Source of the DNA: a virus
UHGV virus genome: UHGV-0209292
Length of the DNA: 31,707 nt
Strand: one strand, 5' to 3'
In this document: positions 1 to 31,707 of the stretch, in pieces
Layout: the number at the start of each line of letters is the position of its first letter
Position numbering within the stretch: the first letter of the stretch is position 1
Translations under genes and position numbers: made by a program
Notes under the pieces: generated by a model
What the model was told of the DNA's origin: nothing
Seen by the model: only the letters and a program-made list of their open reading frames with translations
Database searches by the model: none

Positions 1-1770
1 ATGACCATTTCAACTGACCTTTCATTACTCAATGACCCACGACGACAGGCGCGGCTGTTGTACTGGCAGGGGTTCGCCGTGCCGCAAATCTGCGACATGC
101 TGCAACTCAAGCGCCCCACGGTGCAGAGCTGGAAACAGCGTGATGGATGGGAGGAAACCGCGCCGATTAACCGCGTTGAGTCGACGTTAGAGGCGCGTCT
201 CATCCAGCTTTACGCCAAGCCCGACCTGACGCCGCACGACTTTAAGGTCGCTGATTTTCTGTCGCGACAGATGGAGCGCCTCGCGCGCGTGAACCGCTAC
301 GGCCAGACCGGAAACGAGGTGGATTTAAACCCCAACATTGCCAGCCGCAACAAAGGGGATCGCAAAAAGCCGAAACGCAATTTCTTCAGTGAAGAAGCGA
401 TTGAAAAGCTGGAAGAGATTTTCTTTGACCAATCGTTTGAGTATCAGCTCAGGTGGCATAAAGCCGGGTTAGAGCACCGCATCCGCCACATCCTCAAATC
501 GCGCCAGATTGGCGCAACGTTCTACTTCGCGCGTGAGGCGCTTCTGCGCGCGCTTAAGACCGGGCAAAACCAGATTTTTTTATCCGCCAGTAAAACGCAG
601 GCTTACGTTTTCCGTAAGTACATCATCGCCTTTGCGCGTCTGGTCGACGTCGACCTGTCAGGCGACCCGATTGTCATCGGCAACAACGGCGCAGAGCTGA
701 TATTCCTCGGGACCAACTCCAACACCGCGCAGAGTCACAACGGCGACCTGTACGTCGATGAAATTTTCTGGATACCCAATTTCCAGAAGCTGCGAAAAGT
801 GGCCTCCGGTATGGCGTCGCAGTCGCACCTGCGCACAACCTATTTTTCGACGCCATCCACGCTGGCGCACGGCGCATACCCGTTCTGGTCAGGCGAGCTG
901 TTTAACCGTGGCCGCAGTAACCGCGACGAACGTGTCGACATCGATATCAGTCATCAGGCGCTTGCCGGGGGCATGTTATGCGGGGACGGCCAGTGGCGGC
1001 AGATTGTCACCATTGAGGACGCGCTCGCCGGGGGCTGTACCCTGTTTAACCTCGACCAGCTCAGACAGGAAAACAGCGCGGATGACTTCCGTAACCTGTT
1101 TATGTGCGAGTTCGTTGACGATAAAGCGTCGGTATTCCCGTTCGAAGAGCTCCAGCGTTGCATGGTCGATACGATGGAAGAATGGGAGGACTTCGAGCCA
1201 TTCGCTGACCGTCCGTTTAACTGGCGTCCGGTCTGGATTGGCTACGACCCGTCACACACCGGCGACAGCGCAGGCTGTGCGGTGCTGGCTCCGCCACTGG
1301 TTGCCGGTGGCAAGTTCCGCATCCTTGAGCGTCATCAGTGGAAAGGCATGGATTTTGCCGCGCAGGCCGAGGCCATCCGTGCGCTGACCGAGAAATACAC
1401 CGTCGACTATATCGGCATCGATGCGACCGGCATCGGCCAGGGTGTTTACCAGCTCGTGCGTTCATTCTTCCCGGCAGCGCGCGCTATCCGCTACACACCG
1501 GAAATGAAAACCGCAATGGTGCTGAAAGCGAAAGACACCATCCGACGCGGGTGTCTGGAGTATGACGCCGGTGCGACCGACATCACGCAGTCATTCATGG
1601 CTATCCGCAAAACCATGACCAGCAGCGGTCGCAGTGCCACCTATGAAGCCAGCCGCAGTGAGGAAGCCAGCCACGCGGATATCGCATGGGCGACCATGCA
1701 CGCCCTGTTAAACGAGCCACTTTCCGCCGGTAGCGGTATGCATTCAACCTCGATTCTGGATATCAATTAA
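1..1770 (+). CDS. P: Terminase large (ATPase) subunit, P2 gpP-like
   Basis: 589-aa ORF, first gene of the P-Q operon that ends at cos. Size and order match P2/186 gpP (about 590 aa). The stop (1768-1770) is followed one base later by the Q start. The window end supplies GAGG 7 nt upstream of this ATG. Confidence 0.85.
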   Translation: MTISTDLSLLNDPRRQARLLYWQGFAVPQICDMLQLKRPTVQSWKQRDGWEETAPINRVESTLEARLIQLYAKPDLTPHDFKVADFLSRQMERLARVNRYGQTGNEVDLNPNIASRNKGDRKKPKRNFFSEEAIEKLEEIFFDQSFEYQLRWHKAGLEHRIRHILKSRQIGATFYFAREALLRALKTGQNQIFLSASKTQAYVFRKYIIAFARLVDVDLSGDPIVIGNNGAELIFLGTNSNTAQSHNGDLYVDEIFWIPNFQKLRKVASGMASQSHLRTTYFSTPSTLAHGAYPFWSGELFNRGRSNRDERVDIDISHQALAGGMLCGDGQWRQIVTIEDALAGGCTLFNLDQLRQENSADDFRNLFMCEFVDDKASVFPFEELQRCMVDTMEEWEDFEPFADRPFNWRPVWIGYDPSHTGDSAGCAVLAPPLVAGGKFRILERHQWKGMDFAAQAEAIRALTEKYTVDYIGIDATGIGQGVYQLVRSFFPAARAIRYTPEMKTAMVLKAKDTIRRGCLEYDAGATDITQSFMAIRKTMTSSGRSATYEASRSEEASHADIAWATMHALLNEPLSAGSGMHSTSILDIN

Positions 1771-1771
1771 G

Positions 1772-2797
1772 ATGATAAAACGCCAAAAGAAACAGCCAAA
1801 ACAGACCAACATGACCGCCAGCGCACCGCAGAAAATGGAGGCGTTCACCTTTGGCGAGCCGTCACCCGTTCTGGATCGCCGCGATATCCTCGACTATGTC
1901 GAGTGCATCAATAACGGCAAATGGTACGAGCCGCCGGTCAACTTCTCCGGGCTGGCGAAAAGCCTGCGCGCCGCCGTGCATCACAGCTCCCCGATTTACG
2001 TGAAGCGTAACATCCTGACGAGCACCTACATCCCGCATCCGTTGCTTTCACGGCAGGATTTCAGCCGCCTTGTGCTCGATTATCTGGTTTTTGCTAACGG
2101 CTATCTTGAGAAGCGCATGAGCGTGACCGGCCAGCTCATGAAGCTTGAAACCTCTCCGGCCAAATACACCCGCCGGGGTGTCGAGGATGGGGTTTACTGG
2201 TACGTGTCGGACTTCACGCACCCGCACCAGTTCGCCCCCGGCTCAGTCTGTCATCTGCTTGAGCCCGACATCAATCAGGAGCTCTACGGGATGCCGGAAT
2301 ACCTTAGCGCGCTTAATTCAGCCTGGCTGAATGAATCCGCCACGCTGTTTCGTCGCAAGTATTACCAGAACGGCGCGCACGCGGGTTACATCATGTACGT
2401 CACCGACGCGGCGCAGAGCAGCACAGACGTCGAGGCGCTGCGCTCCGCGATGCGAGACTCGAAAGGGCTCGGGAATTTCAAAAACCTGTTTTTCTATGCC
2501 CCGAACGGGAAACCGGACGGCATCAAGATAGTGCCGCTGAGTGAAGTCGCCACAAAGGACGATTTTTTCAACATCAAAAAGGTGAGCGCCGCCGACCTGC
2601 TCGATGCGCACCGCGTACCGTTCCAGCTTATGGGCGGCAAGCCCGAGAATATCGGCTCAATGGGGGATATCGAGAAGGTGGCGCGAGTGTTTGTGCGTAA
2701 CGAACTGACGCCGTTGCAGGAGCGTTTCAAGGAAATCAATGAATGGCTCGGTTTAGAGGTGATCCGCTTTAAGGATTACAACATCGAAACTGAGTAA
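1772..2797 (+). CDS. Q: Portal (capsid vertex) protein, P2 gpQ-like
   Basis: 341-aa ORF immediately after P and immediately before the cos site, the same arrangement as P2 gpQ (about 344 aa). Confidence 0.85.
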   Translation: MIKRQKKQPKQTNMTASAPQKMEAFTFGEPSPVLDRRDILDYVECINNGKWYEPPVNFSGLAKSLRAAVHHSSPIYVKRNILTSTYIPHPLLSRQDFSRLVLDYLVFANGYLEKRMSVTGQLMKLETSPAKYTRRGVEDGVYWYVSDFTHPHQFAPGSVCHLLEPDINQELYGMPEYLSALNSAWLNESATLFRRKYYQNGAHAGYIMYVTDAAQSSTDVEALRSAMRDSKGLGNFKNLFFYAPNGKPDGIKIVPLSEVATKDDFFNIKKVSAADLLDAHRVPFQLMGGKPENIGSMGDIEKVARVFVRNELTPLQERFKEINEWLGLEVIRFKDYNIETE

Positions 2798-2810
2798 CCC
2801 CCGCCTAAAT

Positions 2811-2826
2811 GCCGCCTCCGGGCGGC
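2811..2826 (+). terminator. GC-rich hairpin GCCGCC-TCCG-GGCGGC just after the Q stop; no U-tract
   Basis: Perfect 6-bp stem with a 4-nt loop 14 nt after the Q stop. No following T-run, so at best a weak or factor-dependent terminator, or an RNA-stability element. Confidence 0.3.
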
Positions 2827-2963
2827 ATCCTCTCAGAGCGAGCCAGACGCCGCACACGCGGCGCAACCACGCCAGCACCTCGTTAACCGACCGCACATAA
2901 CAGCGCGCCACCACGACGCGCACAGACGCGTAAAATAAATCCTGTCACCACATCTGGCGCGCA

Positions 2964-2982
2964 GTGCTATCCCCGCCTCGCC
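2964..2982. other. cos: cos cohesive-end site (P2/186 type)
   Basis: The + strand reads GTGCTATCCCCGCCTCGCC, whose reverse complement is GGCGAGGCGGGGATAGCAC. That is an 18/19 match to the P2 19-nt cohesive end GGCGAGGCGGGGAAAGCAC as I remember it. It lies directly downstream of Q, as in P2. Confidence 0.7.
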
Positions 2983-3114
2983 TGCCCGCTTGATGGGTCG
3001 GTTTTAATGCAATTGCACCAAGATGATGAATTGGTATCAGCCCTGGCTTTAGATACAGTCTACATACCTTTCAGACACATGCATATTCATGCACCCAGTA
3101 GATGCACGTCTAAA

Positions 3115-3930
3115 TTATTTGTTAAGACCTCGTAATTTCCCCATAAGTCCCTTCGACTTCTGCTCTTTATCCTCTTCTGATTTAAAAACAGAGTAGGTAT
3201 CAAAATCGAAAAAGGAAATGTTCTCAATCTCTGCCTTTGGTATTAGAACCCTAAAATCAGATAGTTCAAGATCAGATTTCCCGTTCAAAATCCCTGATTT
3301 TTCATAGTGTTCATTGTATTTTGTTGTGATGGTTATGGTCAGTTTATCCTTGTCACGATAACCACTCAGAAGGGGAAGCAGCTCAAGGTAGTCAAATGTC
3401 CCATGCTCAAAAGCCGGGCAAAAAACGAAACCGACATAAAATTTGCGTGATTTCAAAGTGGCAATAATTGGCATTTGAGTCGCGGATGCTTCCATAAGCA
3501 TATTCTCAAGCGCGTTATCTCCTACTGCTTTCACTAACGCATCAATCCTTCGATTAGCGTTTTTTAGCCAAAGCTTTTTTAATCCTCCAACAGTGTATGC
3601 CATCGCTAATGACATCAAACCACATAAGGCGAATTTTAGATCTCTGAAACGAGTGGCATCTTCTGCACTAAGTGGGAAAACTCGGCTGATGACATTACTG
3701 TCTGCACCAAAGAATTCGATTGCTCCGTTGACACCCCACCTTAAAAACCCAGTAATGCTTAGGAAAGAGCAAATCGCCCAGGATAAGGTGACGAAAAAGG
3801 TTCCCCATGCCGCAACTAAAAAATAAGCGTCCCAGCCCGTGGAACGCTTAAATTGATATCGGTCTGATAGAGACCTGATCACGTAGACATAACCACTGAT
3901 CAGGATAACCACTAAAAGCAAAGTATTCAT
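3115..3930 (-). CDS. Hypothetical membrane protein, 271 aa (accessory cargo): 2-3 N-terminal TM helices plus a soluble domain of about 150 aa
   Basis: Long ORF in strongly AT-rich DNA (about 37% GC by eye, against a 55-60% backbone). Hydrophobic stretches LLLVVILISGYVYVI, YFLVAAWGTFFVTLSWAICSFLSITGFL and LKFALCGLMSLAMAYTVGGL. Its start ATG overlaps the stop of the upstream 72-aa ORF (ATGA at 3927-3930). Confidence 0.7.
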   Translation of the reverse strand: MNTLLLVVILISGYVYVIRSLSDRYQFKRSTGWDAYFLVAAWGTFFVTLSWAICSFLSITGFLRWGVNGAIEFFGADSNVISRVFPLSAEDATRFRDLKFALCGLMSLAMAYTVGGLKKLWLKNANRRIDALVKAVGDNALENMLMEASATQMPIIATLKSRKFYVGFVFCPAFEHGTFDYLELLPLLSGYRDKDKLTITITTKYNEHYEKSGILNGKSDLELSDFRVLIPKAEIENISFFDFDTYSVFKSEEDKEQKSKGLMGKLRGLNK

Positions 3931-4145
3931 TTAGCTGAGGTCTTGGTTACCAGAAGTGCAATACTTTCAAGCTTATCCAGTTGCTTGACAATCTCTGCCT
4001 GTACATCTTCATTATCAAGGTTCATATTGATAAACCCATCATTGTTGATGTTAAAGCGATTTTTGTTTTTCTTCAGCACCCTGGACAGCCGATCCTGTGG
4101 ACTGCGTGCCGCCAGACTCTGCTTAAGCGCTAATGAAATGGACAT
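3927..4145 (-). CDS. Hypothetical 72-aa protein, first gene of the two-gene AT-rich cassette
   Basis: Very strong RBS GGAAGGAGGAAATT immediately 5' of the ATG on the - strand. A 4-nt ATGA overlap with the downstream 271-aa gene implies translational coupling. Charged and hydrophilic, no TM segment. Confidence 0.6.
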   Translation of the reverse strand: MSISLALKQSLAARSPQDRLSRVLKKNKNRFNINNDGFINMNLDNEDVQAEIVKQLDKLESIALLVTKTSAK

Positions 4146-4412
4146 AATTTCCTCCTTCCATCAAGATGGCGCAGAAGTATACGCATGTGTAGATGTTCCT
4201 TCAACTTATACTTCTATGACACATTTATCGGCAGTTTGTTGCCTTTTTTTAATTTAAATTAAGCTGAGTCGGCGATTTTGTGCAAGTCCCAAAGCTGAGA
4301 TCTGCTCGCTCTGTAACGCTCTCATGCACGCCTCAACCAAAGGAATACTCCTTAGATAAGAGTATCGAAACCAAGCCATTTTAGAAGGTTAATGTTACCA
4401 AAACGAGATATT

Positions 4413-4443
4413 GCCGAACCGAAAAACCAGTTTTCGGTTCGGC
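4413..4443 (-). terminator. Perfect 13-bp hairpin (GCCGAACCGAAAA / TTTTCGGTTCGGC) 10 nt downstream of the tum stop
   Basis: Inverted repeat seen directly. On the - strand it is followed by AATATCTCGTTTTGG, a weak U-tract. It could also insulate the downstream cassette. Confidence 0.45.
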
Positions 4444-4455
4444 AAAGCTCACTAA

Positions 4456-4896
4456 CTAATGCCAGCTCTCGTCTTCCCACACTTCCTTGATGATTCCGTC
4501 CAAACGTTCACGGTCTGATTCGCTCGGGAAGCCTTTTATCTCAACGCCAGTCATTGAGCCTTTTTTGACCGTAATTCGTGAGGAAGGAAATGTGCGTTTA
4601 ACTCTGCGATTAAGCTCACTTTCGAAGGCCTCAACCAGCTGTTGTCCCATGTTTTGTGCTTTATCCAACGTGATGTGTATTCTCACTTCATTTTCTCTTT
4701 TTAATCGTTGTTTACATGGTCTGGCGGAGACAACCACAGAATAAGAATCACGTTTCAGCAAGTTTTCATGCGCTAGCTCAGCTATTAAATTCAATGCAAT
4801 TTCACGATCCCTTTCCTGACATACACCCTCAGTTGTCAGACGGGCTATCAGCTCGACTCTTTCAAGCATGACATGCTCGCTCAGTTCTCTATCCAC
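4456..4896 (-). CDS. tum: Tum-like SOS-inducible antirepressor; C-terminal half is a DinI-fold domain
   Basis: 146 aa, the length I recall for 186 Tum. Residues about 70-146 (VRIHITLDKAQNMGQQLVEAFESELNRRVKRTFP...ERLDGIIKEVWEDESWH) align convincingly with E. coli DinI (MRIEVTIAK...LAGELSRRIQYAFPD...QRISEILQETWESADDWF). GTG start with a strong SD (AAGGGGAGG, 5-nt spacer). A LexA box lies in its promoter. The gene sits between A and the cos-proximal cargo, as tum does in 186. Confidence 0.75.
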   Translation of the reverse strand: MDRELSEHVMLERVELIARLTTEGVCQERDREIALNLIAELAHENLLKRDSYSVVVSARPCKQRLKRENEVRIHITLDKAQNMGQQLVEAFESELNRRVKRTFPSSRITVKKGSMTGVEIKGFPSESDRERLDGIIKEVWEDESWH

Positions 4897-4915
4897 ACAA
4901 CCTCCCCTTACGAGA

Positions 4916-4959
4916 TACTGTATAAATAAACAGTATAATGAAGTGATAAAAAATGTGAA
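4916..4959 (-). promoter_or_regulatory. LexA (SOS) operator TACTGTATAAATAAACAGTA overlapping a sigma70-like promoter for tum (-35 TTCACA, 16 nt, -10 TATACT)
   Basis: A perfect CTGT-N8-ACAG palindrome with the flanking TA at 4916-4935. On the - strand TTCACA (complement of 4954-4959) and TATACT (complement of 4932-4937) are spaced 16 nt apart. The box covers the -10 and the start region. Confidence 0.75.
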
Positions 4960-5018
4960 GAAAAAAATCTGATAGTCTAAATCCGTATGTACATGAAATG
5001 GATGTGATTTAGTTACGG

Positions 5019-7289
5019 TTACAACTTACTTCCAGCCGCTAACCTTGCCACGCGGCTAAGAATTTTTTTGGCTCGCTCCTGATTAGATGGCGCAGCCCTA
5101 AAAACTTCACCACTAGATGACCCTCTGCACCATTTACCACCAAATCGACTTTTTCCTCCCGCCATAAGATGCAGAGCCTCGCCCCGACTGATAGTTATGC
5201 CGGTGCTAATCTGGATTTCTTCTATTGTCCTGGCAACCGCGCCCCCCTGCTCGTCAGTTCCATGGACAAATCCACGTCTGGCGACCGGTTTTTTCACCCT
5301 GAGTCGGTTTGTTAATGACCGCTTTTCACTTCGGCTTAACGGTTTTGATAAATCCGGTTCAGGGGGATCGCTTTCGCTCCCCGTACAGTTATTGACAGAA
5401 CTCCGAGAGGGCGCAGGAGCGCCCTTAACGTCAACGGCCAAATCAACGGCACGCTTCGGCACAATTTTCCACTGCGTTAGCCGGGTTAAAATCGGGGTAC
5501 CAGCACCGACAGCGGAATCGTAAACGCCACGGATGCAGACGGTTTTCTCGCCATACTGATTAAAGTCGGCGCGCGGTTCATACAGCGTGCGCACCTGCAA
5601 ATCATCGCGACGGACAAACGGTCCACCCTGCATATTAACGTAACCAGCCCAGTCACCGGCGTCAGCGGCATCATGAACGGCGGCAAATTCAACGCTCAGA
5701 CCGTGCGCGGTCTCGGTATCGGCGAGACGACGCAATTCACGGTAGACCGTCACCGGCGCACCGCCGATAAACTGAAACTGACGGATGTGCCAGCGCGCCG
5801 CCCATGCTGATACAGCGGGGGCTGTCTCTTTCAGCAGCTCACCGCTTTCGTCATCGGTTTCACCATCAAGAGCATAGCCGTCGATATTTTTTGAAATGTA
5901 TTTAGCAACATAGCCGGTAGCGCTGCCTTTTTCCGGGTCAATGGCCTCGGCATGGAAGCGCGCTTTTTTGGCTTTATCGCTTCTCAGTTCGTTGCGGTCT
6001 TCCTCCCACGCATAATCACGAATGATGAGGCGCACGCGCTCGACGTCTTCCGGCAACATGAACATAAGCATGTGCCAGTGCGGCGTCCCGTCGTGATGAG
6101 GCTCGGCAACACGTATGCCAAAAATGCGGATTTCTTCCCGGTGCAGCTTGGCGCGAATGCGCGCCCAAAGGCCGGTGAGATAGCTCTGCGTGTCCGACGG
6201 GCTGGCACCGTTCCATTTGCTGTTACGGTATCCCGCTTTAGTCGTGGCGTGATATTTAGACGGTGCAGTCAGGGTGTAAAACTCCCCGACGTATCCGAGC
6301 TCATTGCAGATATTTTCAAACCCACGGATGCGGGTCATCAGCTCGCAGCGACGTATCGCTGGGTTGGCGACCGAGCCATCATATTTGTCAATCAGGCTGA
6401 TGCGGTTGCCGTCTTCGTCTTCGAGATCCAGCCCCTTGAGAAATTCGCGCGTGCGGCGCTTCTGCTCGCGCCAGTCAGTCACGCAGTTTTTACTCGCGTA
6501 GGCGTGTCGTTTCTTGCTGACGTTGCCGACTGCAATTTGCAGGTGTTCGCGCCATGCTGCCGCAGTGCGTCGCAAGCGACCACGCCACCAAACCTCATTA
6601 AACATGCGTGTTATAGCAGGGGCGATTTCATCCTCACTGGCATATTTCTTTGTCACCCGCTCCCAATGCGGCGGGGTAACGTTGAATTGCAGGGAAATGA
6701 AACCGGCTCGCATGTACCAGGTGTACAGCGTTTTGAGCTCGCTAAATCCGGTGTCATCAATGTCGGCCAGTTCAGCACGAATAAAATTTGCTATATCAGC
6801 GGCCAAAAGGTCGATATCGGCGCGCGACATATCAGGGAGACTGTTATATCTGGCAACCATATTGACCATGCGTGACGCCAAATACTGCATAAGCTCGGTA
6901 TCAAAATGACCGCCAAAAACAGCAGCTGATACGTTGCTTTTGATACCTGCACACTCGTATTTTTTTGCGACCAGCTCAAGACGTGGCAATGCCTTTTTGC
7001 AGAAGCTGATTAAAAAGGCATTGGCTCGTTGACTGCCCTGATTTTGCTCCAGCACCGCAGCGGTGCGATAAACGTCAAAGCGCACGCACTCGGGCTGGAG
7101 AGAAAGCACTTTTCTCGCATGCAGCAAAGCCGCGAACATACGATCGCGGCGTTGTTGTTGGTCATAAGTCAGGTATGGGCTTGCTATTGCCTGTTTTGGA
7201 AAATTCCATACAAAGGCATAATCAATCTCACCCGTAGCCTTTGCTGAGACAGGAGTGTCTATGACTTTATTCACTGAAGAAGATCCCAC
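5019..7289 (-). CDS. A: Replication initiator protein A (rolling-circle HUH endonuclease, P2 gpA-like)
   Basis: 756 aa (P2 A about 761). HUH motif EPHHDGTPHWHMLMF and the catalytic Tyr pair in GYVAKYISKNIDGYALDG, as in P2 A and phiX174 A. Apparent GTG start at 7289. Confidence 0.9.
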   Translation of the reverse strand: MGSSSVNKVIDTPVSAKATGEIDYAFVWNFPKQAIASPYLTYDQQQRRDRMFAALLHARKVLSLQPECVRFDVYRTAAVLEQNQGSQRANAFLISFCKKALPRLELVAKKYECAGIKSNVSAAVFGGHFDTELMQYLASRMVNMVARYNSLPDMSRADIDLLAADIANFIRAELADIDDTGFSELKTLYTWYMRAGFISLQFNVTPPHWERVTKKYASEDEIAPAITRMFNEVWWRGRLRRTAAAWREHLQIAVGNVSKKRHAYASKNCVTDWREQKRRTREFLKGLDLEDEDGNRISLIDKYDGSVANPAIRRCELMTRIRGFENICNELGYVGEFYTLTAPSKYHATTKAGYRNSKWNGASPSDTQSYLTGLWARIRAKLHREEIRIFGIRVAEPHHDGTPHWHMLMFMLPEDVERVRLIIRDYAWEEDRNELRSDKAKKARFHAEAIDPEKGSATGYVAKYISKNIDGYALDGETDDESGELLKETAPAVSAWAARWHIRQFQFIGGAPVTVYRELRRLADTETAHGLSVEFAAVHDAADAGDWAGYVNMQGGPFVRRDDLQVRTLYEPRADFNQYGEKTVCIRGVYDSAVGAGTPILTRLTQWKIVPKRAVDLAVDVKGAPAPSRSSVNNCTGSESDPPEPDLSKPLSRSEKRSLTNRLRVKKPVARRGFVHGTDEQGGAVARTIEEIQISTGITISRGEALHLMAGGKSRFGGKWCRGSSSGEVFRAAPSNQERAKKILSRVARLAAGSKL

Positions 7290-7854
7290 CCAAAGCCGCT
7301 ATGTTGATTTGATTACAGAGGTGACGGCTTTCGAAGCTACGAAAGAACCAATGAAGATCATTTCCGCATCCGACATGCTCGGCATTTGCGATGCTTTTCT
7401 TGCTGACACTCAATGCCACATAGCAGACCGGCTACCTCTTTCAATAGCTGGTCGGCGTGAGCTAGGTCGGAAAATTGAGTGGAATTGTCCACATAGCTGG
7501 AAACCACGCGAAGAATGGTCAACACATGTTCGGCACGCCTTACAAATTTTAAATCGACGTTATTTGGATACCCCAGTATCTCCACAGGATGACTGGCAGA
7601 CCTGGGAAGAACTATCGACAGATATTCATGTGTCGGCTCGCTGTGTTCGGCAGACTGTTGAGTTTTATCGCTCTGGAAATCCCCAGCATTTACCGATGTC
7701 GACTGAGCTTTTTGCTGTTCCCGAAGTTTTTTCAAAATTTGTAGCTTCGATTCTTTCGGGTGACATTCATCCTGTTTGGATGTGGCATGCTGACGCAGCC
7801 AAAACGCCGAAATGCTTTGATGGGCTTTATCCCAAATACACGCCGCTTTCTTAA
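7261..7854 (+). CDS. Alternative hypothetical 197-aa protein on the opposite strand of the same low-GC insert (candidate 2 of 2)
   Basis: Strong SD (AGGAG, 5-nt spacer) before the ATG at 7261. Globular-looking composition (W/C/H-containing, mixed hydrophobic and charged). It would overlap the first 29 nt of A and converge on the early operon. Only one of the two ORFs is likely to be real. Confidence 0.3.
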   Translation: MTLFTEEDPTQSRYVDLITEVTAFEATKEPMKIISASDMLGICDAFLADTQCHIADRLPLSIAGRRELGRKIEWNCPHSWKPREEWSTHVRHALQILNRRYLDTPVSPQDDWQTWEELSTDIHVSARCVRQTVEFYRSGNPQHLPMSTELFAVPEVFSKFVASILSGDIHPVWMWHADAAKTPKCFDGLYPKYTPLS

Positions 7855-7879
7855 GCTGGCTTAGTGGCCGGGTAGTCAT
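7358..7879 (-). CDS. Hypothetical 173-aa protein in the low-GC insert between the TraR-like gene and A (candidate 1 of 2 mutually exclusive ORFs)
   Basis: Co-oriented with the early operon. Its ATG overlaps the stop of the TraR-like gene (ATGA at 7876-7879) and is preceded by GGGGGG. The sequence is Q/S/K-rich with three rare Arg codons (CGA, CGG, CGG) at the 3' end, so it could be the antisense shadow of the + strand ORF. Confidence 0.4.
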   Translation of the reverse strand: MTTRPLSQLKKAACIWDKAHQSISAFWLRQHATSKQDECHPKESKLQILKKLREQQKAQSTSVNAGDFQSDKTQQSAEHSEPTHEYLSIVLPRSASHPVEILGYPNNVDLKFVRRAEHVLTILRVVSSYVDNSTQFSDLAHADQLLKEVAGLLCGIECQQEKHRKCRACRMRK

Positions 7880-8100
7880 ATCGCCCCCCGATAGTGTTTT
7901 AATTTAAGTTCGACAATTTGCTGGCAGGTTACGCAAGAGGCCACACCCGGAATCGCAATGCGGCGAGCTTCCGGGATTGGTGCGTCACATTCTTCGCAGA
8001 GAAAACGGGAAGGTGCAGCGATACGGCTACGCGCGTTGCTGATGTGGCGCTCGCGGTCTTCCTGCTCGCGCAGTTGTGCTAAATCCATTGCGTCGGCCAT
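7876..8100 (-). CDS. TraR/DksA-family C4 zinc-finger protein (P2 orf82-like)
   Basis: 74 aa with CEEC-x17-CVTC (two Cys pairs 17 residues apart), the typical phage TraR-like layout. It sits within the early operon upstream of A, as in P2 and 186. Confidence 0.75.
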   Translation of the reverse strand: MADAMDLAQLREQEDRERHISNARSRIAAPSRFLCEECDAPIPEARRIAIPGVASCVTCQQIVELKLKHYRGAI

Positions 8101-8327
8101 TAGTGCAGCTCCTGTGATTCATTCTCAAAGCGAGTGGCTTCACGGCGCAGCAGTTCGGCGGCTTCGATACCGCTCATCCCCTCTTTGGTGATATGTATCG
8201 CCAGTGCCTCAAGGCGGATGGAAACAGCGAGCGCGCGGTCTTTACGTTCTTCTTTTTTGGCATCGGTCAGCAATACGGTCAGCGCATCGCTATCTGTATT
8301 AAAACTACGGGTTACGATATTACGCAT
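8100..8327 (-). CDS. Hypothetical early protein, 75 aa
   Basis: Strong RBS (AGGAGAATAAT before the ATG). Its stop overlaps the start of the TraR-like gene. Conserved small early orf position of P2/186. Confidence 0.6.
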   Translation of the reverse strand: MRNIVTRSFNTDSDALTVLLTDAKKEERKDRALAVSIRLEALAIHITKEGMSGIEAAELLRREATRFENESQELH

Positions 8328-8394
8328 AATTTATTCTCCTGATTTCGGGCAATAAGAAGCCCGGCGGGTTTACGCCATTAAATTTCTGTTTGGA

Positions 8395-8733
8395 TTAATT
8401 CGGCATGGTTAGCCGTTTGGGAAATAAACTCACCACTGCACGAAAATGATTCATCGCTGTAATAAGCGCCTTTTTCTCGTCAGTAGTCAGCTCACTTAAT
8501 TCGAGCTCATGACGAGCCGCAGGGATTTTTGCCAGAAAGAAAATAGCGGCCAGCGCCCGATTATTTTCTTCAAATTGTGGGTCACGTTTATCGCGCATAT
8601 CATCGACAAAACGTTCAACCTCTTTCCAGCTATCGCCCCAATATCTCGCGCGCAATTCAGCCACATGATTGAGACCGGTCAGACGTTCACCCGCTTTTAG
8701 CGGAACAGTCGCGGAAACAGCTTCGATAGCCAT
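8395..8733 (-). CDS. Hypothetical early protein, 112 aa (186 dhr-position)
   Basis: ORF in the early operon between the cII-proximal small orf and the 75-aa orf. The function call is positional only. Confidence 0.5.
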   Translation of the reverse strand: MAIEAVSATVPLKAGERLTGLNHVAELRARYWGDSWKEVERFVDDMRDKRDPQFEENNRALAAIFFLAKIPAARHELELSELTTDEKKALITAMNHFRAVVSLFPKRLTMPN

Positions 8734-8903
8734 GATTCCCCCTGCTTTTGAGTAGAGAGACCAGCCAGTAAATCAGCCTGTGAGTTGCTCGGGTGCCAGC
8801 GCTTGCCGTCCTTACCTGCGATCCAGCCGTGGCCGTAGTGCATGCCGGGACTTTGCTTTTTAAGCAGAGACTCGAATGACGGTTCATTATTCAACATAAG
8901 CAC
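8697..8903 (-). CDS. Hypothetical 68-aa protein immediately after cII (186 fil-position)
   Basis: Starts 2 nt after the cII stop. It overlaps the next orf by 37 nt, and an alternative frame (8687-8887) also exists, so the frame and extent are uncertain. Confidence 0.4.
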   Translation of the reverse strand: MLMLNNEPSFESLLKKQSPGMHYGHGWIAGKDGKRWHPSNSQADLLAGLSTQKQGESWLSKLFPRLFR

Positions 8904-8904
8904 C

Positions 8905-9414
8905 TCACATCAGACCGAATGAGGCACCGAGGCCGCTCATGGTGTCTACAACGCTTGTCATTGCCGGGTTAGCCTGAAGCCGCGCATGCAGCGCCAGAGC
9001 CGACAATGACAACATGCGAATGCCAGCATTTACGCTTTCAATCATGTTGTGCTTACGTGCAGAGGTCAGGCGCTCATTAGAGACCGCACCGCTTGCCAGC
9101 TCGCCGAGTTCACTCATTGCTCGCATGACATAAGACTGCAATTTGTCTTTAGCCAGCTCATTTACCGGCACGCACGGTAGACAATGAATCTGCGCCAGAA
9201 AACCATCAACAAGGGTTGAGTCTTCGGTCAGGTCAGTCAGTAGCCACAATTCAGGCGGCGTGAACTGGTGAGGCTGCTCGGGGTTGAGCTTGTTACGTAA
9301 CGTTTGAACATTCATACCCGTACGCAGGGCCAGCTTCGTCATATTGTGACGCTTCGCAAAAGCCCGGCACGCTTCGTCATAATGGGGATGTTTGGAAACC
9401 TGAAAATCAAACAT
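8905..9414 (-). CDS. cII: CII-like lysogeny-establishment activator (186 CII family)
   Basis: 169 aa, the same as 186 CII. Second gene of the lytic early operon after apl. The HTH-like segment is TKLALRTGMNVQTLRNKL. Confidence 0.8.
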   Translation of the reverse strand: MFDFQVSKHPHYDEACRAFAKRHNMTKLALRTGMNVQTLRNKLNPEQPHQFTPPELWLLTDLTEDSTLVDGFLAQIHCLPCVPVNELAKDKLQSYVMRAMSELGELASGAVSNERLTSARKHNMIESVNAGIRMLSLSALALHARLQANPAMTSVVDTMSGLGASFGLM

Positions 9415-9434
9415 GTCGCATCCTTAACATTCAC

Positions 9435-9710
9435 TTAAAGTGAATATGGATTCTCAATAATGAGCTGAAAACGTGCGTGACCCAAAGCTTTACGCAACTG
9501 TTCTTCTTTCCAGCGAGCGTAATAAATCCGGATAGGGCCACCTGCTTTCTTACGACCTTTACGGATGACTCGTTTTTCGATTGGAACACGTGGGGTGTCA
9601 CCTGTCGTCCAGCGATAGGCAGTACGTTCGGAAACACCCTCAAGTTCCGCAAATTGCTGAAGCGTGACTACAGGGGACGGGATTTTGATGATTGCGATTT
9701 CAGAAGCCAT
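9435..9710 (-). CDS. apl: Apl/Cox-like excisionase and early repressor
   Basis: About 91 aa from the ATG at 9710 (the longer ORF begins with TTG). HTH segment LQQFAELEGVSERTAYRWTTG. First gene of the early operon, divergent from cI, as in 186. Confidence 0.75.
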   Translation of the reverse strand: MASEIAIIKIPSPVVTLQQFAELEGVSERTAYRWTTGDTPRVPIEKRVIRKGRKKAGGPIRIYYARWKEEQLRKALGHARFQLIIENPYSL

Positions 9711-9841
9711 GTTGCATGATTCCCATTTTGACAATGTTTGCAATCAATGGCCTCCGTTTGCCAATTTCTGCCACTGATTGCCCGAATTAGCAATGATACT
9801 AATACTCAATTGAGCGTTAGTAAATACCCAAGGAATATATT
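9711..9841. promoter_or_regulatory. Divergent pR/pL switch region between apl and cI, with repeated GATACT(C) and TTTGC(A/C)AAT motifs (candidate CI/Apl operators)
   Basis: 131-bp intergenic region between divergent regulatory genes. Seen directly: CAATGATACTAATACTCAATTG, and GATACTCGATACTCAG at the start of cI. Confidence 0.5.
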
Positions 9842-10417
9842 TTGATACTCGATACTCAGGTGAATAACGACGAGTTACTGGATAGAATTTGTCAAGTATA
9901 TGGTTTTACTCAAAAAATCCAGCTAGCCCGGCACTTCAATATTGCCGCCAGCTCCCTACAAAACCGCTACACACGAGGCACTGTTTCTTATGATTTCGCC
10001 GTGCAGTGCGCACTAGAAACTGGAGCAAGCCTACTATGGCTTCTTACGGGGGAAGGCTCTCAATATGATGGCAAACCGTCCCCAAAGGATCCGAAAATGA
10101 TAGATACCTTCACTCTGAGTGATGGAAAGCTCGAAGAAAATTCACCATTGAGTATTGATGCCGGTTTTTTTAGCAAGCAAATGTCAAAAGGTATTGCTGT
10201 TCGCGCCGATGGAAAGCTGCACTTCATAGAACAAGATGCCTCACTTTCTGATGGCCTTTGGTTGGTTGATATTGAGGGAGCTACCAGCATCAGAGAATTG
10301 ACGCTCCTACCTGGCAAAAAGTTACACGTTGCGGGCGGCAAAGTACCATTTGAGTGCGGGATAGATGAGATAAAAACGATTGGCCGTGTAGTGGGTGTAT
10401 ACAGCGAGGTTAATTGA
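9842..10417 (+). CDS. cI: CI immunity repressor (186 CI type, about 190 aa)
   Basis: 191-aa ORF in the correct position and orientation, co-transcribed with int. Size matches 186 CI (192 aa) and is far longer than P2 C (99 aa). N-terminal helix-rich and C-terminal beta-rich organisation. The start (TTG at 9842 with AAGGA upstream, or GTG at 9860) is uncertain. Confidence 0.75.
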   Translation: MILDTQVNNDELLDRICQVYGFTQKIQLARHFNIAASSLQNRYTRGTVSYDFAVQCALETGASLLWLLTGEGSQYDGKPSPKDPKMIDTFTLSDGKLEENSPLSIDAGFFSKQMSKGIAVRADGKLHFIEQDASLSDGLWLVDIEGATSIRELTLLPGKKLHVAGGKVPFECGIDEIKTIGRVVGVYSEVN

Positions 10418-11418
10418 TGACTGTCCGTAAAAATCCGGCTGGAGGTTGGATTTGTGAGCTCTACCCAAACGGAGCAAAAGGCAAACGTATCAGAAAAAAA
10501 TTCGCTACTAAGGGCGAGGCTCTGGCGTTTGAGCAGTACACCGTTCAAAACCCGTGGCAGGAAGAAAAGGAAGACAGACGGACTCTAAAAGACCTAATCG
10601 ACTCATGGTATAGCGCTCACGGTATTACCCTTAAAGACGGTCTCAAACGCCAGTTAGCGATGCATCATGCTTTTGAGTGTATGGGCGAACCGCTTGCACG
10701 CGATTTCGATGCGCAGATGTTTTCCCGCTACCGTGAAAAGAGGCTAAAGGGTGAATATGCCCGTTCAAACAGGGTTAAAGAAGTATCGCCCCGCACGCTT
10801 AATCTTGAGTTAGCCTATTTTCGCGCGGTATTCAATGAGCTAAACCGCCTCGGTGAATGGAAAGGCGAAAACCCGCTAAAAAATATGCGCCCTTTCCGCA
10901 CAGAAGAAATGGAAATGGCCTGGCTAACTCACGACCAAATTTCACAACTGCTCGGAGAGTGCAAACGGCATGACCACCCTGATTTAGAAAGTGTGGTCAG
11001 AATCTGCCTAGCAACTGGTGCACGGTGGTCTGAAGCCGAGAGCATGAAAAAAAGCCAGCTAGCGAAATACAAAATCACATACACTAACACGAAAGGCAGA
11101 AAAAACCGCACCGTTCCAATCAGTAAAGAGCTCTATGAGTTTCTGCCTTATGAAAAAAAGGGTCGGTTATTTAGTGATTGTTATGGCGCGTTCCGATCTG
11201 CTCTGGAAAGAACAGGCATCGAACTACCGGCAGGACAACTTACCCACGTTTTGCGCCACACCTTCGCCAGCCACTTTATGATGAATGGCGGTAACATTCT
11301 GGTCTTGCAGCGCGTGCTCGGCCATACCGACATCAAAATGACGATGCGGTATGCGCATTTTGCTCCAGACCACTTAGAAGACGCTGTTAAACTTAATCCA
11401 TTAAATACATTTAGTTAA
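10417..11418 (+). CDS. int: Tyrosine integrase (P2/186 family)
   Basis: 333 aa. The ATG overlaps the cI stop (TGATGA). C-terminal catalytic region HVLRHTFASHFMMNGGNILVLQRVLGHTDIKMTMRYAHF carries the R..HxxR..Y signature. Confidence 0.9.
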   Translation: MTVRKNPAGGWICELYPNGAKGKRIRKKFATKGEALAFEQYTVQNPWQEEKEDRRTLKDLIDSWYSAHGITLKDGLKRQLAMHHAFECMGEPLARDFDAQMFSRYREKRLKGEYARSNRVKEVSPRTLNLELAYFRAVFNELNRLGEWKGENPLKNMRPFRTEEMEMAWLTHDQISQLLGECKRHDHPDLESVVRICLATGARWSEAESMKKSQLAKYKITYTNTKGRKNRTVPISKELYEFLPYEKKGRLFSDCYGAFRSALERTGIELPAGQLTHVLRHTFASHFMMNGGNILVLQRVLGHTDIKMTMRYAHFAPDHLEDAVKLNPLNTFS

Positions 11419-11427
11419 TCTAATTTA

Positions 11428-12891
11428 TTATTTATTGTTCATTTCTCGTAAATCTTGCTCCCAATGGGTATCGTTGGACTCAACAATACCCTCTCTTTCC
11501 AAGAGCATCATTCTCTTCAAAAGATATTTTTGGCTCATACCTCTTAGGTAATACCTAACAGTTTCGGCAAAATCCCAATTATCATCTGAAAACAGTCTTG
11601 GCTGGAATGAATGGCAATATACAATTTCAATATCCTTACCCTCGCAATCAAAATTAGCTAACATATTAGTAATTTTCTCATCACGAAGCACTTCTACATG
11701 TGGGCCATGTAATGTTTCATATCCAATATGAATAACTGTTTTACCATCATCTGGCGCTTGCCTCACAGCTTTTACAAGCAATCCCTTAACATCTTTAGCT
11801 TTTTTTGCAATCGACTCATCTGCTATACATTCCCATTTAGCGCAGAAAGGTCTCTTTATTTCGTCTGCAAAAACGTTAATTGTACTATATTCATCATCGC
11901 TATAAGTACAAAGTTTAGCTTGGCAGGCCATTGTATAACTACCATGGGGTTCATAGTTATCATCTAAAAGAGAGTTAAGCTGTGGCGAAGGATATTTTAC
12001 TATCCATTTAGCGAAATGTTTATTTACTCGATCCATATCAATTAAATTTGCCACCACTGATATTTCATTATTTTCACATGATGCAATGCCGCATTGCATT
12101 AAATCTCGCGATGCGTATAAACACCTAACAACATTCAAAAAAATATCAGGATGGGTACTATTGACCTCACATTTGAACTTTACATTGAAAAAAACAGGAT
12201 ATGGATAAGAAATCATGTAAGGTAGAGCTTGCTGCCATCTTTTAACCCATTCCGTTCGTTCATTTTCTGAATATTGAGTTACCTTTGCAAGCCTTTTACA
12301 TTCGACATATAGTTTATCATTTTCTTTCTTCACAAGAAGGTCTGGAGTTTTACCTGCACCGGACTCAGGTAAAAACTCTACTTCCCAGCCATTTTTTATA
12401 TAACAGGCAGCAACAACCAATTCAAATAATACCGAGTCTGGTTGATTCTCAGGTTTAACAAGTAAATCTTTAAGCTTATTTTCAATACCTTTGGTACACT
12501 TCAACTCTTCGCTAAATTCCCCGATTGTAGCAAAAAACGGCCAAATTCTAGAGGATTGCGCAGGTTCATCAACTGTTGGGCGATCTGCAAGTGATTCTGC
12601 AAGGTATAAATACCAAGCGATCCAATCTTCATAAAAAGCCATGCGAGAATCTTTTTCATGAAAAGAAACATCAGTTTGGCTGTTATATAACCGTTCAGTG
12701 AGAGAGCGAAAATATCTTAGAACATTATCTCTTCGCTCAAACCACTTTTCTTGCCCCATGACTTCAACAAACCATCGATATGTTTTCTTTACGTCTTTGA
12801 CGAGAGGGTCGTCGTGTCTCGCATTAAAATGCTTCCAAAATTCAGCATACTCATCTTCAGTAGCATTTTTATCATGGCTATTTTCGCTCAC
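11428..12891 (-). CDS. Hypothetical 487-aa protein with a PD-(D/E)xK nuclease motif; AT-rich cargo between int and attP
   Basis: About 33-35% GC by eye. Motif FELVVAACYIKNGWEVEF...GKTPDLLVKKENDKLYVECKRLAK gives E ... PD ... ExK in canonical spacing. GTG start with an AAGGA SD. Convergent with int, with a 9-nt gap. Confidence 0.7.
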   Translation of the reverse strand: MSENSHDKNATEDEYAEFWKHFNARHDDPLVKDVKKTYRWFVEVMGQEKWFERRDNVLRYFRSLTERLYNSQTDVSFHEKDSRMAFYEDWIAWYLYLAESLADRPTVDEPAQSSRIWPFFATIGEFSEELKCTKGIENKLKDLLVKPENQPDSVLFELVVAACYIKNGWEVEFLPESGAGKTPDLLVKKENDKLYVECKRLAKVTQYSENERTEWVKRWQQALPYMISYPYPVFFNVKFKCEVNSTHPDIFLNVVRCLYASRDLMQCGIASCENNEISVVANLIDMDRVNKHFAKWIVKYPSPQLNSLLDDNYEPHGSYTMACQAKLCTYSDDEYSTINVFADEIKRPFCAKWECIADESIAKKAKDVKGLLVKAVRQAPDDGKTVIHIGYETLHGPHVEVLRDEKITNMLANFDCEGKDIEIVYCHSFQPRLFSDDNWDFAETVRYYLRGMSQKYLLKRMMLLEREGIVESNDTHWEQDLREMNNK

Positions 12892-12982
12892 TTGATATCC
12901 TTAGATGGAAGAAAAGATATGTTTAAGTTACTATTTTTTTACCCCTATGTATGCTACTGCATTCACAAACATAGAGCATTTT

Positions 12983-13011
12983 AGTGGCGATAAAGTGGCG
13001 ATAGAAATGGC
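12983..13011 (+). repeat. attP left arm: direct repeats AGTGGCGATA x2 plus a partial third (integrase arm-type sites)
   Basis: AGTGGCGATAAAGTGGCGATAGAAATGGC seen directly. The same motif recurs on the other side of the core. Confidence 0.5.
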
Positions 13012-13098
13012 AAATTACAGGTAATCATTGGCAGACAGATGCAAACTAAGTCAATGACAAATAACGCAAACCATTGATTTTCGGTTGTTCTTGTAGGA

Positions 13099-13144
13099 AC
13101 TCATAATCGCTTGGTCGCTGGTTCAAGTCCAGCAGGGGCCACCA
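13099..13144 (+). other. attP: attP core: 46-nt 3' portion of tRNA-Ile2 (ileX/ileY, LAU anticodon type), anticodon loop to CCA
   Basis: ACTCATAATCGCTTGGTCGCTGGTTCAAGTCCAGCAGGGGCCACCA matches the 3' end of the enterobacterial ileX/ileY tRNA from the anticodon loop onward. There is no 5' half, so it is not a functional tRNA gene. It is flanked by int on one side and ogr on the other, both phage genes. Confidence 0.8.
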
Positions 13145-13171
13145 AATTTTATCATTAAAATCATACAGTTA

Positions 13172-13198
13172 AGCCACTCATTCGAGTGGCTTTTTTTT
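13172..13198 (+). terminator. Rho-independent terminator (AAGCCACTC-ATTC-GAGTGGCTT followed by T8) downstream of the tRNA fragment
   Basis: 9-bp stem with a 4-nt loop followed by an 8-T run. After integration it would terminate the reconstituted tRNA transcript. Confidence 0.6.
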
Positions 13199-13211
13199 GC
13201 ATGGATTTTTA

Positions 13212-13234
13212 AGTGGCGATAAAATGGCGGTAGA
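13212..13234 (+). repeat. attP right arm: AGTGGCGATAAAATGGCGGTAGA (arm-type repeats matching the left arm)
   Basis: Same AGTGGCGATA / TGGCG-TAGA motif as at 12983-13011, in direct orientation. Confidence 0.5.
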
Positions 13235-13261
13235 TTTTTAACGCATCTTTCCTCTGAGCAT

Positions 13262-13286
13262 AAAAAAACCCGCACAGGGCGGGCAC
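13262..13286 (-). terminator. Rho-independent terminator of ogr (GCCCGCCCTGTGCGGG followed by T7 on the - strand)
   Basis: A GC stem (CCCGC/GCGGG) with loop, then TTTTTTTAT on the - strand, about 15 nt after the ogr stop. Confidence 0.6.
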
Positions 13287-13300
13287 TTAGCAGGAATTTA

Positions 13301-13519
13301 TCACAGCCATAATGGCCGCTGACCACCAACGGTCGGGTGAGGTGGAGCTGGGGTTATCGTTCCGGGTGTAACTATAAAACGCTCTACCGACTCCATCGTC
13401 ACAAATGTACAGCTGCAATTTATATTTGTGCATTGATGATAGCGCTCCTTAGTATTCTCACTTAAATATCTACTCGTACGAGCATGCGCCGCGTGCTGGC
13501 ATTTCGGACAATGGAACAT
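13301..13519 (-). CDS. ogr: Ogr-type zinc-finger late-gene transcription activator
   Basis: 72 aa from MFHCPKCQHAAHARTSRYLSENTKERYHQCTNINCSCTFVTMESVERFIV... This is near-identical in pattern to P2 Ogr (MFHCPLCQHAAHARTSRY...KERYHQCQNVNCSATF...), including the C-x2-C...C-x4-C zinc finger. Confidence 0.9.
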   Translation of the reverse strand: MFHCPKCQHAAHARTSRYLSENTKERYHQCTNINCSCTFVTMESVERFIVTPGTITPAPPHPTVGGQRPLWL

Positions 13520-13584
13520 TATCAAGCCCTCATTCACAATAAGTGAATAAATGATACTCAATCCTTCACAATTTGAGAACACTT

Positions 13585-14754
13585 TTATTTGTTCATCTCT
13601 TCTGTAACATACTCCACATCCGACACTTTAACCTCAAGCTCTAAGCCCGTCGTGTAGCCGTTCCCGTTAAGGTTATGCACCACCCGGCTGATTATCCAAG
13701 CCTGCTCGTCTATAACACGCTTAAAGCCTTTGACCGCTATCGGCGTTTCAGGAAATAAATCTGCCCGACCAATAGCCAGCGAGATTGAAAACTCCGCCAC
13801 TCCGCGCTGTAACTTGTCCCACTTAGCCTGAGCGGCGCGCATGGCCTGCGCTTTTGTCGCGTAGATGGTCGTCAGCTCCAGCACGTTCTCAGACTCACCG
13901 ACCATATACTCGCCCTCGCGCGCCTCCTGCTCTTTTTTGGCTCCGGCCTTGGACGTGGTTTTTGTCGCTTTTGGATGTTGCAGCGCGCGCAGGTGCTGCT
14001 CCTTCGGCTTGCGCCTGAGCTTCACCTTTTGCTTTTGCGGCTTCGGGTCTTTTGTGTGCAGCCATTTAGCCGTTACGCCGGTGTAGGCTTCACGGTCAGC
14101 AATCGCAAACTGATGACGGTCGCCGTCGCCGCGCTCGATCGTCATCTGCGGGATGGGCTTGCCGCTGACCGTCCGACCGCTACCGGCTTTCAGGAACAGC
14201 AGTTTCCCCGCTTTCACCGACACTGATGCACCGTTACGGTCAGCCAGGCGGGACAGAAACACCGCGTCGGATTCCTGCGCCTGGTCAATATGAGGCACGG
14301 GGATCGCTTTCAGCGTGTCAGCCACGCTGGCCGTGAGTTTGTTGCGCGCTGCGATGGTCTCAACAATGACACCGAGCGTGGTGTTGTGCCATGACTGTTC
14401 CCGGCGGGAGTTCAGCGTGCCGCGAAAATCAGCGCTGCGCCCTCTGATGGTCAGCGTATCAGGCGCGCCACGGTGCTCGATTTCGTCGACCGTGAAACTG
14501 CCCTTATTCAGCAAGGCTGAGCCCTGCCAGCCCAGCCACAGCGTCAGTTTTGCACCACGCGGCGGCAGCTCGACAAGCCCGTCGGTGTCGTCGAGCTCGA
14601 TGTCGAGCTGGTCAGCCTCGAATCCGCGATTGTCCGTCATGGTCAGACTGATTAGCCGGTCGCTGAAATTCTGCGTGATATCATCGCCATCGAGCGTGAG
14701 CATAAACGCCGGAGCAATCTGTGCCCCGGCCTGAACATTCAGACCCGTAATCAT
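13585..14754 (-). CDS. D: Tail protein gpD (late control gene D)
   Basis: 389 aa, last gene of the tail operon before ogr, with P2 gpD-like size and order. Confidence 0.85.
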   Translation of the reverse strand: MITGLNVQAGAQIAPAFMLTLDGDDITQNFSDRLISLTMTDNRGFEADQLDIELDDTDGLVELPPRGAKLTLWLGWQGSALLNKGSFTVDEIEHRGAPDTLTIRGRSADFRGTLNSRREQSWHNTTLGVIVETIAARNKLTASVADTLKAIPVPHIDQAQESDAVFLSRLADRNGASVSVKAGKLLFLKAGSGRTVSGKPIPQMTIERGDGDRHQFAIADREAYTGVTAKWLHTKDPKPQKQKVKLRRKPKEQHLRALQHPKATKTTSKAGAKKEQEAREGEYMVGESENVLELTTIYATKAQAMRAAQAKWDKLQRGVAEFSISLAIGRADLFPETPIAVKGFKRVIDEQAWIISRVVHNLNGNGYTTGLELEVKVSDVEYVTEEMNK

Positions 14755-15215
14755 CCCGCCAGCCCTCCGATCCAGTTACCGGCAGATGTCACCAGATTGT
14801 CGGCCTGCGTTTTCAGGTCGCCATAAATGGCCGCGAGCGAGTCATCGACCCGTTTCAGCGAGAGGCTAAACTCAATTTTTCTGGCCGCGCCGTCGCTGAA
14901 TAATTCGGTGTGCGTGTGGGTCACTTTTTCGATGACATACATACCGTGGATCATGCCCGTCCCGTCAATCAGCGGCCACGCTCTGCCCTCGTCGGCCATC
15001 AGTTCGATGGCCGTCAGCGACAGGCGTCCGCCGGTGATTTCGGGGTACAGCACGCCCGAGAGCGTGCGCGAGGTTTCCCCCTCGCCGAGATACTGATAAG
15101 CAGGGGGTTTACCGATGCGGTCATTTGACGCCCATCGGTAATCCTTTGAGTACTGCATCGACTGATAAGGCAGCGTGCGGCGCTCAAACACAAATAAACC
15201 CAGTACCATTAACAT
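14751..15215 (-). CDS. U: Tail protein gpU
   Basis: 154 aa between T and D, overlapping the D start by 4 nt. P2 gpU is about 159 aa. Confidence 0.85.
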   Translation of the reverse strand: MLMVLGLFVFERRTLPYQSMQYSKDYRWASNDRIGKPPAYQYLGEGETSRTLSGVLYPEITGGRLSLTAIELMADEGRAWPLIDGTGMIHGMYVIEKVTHTHTELFSDGAARKIEFSLSLKRVDDSLAAIYGDLKTQADNLVTSAGNWIGGLAG

Positions 15216-15225
15216 GTTTTAGCCC

Positions 15226-17676
15226 TCATTCGTCATGGCGCATACTTGAGCGCTGGCGTGCTCTTTCTTCCCGGTCGAGTTTTTCGACTGCTTCCCGGAG
15301 CTGCCGGTCGAGGTCAGTTCCCGGCGCAACGCCACCCGACAGATTAATGTTGTATTCACGCTTGCTCTGGTCGACATAGGACCGGCCAGCAGGCGCCGTC
15401 ACTGGCTGGTACATCTGATAACCGCCATAAACGGACGTCTGCGGAATATAAGACCCGTTTTGCGCACCGGCTGCGGCACTGGCTTTAGCGGCAGTCTGGT
15501 CGAGGCCGTCCGACTCTTTTTTGATGACCCCGAGCTTTTCCAGCAGCCAGTCGACGCCACTGCGTAACTTATTGAATGAACGGAGCGGCAGCATCAGTGC
15601 ATCAGCCAGTGTTTTGCCGACCACCACACCGACATTTTTGAAACGATCGAGCGTTTCCTGTGTCGCCTTAACCGGTGCTATCAGGTCAGTGAACCACTGC
15701 CAGACCCCGCGCAATTTCTCGATGATGGAATCAAACACCGGCGTCAGCGGCGAGAAGATTTCCGCCACCGGCGCAAATGCCGCTTTAAGCCCCTCCACCA
15801 CGCCCGAAAAGAATGCGCTGATGGGCTCCCAGTATTTACGAATCAGGAGCGCCCCGGCCACCACCGCACCGGCGACCGCGACCACCGGCAGACTGATTGC
15901 ACCGACAGCAGTCACTATTGCGCCACCGGCAACGGTAAAGACCGTTCCCAGCAGACCAGCGGCGGCGATAATGGCATTAATCCCCATCACCACCGGCCAC
16001 GCAATCAGGCCAATCCCGCCAATCACACCAATCAGCGCCAGTGCGCCACCGGCTACAACACCGATAGTGGTCGCCAGTGATTTATTGCGGGTGATCCAGC
16101 CATCGAGTTTCAGAACATATCGTGTGGCCGTCTGCGTCAGTTTACGCAGAGCGTCGTTTTGCTGGTCAAACAGGTCAGTTCCCACGGCCTCATAAGCAGA
16201 CTGAAACTCTTTAAAGTCGCCGCCGAGATTGTCCTGCATGATTTTGACCAGCTCCTCGGTTTTACCGTCCGAGGCTTTAAACGCTGCGGTGAGTTTGTCG
16301 AGCTTGCCGGTCGACGCTGCGGTCATCAGCACCGCCGCCGCCGAGCTGGCCTCTTCACCGAAGATGGTTTTCATATACTCGCCGCGCTGGCTGGTACCGA
16401 GATTGTTTTTCTCAAAACTGCGCTGCATTTCCTTCAGGATGGAAAATATCGGGCGTGTGTTTCCTCTGGCATCAGAGGTTTTGACACCGAGCTCTTTGAT
16501 AGCCTCAAAGGCTTTACCGGTCGGAGCCTGTAGGCGGCTCAGGATTGCACGGCTACCCGTTCCCGCCATCGAGCCGGTAATTTTCGCATCGTGCAACGCA
16601 CCGACCATCGCGGCGGTTTGCTCGATACTGACCCCGGCATTTTTAGCCACCGGCGCGGCATAGGTCAGCGCATCACTCAGCCCGTCAAAGTCGGCGGCGG
16701 TTTTGTTCATCGTCATCGACAGCACGTCGCCAATGTGTGCGATCTGGTCGTTGGAAAGCTGGAACGCAGATTTCATCCCTGTCAGCAGGGCGGCGTTTTC
16801 CTCCATTGAGCGCTGATTCGACAGCGCCATATTCAGCGTGACCGGCGTTGCCGCCTGAATGGCATCAGCATCCCCGCCACTTTTGGCGATGATGATTTGT
16901 GCACTCGCTGCGTCGTCCGCAGATGCGGCGGTATTGTCACCGAGCTGTCTGGCCTGTTTGCGTAACGCCTCCATTTCGGGCGACTGTTTGTCGACTCCGA
17001 GCACGGCTTGCAGCTCAGAGTTTTTCTGTGCAAACGAATAGCCAGGCATCAGCAGTTTTACACCGGCCATGGTGCCAGCCGTGGCTATACCTGTACCCGC
17101 CGCGCCAGCCGCCGCCATGCTACCGGCCATATTCTTTCCGGCCTGATAGCGCTCCTTAACCCGGCTCAGCTTCGCCTGTTGCTGACTGACCCGCGCCAGC
17201 GCCTCACGTTGCCGGTTAAGCTGGGCGGTCGTCTCGCTGATGCTGGTTTTAAGGCGACGCTCGTCAGCCGACAGCGTGCGGGTGTTTATCCCGGCCTGTG
17301 CAAGCTCGGTGCGCTGGCGCTGTACCGACTGCCTGATCCCGTTATATTTGAGTTGCAGGTCAGCGGCGGATTTTTTTGCCGCCTCCATCGCGCGCGCCTG
17401 CGCTTTGGTGGGGTTTTCCGTGTTTTTAAACTGGACGGCCAGCGCTGCGGCCTCCTGTTTCGCTTTGTTAAGCGACTGACCGGTCACGGCAAGCTGCGCG
17501 CTCGCTTTCCTGAATCCGTCGATTCGGGACGCCTGCGCGTTAAGGTCGCGCAGGGTCGTCTGTGAGTTGCGGATATCGCCAGCGAGGGATTTGCTGGCGT
17601 TCTGGATAGCTTTTAGCGGTCGGCTTGCCCGGTCTACTGCGTTAAGCAGTACCTCGATTCTGACGTTATTGCTCAT
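15226..17676 (-). CDS. T: Tail tape measure protein gpT
   Basis: 816 aa, Ala/Gln-rich with coiled-coil N-terminal and glycine/hydrophobic-rich central segments typical of tape measure proteins. It follows E/E'. Confidence 0.9.
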   Translation of the reverse strand: MSNNVRIEVLLNAVDRASRPLKAIQNASKSLAGDIRNSQTTLRDLNAQASRIDGFRKASAQLAVTGQSLNKAKQEAAALAVQFKNTENPTKAQARAMEAAKKSAADLQLKYNGIRQSVQRQRTELAQAGINTRTLSADERRLKTSISETTAQLNRQREALARVSQQQAKLSRVKERYQAGKNMAGSMAAAGAAGTGIATAGTMAGVKLLMPGYSFAQKNSELQAVLGVDKQSPEMEALRKQARQLGDNTAASADDAASAQIIIAKSGGDADAIQAATPVTLNMALSNQRSMEENAALLTGMKSAFQLSNDQIAHIGDVLSMTMNKTAADFDGLSDALTYAAPVAKNAGVSIEQTAAMVGALHDAKITGSMAGTGSRAILSRLQAPTGKAFEAIKELGVKTSDARGNTRPIFSILKEMQRSFEKNNLGTSQRGEYMKTIFGEEASSAAAVLMTAASTGKLDKLTAAFKASDGKTEELVKIMQDNLGGDFKEFQSAYEAVGTDLFDQQNDALRKLTQTATRYVLKLDGWITRNKSLATTIGVVAGGALALIGVIGGIGLIAWPVVMGINAIIAAAGLLGTVFTVAGGAIVTAVGAISLPVVAVAGAVVAGALLIRKYWEPISAFFSGVVEGLKAAFAPVAEIFSPLTPVFDSIIEKLRGVWQWFTDLIAPVKATQETLDRFKNVGVVVGKTLADALMLPLRSFNKLRSGVDWLLEKLGVIKKESDGLDQTAAKASAAAGAQNGSYIPQTSVYGGYQMYQPVTAPAGRSYVDQSKREYNINLSGGVAPGTDLDRQLREAVEKLDREERARQRSSMRHDE

Positions 17677-18144
17677 AGTGGTTTCCGCTTCGCTGTAGCG
17701 CCTTGTCGCGCCATGTGAGGAGCTCGGTCACGCTCAGGGAATACAGCTCTGATGGCGGCCAGTGAAAAATCACCGCGATATCCGCCATCAGGTCATCGAC
17801 AGAAAGTTTTGCGGGGAACTTCAGCGAGCCGAAGATGGCGACAAAAAACCAATCACCTCAGCGGCGAACTGCATCAGGTCTGAGGCATCGAGACGGGCAA
17901 TTTCATGCTCGGTGAGTGCCGGGTAAGTCATACGCGGCAGCACCTTAATCAGCGCGTCAACGTCAGAGTTTGCCAGCGAGGCCAGCGACACCCCGCGCAG
18001 GGTTCCCGCGTTAGGTTTTGAAATCTTCACCTCTCCGATTTTTTGCTCACCGCGCATGAGGGGGTTATCGAGGATCACGACGTGTGGCTTTTTGGTTTCG
18101 GTGACTTCAATTTCTGTAACGCCGGTTTCGATGTTGTTTTCCAT
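17666..18144 (-). CDS. E': gpE+E' (-1 programmed frameshift product of E; tail assembly chaperone)
   Basis: Slippery GGTTTTTTG near the 3' end of E. The -1 frame continues as FFVAIFGSLKFPAKLSVDDLMADIAVIFHWPPSELYSLSVTELLTWRDKALQRSGNHYEQ*. It matches the P2 E' tail as I recall it (...ADIAVIFHWPPSELY...LTELITWREKAL...) and ends overlapping the T start, as in P2. Confidence 0.6.
17821..18144 (-). CDS. E: Tail protein gpE (chaperone, in-frame product)
   Basis: 107 aa between FII and T, with P2 gpE-like size and position. Confidence 0.85.
   Translation of the reverse strand: MENNIETGVTEIEVTETKKPHVVILDNPLMRGEQKIGEVKISKPNAGTLRGVSLASLANSDVDALIKVLPRMTYPALTEHEIARLDASDLMQFAAEVIGFLSPSSAR
17842..17850 (-). 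other. Programmed -1 frameshift slippery site GGTTTTTTG (E to E')
   Basis: T-TTT-TTG heptamer in the E frame (GGT TTT TTG). This is the conserved P2-family E/E' shift site. Confidence 0.6.
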
Positions 18145-18201
18145 GATGTTGCTCTCGTCAAAGTTAAGTGACCGGCCAGCCTGACTGACCGGTTAAGAGG
18201 G

Positions 18202-18720
18202 TTACAGGCCAATGGCCTTGCGATGCTCTGCCAGACGGTCGACGCCGTCGACTTTCAGCACCATGTTGATGACGTCAATCTCGATGACCTCCCTGCCGTC
18301 AATCGTGAGCTGGTAGTACGCGCATTCGGTCGAGATTTTGGTCGTGCCGCTTTCGCCCTGTTTGTTTTCGCCGCCGTCGTACTCCTTGTGACGGCCACGC
18401 ATGACCACCTCAACGGCAGAAATCGCGCCGGTGTCATCGCGCTGGTATGAGCCGGTAAAGCGTAACGGTACGCTGTCCGCGCCCGGTGAGGCGTACTGCG
18501 CCCACAGCTCGACGTCAGGCAGACCGCCGAGCGTCCACTCGCACGACAGCGCATCGTCATCGAGACCGAGGTCAATCGACACCGAGCCCGGCATCCCGCC
18601 GCCGCGGTATTTCTCAAGCTTACGGGTCAGCTTTGGCAGGGTGACGGATTCAACAACGCCCATGTAGCTCAGGCCATCGTTGAACATGTTCAGGTATTTC
18701 AGTTTGCGTGGTAATGCCAT
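18202..18720 (-). CDS. FII: Tail tube protein gpFII
   Basis: 172 aa directly downstream of the sheath gene. P2 FII is 172 aa. Confidence 0.9.
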   Translation of the reverse strand: MALPRKLKYLNMFNDGLSYMGVVESVTLPKLTRKLEKYRGGGMPGSVSIDLGLDDDALSCEWTLGGLPDVELWAQYASPGADSVPLRFTGSYQRDDTGAISAVEVVMRGRHKEYDGGENKQGESGTTKISTECAYYQLTIDGREVIEIDVINMVLKVDGVDRLAEHRKAIGL

Positions 18721-18732
18721 GCTCAGAGCTCC

Positions 18733-19926
18733 TTAGCTGTTGACCGACTCTGACAGGTTCGCCAGATAGGTATCAGTGATGCGCTGGCGCAGGGTCAGGT
18801 TTTCCAGCGGCGGGACGGGGGTGTAGTCGTAATCGATATACAGTTTCCCCACCTTGAGCGTTTCCACGCTGTTTGACTCCGGGTCGTACCAGCAGGAGCC
18901 GTCAACGATATAGCCGTTGTTTTTCAGCTCGCGGAATTTCGCATTGATACCGGCGACGATGTCGCGGATAAGCGTTGCGGTGACGGGTTTATCAATCGCC
19001 CAGGCGTGCGCCTCCGCCATCGTGTCGGCCAGCACCTGCGCCGTGCGGGTGTAGTTTTCAAAGAGGAATAACGGATCGTCGGAGCAGGTACGGTTGCCCC
19101 AGAATTTAAAGCCGTCGTTACGGATTAGCGTGGTGACACCGGCCTGATTTAACAGGTTCGCGTCGGTGGCCTTCTCCTGCAAGTCCCACGAGACCGAGGC
19201 ACTGACGCCGGTGACGCCATTCACGCCGACGTTAGAGAGCGTTTTGTGCCAGCCCGTCTCCTGGTCGATTTTGGCACGCAGGCCGAGCGCGCGGGCGGTC
19301 GCCCATGCAATATCGGTCTGATTCGCCGTGGTGTCCCACGCCAGAAAATCAGGGTGAATGACCATCAGCTCACGCTGGCTGAAATTCTCACGGTAGGCGA
19401 TAGCTTCGGAAATGGTCTTGCAGCCCCACGCGCTGATATAGCCAAACGCGCGCAGGCTCTGACAGGTCGCCGCGAGCGCGGTCGCCACTTCCAGAGAATC
19501 CAGCCCCGGCACGCCGAGAATGCGCGGCTTAACGCCGGTGACAGTTTTGGCGGTCAACAGCGCTTTAAGACCGGTGTATTTGCCGTTTTCGTCGGTCGTG
19601 CCGATGATGTTGGAAATGGTTTCTTTCTGCGCCGCTTCCGGGTCGTCCGGGTCTTCAATACCTTCGGCAACGCGCACAACCACAACGACCGGCTTGCACT
19701 GGTCGGCAATGGCTTGCAGGGATTTTGACAGGGTGCCGAGCTTACCGGCTTTACCGATAGCGTTCTGCACGCTGGTAATCAGCACCGGCTCATTAAGCGG
19801 GAATGTTGAATCGTCAGCATCGCTGGCGGTGCAGACCATGCCGATGATGGCCGTCGAAACGGTGGAAATGGTGCGTGTGCCATCGTTAATCTCGATGACC
19901 TCGACGCCGTGATGATAGTCGCTCAT
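18733..19926 (-). CDS. FI: Contractile tail sheath protein gpFI
   Basis: 397 aa from [38 protein letters not shown]..., which is co-linear with P2 FI ([38 protein letters not shown]...). The ORF-track extension to 20016 is an upstream open frame, not the start. Confidence 0.9.
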   Translation of the reverse strand: [397 protein letters not shown]

Positions 19927-20058
19927 CCGTTTAACTCCGTGGTTAAGGGGTGCAACTATTTTCTGTTGTGCATGAGGTGTGCGAAACGTAATGCCGTTGG
20001 AGGAGTGACAGCACAACGGGCAGCGAGCGGTCGGGGCGTGCGGGAAAGATTATTGATC

Positions 20059-20098
20059 GTTATCAGCGATCAATCACGGTTAATTGATCGCTGATAAC
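20059..20098. repeat. 16-bp perfect inverted repeat GTTATCAGCGATCAAT / ATTGATCGCTGATAAC with an 8-bp spacer (CACGGTTA), carrying GATC sites; flanked by further sub-palindromes
   Basis: Seen directly between the FI start and the small + strand gene. Each arm contains GATC, and the left arm is itself a palindrome (ATTGATCG..CGATCAAT). Confidence 0.6.
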
Positions 20099-20154
20099 CA
20101 TTATCAATTAAGGGGTATTGTCGCTATCGTTTCGCCATTAACGAGGAAGCGATA

Positions 20155-20277
20155 ATGACGATTTTACTCTGGGTTGTTGGTGGTCTGGTTGCATGGTGGC
20201 TCTTTGGCTTTTGCTGGCTCAGACTGTTTGTCGGTGATGAAACAGAAAAAGACTATGAAGAATGCCCCTATGATTAA
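20155..20277 (+). CDS. Small hydrophobic peptide, 40 aa (MTILLWVVGGLVAWWLFGFCWLRLFVGDETEKDYEECPYD), a moron at the G/FI (Z/fun) position
   Basis: GAGG SD 8 nt upstream of the ATG. A single TM helix followed by an acidic tail. Immediately followed by a canonical rho-independent terminator. Opposite strand to the flanking tail genes. Confidence 0.5.
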   Translation: MTILLWVVGGLVAWWLFGFCWLRLFVGDETEKDYEECPYD

Positions 20278-20300
20278 ACCCGCTTTACGCGGGTTTTTTA
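20276..20300 (+). terminator. Rho-independent terminator CCCGC-TTTAC-GCGGG followed by TTTTTT
   Basis: Stem, loop and a 6-T run overlapping the stop of the 40-aa ORF. Confidence 0.7.
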
Positions 20301-20316
20301 TTTCTATCAAATTTCA

Positions 20317-20889
20317 TCACACCGGGAGCGGAGGCCATTCAATTTCTGGTGCATCGGCTGGTGTTACCCGGCTGAGGTAAACACGGTATTTTTTCCACAC
20401 AGTTAACATGCTGACCTCGTTCTCAGTAGCTTCACCCAAATCTACGGCATCCTGTAACGTTTCGATGCTGAGTGTAGCTTCCTGCATCAGCCGCTTTTTC
20501 TCACTTTCTGCGAACGACACCGCTGCGGCGCGTTCTGCCTCCGTGTCTTTTTCCCATCCTTCACCATTCCATCGCATAAAGTTTCCCTCAGGGGCGACTG
20601 TCGTTATATCTGCTGGCAATGCACCTGGCTCAGTAAGAATTACGCGCTCGCCTGTTTCTTTGCTGTATAGCGTTTGATTTCGATAGTCCTCGACCAGATC
20701 CCACGCAGCCCCGTTGAATACGGCGACTTTTCCTTCTGGCACGTCGGGCGGGGCAATGTTCGTGCAGTCTGCCGGGAGACCAGTATTAGCCGGTATATAA
20801 GCATCCCCCGCGCCAATAAACTCTCGGGTGTCTGCGCGGAGGTTGTAAATTCGGATAGTGCGGTCTTTACCAGAAAATTTAAAAGCCAT
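20317..20889 (-). CDS. G: Tail fiber assembly chaperone gpG
   Basis: 190 aa. Its ATG overlaps the stop of H. P2 gpG-like size and position. Confidence 0.85.
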   Translation of the reverse strand: MAFKFSGKDRTIRIYNLRADTREFIGAGDAYIPANTGLPADCTNIAPPDVPEGKVAVFNGAAWDLVEDYRNQTLYSKETGERVILTEPGALPADITTVAPEGNFMRWNGEGWEKDTEAERAAAVSFAESEKKRLMQEATLSIETLQDAVDLGEATENEVSMLTVWKKYRVYLSRVTPADAPEIEWPPLPV

Positions 20890-22940
20890 TATGCAAGCCT
20901 CACAATGTAGTTATAAGCAATATTTTTAACGGTGTTCTCTGCGTTACCGGCAGCGGCAACGGTAATGGTGTGGGTATGCGACCCCATAACAACCGAGTGT
21001 GTGTGCGACCCTACGGCCACCGTATGCGTATGAGCCCCTACGGCTACCGTATGCGCATGCGCGCCAGCGCTGGCCGCAGTACCCGTTACGCTGTGTGTGT
21101 GTGCCCCGGCATTTACGGTATAAGATGACGTATCAACAAAGCCGGCTTTATTAAAGACGTTACGGTCGATATAAACGCCATTCCCGCCCCCACCATCACG
21201 CCATGCTCTCTGGGCGTGACTGTGGTCGCCAGCACTTGCAGCAGTACCGGAAACGCTGTGCGTATGTGCACCGGTGCTGTTTGATGTTTTAGTCCCGTAG
21301 TCAAAGGCGCTGGTCGTTTTCGTCCCGTAATCGAATGCGCTGGTATTTTTCGTCCCGAGATCGGTTGATGAAGCTGATGCCCCGTGATTGTGCGACTTAA
21401 TGCCGTCCTGTTCCTGTGACAGCACTGCACGACCGCTTGCAGGCTTCCCTTTAATCGTCCATCCGCGCATATCGGGGATTACGCCTGACGGATATGCTGC
21501 CGCCAGAAGGGGATAAGCCGCTTTATCGAAGGTTTGCCCCGCCATAATGGCATAACCGAACGGTGCCACATCGGACGGCCACGGAATAGGGGCACCAACA
21601 GGAAACGCATCAACAGGCGTCCACGCAGTCCAGGCACCAGTTGAATACTGGCTCCGGGTATAACTTCTGGAACTGTTATAAACCCTGTAAACCTGCGTTA
21701 CTCCGGCATTTTTATAAACAACCAGCGTGCCGGCGTTATTTTCAGGATAGTGCCTTGCGGCTGAGGTATTGGCGTTCGCTGGCTGGTAATAAATTCCCGG
21801 CGTTTTCAGCGTATCCAAATCCTCTGTCGAAAGCCCGATAGCCTGGCCGTTGAAAATATCCTGAGAGGTTACGTTTATATCAGCTGTCAGCTCACGACCA
21901 TTGACCTTACGACGGGTCGGCACGCGCCCGTTAGCGTTGTCATTGGCTGCCTTAACCGCTTTCGGTGTGGCCGCCAGCACCTCTGACGTACTGTCGGTCG
22001 CACTGCTGAGCTGTACGATCCCTTTTCGCGCCGTGGTGGCGTCCTGAGCTGTGTATTTACCGTTCGCAAGGTCGTATGCCGCCTTAACTGCTTTCGGCGT
22101 CGCCGCCAGCGTCTCAGACGTGCTGTTAGTAGCGCTACTGAGCTGGACGATGCCCTTTTGCGCCGCGGTGGCGTCCTGAGCTGTGTATTTCCCTTTCGCA
22201 AGGTCATACGCCGCCTTAACCGCTTTCGGCGTTGCTGCGACGCTCTCAGACGTGCTGTCGGTCGCGCTGCTGAGCTGGACGATGCCCTTTTGCGTCGTGG
22301 TGGCGTCCTGAGCCGTATATTTCCCTTTCGCAAGGTCATACGCCGCTTTAACCGCTTTCGGCGTCGCTGCGACGCTCTCAGACGCGCTGTCGGTCGCACT
22401 GCTTAGCTGAGTGAAACCCTTAGCGGTGAGCGTGGCGTCAGGATGGCGACGGGACTGCTCATGCTCAGCGAGCCTGTCATCAACGTAGTCCTGCGTTGCC
22501 ATCACCGTTGAGGTATCAATCGTCAGCTCGACTGACTCGATGTCGCTCACCATAATGACCATGCGCACGGTCTGCGCGCGGCCAGAGCCCTCCGCCAGCG
22601 CTGGCTTGTAGCTCTCAGCCATATTGCCGACCGCAATCAGCGTGCCGGTGTCATCATAGAGCCCGAGCTCGCGCATCCAGAAACCGCCGGTCTCAGGTGG
22701 GATGAGCAGCTCCGCCACGACATAATTTTTGTGCTTATTGTCCTGGCTGATTTTGTTCAGCGCATGACGCCAGACCTCTTTGACCAGCTTTGTCTGGTTC
22801 GGGTCAGGCACCGGCAGCGTACCGCCACCGTCACCGACGGCCATCGCCGTAAAATTCACCATTTTCCCGTTCGGGACGGTCGCTGCCGCGAGTTTTTCGG
22901 CACCGGCTCGGGTGATGACCGTTTTATATTTCACTGTCAT
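20889..22940 (-). CDS. H: Tail fiber protein gpH with four tandem 40-aa fiber repeats and a His-rich (GAHTHSV) distal tip
   Basis: 683 aa. The N-terminus is baseplate-attachment-like. Residues about 169-337 are four tandem copies of [40 protein letters not shown]. The C-terminus has repeated G(A/S)HTH(S/T)V motifs. Confidence 0.9.
21930..22436 (-). repeat. Tandem nucleotide repeats of about 120 bp (x4) inside gpH, encoding phage tail-fibre repeat units
   Basis: Near-identical DNA blocks are visible, e.g. repeated ...ACCGCTTTCGGCGTCGC(C/T)GC(C/G)A... segments. They generate the spurious R-rich ORF 21887-22399 in another frame. Confidence 0.8.
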
Positions 22941-22951
22941 TGTGCTCTCAC

Positions 22952-23485
22952 TTATCCGGGATAAACCGTGATGATGTCGCCGTCATAGCTCAGGGCGCCG
23001 GTGTACAGATAGCCGGGAATGTCCTGAATAATATTGAGTCCGATAAGATGGCGACTGGCTGGCTTTGCATCGGCAATAAGCCGCTCCATTTCGTAATACA
23101 TTTCCTCGGTGATGCCGGTTTCTAACACACCGATATCGAGGCGAAACGTTCCGGGCGGGTCGTTTGTCTGCCACCACTCAGACACGTTTATCAGGTAGCC
23201 GAGCGGCTCCACCACGCGGCGCACTGCCCCAATCGTTCCTTTGTGTGCGTGGATATACCAGGCATTGCGGATCACATCCCGTTTAGTGGCCTCCGGCCAG
23301 TTCTCATCCCAGCGGTCAACGGAAAACGCCCACGCCAGCCACGGCAGGAGGTTTGCCGGGCAGTCGTCCGGGCTCCAGAGTCGGCGCAGGGGGACAGGGG
23401 TATTCTCGATTTCAGCGCAGGCGCGCGCCGCCGCCACCTCAAGCGACGAGGAGCCCACCGGCAACAGTCGGGTGTCATTCATCAT
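22952..23485 (-). CDS. I: Baseplate protein gpI
   Basis: 177 aa, co-linear with P2 gpI (...[20 protein letters not shown]...[28 protein letters not shown]...). Confidence 0.9.
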
Positions 23486-24383
23486 TGCCCCCTATGGTGA
23501 CGCTGTACTCGCTGCACCATGACGCCTGCGTGTCATCGAGCACAATGTCGGCCACCGGCGCGGCCAGCTCGACACGCTGCACGCCCTCGACGTGGAGTGC
23601 CGCATAGATGGCGGATTTACGGATATCTCGCCCGAGCCGGTGTTGCGCGTTGATATACGCCTGTAACTTTGCTTTTGCCGCACTGAGCACTGGTTCACTT
23701 TCGGGACCGGGATAAAGGTAAAGTGATGCGGTGATTTTGTAGTCGACGATTTTCGCTGACTGCACGGTCACGCGGTCGGCTACCGGCCTGACATCTTCGT
23801 CATTTAGCGCATTGCGCACGATGGCGAGCAGTTCGTCAGAGGCCACGCCGTTATTTTCACGCGACAGCACAGACACGGTCACACACGCAGGCTCGGGACT
23901 GATGACGGAAATATCCGCGACACGCCCGTCGGCGCTGCGGCCATGAAACTGATATGCACCGGTTGAGCCTGCGGTACTCAGTCCCTCAAAAGCCTGTTGA
24001 ATCCGCAGACGGTAGTCGGTATTCGACTCCATTACGGCTGGCGTGGGCGGAAACGTCGTGTCGTCTGCCGGGGTGATGACGAGGCGCTCGACGTTATAAT
24101 TTCCGCCTATCTGGTCAAGGTCGGCATCTTCTGCATACGCCAGCATGACCGCACGCGCGGCCTCGTTGACGCGCTGTCGCCAGATAACTTCCCGATAGGC
24201 GTTTTCCTCCAGCAGCTTAACAATCGGCTCTGATTCGAGCGTCAGCGTGCGCGCCACTGCCTCCTGTTGTTCCTCCGGGTATAACGAGACGAGCGTCGCC
24301 TTGCGCTCCGCGAGGATGGTCTCATAGTCCAGCACTTCCACGACATCAGGCGCGGCGAGCTGGTTAAGGTCAACAATTGCCAT
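23475..24383 (-). CDS. J: Baseplate wedge protein gpJ
   Basis: 302 aa, the same as P2 gpJ, positioned between W and I. Confidence 0.9.
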   Translation of the reverse strand: MAIVDLNQLAAPDVVEVLDYETILAERKATLVSLYPEEQQEAVARTLTLESEPIVKLLEENAYREVIWRQRVNEAARAVMLAYAEDADLDQIGGNYNVERLVITPADDTTFPPTPAVMESNTDYRLRIQQAFEGLSTAGSTGAYQFHGRSADGRVADISVISPEPACVTVSVLSRENNGVASDELLAIVRNALNDEDVRPVADRVTVQSAKIVDYKITASLYLYPGPESEPVLSAAKAKLQAYINAQHRLGRDIRKSAIYAALHVEGVQRVELAAPVADIVLDDTQASWCSEYSVTIGGNDE

Positions 24384-24388
24384 AGCGT

Positions 24389-24739
24389 TTAACTCAGTGG
24401 AATGGTGAGGGAAAAGGGCTGGCCGTTAGCCGAGCGCGTGCCGGTGATATCGACATACAGCCCACAGTCGGTCTCCGACCGCTCAAAGGTGATGGTGGTC
24501 AGCCTGACGCGCGGCTCCCACTTCTGGATCGCGGAATAGCACGCGGCCATAATCTGCAATCGCAGTGCCGGTGTCTGCGGCTGGTCAATCAGTGCCGACA
24601 GAAGCGAGCCGTATTCACGGCGCATGACGCGCGAGCCAACCGGCGTGACGAGAATGTCGCGCACGCTTTGCCTGATATGCTCAACCTCAGTGATACTGAG
24701 GCCGGTCTGGCTGTTCATTCCCAGATAACGCACTGTCAT
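24389..24739 (-). CDS. W: Baseplate wedge protein gpW (gp25-like)
   Basis: 116 aa. P2 gpW is 115 aa. Positioned between V and J. Confidence 0.9.
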   Translation of the reverse strand: MTVRYLGMNSQTGLSITEVEHIRQSVRDILVTPVGSRVMRREYGSLLSALIDQPQTPALRLQIMAACYSAIQKWEPRVRLTTITFERSETDCGLYVDITGTRSANGQPFSLTIPLS

Positions 24740-25371
24740 ATCGGTGCCCCCGTTGTCCCGCCACTGTCGCCCGGGTGTTTATGGAGGTGCAGCACTTTCC
24801 CATTTGACGACAGTGACCCGCCGGTATGCTCGATATTCCCGGACATCGTTCCGCCTTTCTGCACTTCGAGCGTGCCGGTCGTCAGTTTGTTGGTACACAC
24901 CACCTCAGGCGTATCGAGCGTGATGCGGGTCGAGGCCTTCACCAGCACCACCGGCACGGTGGCCGTAATGGAATCCGACGCGGTGACGTCGGCGGTTTTG
25001 ATACCTGACACGGTGAGCGCACTGTTTTCGGGTTCGTACTCAATGACCGCGCCATCAGGGAAAGTAACGTGAAGCGCATCGGGTGAGGCTGACGGCGCGG
25101 GATTGTCATCTGAGAAAATGCCCGGCAGCACAAAGGCCGTATCGAGCTCACCGCCGATGGCCAGCAAAAGCACCTGCTCGCCAACGGATGGAGCCCACCA
25201 CACGCGAGAGCGCCCGGCTCGACAGGTGAGCCAGTTAAGCCAGGTGGTTTGCATGCCGCCGGTCTGGACACGACACAGCCCCTCGTCGAGGTCGACGTCG
25301 GTCACGATGCCGGTGCGGATGAGGTTGCGGATCGCGCGTGCGATTTCCTGTAGAGAATTTAAATTATTCAT
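24736..25371 (-). CDS. V: Baseplate central spike protein gpV
   Basis: 211 aa, the same as P2 gpV, with a C-terminal Gly/Thr-rich spike tip. Confidence 0.9.
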   Translation of the reverse strand: MNNLNSLQEIARAIRNLIRTGIVTDVDLDEGLCRVQTGGMQTTWLNWLTCRAGRSRVWWAPSVGEQVLLLAIGGELDTAFVLPGIFSDDNPAPSASPDALHVTFPDGAVIEYEPENSALTVSGIKTADVTASDSITATVPVVLVKASTRITLDTPEVVCTNKLTTGTLEVQKGGTMSGNIEHTGGSLSSNGKVLHLHKHPGDSGGTTGAPI

Positions 25372-25439
25372 ACGGGAAGGATGCCGCCGGGCAAGGCCAG
25401 CGGCAATTAAGGCGGGTTTTATGAGGGATGGGACAACAA

Positions 25440-25889
25440 TCAGCGGCTAAGATGTTTGATAGTCAGCGTTTCGACGAGCTGTTTATCCGCCTGGCTAAAT
25501 CCGAGTAGCTGGCGCTCTGCGTACTGCACATCCTGAGCGTGTGCGTTTGGCCGGTCTTTGAGGCCGTACTGATGGACACGCGCGATACGCTGCACTTTTC
25601 CGGTAAATTCCACCACAGCACCGTTTTCACGGCCACTGGCTTTCATGTACCGGTTAGTGCGGAGCTTCTGAAACATTGCCCGTTTAATTCGACCTTTTTT
25701 GGCTCTCAGCGGCTGGCGCTTTCGCGCCTGATACGGTGAGCCATCCGGGGCTTTTTGCTGTTTGATACGTTGCTGTTGCGCCGTTCTGAGTTGCTTCGCA
25801 ATCTCACCGGCAAGCTTCCGACGCCCTGCGGATGACAGGGCAGCAAGCAGCCCGGCGAGCTGGTTATCAAAGGGCTTAAATTCACTCAT
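25440..25889 (-). CDS. S: Tail completion protein gpS
   Basis: 149 aa (P2 S is 150), overlapping the R stop by 8 nt. Confidence 0.85.
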   Translation of the reverse strand: MSEFKPFDNQLAGLLAALSSAGRRKLAGEIAKQLRTAQQQRIKQQKAPDGSPYQARKRQPLRAKKGRIKRAMFQKLRTNRYMKASGRENGAVVEFTGKVQRIARVHQYGLKDRPNAHAQDVQYAERQLLGFSQADKQLVETLTIKHLSR

Positions 25890-26349
25890 CCCACTTGCTC
25901 ACCAGTTCGCCGTTGATATAGAGCTCTTTTGGACGCGTGAGGGGTTCAGGCGGTGGCGGCTCCGGGGCATAACTCACATGCAGTGCGCCGTTTTCCTCTT
26001 TGATGAGGGTGCGCTCGGTGAGCTGGAGGCTGATGCTGATATCAACCGTATCCCCGTCGTTTAAATCCATCTCGAAACGGTAGCCCTTTTTACGCCCCCC
26101 ATCGAGCGTGCAGATATCCGGCTGGTTTTCCCTGAGCCACGCGGCCACCGGCACGAAAATCGAATCAGGGTCGCCCACAAAATCACACACGATGACATTC
26201 AGGGTGTAAATTTTCTCGTGGGACAGGGAGGCCGCGAGCCGTGCATCGATATTCCCCTCGTCGGCAAAAATGCGCATCATCTCGGGATTGGTTTTAAGCT
26301 GCGGGACGGCGTCAGTTAGCGCTTTTCGCAGGCTGATTGCTTTCTTCAT
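25882..26349 (-). CDS. R: Tail completion protein gpR
   Basis: 155 aa from MKKAISLRKALTDAVPQLKTNPEMMRIFADEGN..., co-linear with P2 gpR (MLKPDSLRRALTDAVTVLKTNPDMLRIFVDNGS...; 155 aa). The longer ORF-track start is upstream in-frame readthrough. Confidence 0.85.
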   Translation of the reverse strand: MKKAISLRKALTDAVPQLKTNPEMMRIFADEGNIDARLAASLSHEKIYTLNVIVCDFVGDPDSIFVPVAAWLRENQPDICTLDGGRKKGYRFEMDLNDGDTVDISISLQLTERTLIKEENGALHVSYAPEPPPPEPLTRPKELYINGELVSKWDE

Positions 26350-26602
26350 CGAGTTTATCCTGACAGTCTTTGACGGTTTCAATCTGTAACGCGCAGGCGG
26401 CGAGCGCGTGCTCAAGCCTGCGAATATCTGCACTCAGGTCGCCATTAGTGGCCGGGTCGCTTCCCGGCATCGGGCAATAGCTCACTTTCGGGCAGGCGCT
26501 GTAAACAATGACCGGCGGAGGCGCAACCGGCGCGGGTGTGCATCCTGCGCACAACATCAGGCAGCTCAGCGCTGTACCAGCGGCGTAACGTTTCATTTTC
26601 AT
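26312..26602 (-). CDS. lysC: LysC, o-spanin (Rz1-like outer-membrane lipoprotein), embedded in the lysB/R overlap in another frame
   Basis: Signal peptide plus lipobox LCAGC, Pro-rich mature region, and a position inside and after lysB, as for P2 lysC. Confidence 0.7.
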   Translation of the reverse strand: MKMKRYAAGTALSCLMLCAGCTPAPVAPPPVIVYSACPKVSYCPMPGSDPATNGDLSADIRRLEHALAACALQIETVKDCQDKLDEESNQPAKSAN

Positions 26603-26879
26603 TCATCAGCCTCGTAATGGTTTCTTCCCGGCGCACGGCCATCGCACCGGCAGCAATCAGCTCACCACGTAAACTGACCTGTGCGGTTTCATTTCGCCTG
26701 GCGATTCCCTGCGAAACGGAAAGCTGATTTTTCAGCATCCCGATCACGTTTTTCTGTTCGGTCGCGACCTTATTTGCCCGGTCAAAAGAGCGCCGTAGAT
26801 TACCGTTCTCATGCCTTAACCAGAGCACAGCCGCCAGCGCCAGACCTGCGGCAAGCAACATCACAATGAATCTGGACAC
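26445..26879 (-). CDS. lysB: LysB, i-spanin (Rz-like inner-membrane spanin)
   Basis: 144 aa with an N-terminal TM (FIVMLLAAGLALAAVLWL) followed by a coiled-coil periplasmic domain. Directly after lysA. Confidence 0.75.
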   Translation of the reverse strand: MSRFIVMLLAAGLALAAVLWLRHENGNLRRSFDRANKVATEQKNVIGMLKNQLSVSQGIARRNETAQVSLRGELIAAGAMAVRREETITRLMNENETLRRWYSAELPDVVRRMHTRAGCASAGHCLQRLPESELLPDAGKRPGH

Positions 26880-27313
26880 AGCCCCGCCTCCTCAATGCGC
26901 TGACGGTATGAGGTGCGCACCCCCGTAAAGGTCAGGACGCAAATCAGGTAAAGCAGCGCGGTAAAGATCCAGCCAGCACCGAGCAGACACCCTGTGGTTA
27001 CGACAAAAATAATAAGAGACCATGCGCGACGCACCTTTGAGGGCTTGTTGCAGAAAACAGCGCGGAAGATTTTCATTATTCCGGGTTTTACCGGAATACC
27101 TTTCCCCGCATTTCGTAGCCAGTGGTCAAAAACAGCCACACCGGCAAGGCTCGCCGCAATACAGACAACACAGCCAAACAGCGCCCACGCTGCAACAAAA
27201 TTAAGTGCTGCACTTTGCGGCGAAGCCAGCCCCCATAGCAGGAATACAGCCAGCAGGGCATCTAAAATCAGTGAACGTAAAAACTTTTTCATTGAGAAAC
27301 TCCTTTCAGACAA
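26861..27313 (-). CDS. lysA: LysA-like 4-TM lysis-timing membrane protein
   Basis: 150 aa with four hydrophobic segments, directly after the endolysin gene as for P2 lysA. Confidence 0.6.
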   Translation of the reverse strand: MSERSFSMKKFLRSLILDALLAVFLLWGLASPQSAALNFVAAWALFGCVVCIAASLAGVAVFDHWLRNAGKGIPVKPGIMKIFRAVFCNKPSKVRRAWSLIIFVVTTGCLLGAGWIFTALLYLICVLTFTGVRTSYRQRIEEAGLCPDSL

Positions 27314-27801
27314 TAAGCACGCTCACGCGCGCGGCGATTTTCCAGCCCTTTATTGATTGAGCCATTCACATAAACCCAGCGGGTAAGCTGGTCGCACGCC
27401 TGCCACCATTGGTGTTGCTTGATATACGAGACCAGCGTCGACCGGCAGGCCGCGCCGGTTCCCACGTTGAATGAGAAGCTGACCAGCGCGTCGTAAATGT
27501 GCTGCGGCATTTCTACCGGCACGCAGACTGCGAGACGCTTCTCGACGTTCATCACATCTGCGACGAGGTTCGCCGCCGCCTGACGTTCTGTGATTTCCCC
27601 TTTCGGGACGACACCGGCAGTGTGGCCGATGCCTGACGTCCACACTCCCGCGCTGCACTGGTAAGGCGTCAGGCGACAACCTTCGAGGTCGGCAATCAGC
27701 GCCAGCCCCTCGGGCGAGGTGTTAAGCAGACGAAAGTCAGGCATCAGCGCCGCCAGCGCCAGCACTGCGGCCACACTGCAACGTTTAACGATTGATTTCA
27801 C
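27289..27801 (-). CDS. K: Endolysin, GH24 lysozyme with an N-terminal signal-arrest-release (SAR) domain
   Basis: 170 aa. N-terminal weakly hydrophobic Ala/Leu-rich stretch (CSVAAVLALAALM). Catalytic E-8aa-C/D-5aa-T arrangement in LEGCRLTPYQCSAGVWTSGIGHT. Overall similarity to P21 R-type SAR lysozymes. Confidence 0.85.
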   Translation of the reverse strand: MKSIVKRCSVAAVLALAALMPDFRLLNTSPEGLALIADLEGCRLTPYQCSAGVWTSGIGHTAGVVPKGEITERQAAANLVADVMNVEKRLAVCVPVEMPQHIYDALVSFSFNVGTGAACRSTLVSYIKQHQWWQACDQLTRWVYVNGSINKGLENRRARERAYCLKGVSQ

Positions 27802-28006
27802 GAATAGCCCCCTTGTCGAGTCCGAGTGACGTCAGATAGAGGTACGTTTTGCGCTTAAACCAGTAATTCGTAAGCGCGGTAAAAATGGCGCATCCGCCGC
27901 CCACGTAAAGCGCCATCTTTTCGGGCGATATTGCGCCGAGGTACGCCAGCGCGACGGCCAGCCAGTAGGCGATAAACGTGGTGATTTTCTCCATACTTAG
28001 TCCCAT
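27785..28006 (-). CDS. Y: Holin (small 2-TM, probable pinholin partnering the SAR endolysin)
   Basis: 73 aa with two TM segments and a charged C-terminus, immediately upstream of and overlapping the endolysin gene. Confidence 0.65.
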   Translation of the reverse strand: MGLSMEKITTFIAYWLAVALAYLGAISPEKMALYVGGGCAIFTALTNYWFKRKTYLYLTSLGLDKGAIREINR

Positions 28007-28200
28007 AGATTCACCGTTTCGGTTCTGGCCGCGCTGTCGGTCTCGGGCAGTTCAATTGCCGTGCCGTGCGGCAGGATGACGCCGAGCTCAGACAGGCCGG
28101 GATTAGCTTCTAAGACGGTTTCGACCACGCCCTCGGTGCGCCCGTAGTACCGCACACAAATCGCGTCGAGGGTGTCGCCCTGTAGCGCATACGCTTTCAT
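27997..28200 (-). CDS. X: Tail protein gpX (LysM-like)
   Basis: 67 aa from MKAYALQGDTLDAICVRYYGRTEGVVETVLEANPGLSELGVILPHGTAIELPE... versus P2 gpX MKTFALQGDTLDAICVRYYGRTEGVVETVLAANPGLAELG... Its ATG overlaps the L stop (ATGA). Confidence 0.85.
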   Translation of the reverse strand: MKAYALQGDTLDAICVRYYGRTEGVVETVLEANPGLSELGVILPHGTAIELPETDSAARTETVNLWD

Positions 28201-28706
28201 CAGATTTGCCCCACAATGCAGCGCGCTTTGTCCTGGATGCGCGCCACAGACCAGCGCATATCCCGCCACATTTCATCGATAGTGCTGTCGATGCTGTCGG
28301 CTTTTTTGTCACCTCTGGCGGTCGCATCCACGCCGCGAAAACGCTCGTAAAGCGTGGCGGTCGTCATGGCACACACGGCGTTGAAGTAGTGGAAAACACG
28401 CACACTTTCGCCGTCGAGCCTGTCGGTCGGGACATCCGCCAGCGTGGCGTAACCGGCATCGAGCTGACGCTCGCGCCATTCGCCAAGCTCCGCGTTCGTC
28501 TCCGCGATGGCGGTCTTAATTGCCCTGCGCAGGCGCACAGGGGAAACGGTCTGCTCTAACCGCATTTCCTCACGCACGCGCTTCGGGTCAACATCAGGAA
28601 AAAACGGGGTGTTTTTGATTACCGGCTCGCTCACGCCCGGTGGTGGTATCACCACGCCCGGCACATCCTGCGGCTCTTTGTTTTGCTCAATAATCAGCGT
28701 CGTCAT
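28200..28706 (-). CDS. L: Head completion / stabilisation protein gpL
   Basis: 168 aa (P2 L is 169), between M and X. Confidence 0.85.
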   Translation of the reverse strand: MTTLIIEQNKEPQDVPGVVIPPPGVSEPVIKNTPFFPDVDPKRVREEMRLEQTVSPVRLRRAIKTAIAETNAELGEWRERQLDAGYATLADVPTDRLDGESVRVFHYFNAVCAMTTATLYERFRGVDATARGDKKADSIDSTIDEMWRDMRWSVARIQDKARCIVGQI

Positions 28707-28805
28707 GACAACCTCGGGTAATAGGTGGGCGGTGGACGCCGGTCGCAGTCAGGGCAATTGATACCCGCGTTGACCGGCGTGCCGCCCGGCTCGGGGAGCG
28801 CTCGG

Positions 28806-29561
28806 TTAACCTGCGGCTTTTGCCGTCTTTGGTGGACGCCCGCGACGTGCCGCCGGTTTGGCGGCAGGTTTGCGCGTGCGCGGTTTAGTCGTTTTGGTTT
28901 TCGGTGCCGGTTCGGGTTTTGGCCTGAGCTGGCGCTCTAACTGCTCGATATCCTTTTTCACACCGATGGTGCGTTCTAACTGGATCGCACGTTGCAGGTG
29001 CGTCAGCGCCTCGGGCAGTTGATTCGCATCACGCAGGACATAGCCGGTGATTTTGTGCAGCTTCGCGCGCACGATATCGGGCATGTCAGCGCGTTCAGTC
29101 AGCGCAATAGTGTCAAGCAGGTTCGCCAGTTCGACCGGCTGTTTTGCAGCGAGCAGGCGCTGCGCGGACAGTGCCACCTCTTCGGCCAGCAGGTAAGGCG
29201 TCGGACGTCGACCGGTCGGCATGGTCAGGCCATAGGTCATGGCGTAACGGGCAATTTCCAGCGCCCCGGCGATATCGTCAGCATCGAGACGCCACAGCAT
29301 GACCGTCATGACGATGTCATCCTGCGCGCCCTTGCCGTTTGCGAGGACGCCAGCCACCCATGGCAGATAGAACGGCAGCAGCTCACGCTTTTTATCTGCC
29401 TTGCGCTCATTGGATCGGATTTGTTTTAGCGTGCGGTTGTCTGCGGCCAGCTTAACGAGCATCTGCTCATAGGCAGTTGCATTGCGCAGCGGGACAGCAG
29501 CCCGCCGCGCTGTTTCAGAGGCCGAGACCCGCATCATGTGTCGCGCTGCGGGACTCGTCAT
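28806..29561 (-). CDS. M: Terminase small (endonuclease) subunit gpM
   Basis: 251 aa (P2 M is 247), between N and L. Basic Pro/Lys/Arg-rich C-terminal tail. Confidence 0.85.
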   Translation of the reverse strand: MTSPAARHMMRVSASETARRAAVPLRNATAYEQMLVKLAADNRTLKQIRSNERKADKKRELLPFYLPWVAGVLANGKGAQDDIVMTVMLWRLDADDIAGALEIARYAMTYGLTMPTGRRPTPYLLAEEVALSAQRLLAAKQPVELANLLDTIALTERADMPDIVRAKLHKITGYVLRDANQLPEALTHLQRAIQLERTIGVKKDIEQLERQLRPKPEPAPKTKTTKPRTRKPAAKPAARRGRPPKTAKAAG

Positions 29562-29564
29562 GGC

Positions 29565-30632
29565 TTACTCTCCGCTTTCCGGTGCAGAAGGTGCGGTGAA
29601 GTCACCGAGCTTGATATTTTCAATCAGGCAACCGGCAGCGTATGCCTCGACCACGTAGTCGGTATTCATTGACTCGTAGTTCTCGATGCGGTCTTTCTTC
29701 GGGTTTTCGATGATGCTGCGGCGATGCGCGTCATCCATGAAGTAGATAGACAGGTTATCGAGACGCGTCACCATCAGGGCATTCGCCGGGAAGTAAGGCA
29801 CGCGCACGGCAGGCAGGTTGCCGATTCGCTTCTGGCTGATGATGATGTCAGCGGCCAGCGACTCACTGTTTTCCTGGTCTTTATTGACGATAGGGAAGTA
29901 TTTATCCGCCATCAGCTTGCGACCGGTGATGACAACCAGCTCCGGGTCATCCTGATAAATCTCATCAATCAGGTTGCCGGTGGCATCCATGACCAGCGCG
30001 TCGAGGTTCGCATAGTCGCCGTTTTTACCCACGCGGATCACATCGGAAATGACCGCGCCATCCTCGTCGGTGATTTTTGACATCACACGCGCTGGCGCTT
30101 CATTGCGGTACTTCTGCAACCAGCCCACCGCCACATCCTGAAGCATCGGATTTTTTTTGCGGTCAGATTTTGCGGCACGCTCAATGCCGTTGAAACCGGC
30201 CATGATGAAATCGAGCGCCTGACGCTTGATAATGGCGTTACGGATACGGGTCTGGAAGTCCTGGAATCGCGCCCACAGGTCGAGCTGCTTATAGCGGATA
30301 TGGAAGTCAAAGTTAATCTGCGCGCATTCGTATTTATTGGACTCCAGCGCAGTAAAATCAGCGGTTTCACGCTCACCGTCGCCGTCGGTATCGGCGGTGC
30401 TCGCGATTGTGCCGTTAACACCCACACCGACCTTTTCGCCTTTCAGCTCGTCGACCGGCACGATGTTGATTTTCGTCAGGAATGAAGATGATTCCTGCAC
30501 GGTGTCCATCATGGTTTGCGTGACCGACGGCTCGACGGTGAATTTCTTCGCCACGTCATCGGTGGAAATGTCGTTCAGCTCCGCGACGCGGGTCAGGTAG
30601 GCATTGAATTTAAAGCGGGTTTGTTTACGCAT
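29565..30632 (-). CDS. N: Major capsid protein gpN
   Basis: 355 aa (P2 N is 357), following the scaffold gene. Confidence 0.9.
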   Translation of the reverse strand: MRKQTRFKFNAYLTRVAELNDISTDDVAKKFTVEPSVTQTMMDTVQESSSFLTKINIVPVDELKGEKVGVGVNGTIASTADTDGDGERETADFTALESNKYECAQINFDFHIRYKQLDLWARFQDFQTRIRNAIIKRQALDFIMAGFNGIERAAKSDRKKNPMLQDVAVGWLQKYRNEAPARVMSKITDEDGAVISDVIRVGKNGDYANLDALVMDATGNLIDEIYQDDPELVVITGRKLMADKYFPIVNKDQENSESLAADIIISQKRIGNLPAVRVPYFPANALMVTRLDNLSIYFMDDAHRRSIIENPKKDRIENYESMNTDYVVEAYAAGCLIENIKLGDFTAPSAPESGE

Positions 30633-30687
30633 GGTTTTTCCTGTTCGGGTAATAGGTATCAGGCCGGGCAGCGCGTCCGGCGGATTA

Positions 30688-31542
30688 TCAGCAGTTGGTC
30701 AGCAGCTCGTCGCCCGTACCACCACGAGAAAGCTCGCGGCGCGGCTGGCGCTGGCTTTCGGTGTTATCGAGGGAGTTTTTGAGGTCGTTAAGCGCCTGCG
30801 CGCTTTCTTCGGCCTTGCTGGTCACGTCCTGCTTAAGCTGAGCCAGTTCGGTCTCAAGCTCGGTGACGCGCTGGTCGGTGGCCGTGAGGTTGGTTTGCAC
30901 CAGCTCGGTGACGGTCGTCACAGCCTCATGCACATCTGCAAGACGTGCGTCGTCGCTGGCCTGTTTACGGCTGAAAATGGCTCTGACCTTGTCGGTCAGG
31001 CTGTTGAGCAGCGTGTCGGGAACGTCTTCAAATTCCAGCTCGGCCAGCGTGGCGGCGGAAAAGACGTTTTCAGGATTGGCCTTAAAGCGCTGTAGCGGGT
31101 TGTGCTTAGCATTGCGGCAGAATTCGAGGTATTCAGTGCCGAGACTTGCCGGGTCATCTGTGACCGCGAGGCCAACAAGGTAGCATTTGCCGGTATTTGC
31201 AAAATTCGGCTGAATTTCCATGGAGGTGTAGACCTTCTGCGAGGCTTTATTCATCGCTACAAGGTCATCGGTCGGAGTGATTTTCGCGAACAACGCCCAT
31301 TTGCCGTTAAGCGCAGAATCGTCGTCAATTTTCTCCGCTTTCAGCTCAACCACATCGCCTAATCGCTTGAAGTCACCGTCTGGAAAGAGACCGCGAATAT
31401 GCTCAAGGTTAATGCGGCAACCGTAGACGCGCGGGTCAAACGATTCGACCATTTCCTGAATGTCGTTACCGCTGATAATTCGGCCATCGCAGGTGTCACC
31501 CTCGACGCCGATGCGAAACCATTTAGAAACTTTCTTTGCCAT
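30688..31542 (-). CDS. O: Capsid scaffolding protein gpO
   Basis: 284 aa (P2 O is 284). First gene of the rightward late operon, divergent from P. Confidence 0.9.
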   Translation of the reverse strand: MAKKVSKWFRIGVEGDTCDGRIISGNDIQEMVESFDPRVYGCRINLEHIRGLFPDGDFKRLGDVVELKAEKIDDDSALNGKWALFAKITPTDDLVAMNKASQKVYTSMEIQPNFANTGKCYLVGLAVTDDPASLGTEYLEFCRNAKHNPLQRFKANPENVFSAATLAELEFEDVPDTLLNSLTDKVRAIFSRKQASDDARLADVHEAVTTVTELVQTNLTATDQRVTELETELAQLKQDVTSKAEESAQALNDLKNSLDNTESQRQPRRELSRGGTGDELLTNC

Positions 31543-31707
31543 TGTTCAGGTGTCCTGATGTTGGGTTTTCGGGTCGGGGTTAGTTTCCCGACTCAGACCC
31601 TCATCAGCCACCTGTTGCGGAAGTGCAATCCCTGACACAACAGGGGTTTAGCGATTAAGCACGGTCATTTCCTTAGCCTTGCCTCGTAACATCAAAACGA
31701 GGTAAGC
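31543..31707. promoter_or_regulatory. Divergent late promoter region (P-O intergenic; continues into position 1 across the circular junction) with the dyad CCTGTTG-N20-CAACAGG
   Basis: 165-bp intergenic region between divergent late operons. Inverted repeat at 31611-31644, and the SD GAGG at 31697-31700 for P. An Ogr-type activator site is expected here, but an exact TGT-N12-ACA was not found. Confidence 0.4.

Follow-up and report, generated by a model that had tools for sequence, protein, structure and literature searches.

Between the cos-proximal backbone and the tum/DinI-like gene of a 186-like (P2/186-like) Enterobacter hormaechei prophage lies a two-gene cassette of low GC content, and the question it raises is whether these two genes protect the lysogen against phages. 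The window, by which we mean the whole 31,707-nt stretch of DNA analyzed (UHGV virus genome UHGV-0209292), comes from this element, and its genes run in the order terL, portal, cos-proximal backbone, cassette, tum/DinI-like gene, gpA. We favor the reading that the cassette is an anti-phage module of the lysogen acting at the inner membrane, and we give it a probability of roughly 0.35.

The cassette is encoded on the minus strand. According to the ORF list, a small gene of 72 aa (positions 3927 to 4145) precedes a large gene of 271 aa (3115 to 3930), which bears out the two-ORF arrangement described in the initial annotation. The translational coupling and the strong Shine-Dalgarno motif reported there are also present on direct reading of the sequence: the stop codon of the small gene and the start codon of the large gene share a 4-nt ATGA overlap at 3927 to 3930 (minus strand), and AGGAGG (cctcct on the plus strand) occupies 4151 to 4156 (minus strand), 5 nt before the small-gene ATG at 4145. 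This AGGAGG motif is kept in homologous loci. Upstream of it, a candidate sigma-70 promoter (4176 to 4204, minus strand) consists of the −35 hexamer TTGAAG at 4204 to 4199, a 17-nt spacer, and the −10 hexamer TATACT at 4181 to 4176. A consensus scan by itself is at chance level here, and the support for the promoter comes from an alignment of homologous loci, in which both hexamers keep their positions across E. coli, Klebsiella-phage, Citrobacter, and Pectobacterium loci at a protein identity of just ~50 to 67%.

The homology of 107 P2-like phage records ends at position 3011, a breakpoint that sets the junction between cos-proximal backbone and cargo at 3012 to 3114 (no strand assigned). Phage ENT4 is 97% identical to the window over positions 1 to 3011 and then carries different cargo, a 742-aa PDC-S06/AAA_13, PrrC-like ATPase, in agreement with the earlier proposal of horizontal acquisition into a variable slot. 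Comparison across P2/186-like relatives showed that the slot is indeed variable, the cassette being missing from ENT4 and from most other P2-like phages, and searches of the phage collection and of E. coli genomes gave no close DNA relatives of the cassette. The gpA-gpQ interval next to cos is a hotspot of P2-like phages that has been validated for defense (Rousset 2022, PMC9122126). Gene order in the window fits this interval and upholds the original view of the locus as an anti-phage hotspot: the cassette lies between replication gene A and portal gene Q, and content there varies between close relatives. The GC content of positions 3115 to 4455 is 41.2% (large gene, 40.9%; small gene, 42.5%; upstream spacer, 41.0%), compared with 53 to 57% in the backbone (whole window, 53.3%; terL plus portal, 56.5%). 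The drop in GC that had been noted by eye is real, while the values given for it, ~37% against a backbone of 55 to 60%, were not reproduced; just one 300-nt interval falls to 37.3%. The low-GC block is wider than the cassette, extending from ~3000 to ~5018 to 5100 (41% over 3000 to 5018) and taking in tum (44.9%). Altogether, the cassette is best explained as an autonomous moron, optional cargo in the cos-proximal slot of a 186-like prophage. Among the hallmarks of morons, presence/absence variation, GC deviation, and a conserved promoter were seen, and no terminator was found downstream of the large gene, where a structure search gave a nonsignificant z of −0.05.

On its other side, the cassette is separated from the tum/DinI-like antirepressor gene (4456 to 4896, minus strand; outside the cassette and preceded by a LexA box at 4916 to 4935) by a hairpin. 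Folding places this hairpin at 4411 to 4445 (minus strand), in close agreement with the 4413 to 4443 first claimed for it, and gives it a 15-bp stem and a ΔG of −25.9 kcal/mol (z = −5.55), with 0 of 200 shuffles folding equally well. Since a T-rich tail follows the stem, we assign the hairpin as the intrinsic terminator of tum, and it shields the cassette from tum transcription under LexA control. Strong insulation from an SOS-induced transcript, together with a candidate promoter of its own, argues against a role for the pair as a lytic-cycle accessory, for example in holin-like timing of lysis or as a packaging or injection helper close to cos. Such a role draws on the position of the cassette beside cos and the packaging genes and on a weak match of the large protein, confined to its TM region, to the holin PHROG phrog_2073 (E = 0.011). 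We rejected holin as an identity for the large protein, the match being weak and TM driven and the cassette lying outside the lysis module. Furthermore, ENT4, with its 97% identical terL-portal-cos backbone, and most P2-like phages do without the cassette, and the pair occurs outside phages too. We regard a contribution to the lytic cycle as very improbable.

The pair is found in many other settings. Other P2-like loci combine it with different neighbors, and the known defense genes beside it in the hotspot encode bSEFIR (L002 and L016; assignment at E = 7e-103), a PDC-M55C/HEC-05-like protein (L017), a DndB-like protein (L015), and TIR (L056), while PIN_12, DUF262/DUF1524, and SieB are further hotspot neighbors. 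Among 80 IMG/VR contigs, 56 are P2-like and 24 are without any P2 marker genes nearby. A lambda-like tail operon of E. hormaechei carries the pair between K and I/J, an Aeromonas prophage carries it before the tape-measure gene, in phiES15 it adjoins int/attP, and Pectobacterium holds a stranded remnant made up of DinI and the pair. In Vibrio, Erwinia, and Nodosilinea, solitary copies are flanked by housekeeping genes; in four Pseudomonas species, the pair occupies a single conserved chromosomal site, with an oxidoreductase gene on one side and an OMP gene on the other. The range of the pair takes in Enterobacterales, Pseudomonas, a cyanobacterium, and Binatia.

These chromosomal copies bear on a second reading, in which the pair serves the lysogen or host in a membrane function other than defense (envelope stress, transport, or signaling), either as lysogenic-conversion cargo of the usual kind or as a pair of host genes acquired by phages. 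Given the conserved oxidoreductase/OMP locus in Pseudomonas, a housekeeping membrane role fits as well, and the solitary copies in the other three genera point the same way. The large-protein family is also very large and uniform in length (2,962 clusters at 50% identity), and the P2 hotspot does hold non-defense cargo, with roughly one locus in four occupied by partition systems and ~2% by cytolethal distending toxin (PMC9122126). However, the pair is patchily distributed, recurs in prophage moron slots of four or more kinds, and comes and goes between near-identical phages; its E. coli variant (L053) is present in just 52 of 5,426 complete E. coli genomes (≥80% coverage); copies have been pseudogenized or disrupted by IS elements in some lineages; and the E. 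coli homolog exceeds the strict cutoff of DefensePredictor. A non-defense membrane function is, in our judgment, a tentative but serious possibility.

What can be said of the proteins themselves? Hydropathy, the positive-inside rule, and the AF2 model place three TM-length helices in the large protein (residues 2 to 19, 33 to 60, and 92 to 121), ahead of a C-terminal domain of ~150 aa, which accords with the two or three helices and the soluble domain of that size expected from the initial annotation. The protein is predicted to reside in the inner membrane with an N-out/C-in topology. Residues ~140 to 240 are predicted to form a cytoplasmic Sm-like beta-barrel, followed by a C-terminal helix, and the modeled barrel may be likened to those of LSm5 (PDB 3pgg_B) and archaeal SmAP (PDB 1loj), members of an Sm/LSm superfamily whose defining traits are the Sm fold, the Sm1/Sm2 sequence motifs, and oligomerization into rings. 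Conserved features comprise the motifs RKFYVG (162 to 167) and LPLLSGYRDKD (185 to 195), a polar pocket of K163, Y165, S189, Y191, R192, and Y205, and a TM1-loop-TM2 segment that is unusually strongly conserved. Homology to solved structures was set aside after a PDB profile search returned chance TM matches only. MscS, too, combines TM helices with an Sm-like domain; homology to it was rejected, with no Pfam MS_channel match and no MscS chain noticed among the structural matches listed.

The statement that the large protein belongs to no recognized family was nearly right. It is a member of PHROG 3630 (phrog_3630, E = 5.8e-78 over residues 1 to 260), annotated as "unknown function," and its own Pfam search gave no match to DUF6338 (PF19865) at E ≤ 1. 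Where the statement falls short is in a remote relationship to that same Pfam family. DUF6338 is matched by 9 of 117 family representatives, and P0177, a relative, reaches 30.8 bits across the TM region (gathering cutoff, 26.5). A published HHblits comparison pairs residues 131 to 240 of the E. coli homolog with DUF6338 positions 120 to 211 at a probability of 94.3% (PMC13092281), and this match and that of P0177 jointly span the full length. The large protein is probably a remote superfamily relative of DUF6338, not a direct member. Since DUF6338 comprises uncharacterized integral membrane proteins, membership tells nothing about mechanism.

An inner-membrane protein made by a prophage would also suit superinfection exclusion, in which the pair blocks DNA entry or an early membrane step and the cell is not killed. 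P22 SieA, HK97 gp15, and lambdoid Cor are models for exclusion of this kind, and the likeness proposed to them is one of function, not homology. Strong conservation of the TM1-loop-TM2 segment is consistent with exclusion, as are the placements before a tape-measure gene, in a lambda-like tail operon, and beside int/attP, all of them classical sites of exclusion morons, and the co-occurrence with SieB in E. coli hotspots. Weighing on the other side are the solitary chromosomal copies outside prophages and the lack of a PADLOC, Pfam, or PHROG link to known Sie proteins. In addition, strict conservation of a cytoplasmic domain that contains a polar pocket, along with an obligatory partner that is soluble and cytoplasmic, is more typical of a sensing or effector complex than of a passive barrier to entry, and we consider exclusion possible but rather doubtful.

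The small protein, a basic (pI 9.8) and soluble partner of the large one, belongs to PHROG 9843 (phrog_9843, E = 1.3e-18; also annotated as "unknown function"). Its predicted structure runs helix, helix, beta-hairpin, long helix, and the model yielded no informative fold match and no RHH, HTH, or AbrB fold. The small ORF lies directly upstream of the large gene in 78 of 80 viral contigs and in all evaluable genome loci, with the exceptions of one in which it is truncated by an IS element (L019) and another in which ~170 nt separate it from the large gene. Co-divergence of the two proteins is evident (r = 0.82), and at essentially every locus the two genes form an obligate, tightly linked unit.

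Strict pairing and co-divergence would be expected as well of a toxin-antitoxin-like addiction module, in which the small protein neutralizes a toxic membrane protein and the prophage is stabilized, with no phage-specific role. A small upstream gene translationally coupled to a larger downstream one suits this reading, the Pectobacterium remnant shows the pair outlasting prophage decay, and a conserved palindrome upstream of the promoter, AATTTAAATT at 4251 to 4260 (no strand assigned; AACTTAAGTT in relatives), which may be an operator or an UP-like element, could act as an autoregulatory operator. The initial annotation had drawn on the same layout in suggesting a toxin-antitoxin or Abi system, an argument that proved weak. 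As regards type II toxin-antitoxin systems, the small protein has no recognizable DNA-binding or antitoxin fold, and no toxin-antitoxin family was matched in Pfam, NCBIfam, or PADLOC, the last giving no meaningful match for either protein. Moreover, L019 keeps its large gene without an intact small gene, which would be unexpected for a lethal toxin. Addiction therefore strikes us as improbable.

The description of the module as novel holds in part. The family already appears as PHROGs 3630 and 9843, as the unannotated P2-hotspot systems #43 and #57 in Table S5B of Rousset 2022 (PMC9122126), and as a DefensePredictor prediction; what stands is that it has so far only been cataloged or predicted. 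The large proteins of systems #43 and #57 are homologous to the family profile (hhalign probability, 100% and 99.6%), and a small partner that looks homologous is listed for system #57 as well. Like the cassette, both systems lie in the gpA-gpQ hotspot; neither has a Pfam domain, and each carries the annotation "2 TM" (PMC9122126). They differ in belonging to other subfamilies, at ~25 to 31% identity to the window protein, and in coming from E. coli rather than Enterobacter. We group the E. coli pair WP_000094764 and WP_000212611 with them as the closest known. DefensePredictor (2026), an independent study based on machine learning, lists the E. coli homolog WP_000212611.1 in its Table S5 as a "Predicted novel defense gene"; the mean log-odds of 5.10 exceeds the strict cutoff, which is 4 (PMC13092281). 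The family is not among the tested constructs in Table S2 of PMC9122126 or Table S6 of PMC13092281, and nothing was found in the main texts of the literature on phrog_3630, the protein accessions, or Sm-like defense. Defense was validated for 42 of the 94 units cloned from DefensePredictor (PMC13092281) and was seen on testing in 3 of 8 additional P2 systems (PMC9122126). Hotspot context, the variable slot, the obligate pairing, the moron-like distribution, the conserved promoter and palindrome, and the DefensePredictor score make the cassette a credible defense candidate. Counting against defense are the lack of a meaningful PADLOC match, these partial validation rates, the non-defense cargo of the hotspot, the conserved Pseudomonas locus, and a small protein with no informative fold match.

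If the anti-phage reading is correct, the large protein would be anchored in the inner membrane by its three TM helices, and its Sm-like cytoplasmic barrels would oligomerize it into a ring. The conserved polar pocket would then sense a ligand or protein derived from infection, upon which the TM bundle would compromise the membrane or block a membrane step, with the small basic protein as an obligatory partner that either restrains the complex or passes on the signal. The analysis establishes the anatomy of the cassette, the obligate nature of the pair, its mobility, and its setting in the hotspot, and the rest of the model (expression from the prophage, oligomerization, sensing of a ligand, the effect on the membrane, and an anti-phage phenotype) is inferred. 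One can speculate further, with considerable reserve, that the DUF6338-related family and its small partner are a widespread and hitherto unrecognized class of membrane immune device, in which an Sm-like ring would gate a pore made by the conserved TM1-TM2-TM3 bundle on sensing a phage protein, a nucleotide, or a nucleic acid. An MscS-like architecture would here have been put to use in abortive infection and spread as a moron by temperate phages from Enterobacterales to cyanobacteria.

Should the pair prove protective, a function would be gained for a "dark" family, remotely linked to DUF6338, of ~3,000 clusters at 50% identity in many phyla, and a membrane-anchored Sm-like domain with a ~70-aa partner would represent a defense architecture without a characterized relative. 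Protection would also explain an item that recurs in the moron slots of P2-like, lambda-like, and other prophages, and it could affect phage-therapy host range in E. hormaechei, a clinical species. Should it not, the cassette would be a reminder that the cargo of a defense hotspot need not be defense.

Comparison with known defense systems started from PADLOC, the check to which the initial annotation had pointed, and brought no defense-model match for either protein. The large protein had 0 matches in PADLOC-DB 2.0.0, and the small protein had only a chance-level match to Cas2 (E = 0.01). Nothing meaningful was returned for the L002 and L056 homologs or the family representatives, the 117 family proteins giving two stray subthreshold matches, to an amino-acid transporter model and to pAgo. 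Models of RexAB and Abi systems are presumably contained within PADLOC. Lambda RexAB, HK97 gp15, and mycobacteriophage Sbash gp30/31 represent the two-component membrane Abi/exclusion systems of temperate phages, and the pair would resemble them in prophage expression, in its moron position, and in joining an inner-membrane protein to a soluble partner or an exclusion role. It differs from them in TM number and domain content, and no homology was detected.

The presence of a TIR gene beside the pair in some homologous loci led us to consider Rst_2TM_1TM_TIR of phage AC1 as well, which includes TM proteins and occupies the same hotspot (Rousset 2022). The pair does adjoin a TIR/bSEFIR gene in some E. 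coli and Klebsiella loci, as in that system. However, the AC1 proteins, at 126 aa, 186 aa, and 314 aa (TIR), are unlike the pair in size (Table S2, PMC9122126). We rejected this assignment, with no TIR gene in the window and AC1 sequences unlike those of the pair when compared by reading alone; the TIR genes that accompany the pair in other loci are bSEFIR or separate systems.

The window is the genome of a P2/186-like phage, circularly permuted, and an Enterobacter hormaechei prophage (CP064656) is ~96% identical to it across the first 7.2 kb. On the plus strand, terL (1-1770) and the portal gene (1772-2797) lead into cos-proximal noncoding sequences, followed on the minus strand by the genes for the 271-aa large protein (3115-3930) and the 72-aa small protein (3927-4145), a 146-aa tum/DinI-like gene (4456-4896; Pfam DinI, E = 7.7e-16; PHROG 189, E = 5.7e-61), and replication gene A (5019-7289). 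Direct reading of the sequence bore out the ATGA overlap of the two cassette genes and the AGGAGG reported in the initial annotation, the latter 5 nt ahead of the small-gene ATG. The hairpin it had placed between the cassette and tum is likewise present (4411-4445; 15-bp stem, dG -25.9 kcal/mol, z = -5.55, then a T-rich tail) and is the tum terminator. GC content of the cassette interval is low as described, but at 41.2% rather than 37% (window overall, 53.3%; packaging genes, 56.5%), and the low-GC block extends over ~3000-5100, including tum (44.9%). With the value and extent so corrected, the observation holds, and the cassette DNA is foreign to the phage backbone.

Across 107 P2-like phage records, similarity to the window stops at 3011. 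The closest relative, Enterobacter phage ENT4, is 97.1% identical over window 1-3011 (terL, portal gene, and cos) and then diverges completely; its cargo in the same slot is a lone 742-aa AAA_13 protein encoded before gpA (6499-8727 of the ENT4 locus, L048); the protein matches PADLOC model PDC-S06 (E = 7e-256) and has a weaker match to PrrC. The slot that the initial annotation equated with tin/old therefore varies among relatives rather than holding core genes. In E. coli P2-like phages, this cos-adjacent hotspot between gpA and gpQ is a reservoir of anti-phage systems (Rousset et al. 2022, PMC9122126).

We aligned the upstream spacers of the window, two E. coli loci, a Klebsiella phage, Citrobacter, Pectobacterium, and a contig labeled Martelella. 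Conserved among them are a candidate promoter (-35 TTGAAG, 17 nt, -10 TATACT; 4204-4176, minus strand), a palindrome, AATTTAAATT (4251-4260), just upstream of the -35, and the ribosome-binding site. Since this conservation persists in loci whose encoded proteins are merely ~50 to 67% identical, the cassette appears to carry its own promoter. An inverted repeat, GGCA-N6-TGCC, also lies just upstream of the -35 (within 4230-4260), with a small inverted repeat at a comparable position in the E. coli loci; this repeat and the palindrome may form an operator. A search for a terminator downstream of the cassette found none. Ahead of tum, a near-consensus LexA box, TACTGTATAAATAAACAGTA (CTGT-N8-ACAG; 4916-4935), overlaps a promoter-like site (4932-4959, minus strand), an arrangement that supports probable SOS-controlled induction, as in phage 186.

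The two proteins form an obligate pair. A small ORF of ~60 to 90 aa precedes the large-protein homolog in every evaluable genome locus (L005-L037), ending no more than ~20 nt from the large-gene start in nearly all, and paired loci reach Pseudomonas, Vibrio, Photobacterium, Paludibacterium, the cyanobacterium Nodosilinea, and a Binatia MAG. Two loci depart from this pattern in part: in Erwinia mallotivora (L019) the small gene is truncated and the large gene intact, and in L030 the small gene lies ~170 nt upstream of the large gene. The truncating element in the Erwinia locus (1-253) resembles the terminal part of an IS transposase gene. A relative is encoded by 129 viral contigs in IMG/VR, and the small gene is directly upstream in 78 of the best 80. 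A core motif, (I/V)-x-x-D-G-x-(V/I)-S-(L/I)-(N/D)-L, with a helix after it, is common to the small proteins, and pairwise identities of small and large proteins covary (Pearson r = 0.82, 231 pairs). We consider it improbable that this partnership is a toxin-antitoxin-like addiction module.

The large protein had no match in Pfam, NCBIfam, or PADLOC and belongs to phrog_3630 (E = 6e-78), annotated as function unknown in PHROGs. Against 1.84 billion representative proteins, a profile search recovered 2,962 clusters at E <= 1e-3 (2,176 at E <= 1e-10); among the best 150 of the 2,962, nearly all are 240 to 300 aa with full-length matches. Pfam DUF6338 is matched by 9 of 117 family representatives; one of them, P0177, exceeds the Pfam cutoff, with a match spanning the transmembrane (TM) region. 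In addition, published HHblits results match residues 131-240 of the E. coli homolog to DUF6338 in its C-terminal half, with a probability of 94.3% (PMC13092281). Because of these matches and the HHblits link, the family is probably a divergent branch of the DUF6338 superfamily. In a proteogenomic study of Pseudomonas stutzeri, a DUF6338 gene, Pstu14405_12030, reportedly shares an operon with three small proteins that were newly detected and well expressed (PMC10433244), which echoes the pairing in the cassette.

Besides three long TM helices (2-19, 33-60, and 92-121), the AF2 model of the large protein (pLDDT 78, pTM 0.58) contains two linker helices, and its beta-rich domain (155-240) is followed by a C-terminal helix. 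Judged by the distribution of charges, the protein is predicted to be N-out/C-in, with the beta-rich domain in the cytoplasm. Conservation down to ~22% identity is concentrated in TM1-loop-TM2 (G13, G32, Y36, and G43) and in polar residues of the barrel (K163, Y165, S189, G190, Y191, R192, and Y205) that belong to the motifs RKFYVG and LPLLSGYRDKD. The large protein is modeled as a three-TM membrane protein with a conserved cytoplasmic beta-barrel; together with its small soluble partner, it makes up an unusual architecture with no characterized relative. The small protein (pI 9.8, no TM segment, phrog_9843) is modeled as helix, helix, beta-hairpin, and long helix (pLDDT 70), and a structure search gave no informative fold match.

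The cassette behaves as a moron. Among the best 80 IMG/VR contigs, 56 are P2-like and carry the pair in the gpA-gpQ hotspot, and it also occurs in P2-like Salmonella phages SEN4/SEN5, Klebsiella phage ST15-OXA48phi14.1, and several E. coli prophages. Its E. coli variant (L053) is found at >= 80% coverage in 52 of 5,426 complete E. coli genomes. Unrelated siphoviral-type prophages carry the pair inside tail-gene operons: in a lambda-like one, again from E. hormaechei (L138/L139, 6775-7801), it lies between tail genes K (JAB/NlpC-P60) and I/J, and in one of Aeromonas caviae (L042-L044) the tape-measure gene directly follows it, which is the position of the HK97 gp15 exclusion moron. Elsewhere, the pair adjoins int/attP in Cronobacter phage phiES15 and sits at the genome end in Pseudomonas phages vB_Pae_U5 and U6. 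Such insertion sites mirror those of known exclusion morons and favor superinfection exclusion as the cassette's function, an explanation we hold to be unlikely; that it serves the lytic cycle itself seems very remote.

The pair also occurs in a prophage remnant and at non-phage loci. In Pectobacterium (L045-L047, 7372-8819), it forms with a DinI-like gene a three-gene remnant devoid of other P2 genes, with a mechanosensitive-channel gene upstream and an MFS-transporter gene or biosynthetic genes at the opposite flank, which suggests that the cassette was kept after prophage decay. The pair is solitary between housekeeping genes in Vibrio, Erwinia, Nodosilinea, and four Pseudomonas species. 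Frameshifted copies occur in three loci (L018, L025, and L027), with the large gene affected in Symbiopectobacterium and Enterovibrio. The four Pseudomonas species (L033, L034, L036, and L037) carry distant homologs (23 to 27% identity) at one common chromosomal locus, where a 651-aa ORF immediately precedes the pair. In L033 this ORF encodes an NADH:flavin oxidoreductase, and an OMP beta-barrel gene follows the pair. This conserved locus and the large size of the family speak for a membrane function unrelated to defense, which we regard as possible, if somewhat doubtful.

In P2 hotspots, neighbors of the pair are often recognized defense genes, among them bSEFIR (E = 7e-103 and 6e-114), a PDC-M55C/HEC-05-like protein, a DndB/DpdB-like protein, and a TIR protein; PIN_12, DUF262/DUF1524, and SieB adjoin homologs of the pair in Table S5A of Rousset et al. 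(PMC9122126). Two of the 169 P2-hotspot systems curated there are homologous to the large protein: system #43 (93 occurrences; hhalign against our family profile, 100% probability) and system #57 (75 occurrences, with a small partner; 99.6%), both annotated "2 TM" with no Pfam domain and both absent from the tested constructs (PMC9122126). DefensePredictor lists the E. coli homolog WP_000212611.1 as a "Predicted novel defense gene" (mean log-odds 5.10 versus a strict cutoff of 4); it was not among the cloned units, 42 of 94 of which were validated (PMC13092281). The initial annotation's proposal of a novel defense module therefore describes a real feature and reads it reasonably, but the idea is not new, since the family had already been catalogued in this hotspot and assigned a defensive role by computational prediction. 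Our literature search turned up no experiments on either the family or DUF6338, and the cassette is best described as uncharacterized cargo of a prophage defense hotspot. The AC1 "2TM + 1TM + TIR" system occupies the same hotspot; identity with it was rejected, as protein sizes differ and the sequences, compared by reading, show no likeness.

Altogether, the cassette is an autonomous, horizontally mobile unit of a predicted promoter and two genes that resides in a validated defense hotspot and other classical moron slots and turns over between near-identical phages. We infer that it is expressed in the lysogen and guards it against other phages at the inner membrane. Our preferred model, with a probability of roughly 0.35, is a sensor/effector complex. 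Since Sm-like domains typically form rings, the barrel would oligomerize the large protein; its polar pocket might bind an infection-derived ligand, upon which the conserved TM bundle would compromise the membrane, with the small protein perhaps acting as regulator or sensor.

A second AT-rich cargo gene (11428-12891, minus strand; 487 aa, GC 36.7%) directly adjoins the integrase gene (10414-11418). Its product has no Pfam or PADLOC match, and the gene shows no homology to the PIN_12 gene flanking this prophage in two related records, at the int-distal end in L049 and adjoining int in L051. It is another uncharacterized candidate, in the att-proximal slot, the equivalent of the P2 fun/Z slot.

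What the first reader, a model, noticed from the sequence alone, without database searches (positions are those of the whole stretch)
7255..7879. About 590-bp lower-GC insert between the TraR-like gene and A carries two mutually exclusive long ORFs on opposite strands
The slot between the TraR-like zinc-finger gene and A is completely filled by a - strand ORF (7358-7879, 173 aa) and equally by a + strand ORF (7261-7854, 197 aa). The - ORF is translationally coupled to the TraR gene (ATGA) and follows a GGGGGG tract. The + ORF follows AGGAG-N5-ATG. Local GC is about 47%, lower than the backbone. The + ORF would overlap A's first 29 nt head to head and be transcribed against the early operon. 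Each has rare codons, and neither product is recognisable. One is probably the antisense shadow of the other. A genuinely antisense-embedded moron, with its own promoter inside the early operon, would be unusual and could mediate transcriptional interference with A expression.
Basis: seen in the sequence. Interest (0 to 1): 0.55.

Follow-up and report, generated by a model that had tools for sequence, protein, structure and literature searches.

The report
Two real genes on opposite strands
The same ~490 bp of this P2/186-like prophage appears to encode two different proteins, one on each DNA strand, and both reading frames have been kept by selection across very distant relatives, which is rare and is hidden by current annotation.

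Summary
A + strand ORF (7261-7854, 197 aa) and a - strand ORF (7358-7879, 173 aa, the homologue of PSP3 gp35) overlap by 491 nt between the TraR-like gene and A. The interpretation that one is a shadow of the other is not supported.

The + ORF is a real gene. It has pN/pS 0.23-0.33, relatives down to about 30% identity, and a confident predicted core fold. It is unannotated in PSP3.

The - ORF is not a shadow either.
- It stays open in all 23 lineages with DNA, each time against synonymous-shuffle odds of roughly 0.0001-0.05.
- It keeps a Shine-Dalgarno sequence and start codon coupled to whatever gene lies upstream.
- No other gene in the window has an antisense run in this frame longer than 88 codons; here it is 164-182.
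- In 7486-7632 the + synonymous rate collapses, the variable codon phase flips to the - wobble position, and the - protein is as conserved as the + protein or more so.

In 7633-7851 the - frame is only kept open. I read this as an antiparallel dual-coding module: an antisense cargo gene, plus an early-operon ORF whose N-terminal half is a translated spacer and whose C-terminal half is a conserved domain. Neither protein's function is known, and expression is untested.

The parts
7261..7854 (+). + strand gene (197 aa), antisense to the early operon. It encodes a conserved alpha/beta protein of unknown function and is not annotated in PSP3.
   Evidence: The ORF is. Full-length relatives of 196-199 aa reach down to 60% identity, and to about 30% identity in 13 or more further 50%-identity clusters. 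NG86 pN/pS is 0.23-0.33. AlphaFold2 gives pTM 0.72, with the core at residues 30-170 at pLDDT about 85-95.
7251..7255 (+). Shine-Dalgarno sequence AGGAG of the + gene, 5 nt before the ATG. It lies inside A codons.
   Evidence: A GGAG/GAGG-type motif sits at the same distance in most of the 20 lineages listed.
7358..7879 (-). - strand ORF (173 aa), the homologue of PSP3 gp35 and a member of phrog_21415. It belongs to the early operon and is translationally coupled to the TraR-like gene.
   Evidence: It is 171-176 aa in all PSP3-like lineages and 191-206 aa in far ones. Its openness has P = 0.0001-0.055 per lineage under synonymous shuffling.
7876..7889 (-). Initiation region of the - ORF: GGGGGG (7884-7889), then an ATG (7877-7879) that overlaps the TraR stop as ATGA.
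   Evidence: A Shine-Dalgarno sequence plus ATG or GTG next to the upstream stop is present in every lineage, including those where the upstream gene is not TraR-like (L042, L044, L037, L061).
7486..7632 (.). Dual-constraint core. It covers - residues about 83-131 (HEYLS[IL][VA]LP...VEILG...LKFVRRAEHVLTILRVVS), opposite + residues 76-124, which include a variable + loop.
   Evidence: + pS drops to 0.26, against 0.58 next door. Synonymous differences in 7360-7632, which contains this core, are 2-6 times rarer than in 7633-7851. The most variable codon phase becomes +pos2/-pos3. The - identity is at least the + identity here. Fixed rare + codons CTA, TTA, ATA and CGG make up 13% of codons in 7360-7632.
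7633..7851 (.). Part dominated by the + gene. The - frame (residues about 10-82, rich in K/Q/E/S) is kept open but its sequence is not conserved. I read it as a translated spacer.
   Evidence: + pN/pS is 0.30 and - pN/pS is 1.6. The - identity is 0.25-0.37 against 0.5-0.65 for +. There are nevertheless no - stops in any of 18 lineages, where shuffles expect about 2 per lineage (P 0.02-0.2 each).
7217..7222 (+). Candidate -10 element CATAAT for a + strand promoter inside A codons D-Y-A. This is inferred only.
   Evidence: GGCATAAT is conserved in 9 PSP3-like lineages, including two synonymous sites of A. The consensus scan called no promoter.
7274..7289 (-). Candidate start codons of replication gene A (GTG 7274 or GTG 7289). 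A and the + gene overlap head to head by 14-29 nt.
   Evidence: Gene calls in relatives place the A start 81-84 nt after the - ORF stop.
7876..8100 (-). TraR/DksA-type zinc-finger gene, the upstream neighbour in the early operon.
   Evidence: PF01258 at 3e-9 and phrog_54.

Best explanation
The slot holds an antiparallel dual-coding module: two proteins read from opposite strands of the same 491 bp.

**Shown by comparative analysis**
- The + strand encodes a folded protein of about 197 aa under ordinary purifying selection. It is a cargo gene sitting antisense in the early lytic operon, immediately upstream of A and head to head with it.
- The - strand ORF (gp35-like) has been kept open in every lineage. 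It keeps its own ribosome-binding site coupled to the upstream early gene.
- The - ORF has two parts. The N-terminal half (opposite the well-conserved C-terminal half of the + protein) is free to vary as long as it contains no stop. The C-terminal half (- residues about 83-150) is conserved at the amino-acid level, at the expense of synonymous freedom and loop residues of the + gene.

**Inferred mechanism**
- During lytic growth the early transcript runs from the early promoter through this region to the essential gene A.
- About 600 nt of untranslated antisense RNA there would invite Rho-dependent termination and loss of A expression.
- Only versions of the cargo gene whose opposite strand can be translated therefore persist.
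- That obligatory ORF has additionally acquired, or retained, a functional C-terminal domain.
- The + gene is probably transcribed from its own promoter inside the 5' end of A when the early operon is repressed, that is, in the lysogen. The direction of transcription would then decide which of the two proteins is made.
For: **The + gene is real**
- Its pN/pS is 0.23-0.33 and +pos3 is the most variable phase overall.
- It is more conserved than the - frame in every pair compared.
- Distant relatives of 186-228 aa share motifs such as RWP.SKE.R, ETDIH, F.VP and VD..TP.C.G.YP.Y.
- AlphaFold2 gives pTM 0.72.

**The - frame is maintained open**
- It is open in 21 of 23 lineages in the same frame and in the other two in a different frame.
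- Synonymous-shuffle P is 0.0001-0.055 in 14 lineages and at most 0.008 in 8 of the 9 far lineages, with L053 at 0.02.
- The empirical maximum antisense run in this frame in 28 other genes is 88 codons, against 164-182 here.
- A Shine-Dalgarno sequence plus start codon is conserved next to the upstream stop whatever the upstream gene is.

**The - frame is constrained at the protein level in its C-terminal half**
- Codons are invariant in 26-30% of amino-acid-invariant + columns, against 7% in gene A of the same genomes.
- The synonymous-difference rate in 7360-7632 is 2-6 times lower than in 7633-7851 at equal amino-acid divergence. Fisher p reaches 1e-4 in several independent pairs.
- The - identity is at least the + identity in 37 of 206 nine-codon windows (longest run 16). 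For the same-frame shadow of A it is 6 of 678 windows (longest run 2), where the mean difference is -0.22 +/- 0.08.
- Codon periodicity flips to the - wobble position in 7486-7602, independently in the 12 PSP3-like and the 6 far lineages.
- Regional pN/pS in the core is + 0.68 (PSP3-like) and 1.02 (far), and - 0.60 and 0.78. In region II it is + 0.30 and 0.50, and - 1.61 and 1.37.
- The - motif EYL[ST][LIV].[LI]P...[IV].[IV][FYL]G...[RK][FY]..R...L[ST]IL is retained with conservative replacements in far lineages.

**No nucleic-acid alternative was found**
- RNAalifold gives -8.5 kcal/mol with a covariation term of -0.09.
- There is no Rfam hit and no significant repeat.

**The spacer idea**
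- Region II of the - frame has no amino-acid constraint yet never carries a stop.
- L051 and L053 keep the - strand translatable in another frame, so they make no gp35-like product.
- All other cargo seen in this slot is co-oriented with the early operon.
Against: - No expression data exist for either strand.
- No sigma-70 consensus promoter or convincing terminator was found for the + gene.
- The - product has no confident predicted fold: mean pLDDT 49 and pTM 0.28, with only a helical hairpin at 65-70.
- The - product has no relatives outside this overlap.
- Naive whole-gene pN/pS for the - frame is about 1.
- Only one of five AlphaFold models of the + protein is confident.
- Phage mosaicism could contribute to regional differences in divergence, although it cannot produce the phase flip.
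- One metagenomic contig (L011) carries a nonsense codon in the + frame.
- The Rho-polarity rationale is inference from general E. coli biology and was not tested here.
Confidence: 0.7

Rival explanations
1. The + gene is real, and the - ORF is only a translated spacer. Selection keeps the early mRNA covered by ribosomes, to avoid Rho polarity or mRNA decay before A, but the - polypeptide itself has no function.
For: - The N-terminal half of the - ORF is unconstrained but never interrupted.
- L051 and L053 use a different - frame.
- The - product has a poor structure prediction.
- Whole-gene - pN/pS is about 1.
Against: Simply avoiding stops cannot explain several results.
- Synonymous sites that carry no stop risk are invariant, for example ACA GAT ATT CAT.
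- Codon periodicity flips to the - frame in 7486-7602.
- The - identity exceeds the + identity there.
- Replacements in the - motif are conservative across far lineages.
Confidence: 0.18
2. The + gene is real, and the extra conservation in 7400-7632 comes from a nucleic-acid element rather than a - protein. Candidates are an RNA structure, a protein-binding DNA site, or programmed rare-codon pausing in the + mRNA.
For: - Synonymous conservation is localised.
- Fixed rare codons CTA, TTA, ATA and CGG cluster in the + frame.
Against: - There is no consensus RNA structure or covariation, no Rfam family and no repeats.
- A nucleic-acid element does not predict a stop-free - frame of 171-206 codons with a conserved Shine-Dalgarno sequence and ATG.
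- It does not predict three-base periodicity in the - register.
- It does not predict I/L/V, F/Y and K/R exchanges in the - translation.
Confidence: 0.07
3. The annotated - strand gene (gp35) is the only real gene and the + ORF is its shadow.
For: - PSP3 and many pipelines annotate only the - ORF.
- The - ORF is co-oriented and coupled with the operon.
Against: - The + frame is more conserved than the - frame in every comparison.
- It shows classical purifying selection.
- It has relatives at about 30% identity with conserved motifs.
- It folds confidently in the best of five AlphaFold2 models.
- Given the - protein, P(+ frame open) is at most 0.028 in every lineage.
- In L051 and L053 the + protein is present without any gp35-like frame.
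Confidence: 0.02

Closest known systems
Long antisense overlapping genes (OLGs) of bacteria. Examples are pop antisense to ompA in E. coli O157:H7 (PMC7103648), olg1 and olg2 in Pseudomonas aeruginosa (PMC8850804), and laoB, ano and others (PMC5810103, PMC5960689, PMC9927249).
   Same: Two protein-coding ORFs lie on opposite strands and share hundreds of nucleotides. One of them is ignored by annotation pipelines. In the P. aeruginosa cases the evidence for constraint also comes from sequence comparison.
   Different: - Those OLGs are described as evolutionarily young and taxonomically restricted, and each is embedded in an old 'mother' gene.
- Here both partners are full-size (173 and 197 aa) and nearly coextensive.
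- The pair is kept across lineages that share only about 30% protein identity.
- Constraint is partitioned into segments between the two frames.
- The pair sits in a phage operon where the two strands are expected to be transcribed in different life-cycle states.
- Unlike those cases, there are no expression data here.
PSP3 gp35 (orf35) / PHROG 21415
   Same: The - ORF is a full-length member (E = 2e-114). It occupies the same position between the DksA-like zinc-finger gene and A.
   Different: That entry is a bare prediction of unknown function. It ignores the + strand gene, which is the better conserved of the two.
Phage morons and accessory cargo in P2/186-like early regions
   Same: The module is an accessory insert between conserved backbone genes. 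It has lower GC and is absent from close relatives.
   Different: - Classical morons are free-standing units flanked by their own promoter and terminator.
- The other cargo in this slot is co-oriented with the early operon.
- This one is antisense and is itself completely overprinted by an operon-sense ORF.
Same-strand overprinted phage genes (phiX174 overlapping genes; lambda Rz/Rz1). Cited from general knowledge.
   Same: One DNA segment encodes two proteins in different frames.
   Different: Those overlaps are on the same strand and share one mRNA. Here the two messages are complementary and cannot be translated from the same transcript.
HI1480 of Haemophilus influenzae (PDB 1mw5), a structural-genomics protein of unknown function
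   Same: It is the best structural match of the + protein model (Foldseek probability 0.99, E = 0.023, TM 0.42-0.49 over 177 columns).
   Different: There is no sequence similarity detectable with the family profile, and TM is below 0.5. It gives no functional information. Treat it as a lead only.

Membership tests
Non-functional antisense 'shadow' ORF | Its length is explained by chance given the protein and codon usage of the real gene. | tested here: not met
   Synonymous shuffles give P(- open) of 0.0001-0.055 and P(+ open) of at most 0.028 in 14 lineages. Other genes reach at most 88 codons in this frame.
Non-functional antisense 'shadow' ORF | It is interrupted in diverged homologues. 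| tested here: not met
   Both frames are open in all full-length diverged lineages, down to about 30% identity. The only exceptions are one + nonsense in L011 and one rearranged copy, L036.
Non-functional antisense 'shadow' ORF | It is always less conserved than the coding frame, and its second codon position is the most variable. | tested here: not met
   This holds for the - frame in 7633-7851 but fails in 7486-7632.
Antiparallel overlapping protein-coding gene pair (OLG) | Two long ORFs on opposite strands share a substantial stretch, and each has translation-initiation signals. | tested here: met
   The overlap is 491 nt. The + ORF has AGGAG-N5-ATG and the - ORF has GGGGGG-N4-ATG coupled to the upstream stop. 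Both signals are conserved.
Antiparallel overlapping protein-coding gene pair (OLG) | Selection can be attributed to each frame separately. | tested here: met
   For the + frame. For the - frame. No joint two-frame likelihood model was run.
Antiparallel overlapping protein-coding gene pair (OLG) | Both strands are transcribed and translated. | not testable with these tools
   No RNA-seq, Ribo-seq or proteomics data are available here.
PHROG 21415 / PSP3 gp35 | Full-length profile match and the same genomic position. | tested here: met
   E = 2.1e-114 over residues 1-173 of 173. PSP3 orf35 lies between the zinc-finger gene and A.
Moron (autonomous accessory transcription unit) | It is inserted between backbone genes, absent from relatives, and has deviant composition. 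| tested here: met
   Part of the low GC3 (0.40) follows from the dual coding itself.
Moron (autonomous accessory transcription unit) | It has its own promoter and terminator. | tested here: inconclusive
   No consensus promoter or terminator was called for the + gene. The only lead is a conserved CATAAT at 7217-7222.
HI1480-like fold | Significant structural superposition plus sequence or profile similarity. | tested here: inconclusive
   Foldseek probability is 0.99 but TM is 0.42-0.49. The profile search against PDB sequences does not find it.

The most novel reading that the evidence does not exclude
The module may be an orientation-switched two-protein unit. One strand would give a lysogen-expressed protein, for example an exclusion or defence factor. 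The complementary strand would give a lytic-phase protein that is both a ribosome-carrying spacer protecting A expression and, through its conserved C-terminal domain, a partner or antagonist of the first. The lysis-lysogeny decision would then toggle between the two products simply by changing which strand is transcribed. More generally, antisense cargo inside essential phage operons might be tolerated only if its opposite strand can be translated, which would be a rule that generates antiparallel overlapping genes.
Probability: 0.2. Interest if true: 0.9.

Novelty: new variant of a known kind. Interest (0 to 1): 0.72.

Why it matters
Long antiparallel overlapping genes in prokaryotes and their viruses are contested. 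Most candidates are young, poorly conserved and supported mainly by expression data. Here the comparative evidence is unusually clean:
- about 23 lineages spanning deep divergence;
- an internal negative control (region II of the overlap);
- an external one (gene A of the same genomes);
- a flip of codon periodicity between the two frames.

The case also offers a concrete, testable reason why such an overlap should exist: keeping an essential downstream gene expressed across an antisense insert.

In practical terms, the better-conserved gene of the pair is missing from the PSP3 reference annotation, and pipelines annotate the two strands inconsistently across genomes. The locus sits in a genetically tractable Salmonella/E. 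coli phage system, so the predictions can be tested with simple mutations that are silent in one frame.

Tried and rejected
- **Family searches.** Pfam, NCBIfam and PADLOC gave nothing usable for either product. The only hit was a weak PADLOC match, PDC-M28A at E = 0.008, to - residues 89-136, which I regard as noise.
- **PHROGs.** This search only re-identified gp35.
- **Structure searches.** A BFVD search with the + model found nothing. A PDB sequence-profile search found nothing. The - model was too poor to search with.
- **Relatives of the - protein outside the overlap.** A profile search found none.
- **Promoter and terminator scan.** No + promoter was found.
- **RNA and repeats.** The RNA-structure explanation was rejected. 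There was no Rfam hit and no meaningful repeats.
- **E. coli complete genomes.** None carries the insert.
- **GenBank phages.** Only PSP3 carries it.
- **Recent recombination.** I considered this as the cause of the low divergence in the insert. It may contribute, but it cannot explain the phase flip or the frame-specific identity.
- **Technical failures.** An alignment-based locus search with the very divergent family alignment failed. Three single-protein scans of viral contigs found nothing. One script bug, in which ORFs running off a trimmed segment were not counted, gave a wrong value for L051. It was corrected.
Full report
**What is there**

The window is a PSP3-like (Eganvirus, P2/186-type) prophage. 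On the - strand its early operon reads:
- apl/cox-like gene;
- cII (8905-9414);
- an ORF at 8395-8733 (DUF5347-like in relatives);
- a DUF2732 gene (8100-8327);
- a TraR/DksA zinc-finger gene (7876-8100);
- the slot in question;
- replication gene A (5019 to about 7274/7289).

The genes cI and int lie on the + strand.

- a + ORF at 7261-7854 (197 aa, AGGAG-N5-ATG);
- a - ORF at 7358-7879 (173 aa, ATGA overlap with the TraR stop, preceded by GGGGGG);
- GC of 0.46-0.48, against 0.54-0.57 in the neighbours.

The - ORF is PSP3 gp35/orf35 and a full-length member of phrog_21415, which has no known function. The + ORF is not annotated in PSP3. Neither product matches Pfam, NCBIfam or PADLOC convincingly.

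The slot is a cargo site. It is empty in an E. coli 186-like prophage, holds DUF5405 plus a queuine-tRNA-ribosyltransferase-like gene in SEN1, and holds methyltransferase, exonuclease or ASH genes in more distant relatives. All of that cargo is co-oriented with the operon.

**Both ORFs persist in relatives**

Protein searches found full-length homologues of both translations. The - homologues reach down to 54% identity at 173-174 aa, and the + homologues down to 60% at 197-199 aa.

I fetched DNA for 14 diverged lineages of the PSP3-like type. A profile search of 1.8 billion representatives led to nine much more distant lineages: L037, L038, L051-L054, L056, L060 and L061, which have about 30-40% + identity.

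The gene always sits antisense in a P2-like early operon, just upstream of A. In every full-length copy both strands are open across the overlap. There are two exceptions:
- L011, a metagenomic contig with a TGC-to-TGA change in the + frame;
- L036, a copy truncated by rearrangement.

It fails for both ORFs.

**This is not chance**

The two frames are related as codon position 1 opposite position 1, so +pos2 faces -pos3 and +pos3 faces -pos2.
- In this register the other 28 long genes of the window have antisense open runs of 29-88 codons. Here the run is 164 codons within the + ORF and 182 from stop to stop.
- I shuffled synonymous codons within each lineage's own gene, which preserves the protein and its codon usage. 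P(- frame open) is 0.0001-0.055, with a median about 0.006. P(+ frame open given the - protein) is at most 0.028.
- The far lineages give P of at most 0.008, except L053 at 0.02.

**The + ORF is a real gene**
- Overall, substitutions are about twice as frequent at +pos3 as at +pos1 or +pos2.
- NG86 pN/pS is 0.23-0.33 at intermediate distances.
- The + translation is more conserved than the - translation in every pair, for example 0.80 against 0.62 and 0.72 against 0.52.
- Distant members share clear motifs: RWP.SKE.R..LA, EW...IQ.AL, ETDIH, HLP..T..F.VP and VD..TP.C.G.YP.Y.
- AlphaFold2 on a 10-sequence alignment gives pTM 0.72, with the core (residues 30-170) at pLDDT about 85-95. Only one of the five models is confident.
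- The only structural neighbour is HI1480 (1mw5), a protein of unknown function, at TM 0.42-0.49. BFVD and PDB-sequence searches add nothing.

**The - ORF is more than a shadow**

*1. Initiation signals.* Every lineage has a Shine-Dalgarno sequence and an ATG or GTG abutting or overlapping the stop of the upstream gene. This holds even where that gene is not TraR-like.

*2. Excess synonymous conservation in the + gene.* Among + columns with an invariant amino acid, the codon is also invariant in 26-30%. In gene A of the same genomes the figure is 7%.

*3. The excess is localised.*
- In 7360-7632 the synonymous-difference rate among identical residues is 2-6 times lower than in 7633-7851, at the same amino-acid divergence.
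- Fisher p lies between 1e-4 and 5e-3 in several independent pairs, including L037 against L038.
- The region carries fixed rare + codons (CTA, TTA, ATA, CGG; 13% of codons against 2.7% next door). The A at their third position specifies T at -pos2, which gives hydrophobic - residues.

*4. The - translation matches or beats the + translation in 7423-7620.*
- The - translation is as conserved as the + translation or more so in 37 of 206 nine-codon windows, with a longest run of 16.
- The equivalent shadow frame of A in the same genomes does so in 6 of 678 windows, with a longest run of 2. It never does so where A identity is 0.25-0.7, and there the mean difference is -0.22 +/- 0.08.

*5. The periodicity flips.*
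- In 7486-7602 the most variable phase is +pos2/-pos3, the wobble position of the - frame.
- In 7603-7632, +pos3/-pos2 is the least variable phase over all 18 lineages and in the far 6. In the PSP3-like 12 the three phases are about equal there.
- The flip in 7486-7602 is seen separately in the 12 PSP3-like and the 6 far lineages.

*6. Regional pN/pS.*

| Region | + (PSP3-like / far) | - (PSP3-like / far) |
|---|---|---|
| 7633-7851 | 0.30 / 0.50 | 1.61 / 1.37 |
| 7486-7632 | 0.68 / 1.02 | 0.60 / 0.78 |

The + pS falls from 0.58 in 7633-7851 to 0.26 in 7486-7632.

*7. A conserved - motif.* The - translations of far lineages keep the motif EYL[ST][LIV].[LI]P ... [IV].[IV][FYL]G ... [RK][FY]..R...L[ST]IL ... 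D.[LV]L, with conservative exchanges.

A nucleic-acid explanation finds no support:
- RNAalifold gives -8.5 kcal/mol over 241 nt with no covariation.
- There is no Rfam match.
- There are no meaningful repeats.

**The N-terminal half of the - ORF behaves as a spacer**

In 7633-7851 the - sequence is unconstrained, rich in K/Q/E/S and predicted disordered. Even so, none of 18 lineages has a stop there, where shuffles expect about two per lineage (P 0.02-0.2 each).

In L051 and L053 the gp35-type frame is broken, but another - frame is open across the whole + gene. In L051 that frame is coupled to the upstream and downstream genes (P < 0.001), and in L053 P is 0.02.

This pattern suggests that being translatable on the operon strand is itself selected.

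**Most likely mechanism**

*Shown:*
- there are two frames on opposite strands;
- both are maintained;
- constraint is partitioned between them in segments.

*Inferred:*
- The + gene is accessory cargo expressed from a promoter within the 5' end of A when the early operon is silent.
- The only candidate for that promoter is a conserved GGCATAAT at 7215-7222. No consensus promoter was called.
- During lytic growth the early transcript must cross about 600 nt of antisense sequence to reach the essential gene A.
- A ribosome-covered ORF would prevent Rho-dependent polarity. This rests on established E. coli biology and was not tested here.
- The gap between the - stop and the A start is only about 70-95 nt.
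- The obligatory ORF carries a conserved C-terminal helical domain of unknown function.
Nothing here tests it.

**Weaknesses**
- There are no expression data.
- The - product has a poor structure prediction (pLDDT 49) and no relatives outside the overlap.
- I used simple counting statistics rather than a joint two-frame likelihood model.
- Mosaic recombination may contribute to regional differences in divergence, though not to the frame-specific signals.

**Comparison with what is known**

The nearest known kind is the small set of long antisense overlapping genes reported in E. coli O157:H7 and P. aeruginosa (PMC7103648, PMC8850804, PMC9927249). The reality of that class is debated (PMC7457138; bioRxiv 10.1101/724807).

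This case differs in four ways:
- both partners are full-size and nearly coextensive;
- the pair is retained across deep divergence;
- constraint is partitioned between the frames;
- the pair sits in a phage operon where strand choice should follow the life cycle.

I rate it a new variant of a known kind. The claim that both frames are under selection has good comparative support. The mechanism and the functions remain open.

Noticed in passing
window 5952-6875 (+): A 307-aa ORF lies antisense to gene A in the classical in-register frame (326 codons from stop to stop). It looks like an ordinary shadow ORF, in contrast with the case studied.
   Followed up: partly
window 7139 vs 7274/7289 (-); L001 2940: The PSP3 RefSeq record starts gene A at the equivalent of window 7139. 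The frame is open to GTG 7274/7289, it encodes a P2-A-like N-terminus, and gene callers on relatives start A 81-84 nt after the - ORF stop. The PSP3 A start is probably annotated about 45-50 codons too short.
   Followed up: partly
L058 2401-2496; L059 1381-2493; L051 3604-5057; L053 3443-5674: The slot between the zinc-finger gene and A is a variable cargo site in P2/186-like phages. It is empty in an E. coli prophage. Elsewhere it holds DUF5405 plus a queuine tRNA-ribosyltransferase-like gene (SEN1), or methyltransferase, RNase T-like exonuclease and ASH genes. All of these are co-oriented with the early operon.
   Followed up: partly
L011 about 4226-4228; L036 4001-4327: There are two natural variants. 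L011 has a TGC-to-TGA nonsense at + Cys76 while the - frame stays intact. L036 keeps only the first ~100 codons of the + gene, next to a rearranged cII-like ORF.
   Followed up: no
L051 2550-3635 (-); L053 2979-3578 and 3443-3880 (-): In two distant relatives the gp35-type frame is broken, but a different - frame is open across the whole + gene. In L051 it is a 353-codon ORF coupled to both neighbours. The operon strand is therefore still translatable without a gp35-like product.
   Followed up: partly
window 7129-7150 (+): A terminator-like hairpin (GCCGCGAACATACGATCGCGGC followed by GTTGTTGTTG) lies on the + strand inside A, just upstream of the candidate + promoter region.
   Followed up: no
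window 7187-7222 (+): The block TTGCCTGTTTTGGAA..TTCCA.....AGGCATAAT is conserved in nine lineages. It contains a palindrome, TGGAA-N2-TTCCA, that coincides with the A codons W-N-x-P. It is unclear whether it is only A coding sequence or also a regulatory site for the + gene.
   Followed up: partly
window 7261-7854; clusters P0001 and P0013: Public annotation is inconsistent. About 200 database entries call the - ORF and about 180 call the + ORF as 'hypothetical protein' in different Salmonella, Klebsiella and Citrobacter genomes. Apparently no record calls both.
   Followed up: no

Follow-up and report, generated by a model that had tools for sequence, protein, structure and literature searches.

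The stretch of DNA analysed here (UHGV virus genome UHGV-0209292; 31,707 nucleotides, hereafter the window) derives from a 186-like temperate phage. A gene encoding a protein of 487 amino acids (ORF487) occupies a swappable slot of this genome that extends from the integrase gene to the attachment site. The slot is organised as follows, with positions given along the window.

10414 to 11418, plus strand: tyrosine integrase gene (int), the left anchor of the slot, with ~90% nucleotide identity to the int genes of 186, EtG, and GCS667
11401 to 12984, no strand: inserted cargo cassette of ~1.58 kb, made up of the last codons of int, the 9-nt spacer, ORF487, and the 91-nt upstream region
11419 to 11427, no strand: spacer of 9 nt separating the int stop codon from that of ORF487
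11428 to 12891, minus strand: coding sequence of ORF487 (487 amino acids plus stop), its product identical to WP_160858978.1 of Enterobacter hormaechei
12892 to 12982, minus strand: non-coding upstream part of the cassette, with a Shine-Dalgarno sequence (AAGGA, 12898-12902); presumed location of the promoter
12982 to 13014, plus strand: Int arm-type sites, left cluster, which forms the right anchor of the slot; it contains an exact consensus at 12993-13003 and can be aligned with the arm-site region annotated in 186
13099 to 13144, plus strand: attP core, the 3' part of a tRNA-Ile gene from the anticodon loop to CCA, assigned from sequence and 186 homology
13171 to 13192, plus strand: hairpin and T-run terminator beyond ORF487, the counterpart of the terminator predicted for the lysogenic operon of 186
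13211 to 13232, plus strand: right pair of Int arm-type sites, with consensus matches at 13211-13221 and 13222-13232

ORF487 is read on the minus strand from a GTG at 12891, preceded by the AAGGA motif, to a stop codon at 11428-11430. The original prediction, made from the letters of the DNA alone, described a low-GC gene of this length convergent with int, and exactly 9 nt do separate the two stop codons, a spacer too short to hold a terminator. It also placed the gene start beside the left arm-type sites, the first cluster of which begins ~91-100 nt upstream of the start codon, and its boundaries (11428-12982) coincide almost exactly with those of the cassette as defined by blastn breakpoints. 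The GC content was indeed low, but nearer to 37% than to the proposed 33%: 36.7% for ORF487 (GC3 28.5%) and 36.3% for positions 11428-12982, compared with 47.3% for int and 53.3% for the whole window. The length of the reading frame (1464 nt in AT-rich DNA), the 171 homologues retrieved by database search, and a dN/dS of 0.076 relative to the Salmonella allele indicate that this gene is not a product of chance and that it is under selection.

The integrase displayed the Pfam domains Int_N and Phage_integrase, which were found on an identical gene. A search with the 186 arm-type consensus, RARTGGCGRTR as read on the given strand, retrieved four matches in the window against 0.31 expected. The attP core is homologous to the 186 feature 'tRNA-Ile truncated / in common with attB', its coordinates being approximate, and ARAGORN detected no complete tRNA at this position. 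Meanwhile, a promoter scan of positions 12892 to 12982 found no sigma-70 consensus match on the minus strand upstream of ORF487, and read-through of the cI-int transcript would run antisense to the gene; both of these observations, together with the lack of a PADLOC match, count against a role in defence.

Homology by blastn to phages 186, EtG, GCS667, Kp4852-2, and YenM_56.17 ends at 11396-11404 and restarts at 12983-12985. In EtG and GCS667 the slot is empty, with ~9 bp lying between the breakpoints. The same breakpoints enclose an ORF of 483 aa and unknown function in YenM_56.17 and a papain-like ORF of 377 aa in Kp4852-2, and the corresponding int-attP interval of 186 carries Orf69. The integrase-adjacent cargo slot proposed originally is thus borne out by clean breakpoints, and the comparison of genomes that had been suggested shows that relatives do carry different cargo at the int-att site. 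As in the hotspots of P2-like phages, ORF487 lies between conserved anchors in a slot whose content varies among related phages.

This position is also associated with defence genes. The int-att interval has been described as a minor P2 defence hotspot (PMC13586616), and Rousset et al. 2022 (PMC9122126) described the cargo of P2/P4 hotspots. A more diverged 186-like prophage, that of E. coli BEN5202, displays the order int, gapS1, WP_000183405.1, the last of these being DS-24 in Table S6 of DefensePredictor; known defence systems thus occur in the same slot in a relative. The old, tin, and Z/fun loci of P2 follow the same logic, being small, variable, low-GC anti-phage loci between conserved phage genes, although their proteins are unrelated to ORF487 (Old is an ATPase-Toprim enzyme).

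The AF2 model of ORF487 (pLDDT 90.6, pTM 0.91) divides the protein into three parts, which are listed below with the codons of the putative catalytic residues.

12457 to 12891, minus strand: N-terminal all-helical domain, residues 1-145 (DSSP of the AF2 model)
12172 to 12456, minus strand: PD-(D/E)xK nuclease core, residues 146-240
12421 to 12423, minus strand: codon of E157, which provides the acidic position of the first core helix and is unchanged in all of 78 close and 46 distant relatives
12340 to 12342, minus strand: codon of D184, the 'PD' aspartate, invariant in the same 78 close and 46 distant relatives
12295 to 12303, minus strand: codons of E197-C198-K199, the 'ExK' motif (tttacattc on the plus strand), with E197 and K199 invariant and C198 conserved to at least 90%
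11431 to 12171, minus strand: C-terminal alpha/beta region, residues 241-487

The core is predicted to adopt the alpha-beta-beta-beta-alpha-beta arrangement that defines the PD-(D/E)xK superfamily, with a helix at residues 151-166, strands at 170-173, 185-189, and 192-200, a second helix at 206-227, and a final strand at 233-239. E157 falls on the first helix, D184 at the strand 2 position, and E197 and K199 at the strand 3 position, in agreement with the superfamily motif. The segment in which this motif had first been noticed, FELVVAACYIKNGWEVEFLPESGAGKTPDLLVKKENDKLYVECKRLAK, corresponds to residues 156-203, and the proposal is upheld by a high-confidence predicted fold around the named residues and by their invariance throughout the family: E157, D184, E197, K199, and also E211 are retained even at 21-32% identity. 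The structure-based comparison suggested at the outset agrees with this assignment, since the model shows a restriction-endonuclease-like core for which Foldseek returned local matches to nuclease cores. Searches with Foldseek against PDB and BFVD yielded these local matches only, and none to the whole protein. Among the best of these nuclease matches are tRNase toxins (CdiA-CT), which makes RNA a possible substrate beside DNA, the most likely one.

The domains that flank the core had been described as unrecognised, and they drew no match in Pfam, NCBIfam, PADLOC, a PDB sequence search, or the fold search, apart from one: the C-terminal region matched the non-catalytic central domain of acetyl-CoA carboxylase, its sole fold match. 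Both domains are nevertheless conserved. The conserved residues of the N-terminal domain include W50, R53, Y60, F61, W93, Y94, and R115, and the C-terminal region carries a conserved cluster of polar residues (K364, Q378, H388, E392, T393, E400, R403, E443, and T444). The C-terminal region had also been called cysteine-rich, which was an overstatement: ten of the 13 cysteines fall in the last 280 residues (3.6%), only C198, C355, and C426 are conserved, and the cysteines form no metal-binding pattern. Conservation is even along the whole of ORF487, and its profile contains no hypervariable sensor region; recognition of an invariant feature therefore fits better than recognition of fast-evolving phage proteins. 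One tentative and rather unlikely reading is that the polar cluster senses a ligand, or acts as a second catalytic site, and thereby activates the PD-(D/E)xK centre, which would make ORF487 a new one-protein sensor-effector. To our knowledge, no defence nuclease controlled during infection through such a second site has been described.

The family of ORF487 comprises ~1,050 clusters at 50% identity, occurs in Gammaproteobacteria and Bacteroidota, and keeps a constant architecture. It is common in lysogens of Salmonella, Klebsiella, Enterobacter, Cronobacter, Proteus, and E. coli. Across Pfam, NCBIfam, PADLOC, and PHROGs, ORF487 matched only PHROG 37220, a group of unknown function. The PADLOC models, candidate systems included, matched neither ORF487 nor any of the 46 distant members, a PDB sequence search with the family profile retrieved nothing meaningful, and literature searches by accession gave no matches. 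Two apparent N-terminal fusions, in P0220 and P0256, look like miscalled starts.

Members of the family occupy at least six unrelated kinds of locus. These include the int-att, GpA-GpQ, and tail-gene slots of P2-like prophages (the GpA-GpQ hotspot in Pantoea, the G-FI tail slot in phage 899), lambdoid prophages, and other elements, with some members next to the integrases of other mobile elements, including conjugative or integrative ones. In nine of these contexts the GC content of the gene was 5-18 points below that of its flanks. One member adjoins HamA/HamB (Hachiman) at a chromosomal site, and OLD/GajA/AriA-like ATPases, UvrD helicases, and AbiTii are among the genes that neighbour the family in 19 species-representative loci; by this plain tally of neighbours, the apparent enrichment in defence genes is modest. 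The distant member WP_194933767.1 (hhalign 99.9%) received a mean log-odds of 13.1 from DefensePredictor and the label 'putative novel defense gene'. No adjacent methyltransferase, antitoxin, or conserved partner was detected in the gene-annotated contexts examined, the nearest methyltransferase being that of Proteus, 2.5 kb and five genes away. The neighbours in Pseudomonas belong to the same element backbone, and the one in Aeromonas is unrelated.

The sharp boundaries of the cassette would also be expected of a selfish element, be it a homing endonuclease able to insert copies of itself where int meets attP, or a toxin through which the prophage is stabilised by addiction. Homing endonucleases of the PD-(D/E)xK type exist, and one of them, I-Ssp6803I, is among the fold matches of ORF487. 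We regard this explanation as highly improbable. Other phages hold unrelated cargo at the same breakpoints, hence these belong to the slot and not to ORF487, and the family members lie in many unrelated loci with differing flanks, whereas a free-standing homing endonuclease would be found at one target locus. As for a toxin-antitoxin module, there is no adjacent antitoxin gene, no conserved neighbour across contexts, and no room for an antitoxin within the cassette, in which the gene is preceded by 91 nt and followed by 9 nt. In addition, the gene is intact in hundreds of lysogens.

A role in the phage life cycle was also considered, such as that of a recombination or junction-resolving nuclease, host DNA degradation, or anti-restriction or counter-defence. 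ORF487 bears a weak similarity to Hjc-type resolvases (Pfam E 0.15; Foldseek probabilities 0.5-0.8), and the copies in lambdoid prophages lie near the replication/nin region, home of recombination genes such as rusA. However, the Hjc match (PF01870) scores 12.4 bits against a Pfam cut-off of 21.1 and spans residues 165-219 only, and with 487 residues the protein is four times the size of Hjc (~120-140 aa). Moreover, the close relatives 186, EtG, and GCS667 are viable without the gene, which lies outside the lytic operons (the copy of the Proteus lambdoid prophage is on the strand opposite the lytic genes), and the family extends to conjugative and integrative elements and to the chromosomal site beside Hachiman. 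This makes a life-cycle function improbable, if somewhat less so than a selfish one.

Among characterised defence systems, the closest parallel is GapS1, a validated single-protein PD-(D/E)xK anti-phage system reported to be gated by a trigger (bioRxiv 10.1101/2023.03.28.534373). GapS1 (GAPS1; NF047931) comes from Vibrio GMT islands and from Enterobacteriaceae. Like ORF487, it consists of one polypeptide of ~500 aa in whose PD-(D/E)xK site the aspartate and the lysine are spaced 15 residues apart, has no partner gene, and occupies an equivalent int-adjacent position in the 186-like E. coli prophage. The two differ in strand, GapS1 being co-oriented with int whereas ORF487 is convergent with it, and in the location of the nuclease site, which is in the C-terminal half of GapS1 (D313/K328 in Vibrio; ~290-330 in the E. 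coli homologue of 508 aa) and in the middle of ORF487 (D184/K199 of 487). ORF487 is not itself a GapS1: comparison of the family profile with GapS1 by hhalign gave a probability of 0.5% over ~39 columns of nuclease strands, BLASTP gave an E of 0.1, and NF047931 (cut-off 320 bits, to which E. coli GapS1 scores 401.6 bits) did not match ORF487 at E<=1, nor ORF487 with three homologues at E<=0.1.

Shedu (SduA, DUF4263) is another single-gene defence that joins a PD-(D/E)xK nuclease to an added N-terminal domain. Its nuclease is C-terminal, whereas in ORF487 a further conserved region of ~250 aa follows the core, and neither Pfam DUF4263 nor the PADLOC Shedu models matched ORF487 at E<=1 or any of the 46 distant members. 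HamA (the Hachiman effector) and nucleases of the NucC/Can2 type need a helicase partner or a cyclic-nucleotide signal, while ORF487 has no partner and displayed no CARF- or SAVED-like domain. Two further candidates proved unrelated: DefensePredictor DS-20 'PDX1' also has 487 aa but an unrelated sequence, and GiPD474 of Gifsy-1 is an ATPase.

The same comparisons bear on a form of defence that requires no trigger. ORF487 could be an orphan restriction endonuclease, either modification-dependent (Type IV-like) or specific for a sequence or structure, which is constitutively active and directly cuts incoming DNA bearing a feature that host and prophage DNA lack, with no abortive outcome. We give this possibility about one chance in four. 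It would suit the lack of a methyltransferase beside the gene in the annotated contexts examined, the invariant target suggested by even conservation, and the predicted single compact body (pTM 0.91) with its nuclease core in mid-protein, as in many restriction enzymes. Three of the 46 distant members displayed matches to Mrr_cat, but these are marginal (best E 0.0025) and the window protein has none; the overall architecture of Type IV/Mrr-like and MspJI-like enzymes also differs from that of ORF487. Furthermore, neither Pfam nor the fold search recognised a reader of modified bases (SRA, winged helix, YTH/EVE), and GapS1, which alone among the occupants of the equivalent slot has been validated, reportedly depends on a trigger. 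We slightly prefer a nuclease gated by an infection cue, in the manner of GapS1, to one that cuts modified DNA constitutively, a preference that remains uncertain because even conservation favours an invariant target.

Based on these findings, we postulate that ORF487 is probably a self-contained single-polypeptide PD-(D/E)xK nuclease, carried as accessory cargo that protects the lysogen from other phages, and we consider it a good candidate for a new single-gene anti-phage defence. Its genomic context supports a defensive function, through the hotspots, the Hachiman neighbour, GapS1 at the equivalent position, and the DefensePredictor score. Expression in the lysogen, nuclease activity, defence phenotype, substrate, and trigger are what we infer from these comparisons, and the resulting model would run as follows. 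ORF487 would be transcribed alone and without dependence on the lytic genes, starting within the ~90 nt that separate its start codon from the arm sites of attP, and the protein would be harmless in the uninfected lysogen. The N-terminal helical and C-terminal alpha/beta domains, tightly packed in the model, may discriminate self from invader. Upon superinfection, the putative metal site formed by E157, D184, E197, and K199 would cleave nucleic acid, most likely DNA and possibly tRNA or other RNA, and the invader would be stopped.

If this proposal is correct, it adds to the known repertoire a widespread single-gene anti-phage system with a high-confidence model and clear catalytic residues, of which the searched libraries (Pfam, NCBIfam, and PADLOC 2.0) hold no family model. 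Being common in clinically relevant lysogens, the family could then shape host range in phage therapy. The int-attP swap site, at which 186-like phages exchange defence cargo, is mapped here to the base pair and may be mined for more systems. In complete E. coli genomes, the DNA of the window gene itself gave no match, and the segment that carries the E. coli homologue was present in only 11 of 5,426, in keeping with accessory cargo.

The window, 31.7 kb long, is the seemingly complete genome of a 186-like temperate phage (Eganvirus-type, P2 family), in which the int-attP interval carries ORF487, the gene of a putative PD-(D/E)xK nuclease. The gene order D, B/ogr, attP, ORF487, int, cI, apl/cII agrees with the annotated record of phage 186.

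13585-14754, - strand: D
13301-13582, - strand: B/ogr
between B/ogr and ORF487: attP
13171-13192, + strand: hairpin, counterpart of the terminator of the 186 lysogenic operon
~13099-13144: truncated tRNA-Ile core
11428-12891, - strand: ORF487, GTG start preceded by AAGGA, 487 aa
10414-11418, + strand: int
9842-10417, + strand: cI
beyond cI, strand opposite to cI: apl and cII

The consensus of the 186 arm-type sites was found at 12993-13003, 13211-13221 and 13222-13232; the window has four matches in all, where 0.31 would be expected. A protein identical to that of ORF487 is encoded by an integrated Enterobacter hormaechei prophage (WP_160858978.1), and also on metagenome scaffolds of 31,762 bp. 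These scaffolds exceed the window by 55 bp, a difference consistent with k-mer overlap in a circular assembly and hence with an excised or replicating phage genome. At a lysogen junction (L011, position 7696), identity to the phage covers window 13099-13196, ending 52 bp beyond the tRNA-Ile 3' end and including the terminator hairpin. Because the match extends to 13196, the segment identical between phage and host seems to exceed the 36 bp given in the phage 186 annotation.

The ORF487 stop lies 9 nt from that of int. Its low GC content, part of the original prediction, is real (36.7%, GC3 28.5%, vs. 53.3% for the window), but the figure given then, 33%, was wrong. Alignment by blastn to five related phages placed homology breakpoints at 11396-11404 and 12983-12985. 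In phages EtG and GCS667 both breakpoints are only ~9 bp apart, indicating that the slot is empty, and in phage 186 the matching interval is occupied by Orf69. Meanwhile, two phages displayed other cargo at exactly the same breakpoints as ORF487: Yersinia phage vB_YenM_56.17, with a 483-aa protein of unknown function (L022 4536-5987; no match in Pfam or NCBIfam, only a marginal PADLOC match to PDC-M48A), and Klebsiella phage Kp4852-2, with a 377-aa YaeF/YiiX-like permuted papain-like protein (L023 4521-5654). The comparison of relatives that had been proposed as a check therefore resolves the predicted interval into a discrete cassette of ~1.58 kb, at a swap site limited by the int end and the first arm-type site.

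ORF487 displayed a dN/dS of 0.076 relative to its Salmonella allele. Its putative expression would start from the 91 nt upstream, in which a consensus promoter was not found. From the int stop to the hairpin (11419-13192) the + strand has no terminator, so that cI-int transcripts would cross all of ORF487 in antisense, and int may interfere with the transcription of its neighbouring cargo gene and vice versa.

Database searches retrieved 171 homologues, none of which has a name or a Pfam domain. When 1.84 billion cluster representatives were searched with a profile, 1,051 matched at E<=1e-3 (225 at E<=1e-30), nearly all of them 430-510 aa long and spanning the whole profile. Apparent fusions proved to be miscalled starts or fragments. 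One metagenomic member of 279 aa (P0288) keeps the N- and C-terminal regions and misses the nuclease core, and is probably a deletion derivative or pseudogene. For ORF487 itself, Pfam returned only a sub-threshold Hjc match, NCBIfam nothing, and PHROGs a family of unknown function. PADLOC matched neither ORF487 nor distant family members, and a PDB sequence search with the family profile found no meaningful match.

The AlphaFold2 model, built from a 78-sequence alignment (pLDDT 90.6, pTM 0.91), is a single compact body.

residues 1-145: all-helical N-terminal domain
residues 146-240: canonical PD-(D/E)xK core
residues 241-487: alpha/beta C-terminal region

The model supports the nuclease fold proposed from the motif, and the predicted catalytic residues are invariant: E157, D184, E197 and K199, along with E211, are retained even across 45 relatives at 21-32% identity. 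Foldseek matches to PDB and BFVD were local and limited to this core, and the flanking regions, originally called unrecognised, are likewise without a match in Pfam, NCBIfam, PADLOC and PDB. A C-terminal polar cluster (K364, Q378, H388, E392, T393, E400, R403, E443, T444) is invariant in the closer set. The description of the C-terminal region as Cys-rich is weak, as just three of 13 Cys are conserved. The gene, the selection on it, its predicted fold and its intact invariant catalytic site are shown by prediction or comparison.

The same holds for its cargo status, hotspot location and lack of a partner. In all contexts examined the family gene was alone, unaccompanied by a methyltransferase, antitoxin or conserved partner, with a GC content 5-18 points under its flanks. 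It occupies the int-att slot in 186-like prophages of Enterobacter, Salmonella (404 indexed data blocks in the assembly collection) and Cronobacter (65% identity), and the GpA-GpQ hotspot, another P2 cargo site, in a Pantoea P2-like prophage. Phages 899 (E. coli) and GMG73 (Yersinia) carry it between the tail-fibre assembly and sheath genes, the position of Z/fun in P2. It is also found in E. coli and Proteus, in lambdoid prophages, where it is flanked by the replication region and the nin/Q region. The Proteus copy runs against the lytic genes, on the other strand, and the E. coli segment occurs in just 11 of the 5,426 complete genomes. In integrative elements of Pseudomonas, Aeromonas and Vibrio it directly follows or lies near the integrase, and in a Marinobacterium it adjoins hamA-hamB and a transposase. 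The 105 neighbours at 19 species-representative loci included, as raw counts, three OLD/GajA/AriA-like ATPases, two UvrD helicases, two Toprim proteins and one AbiTii. Neighbours differ between P2 hotspots: a 348-aa DUF3800 protein in phage 899 (L002 7633-8679), and a DUF4365 protein plus a 375-aa unknown in the Pantoea prophage (L056 5198-6825). These may be further defence cargo rather than conserved partners. Three alternatives are disfavoured, namely a recombination function of the phage's own, a homing endonuclease or an addiction toxin, given that close relatives are viable phages in the absence of the gene, that its strand and locus differ between carriers, and that no partner accompanies it.

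The int-att interval is a minor P2 defence hotspot, with 3% of P2 systems, in a study whose tested cargo was P4 only (PMC13586616). In a 186-like prophage of E. coli BEN5202 (L058, NZ_LR740758.1, 1973-6069), int is directly followed by gapS1 (508-aa product; NF047931, 401 bits) and then by WP_000183405.1, listed as DS-24 (DefensePredictor Table S6), which places two defence genes where the window has ORF487. The single-protein PD-(D/E)xK defence GapS1 has been validated; it responds to the T7 capsid protein as its trigger and leads to dormancy (bioRxiv 10.1101/2023.03.28.534373). ORF487 shares this single-protein build and slot but falls outside NF047931, and is not a GapS1 (hhalign probability 0.5%). 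A distant family member, WP_194933767.1 (BLASTP 2e-31; hhalign 99.9%), is listed as a putative novel defence gene with a mean log-odds of 13.1 (DefensePredictor Table S4).

The original prediction is real, and its reading as putative defence nuclease cargo is supported by all computed evidence; the best-supported role is a self-contained putative nuclease defending the lysogen, whose activity, substrate and trigger we infer. Since this lone nuclease is kept intact in hundreds of lysogens, it must tell self from invader via its own accessory domains. An infection cue could gate it, as in GapS1, or, like Type IV enzymes, it could recognise a DNA feature that the host lacks. Uniform conservation along the chain, with no hypervariable domain in the conservation profile, and a compact, restriction-enzyme-like build suit Type IV-like recognition, whereas the slot analogue GapS1 and the conserved non-nuclease polar cluster favour gating, towards which we lean slightly. 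Cleavage of tRNA is possible judging from the model, whose best fold matches include tRNase CdiA-CT toxins. ORF487 defines a new unnamed family of a known kind, namely defence cargo that consists of a single PD-(D/E)xK protein and sits in prophage hotspots. It would be no great surprise to specialists, but as a candidate it is clearly defined, widespread and open to direct testing.

A second low-GC cargo island (39-43% GC) occupies 2800-5018, in the GpA-GpQ (old/tin-type) hotspot.

3115-3930, - strand: 271-aa ORF
4456-4896, - strand: DinI-like (Tum-like) gene

The 271-aa ORF had no match in Pfam or PADLOC. Its phage homologues, all "hypothetical", are limited to Salmonella SEN4/SEN5, Klebsiella ST15-OXA48phi14.1, Cronobacter phiES15 and two Pseudomonas phage records, and it is a further defence candidate.
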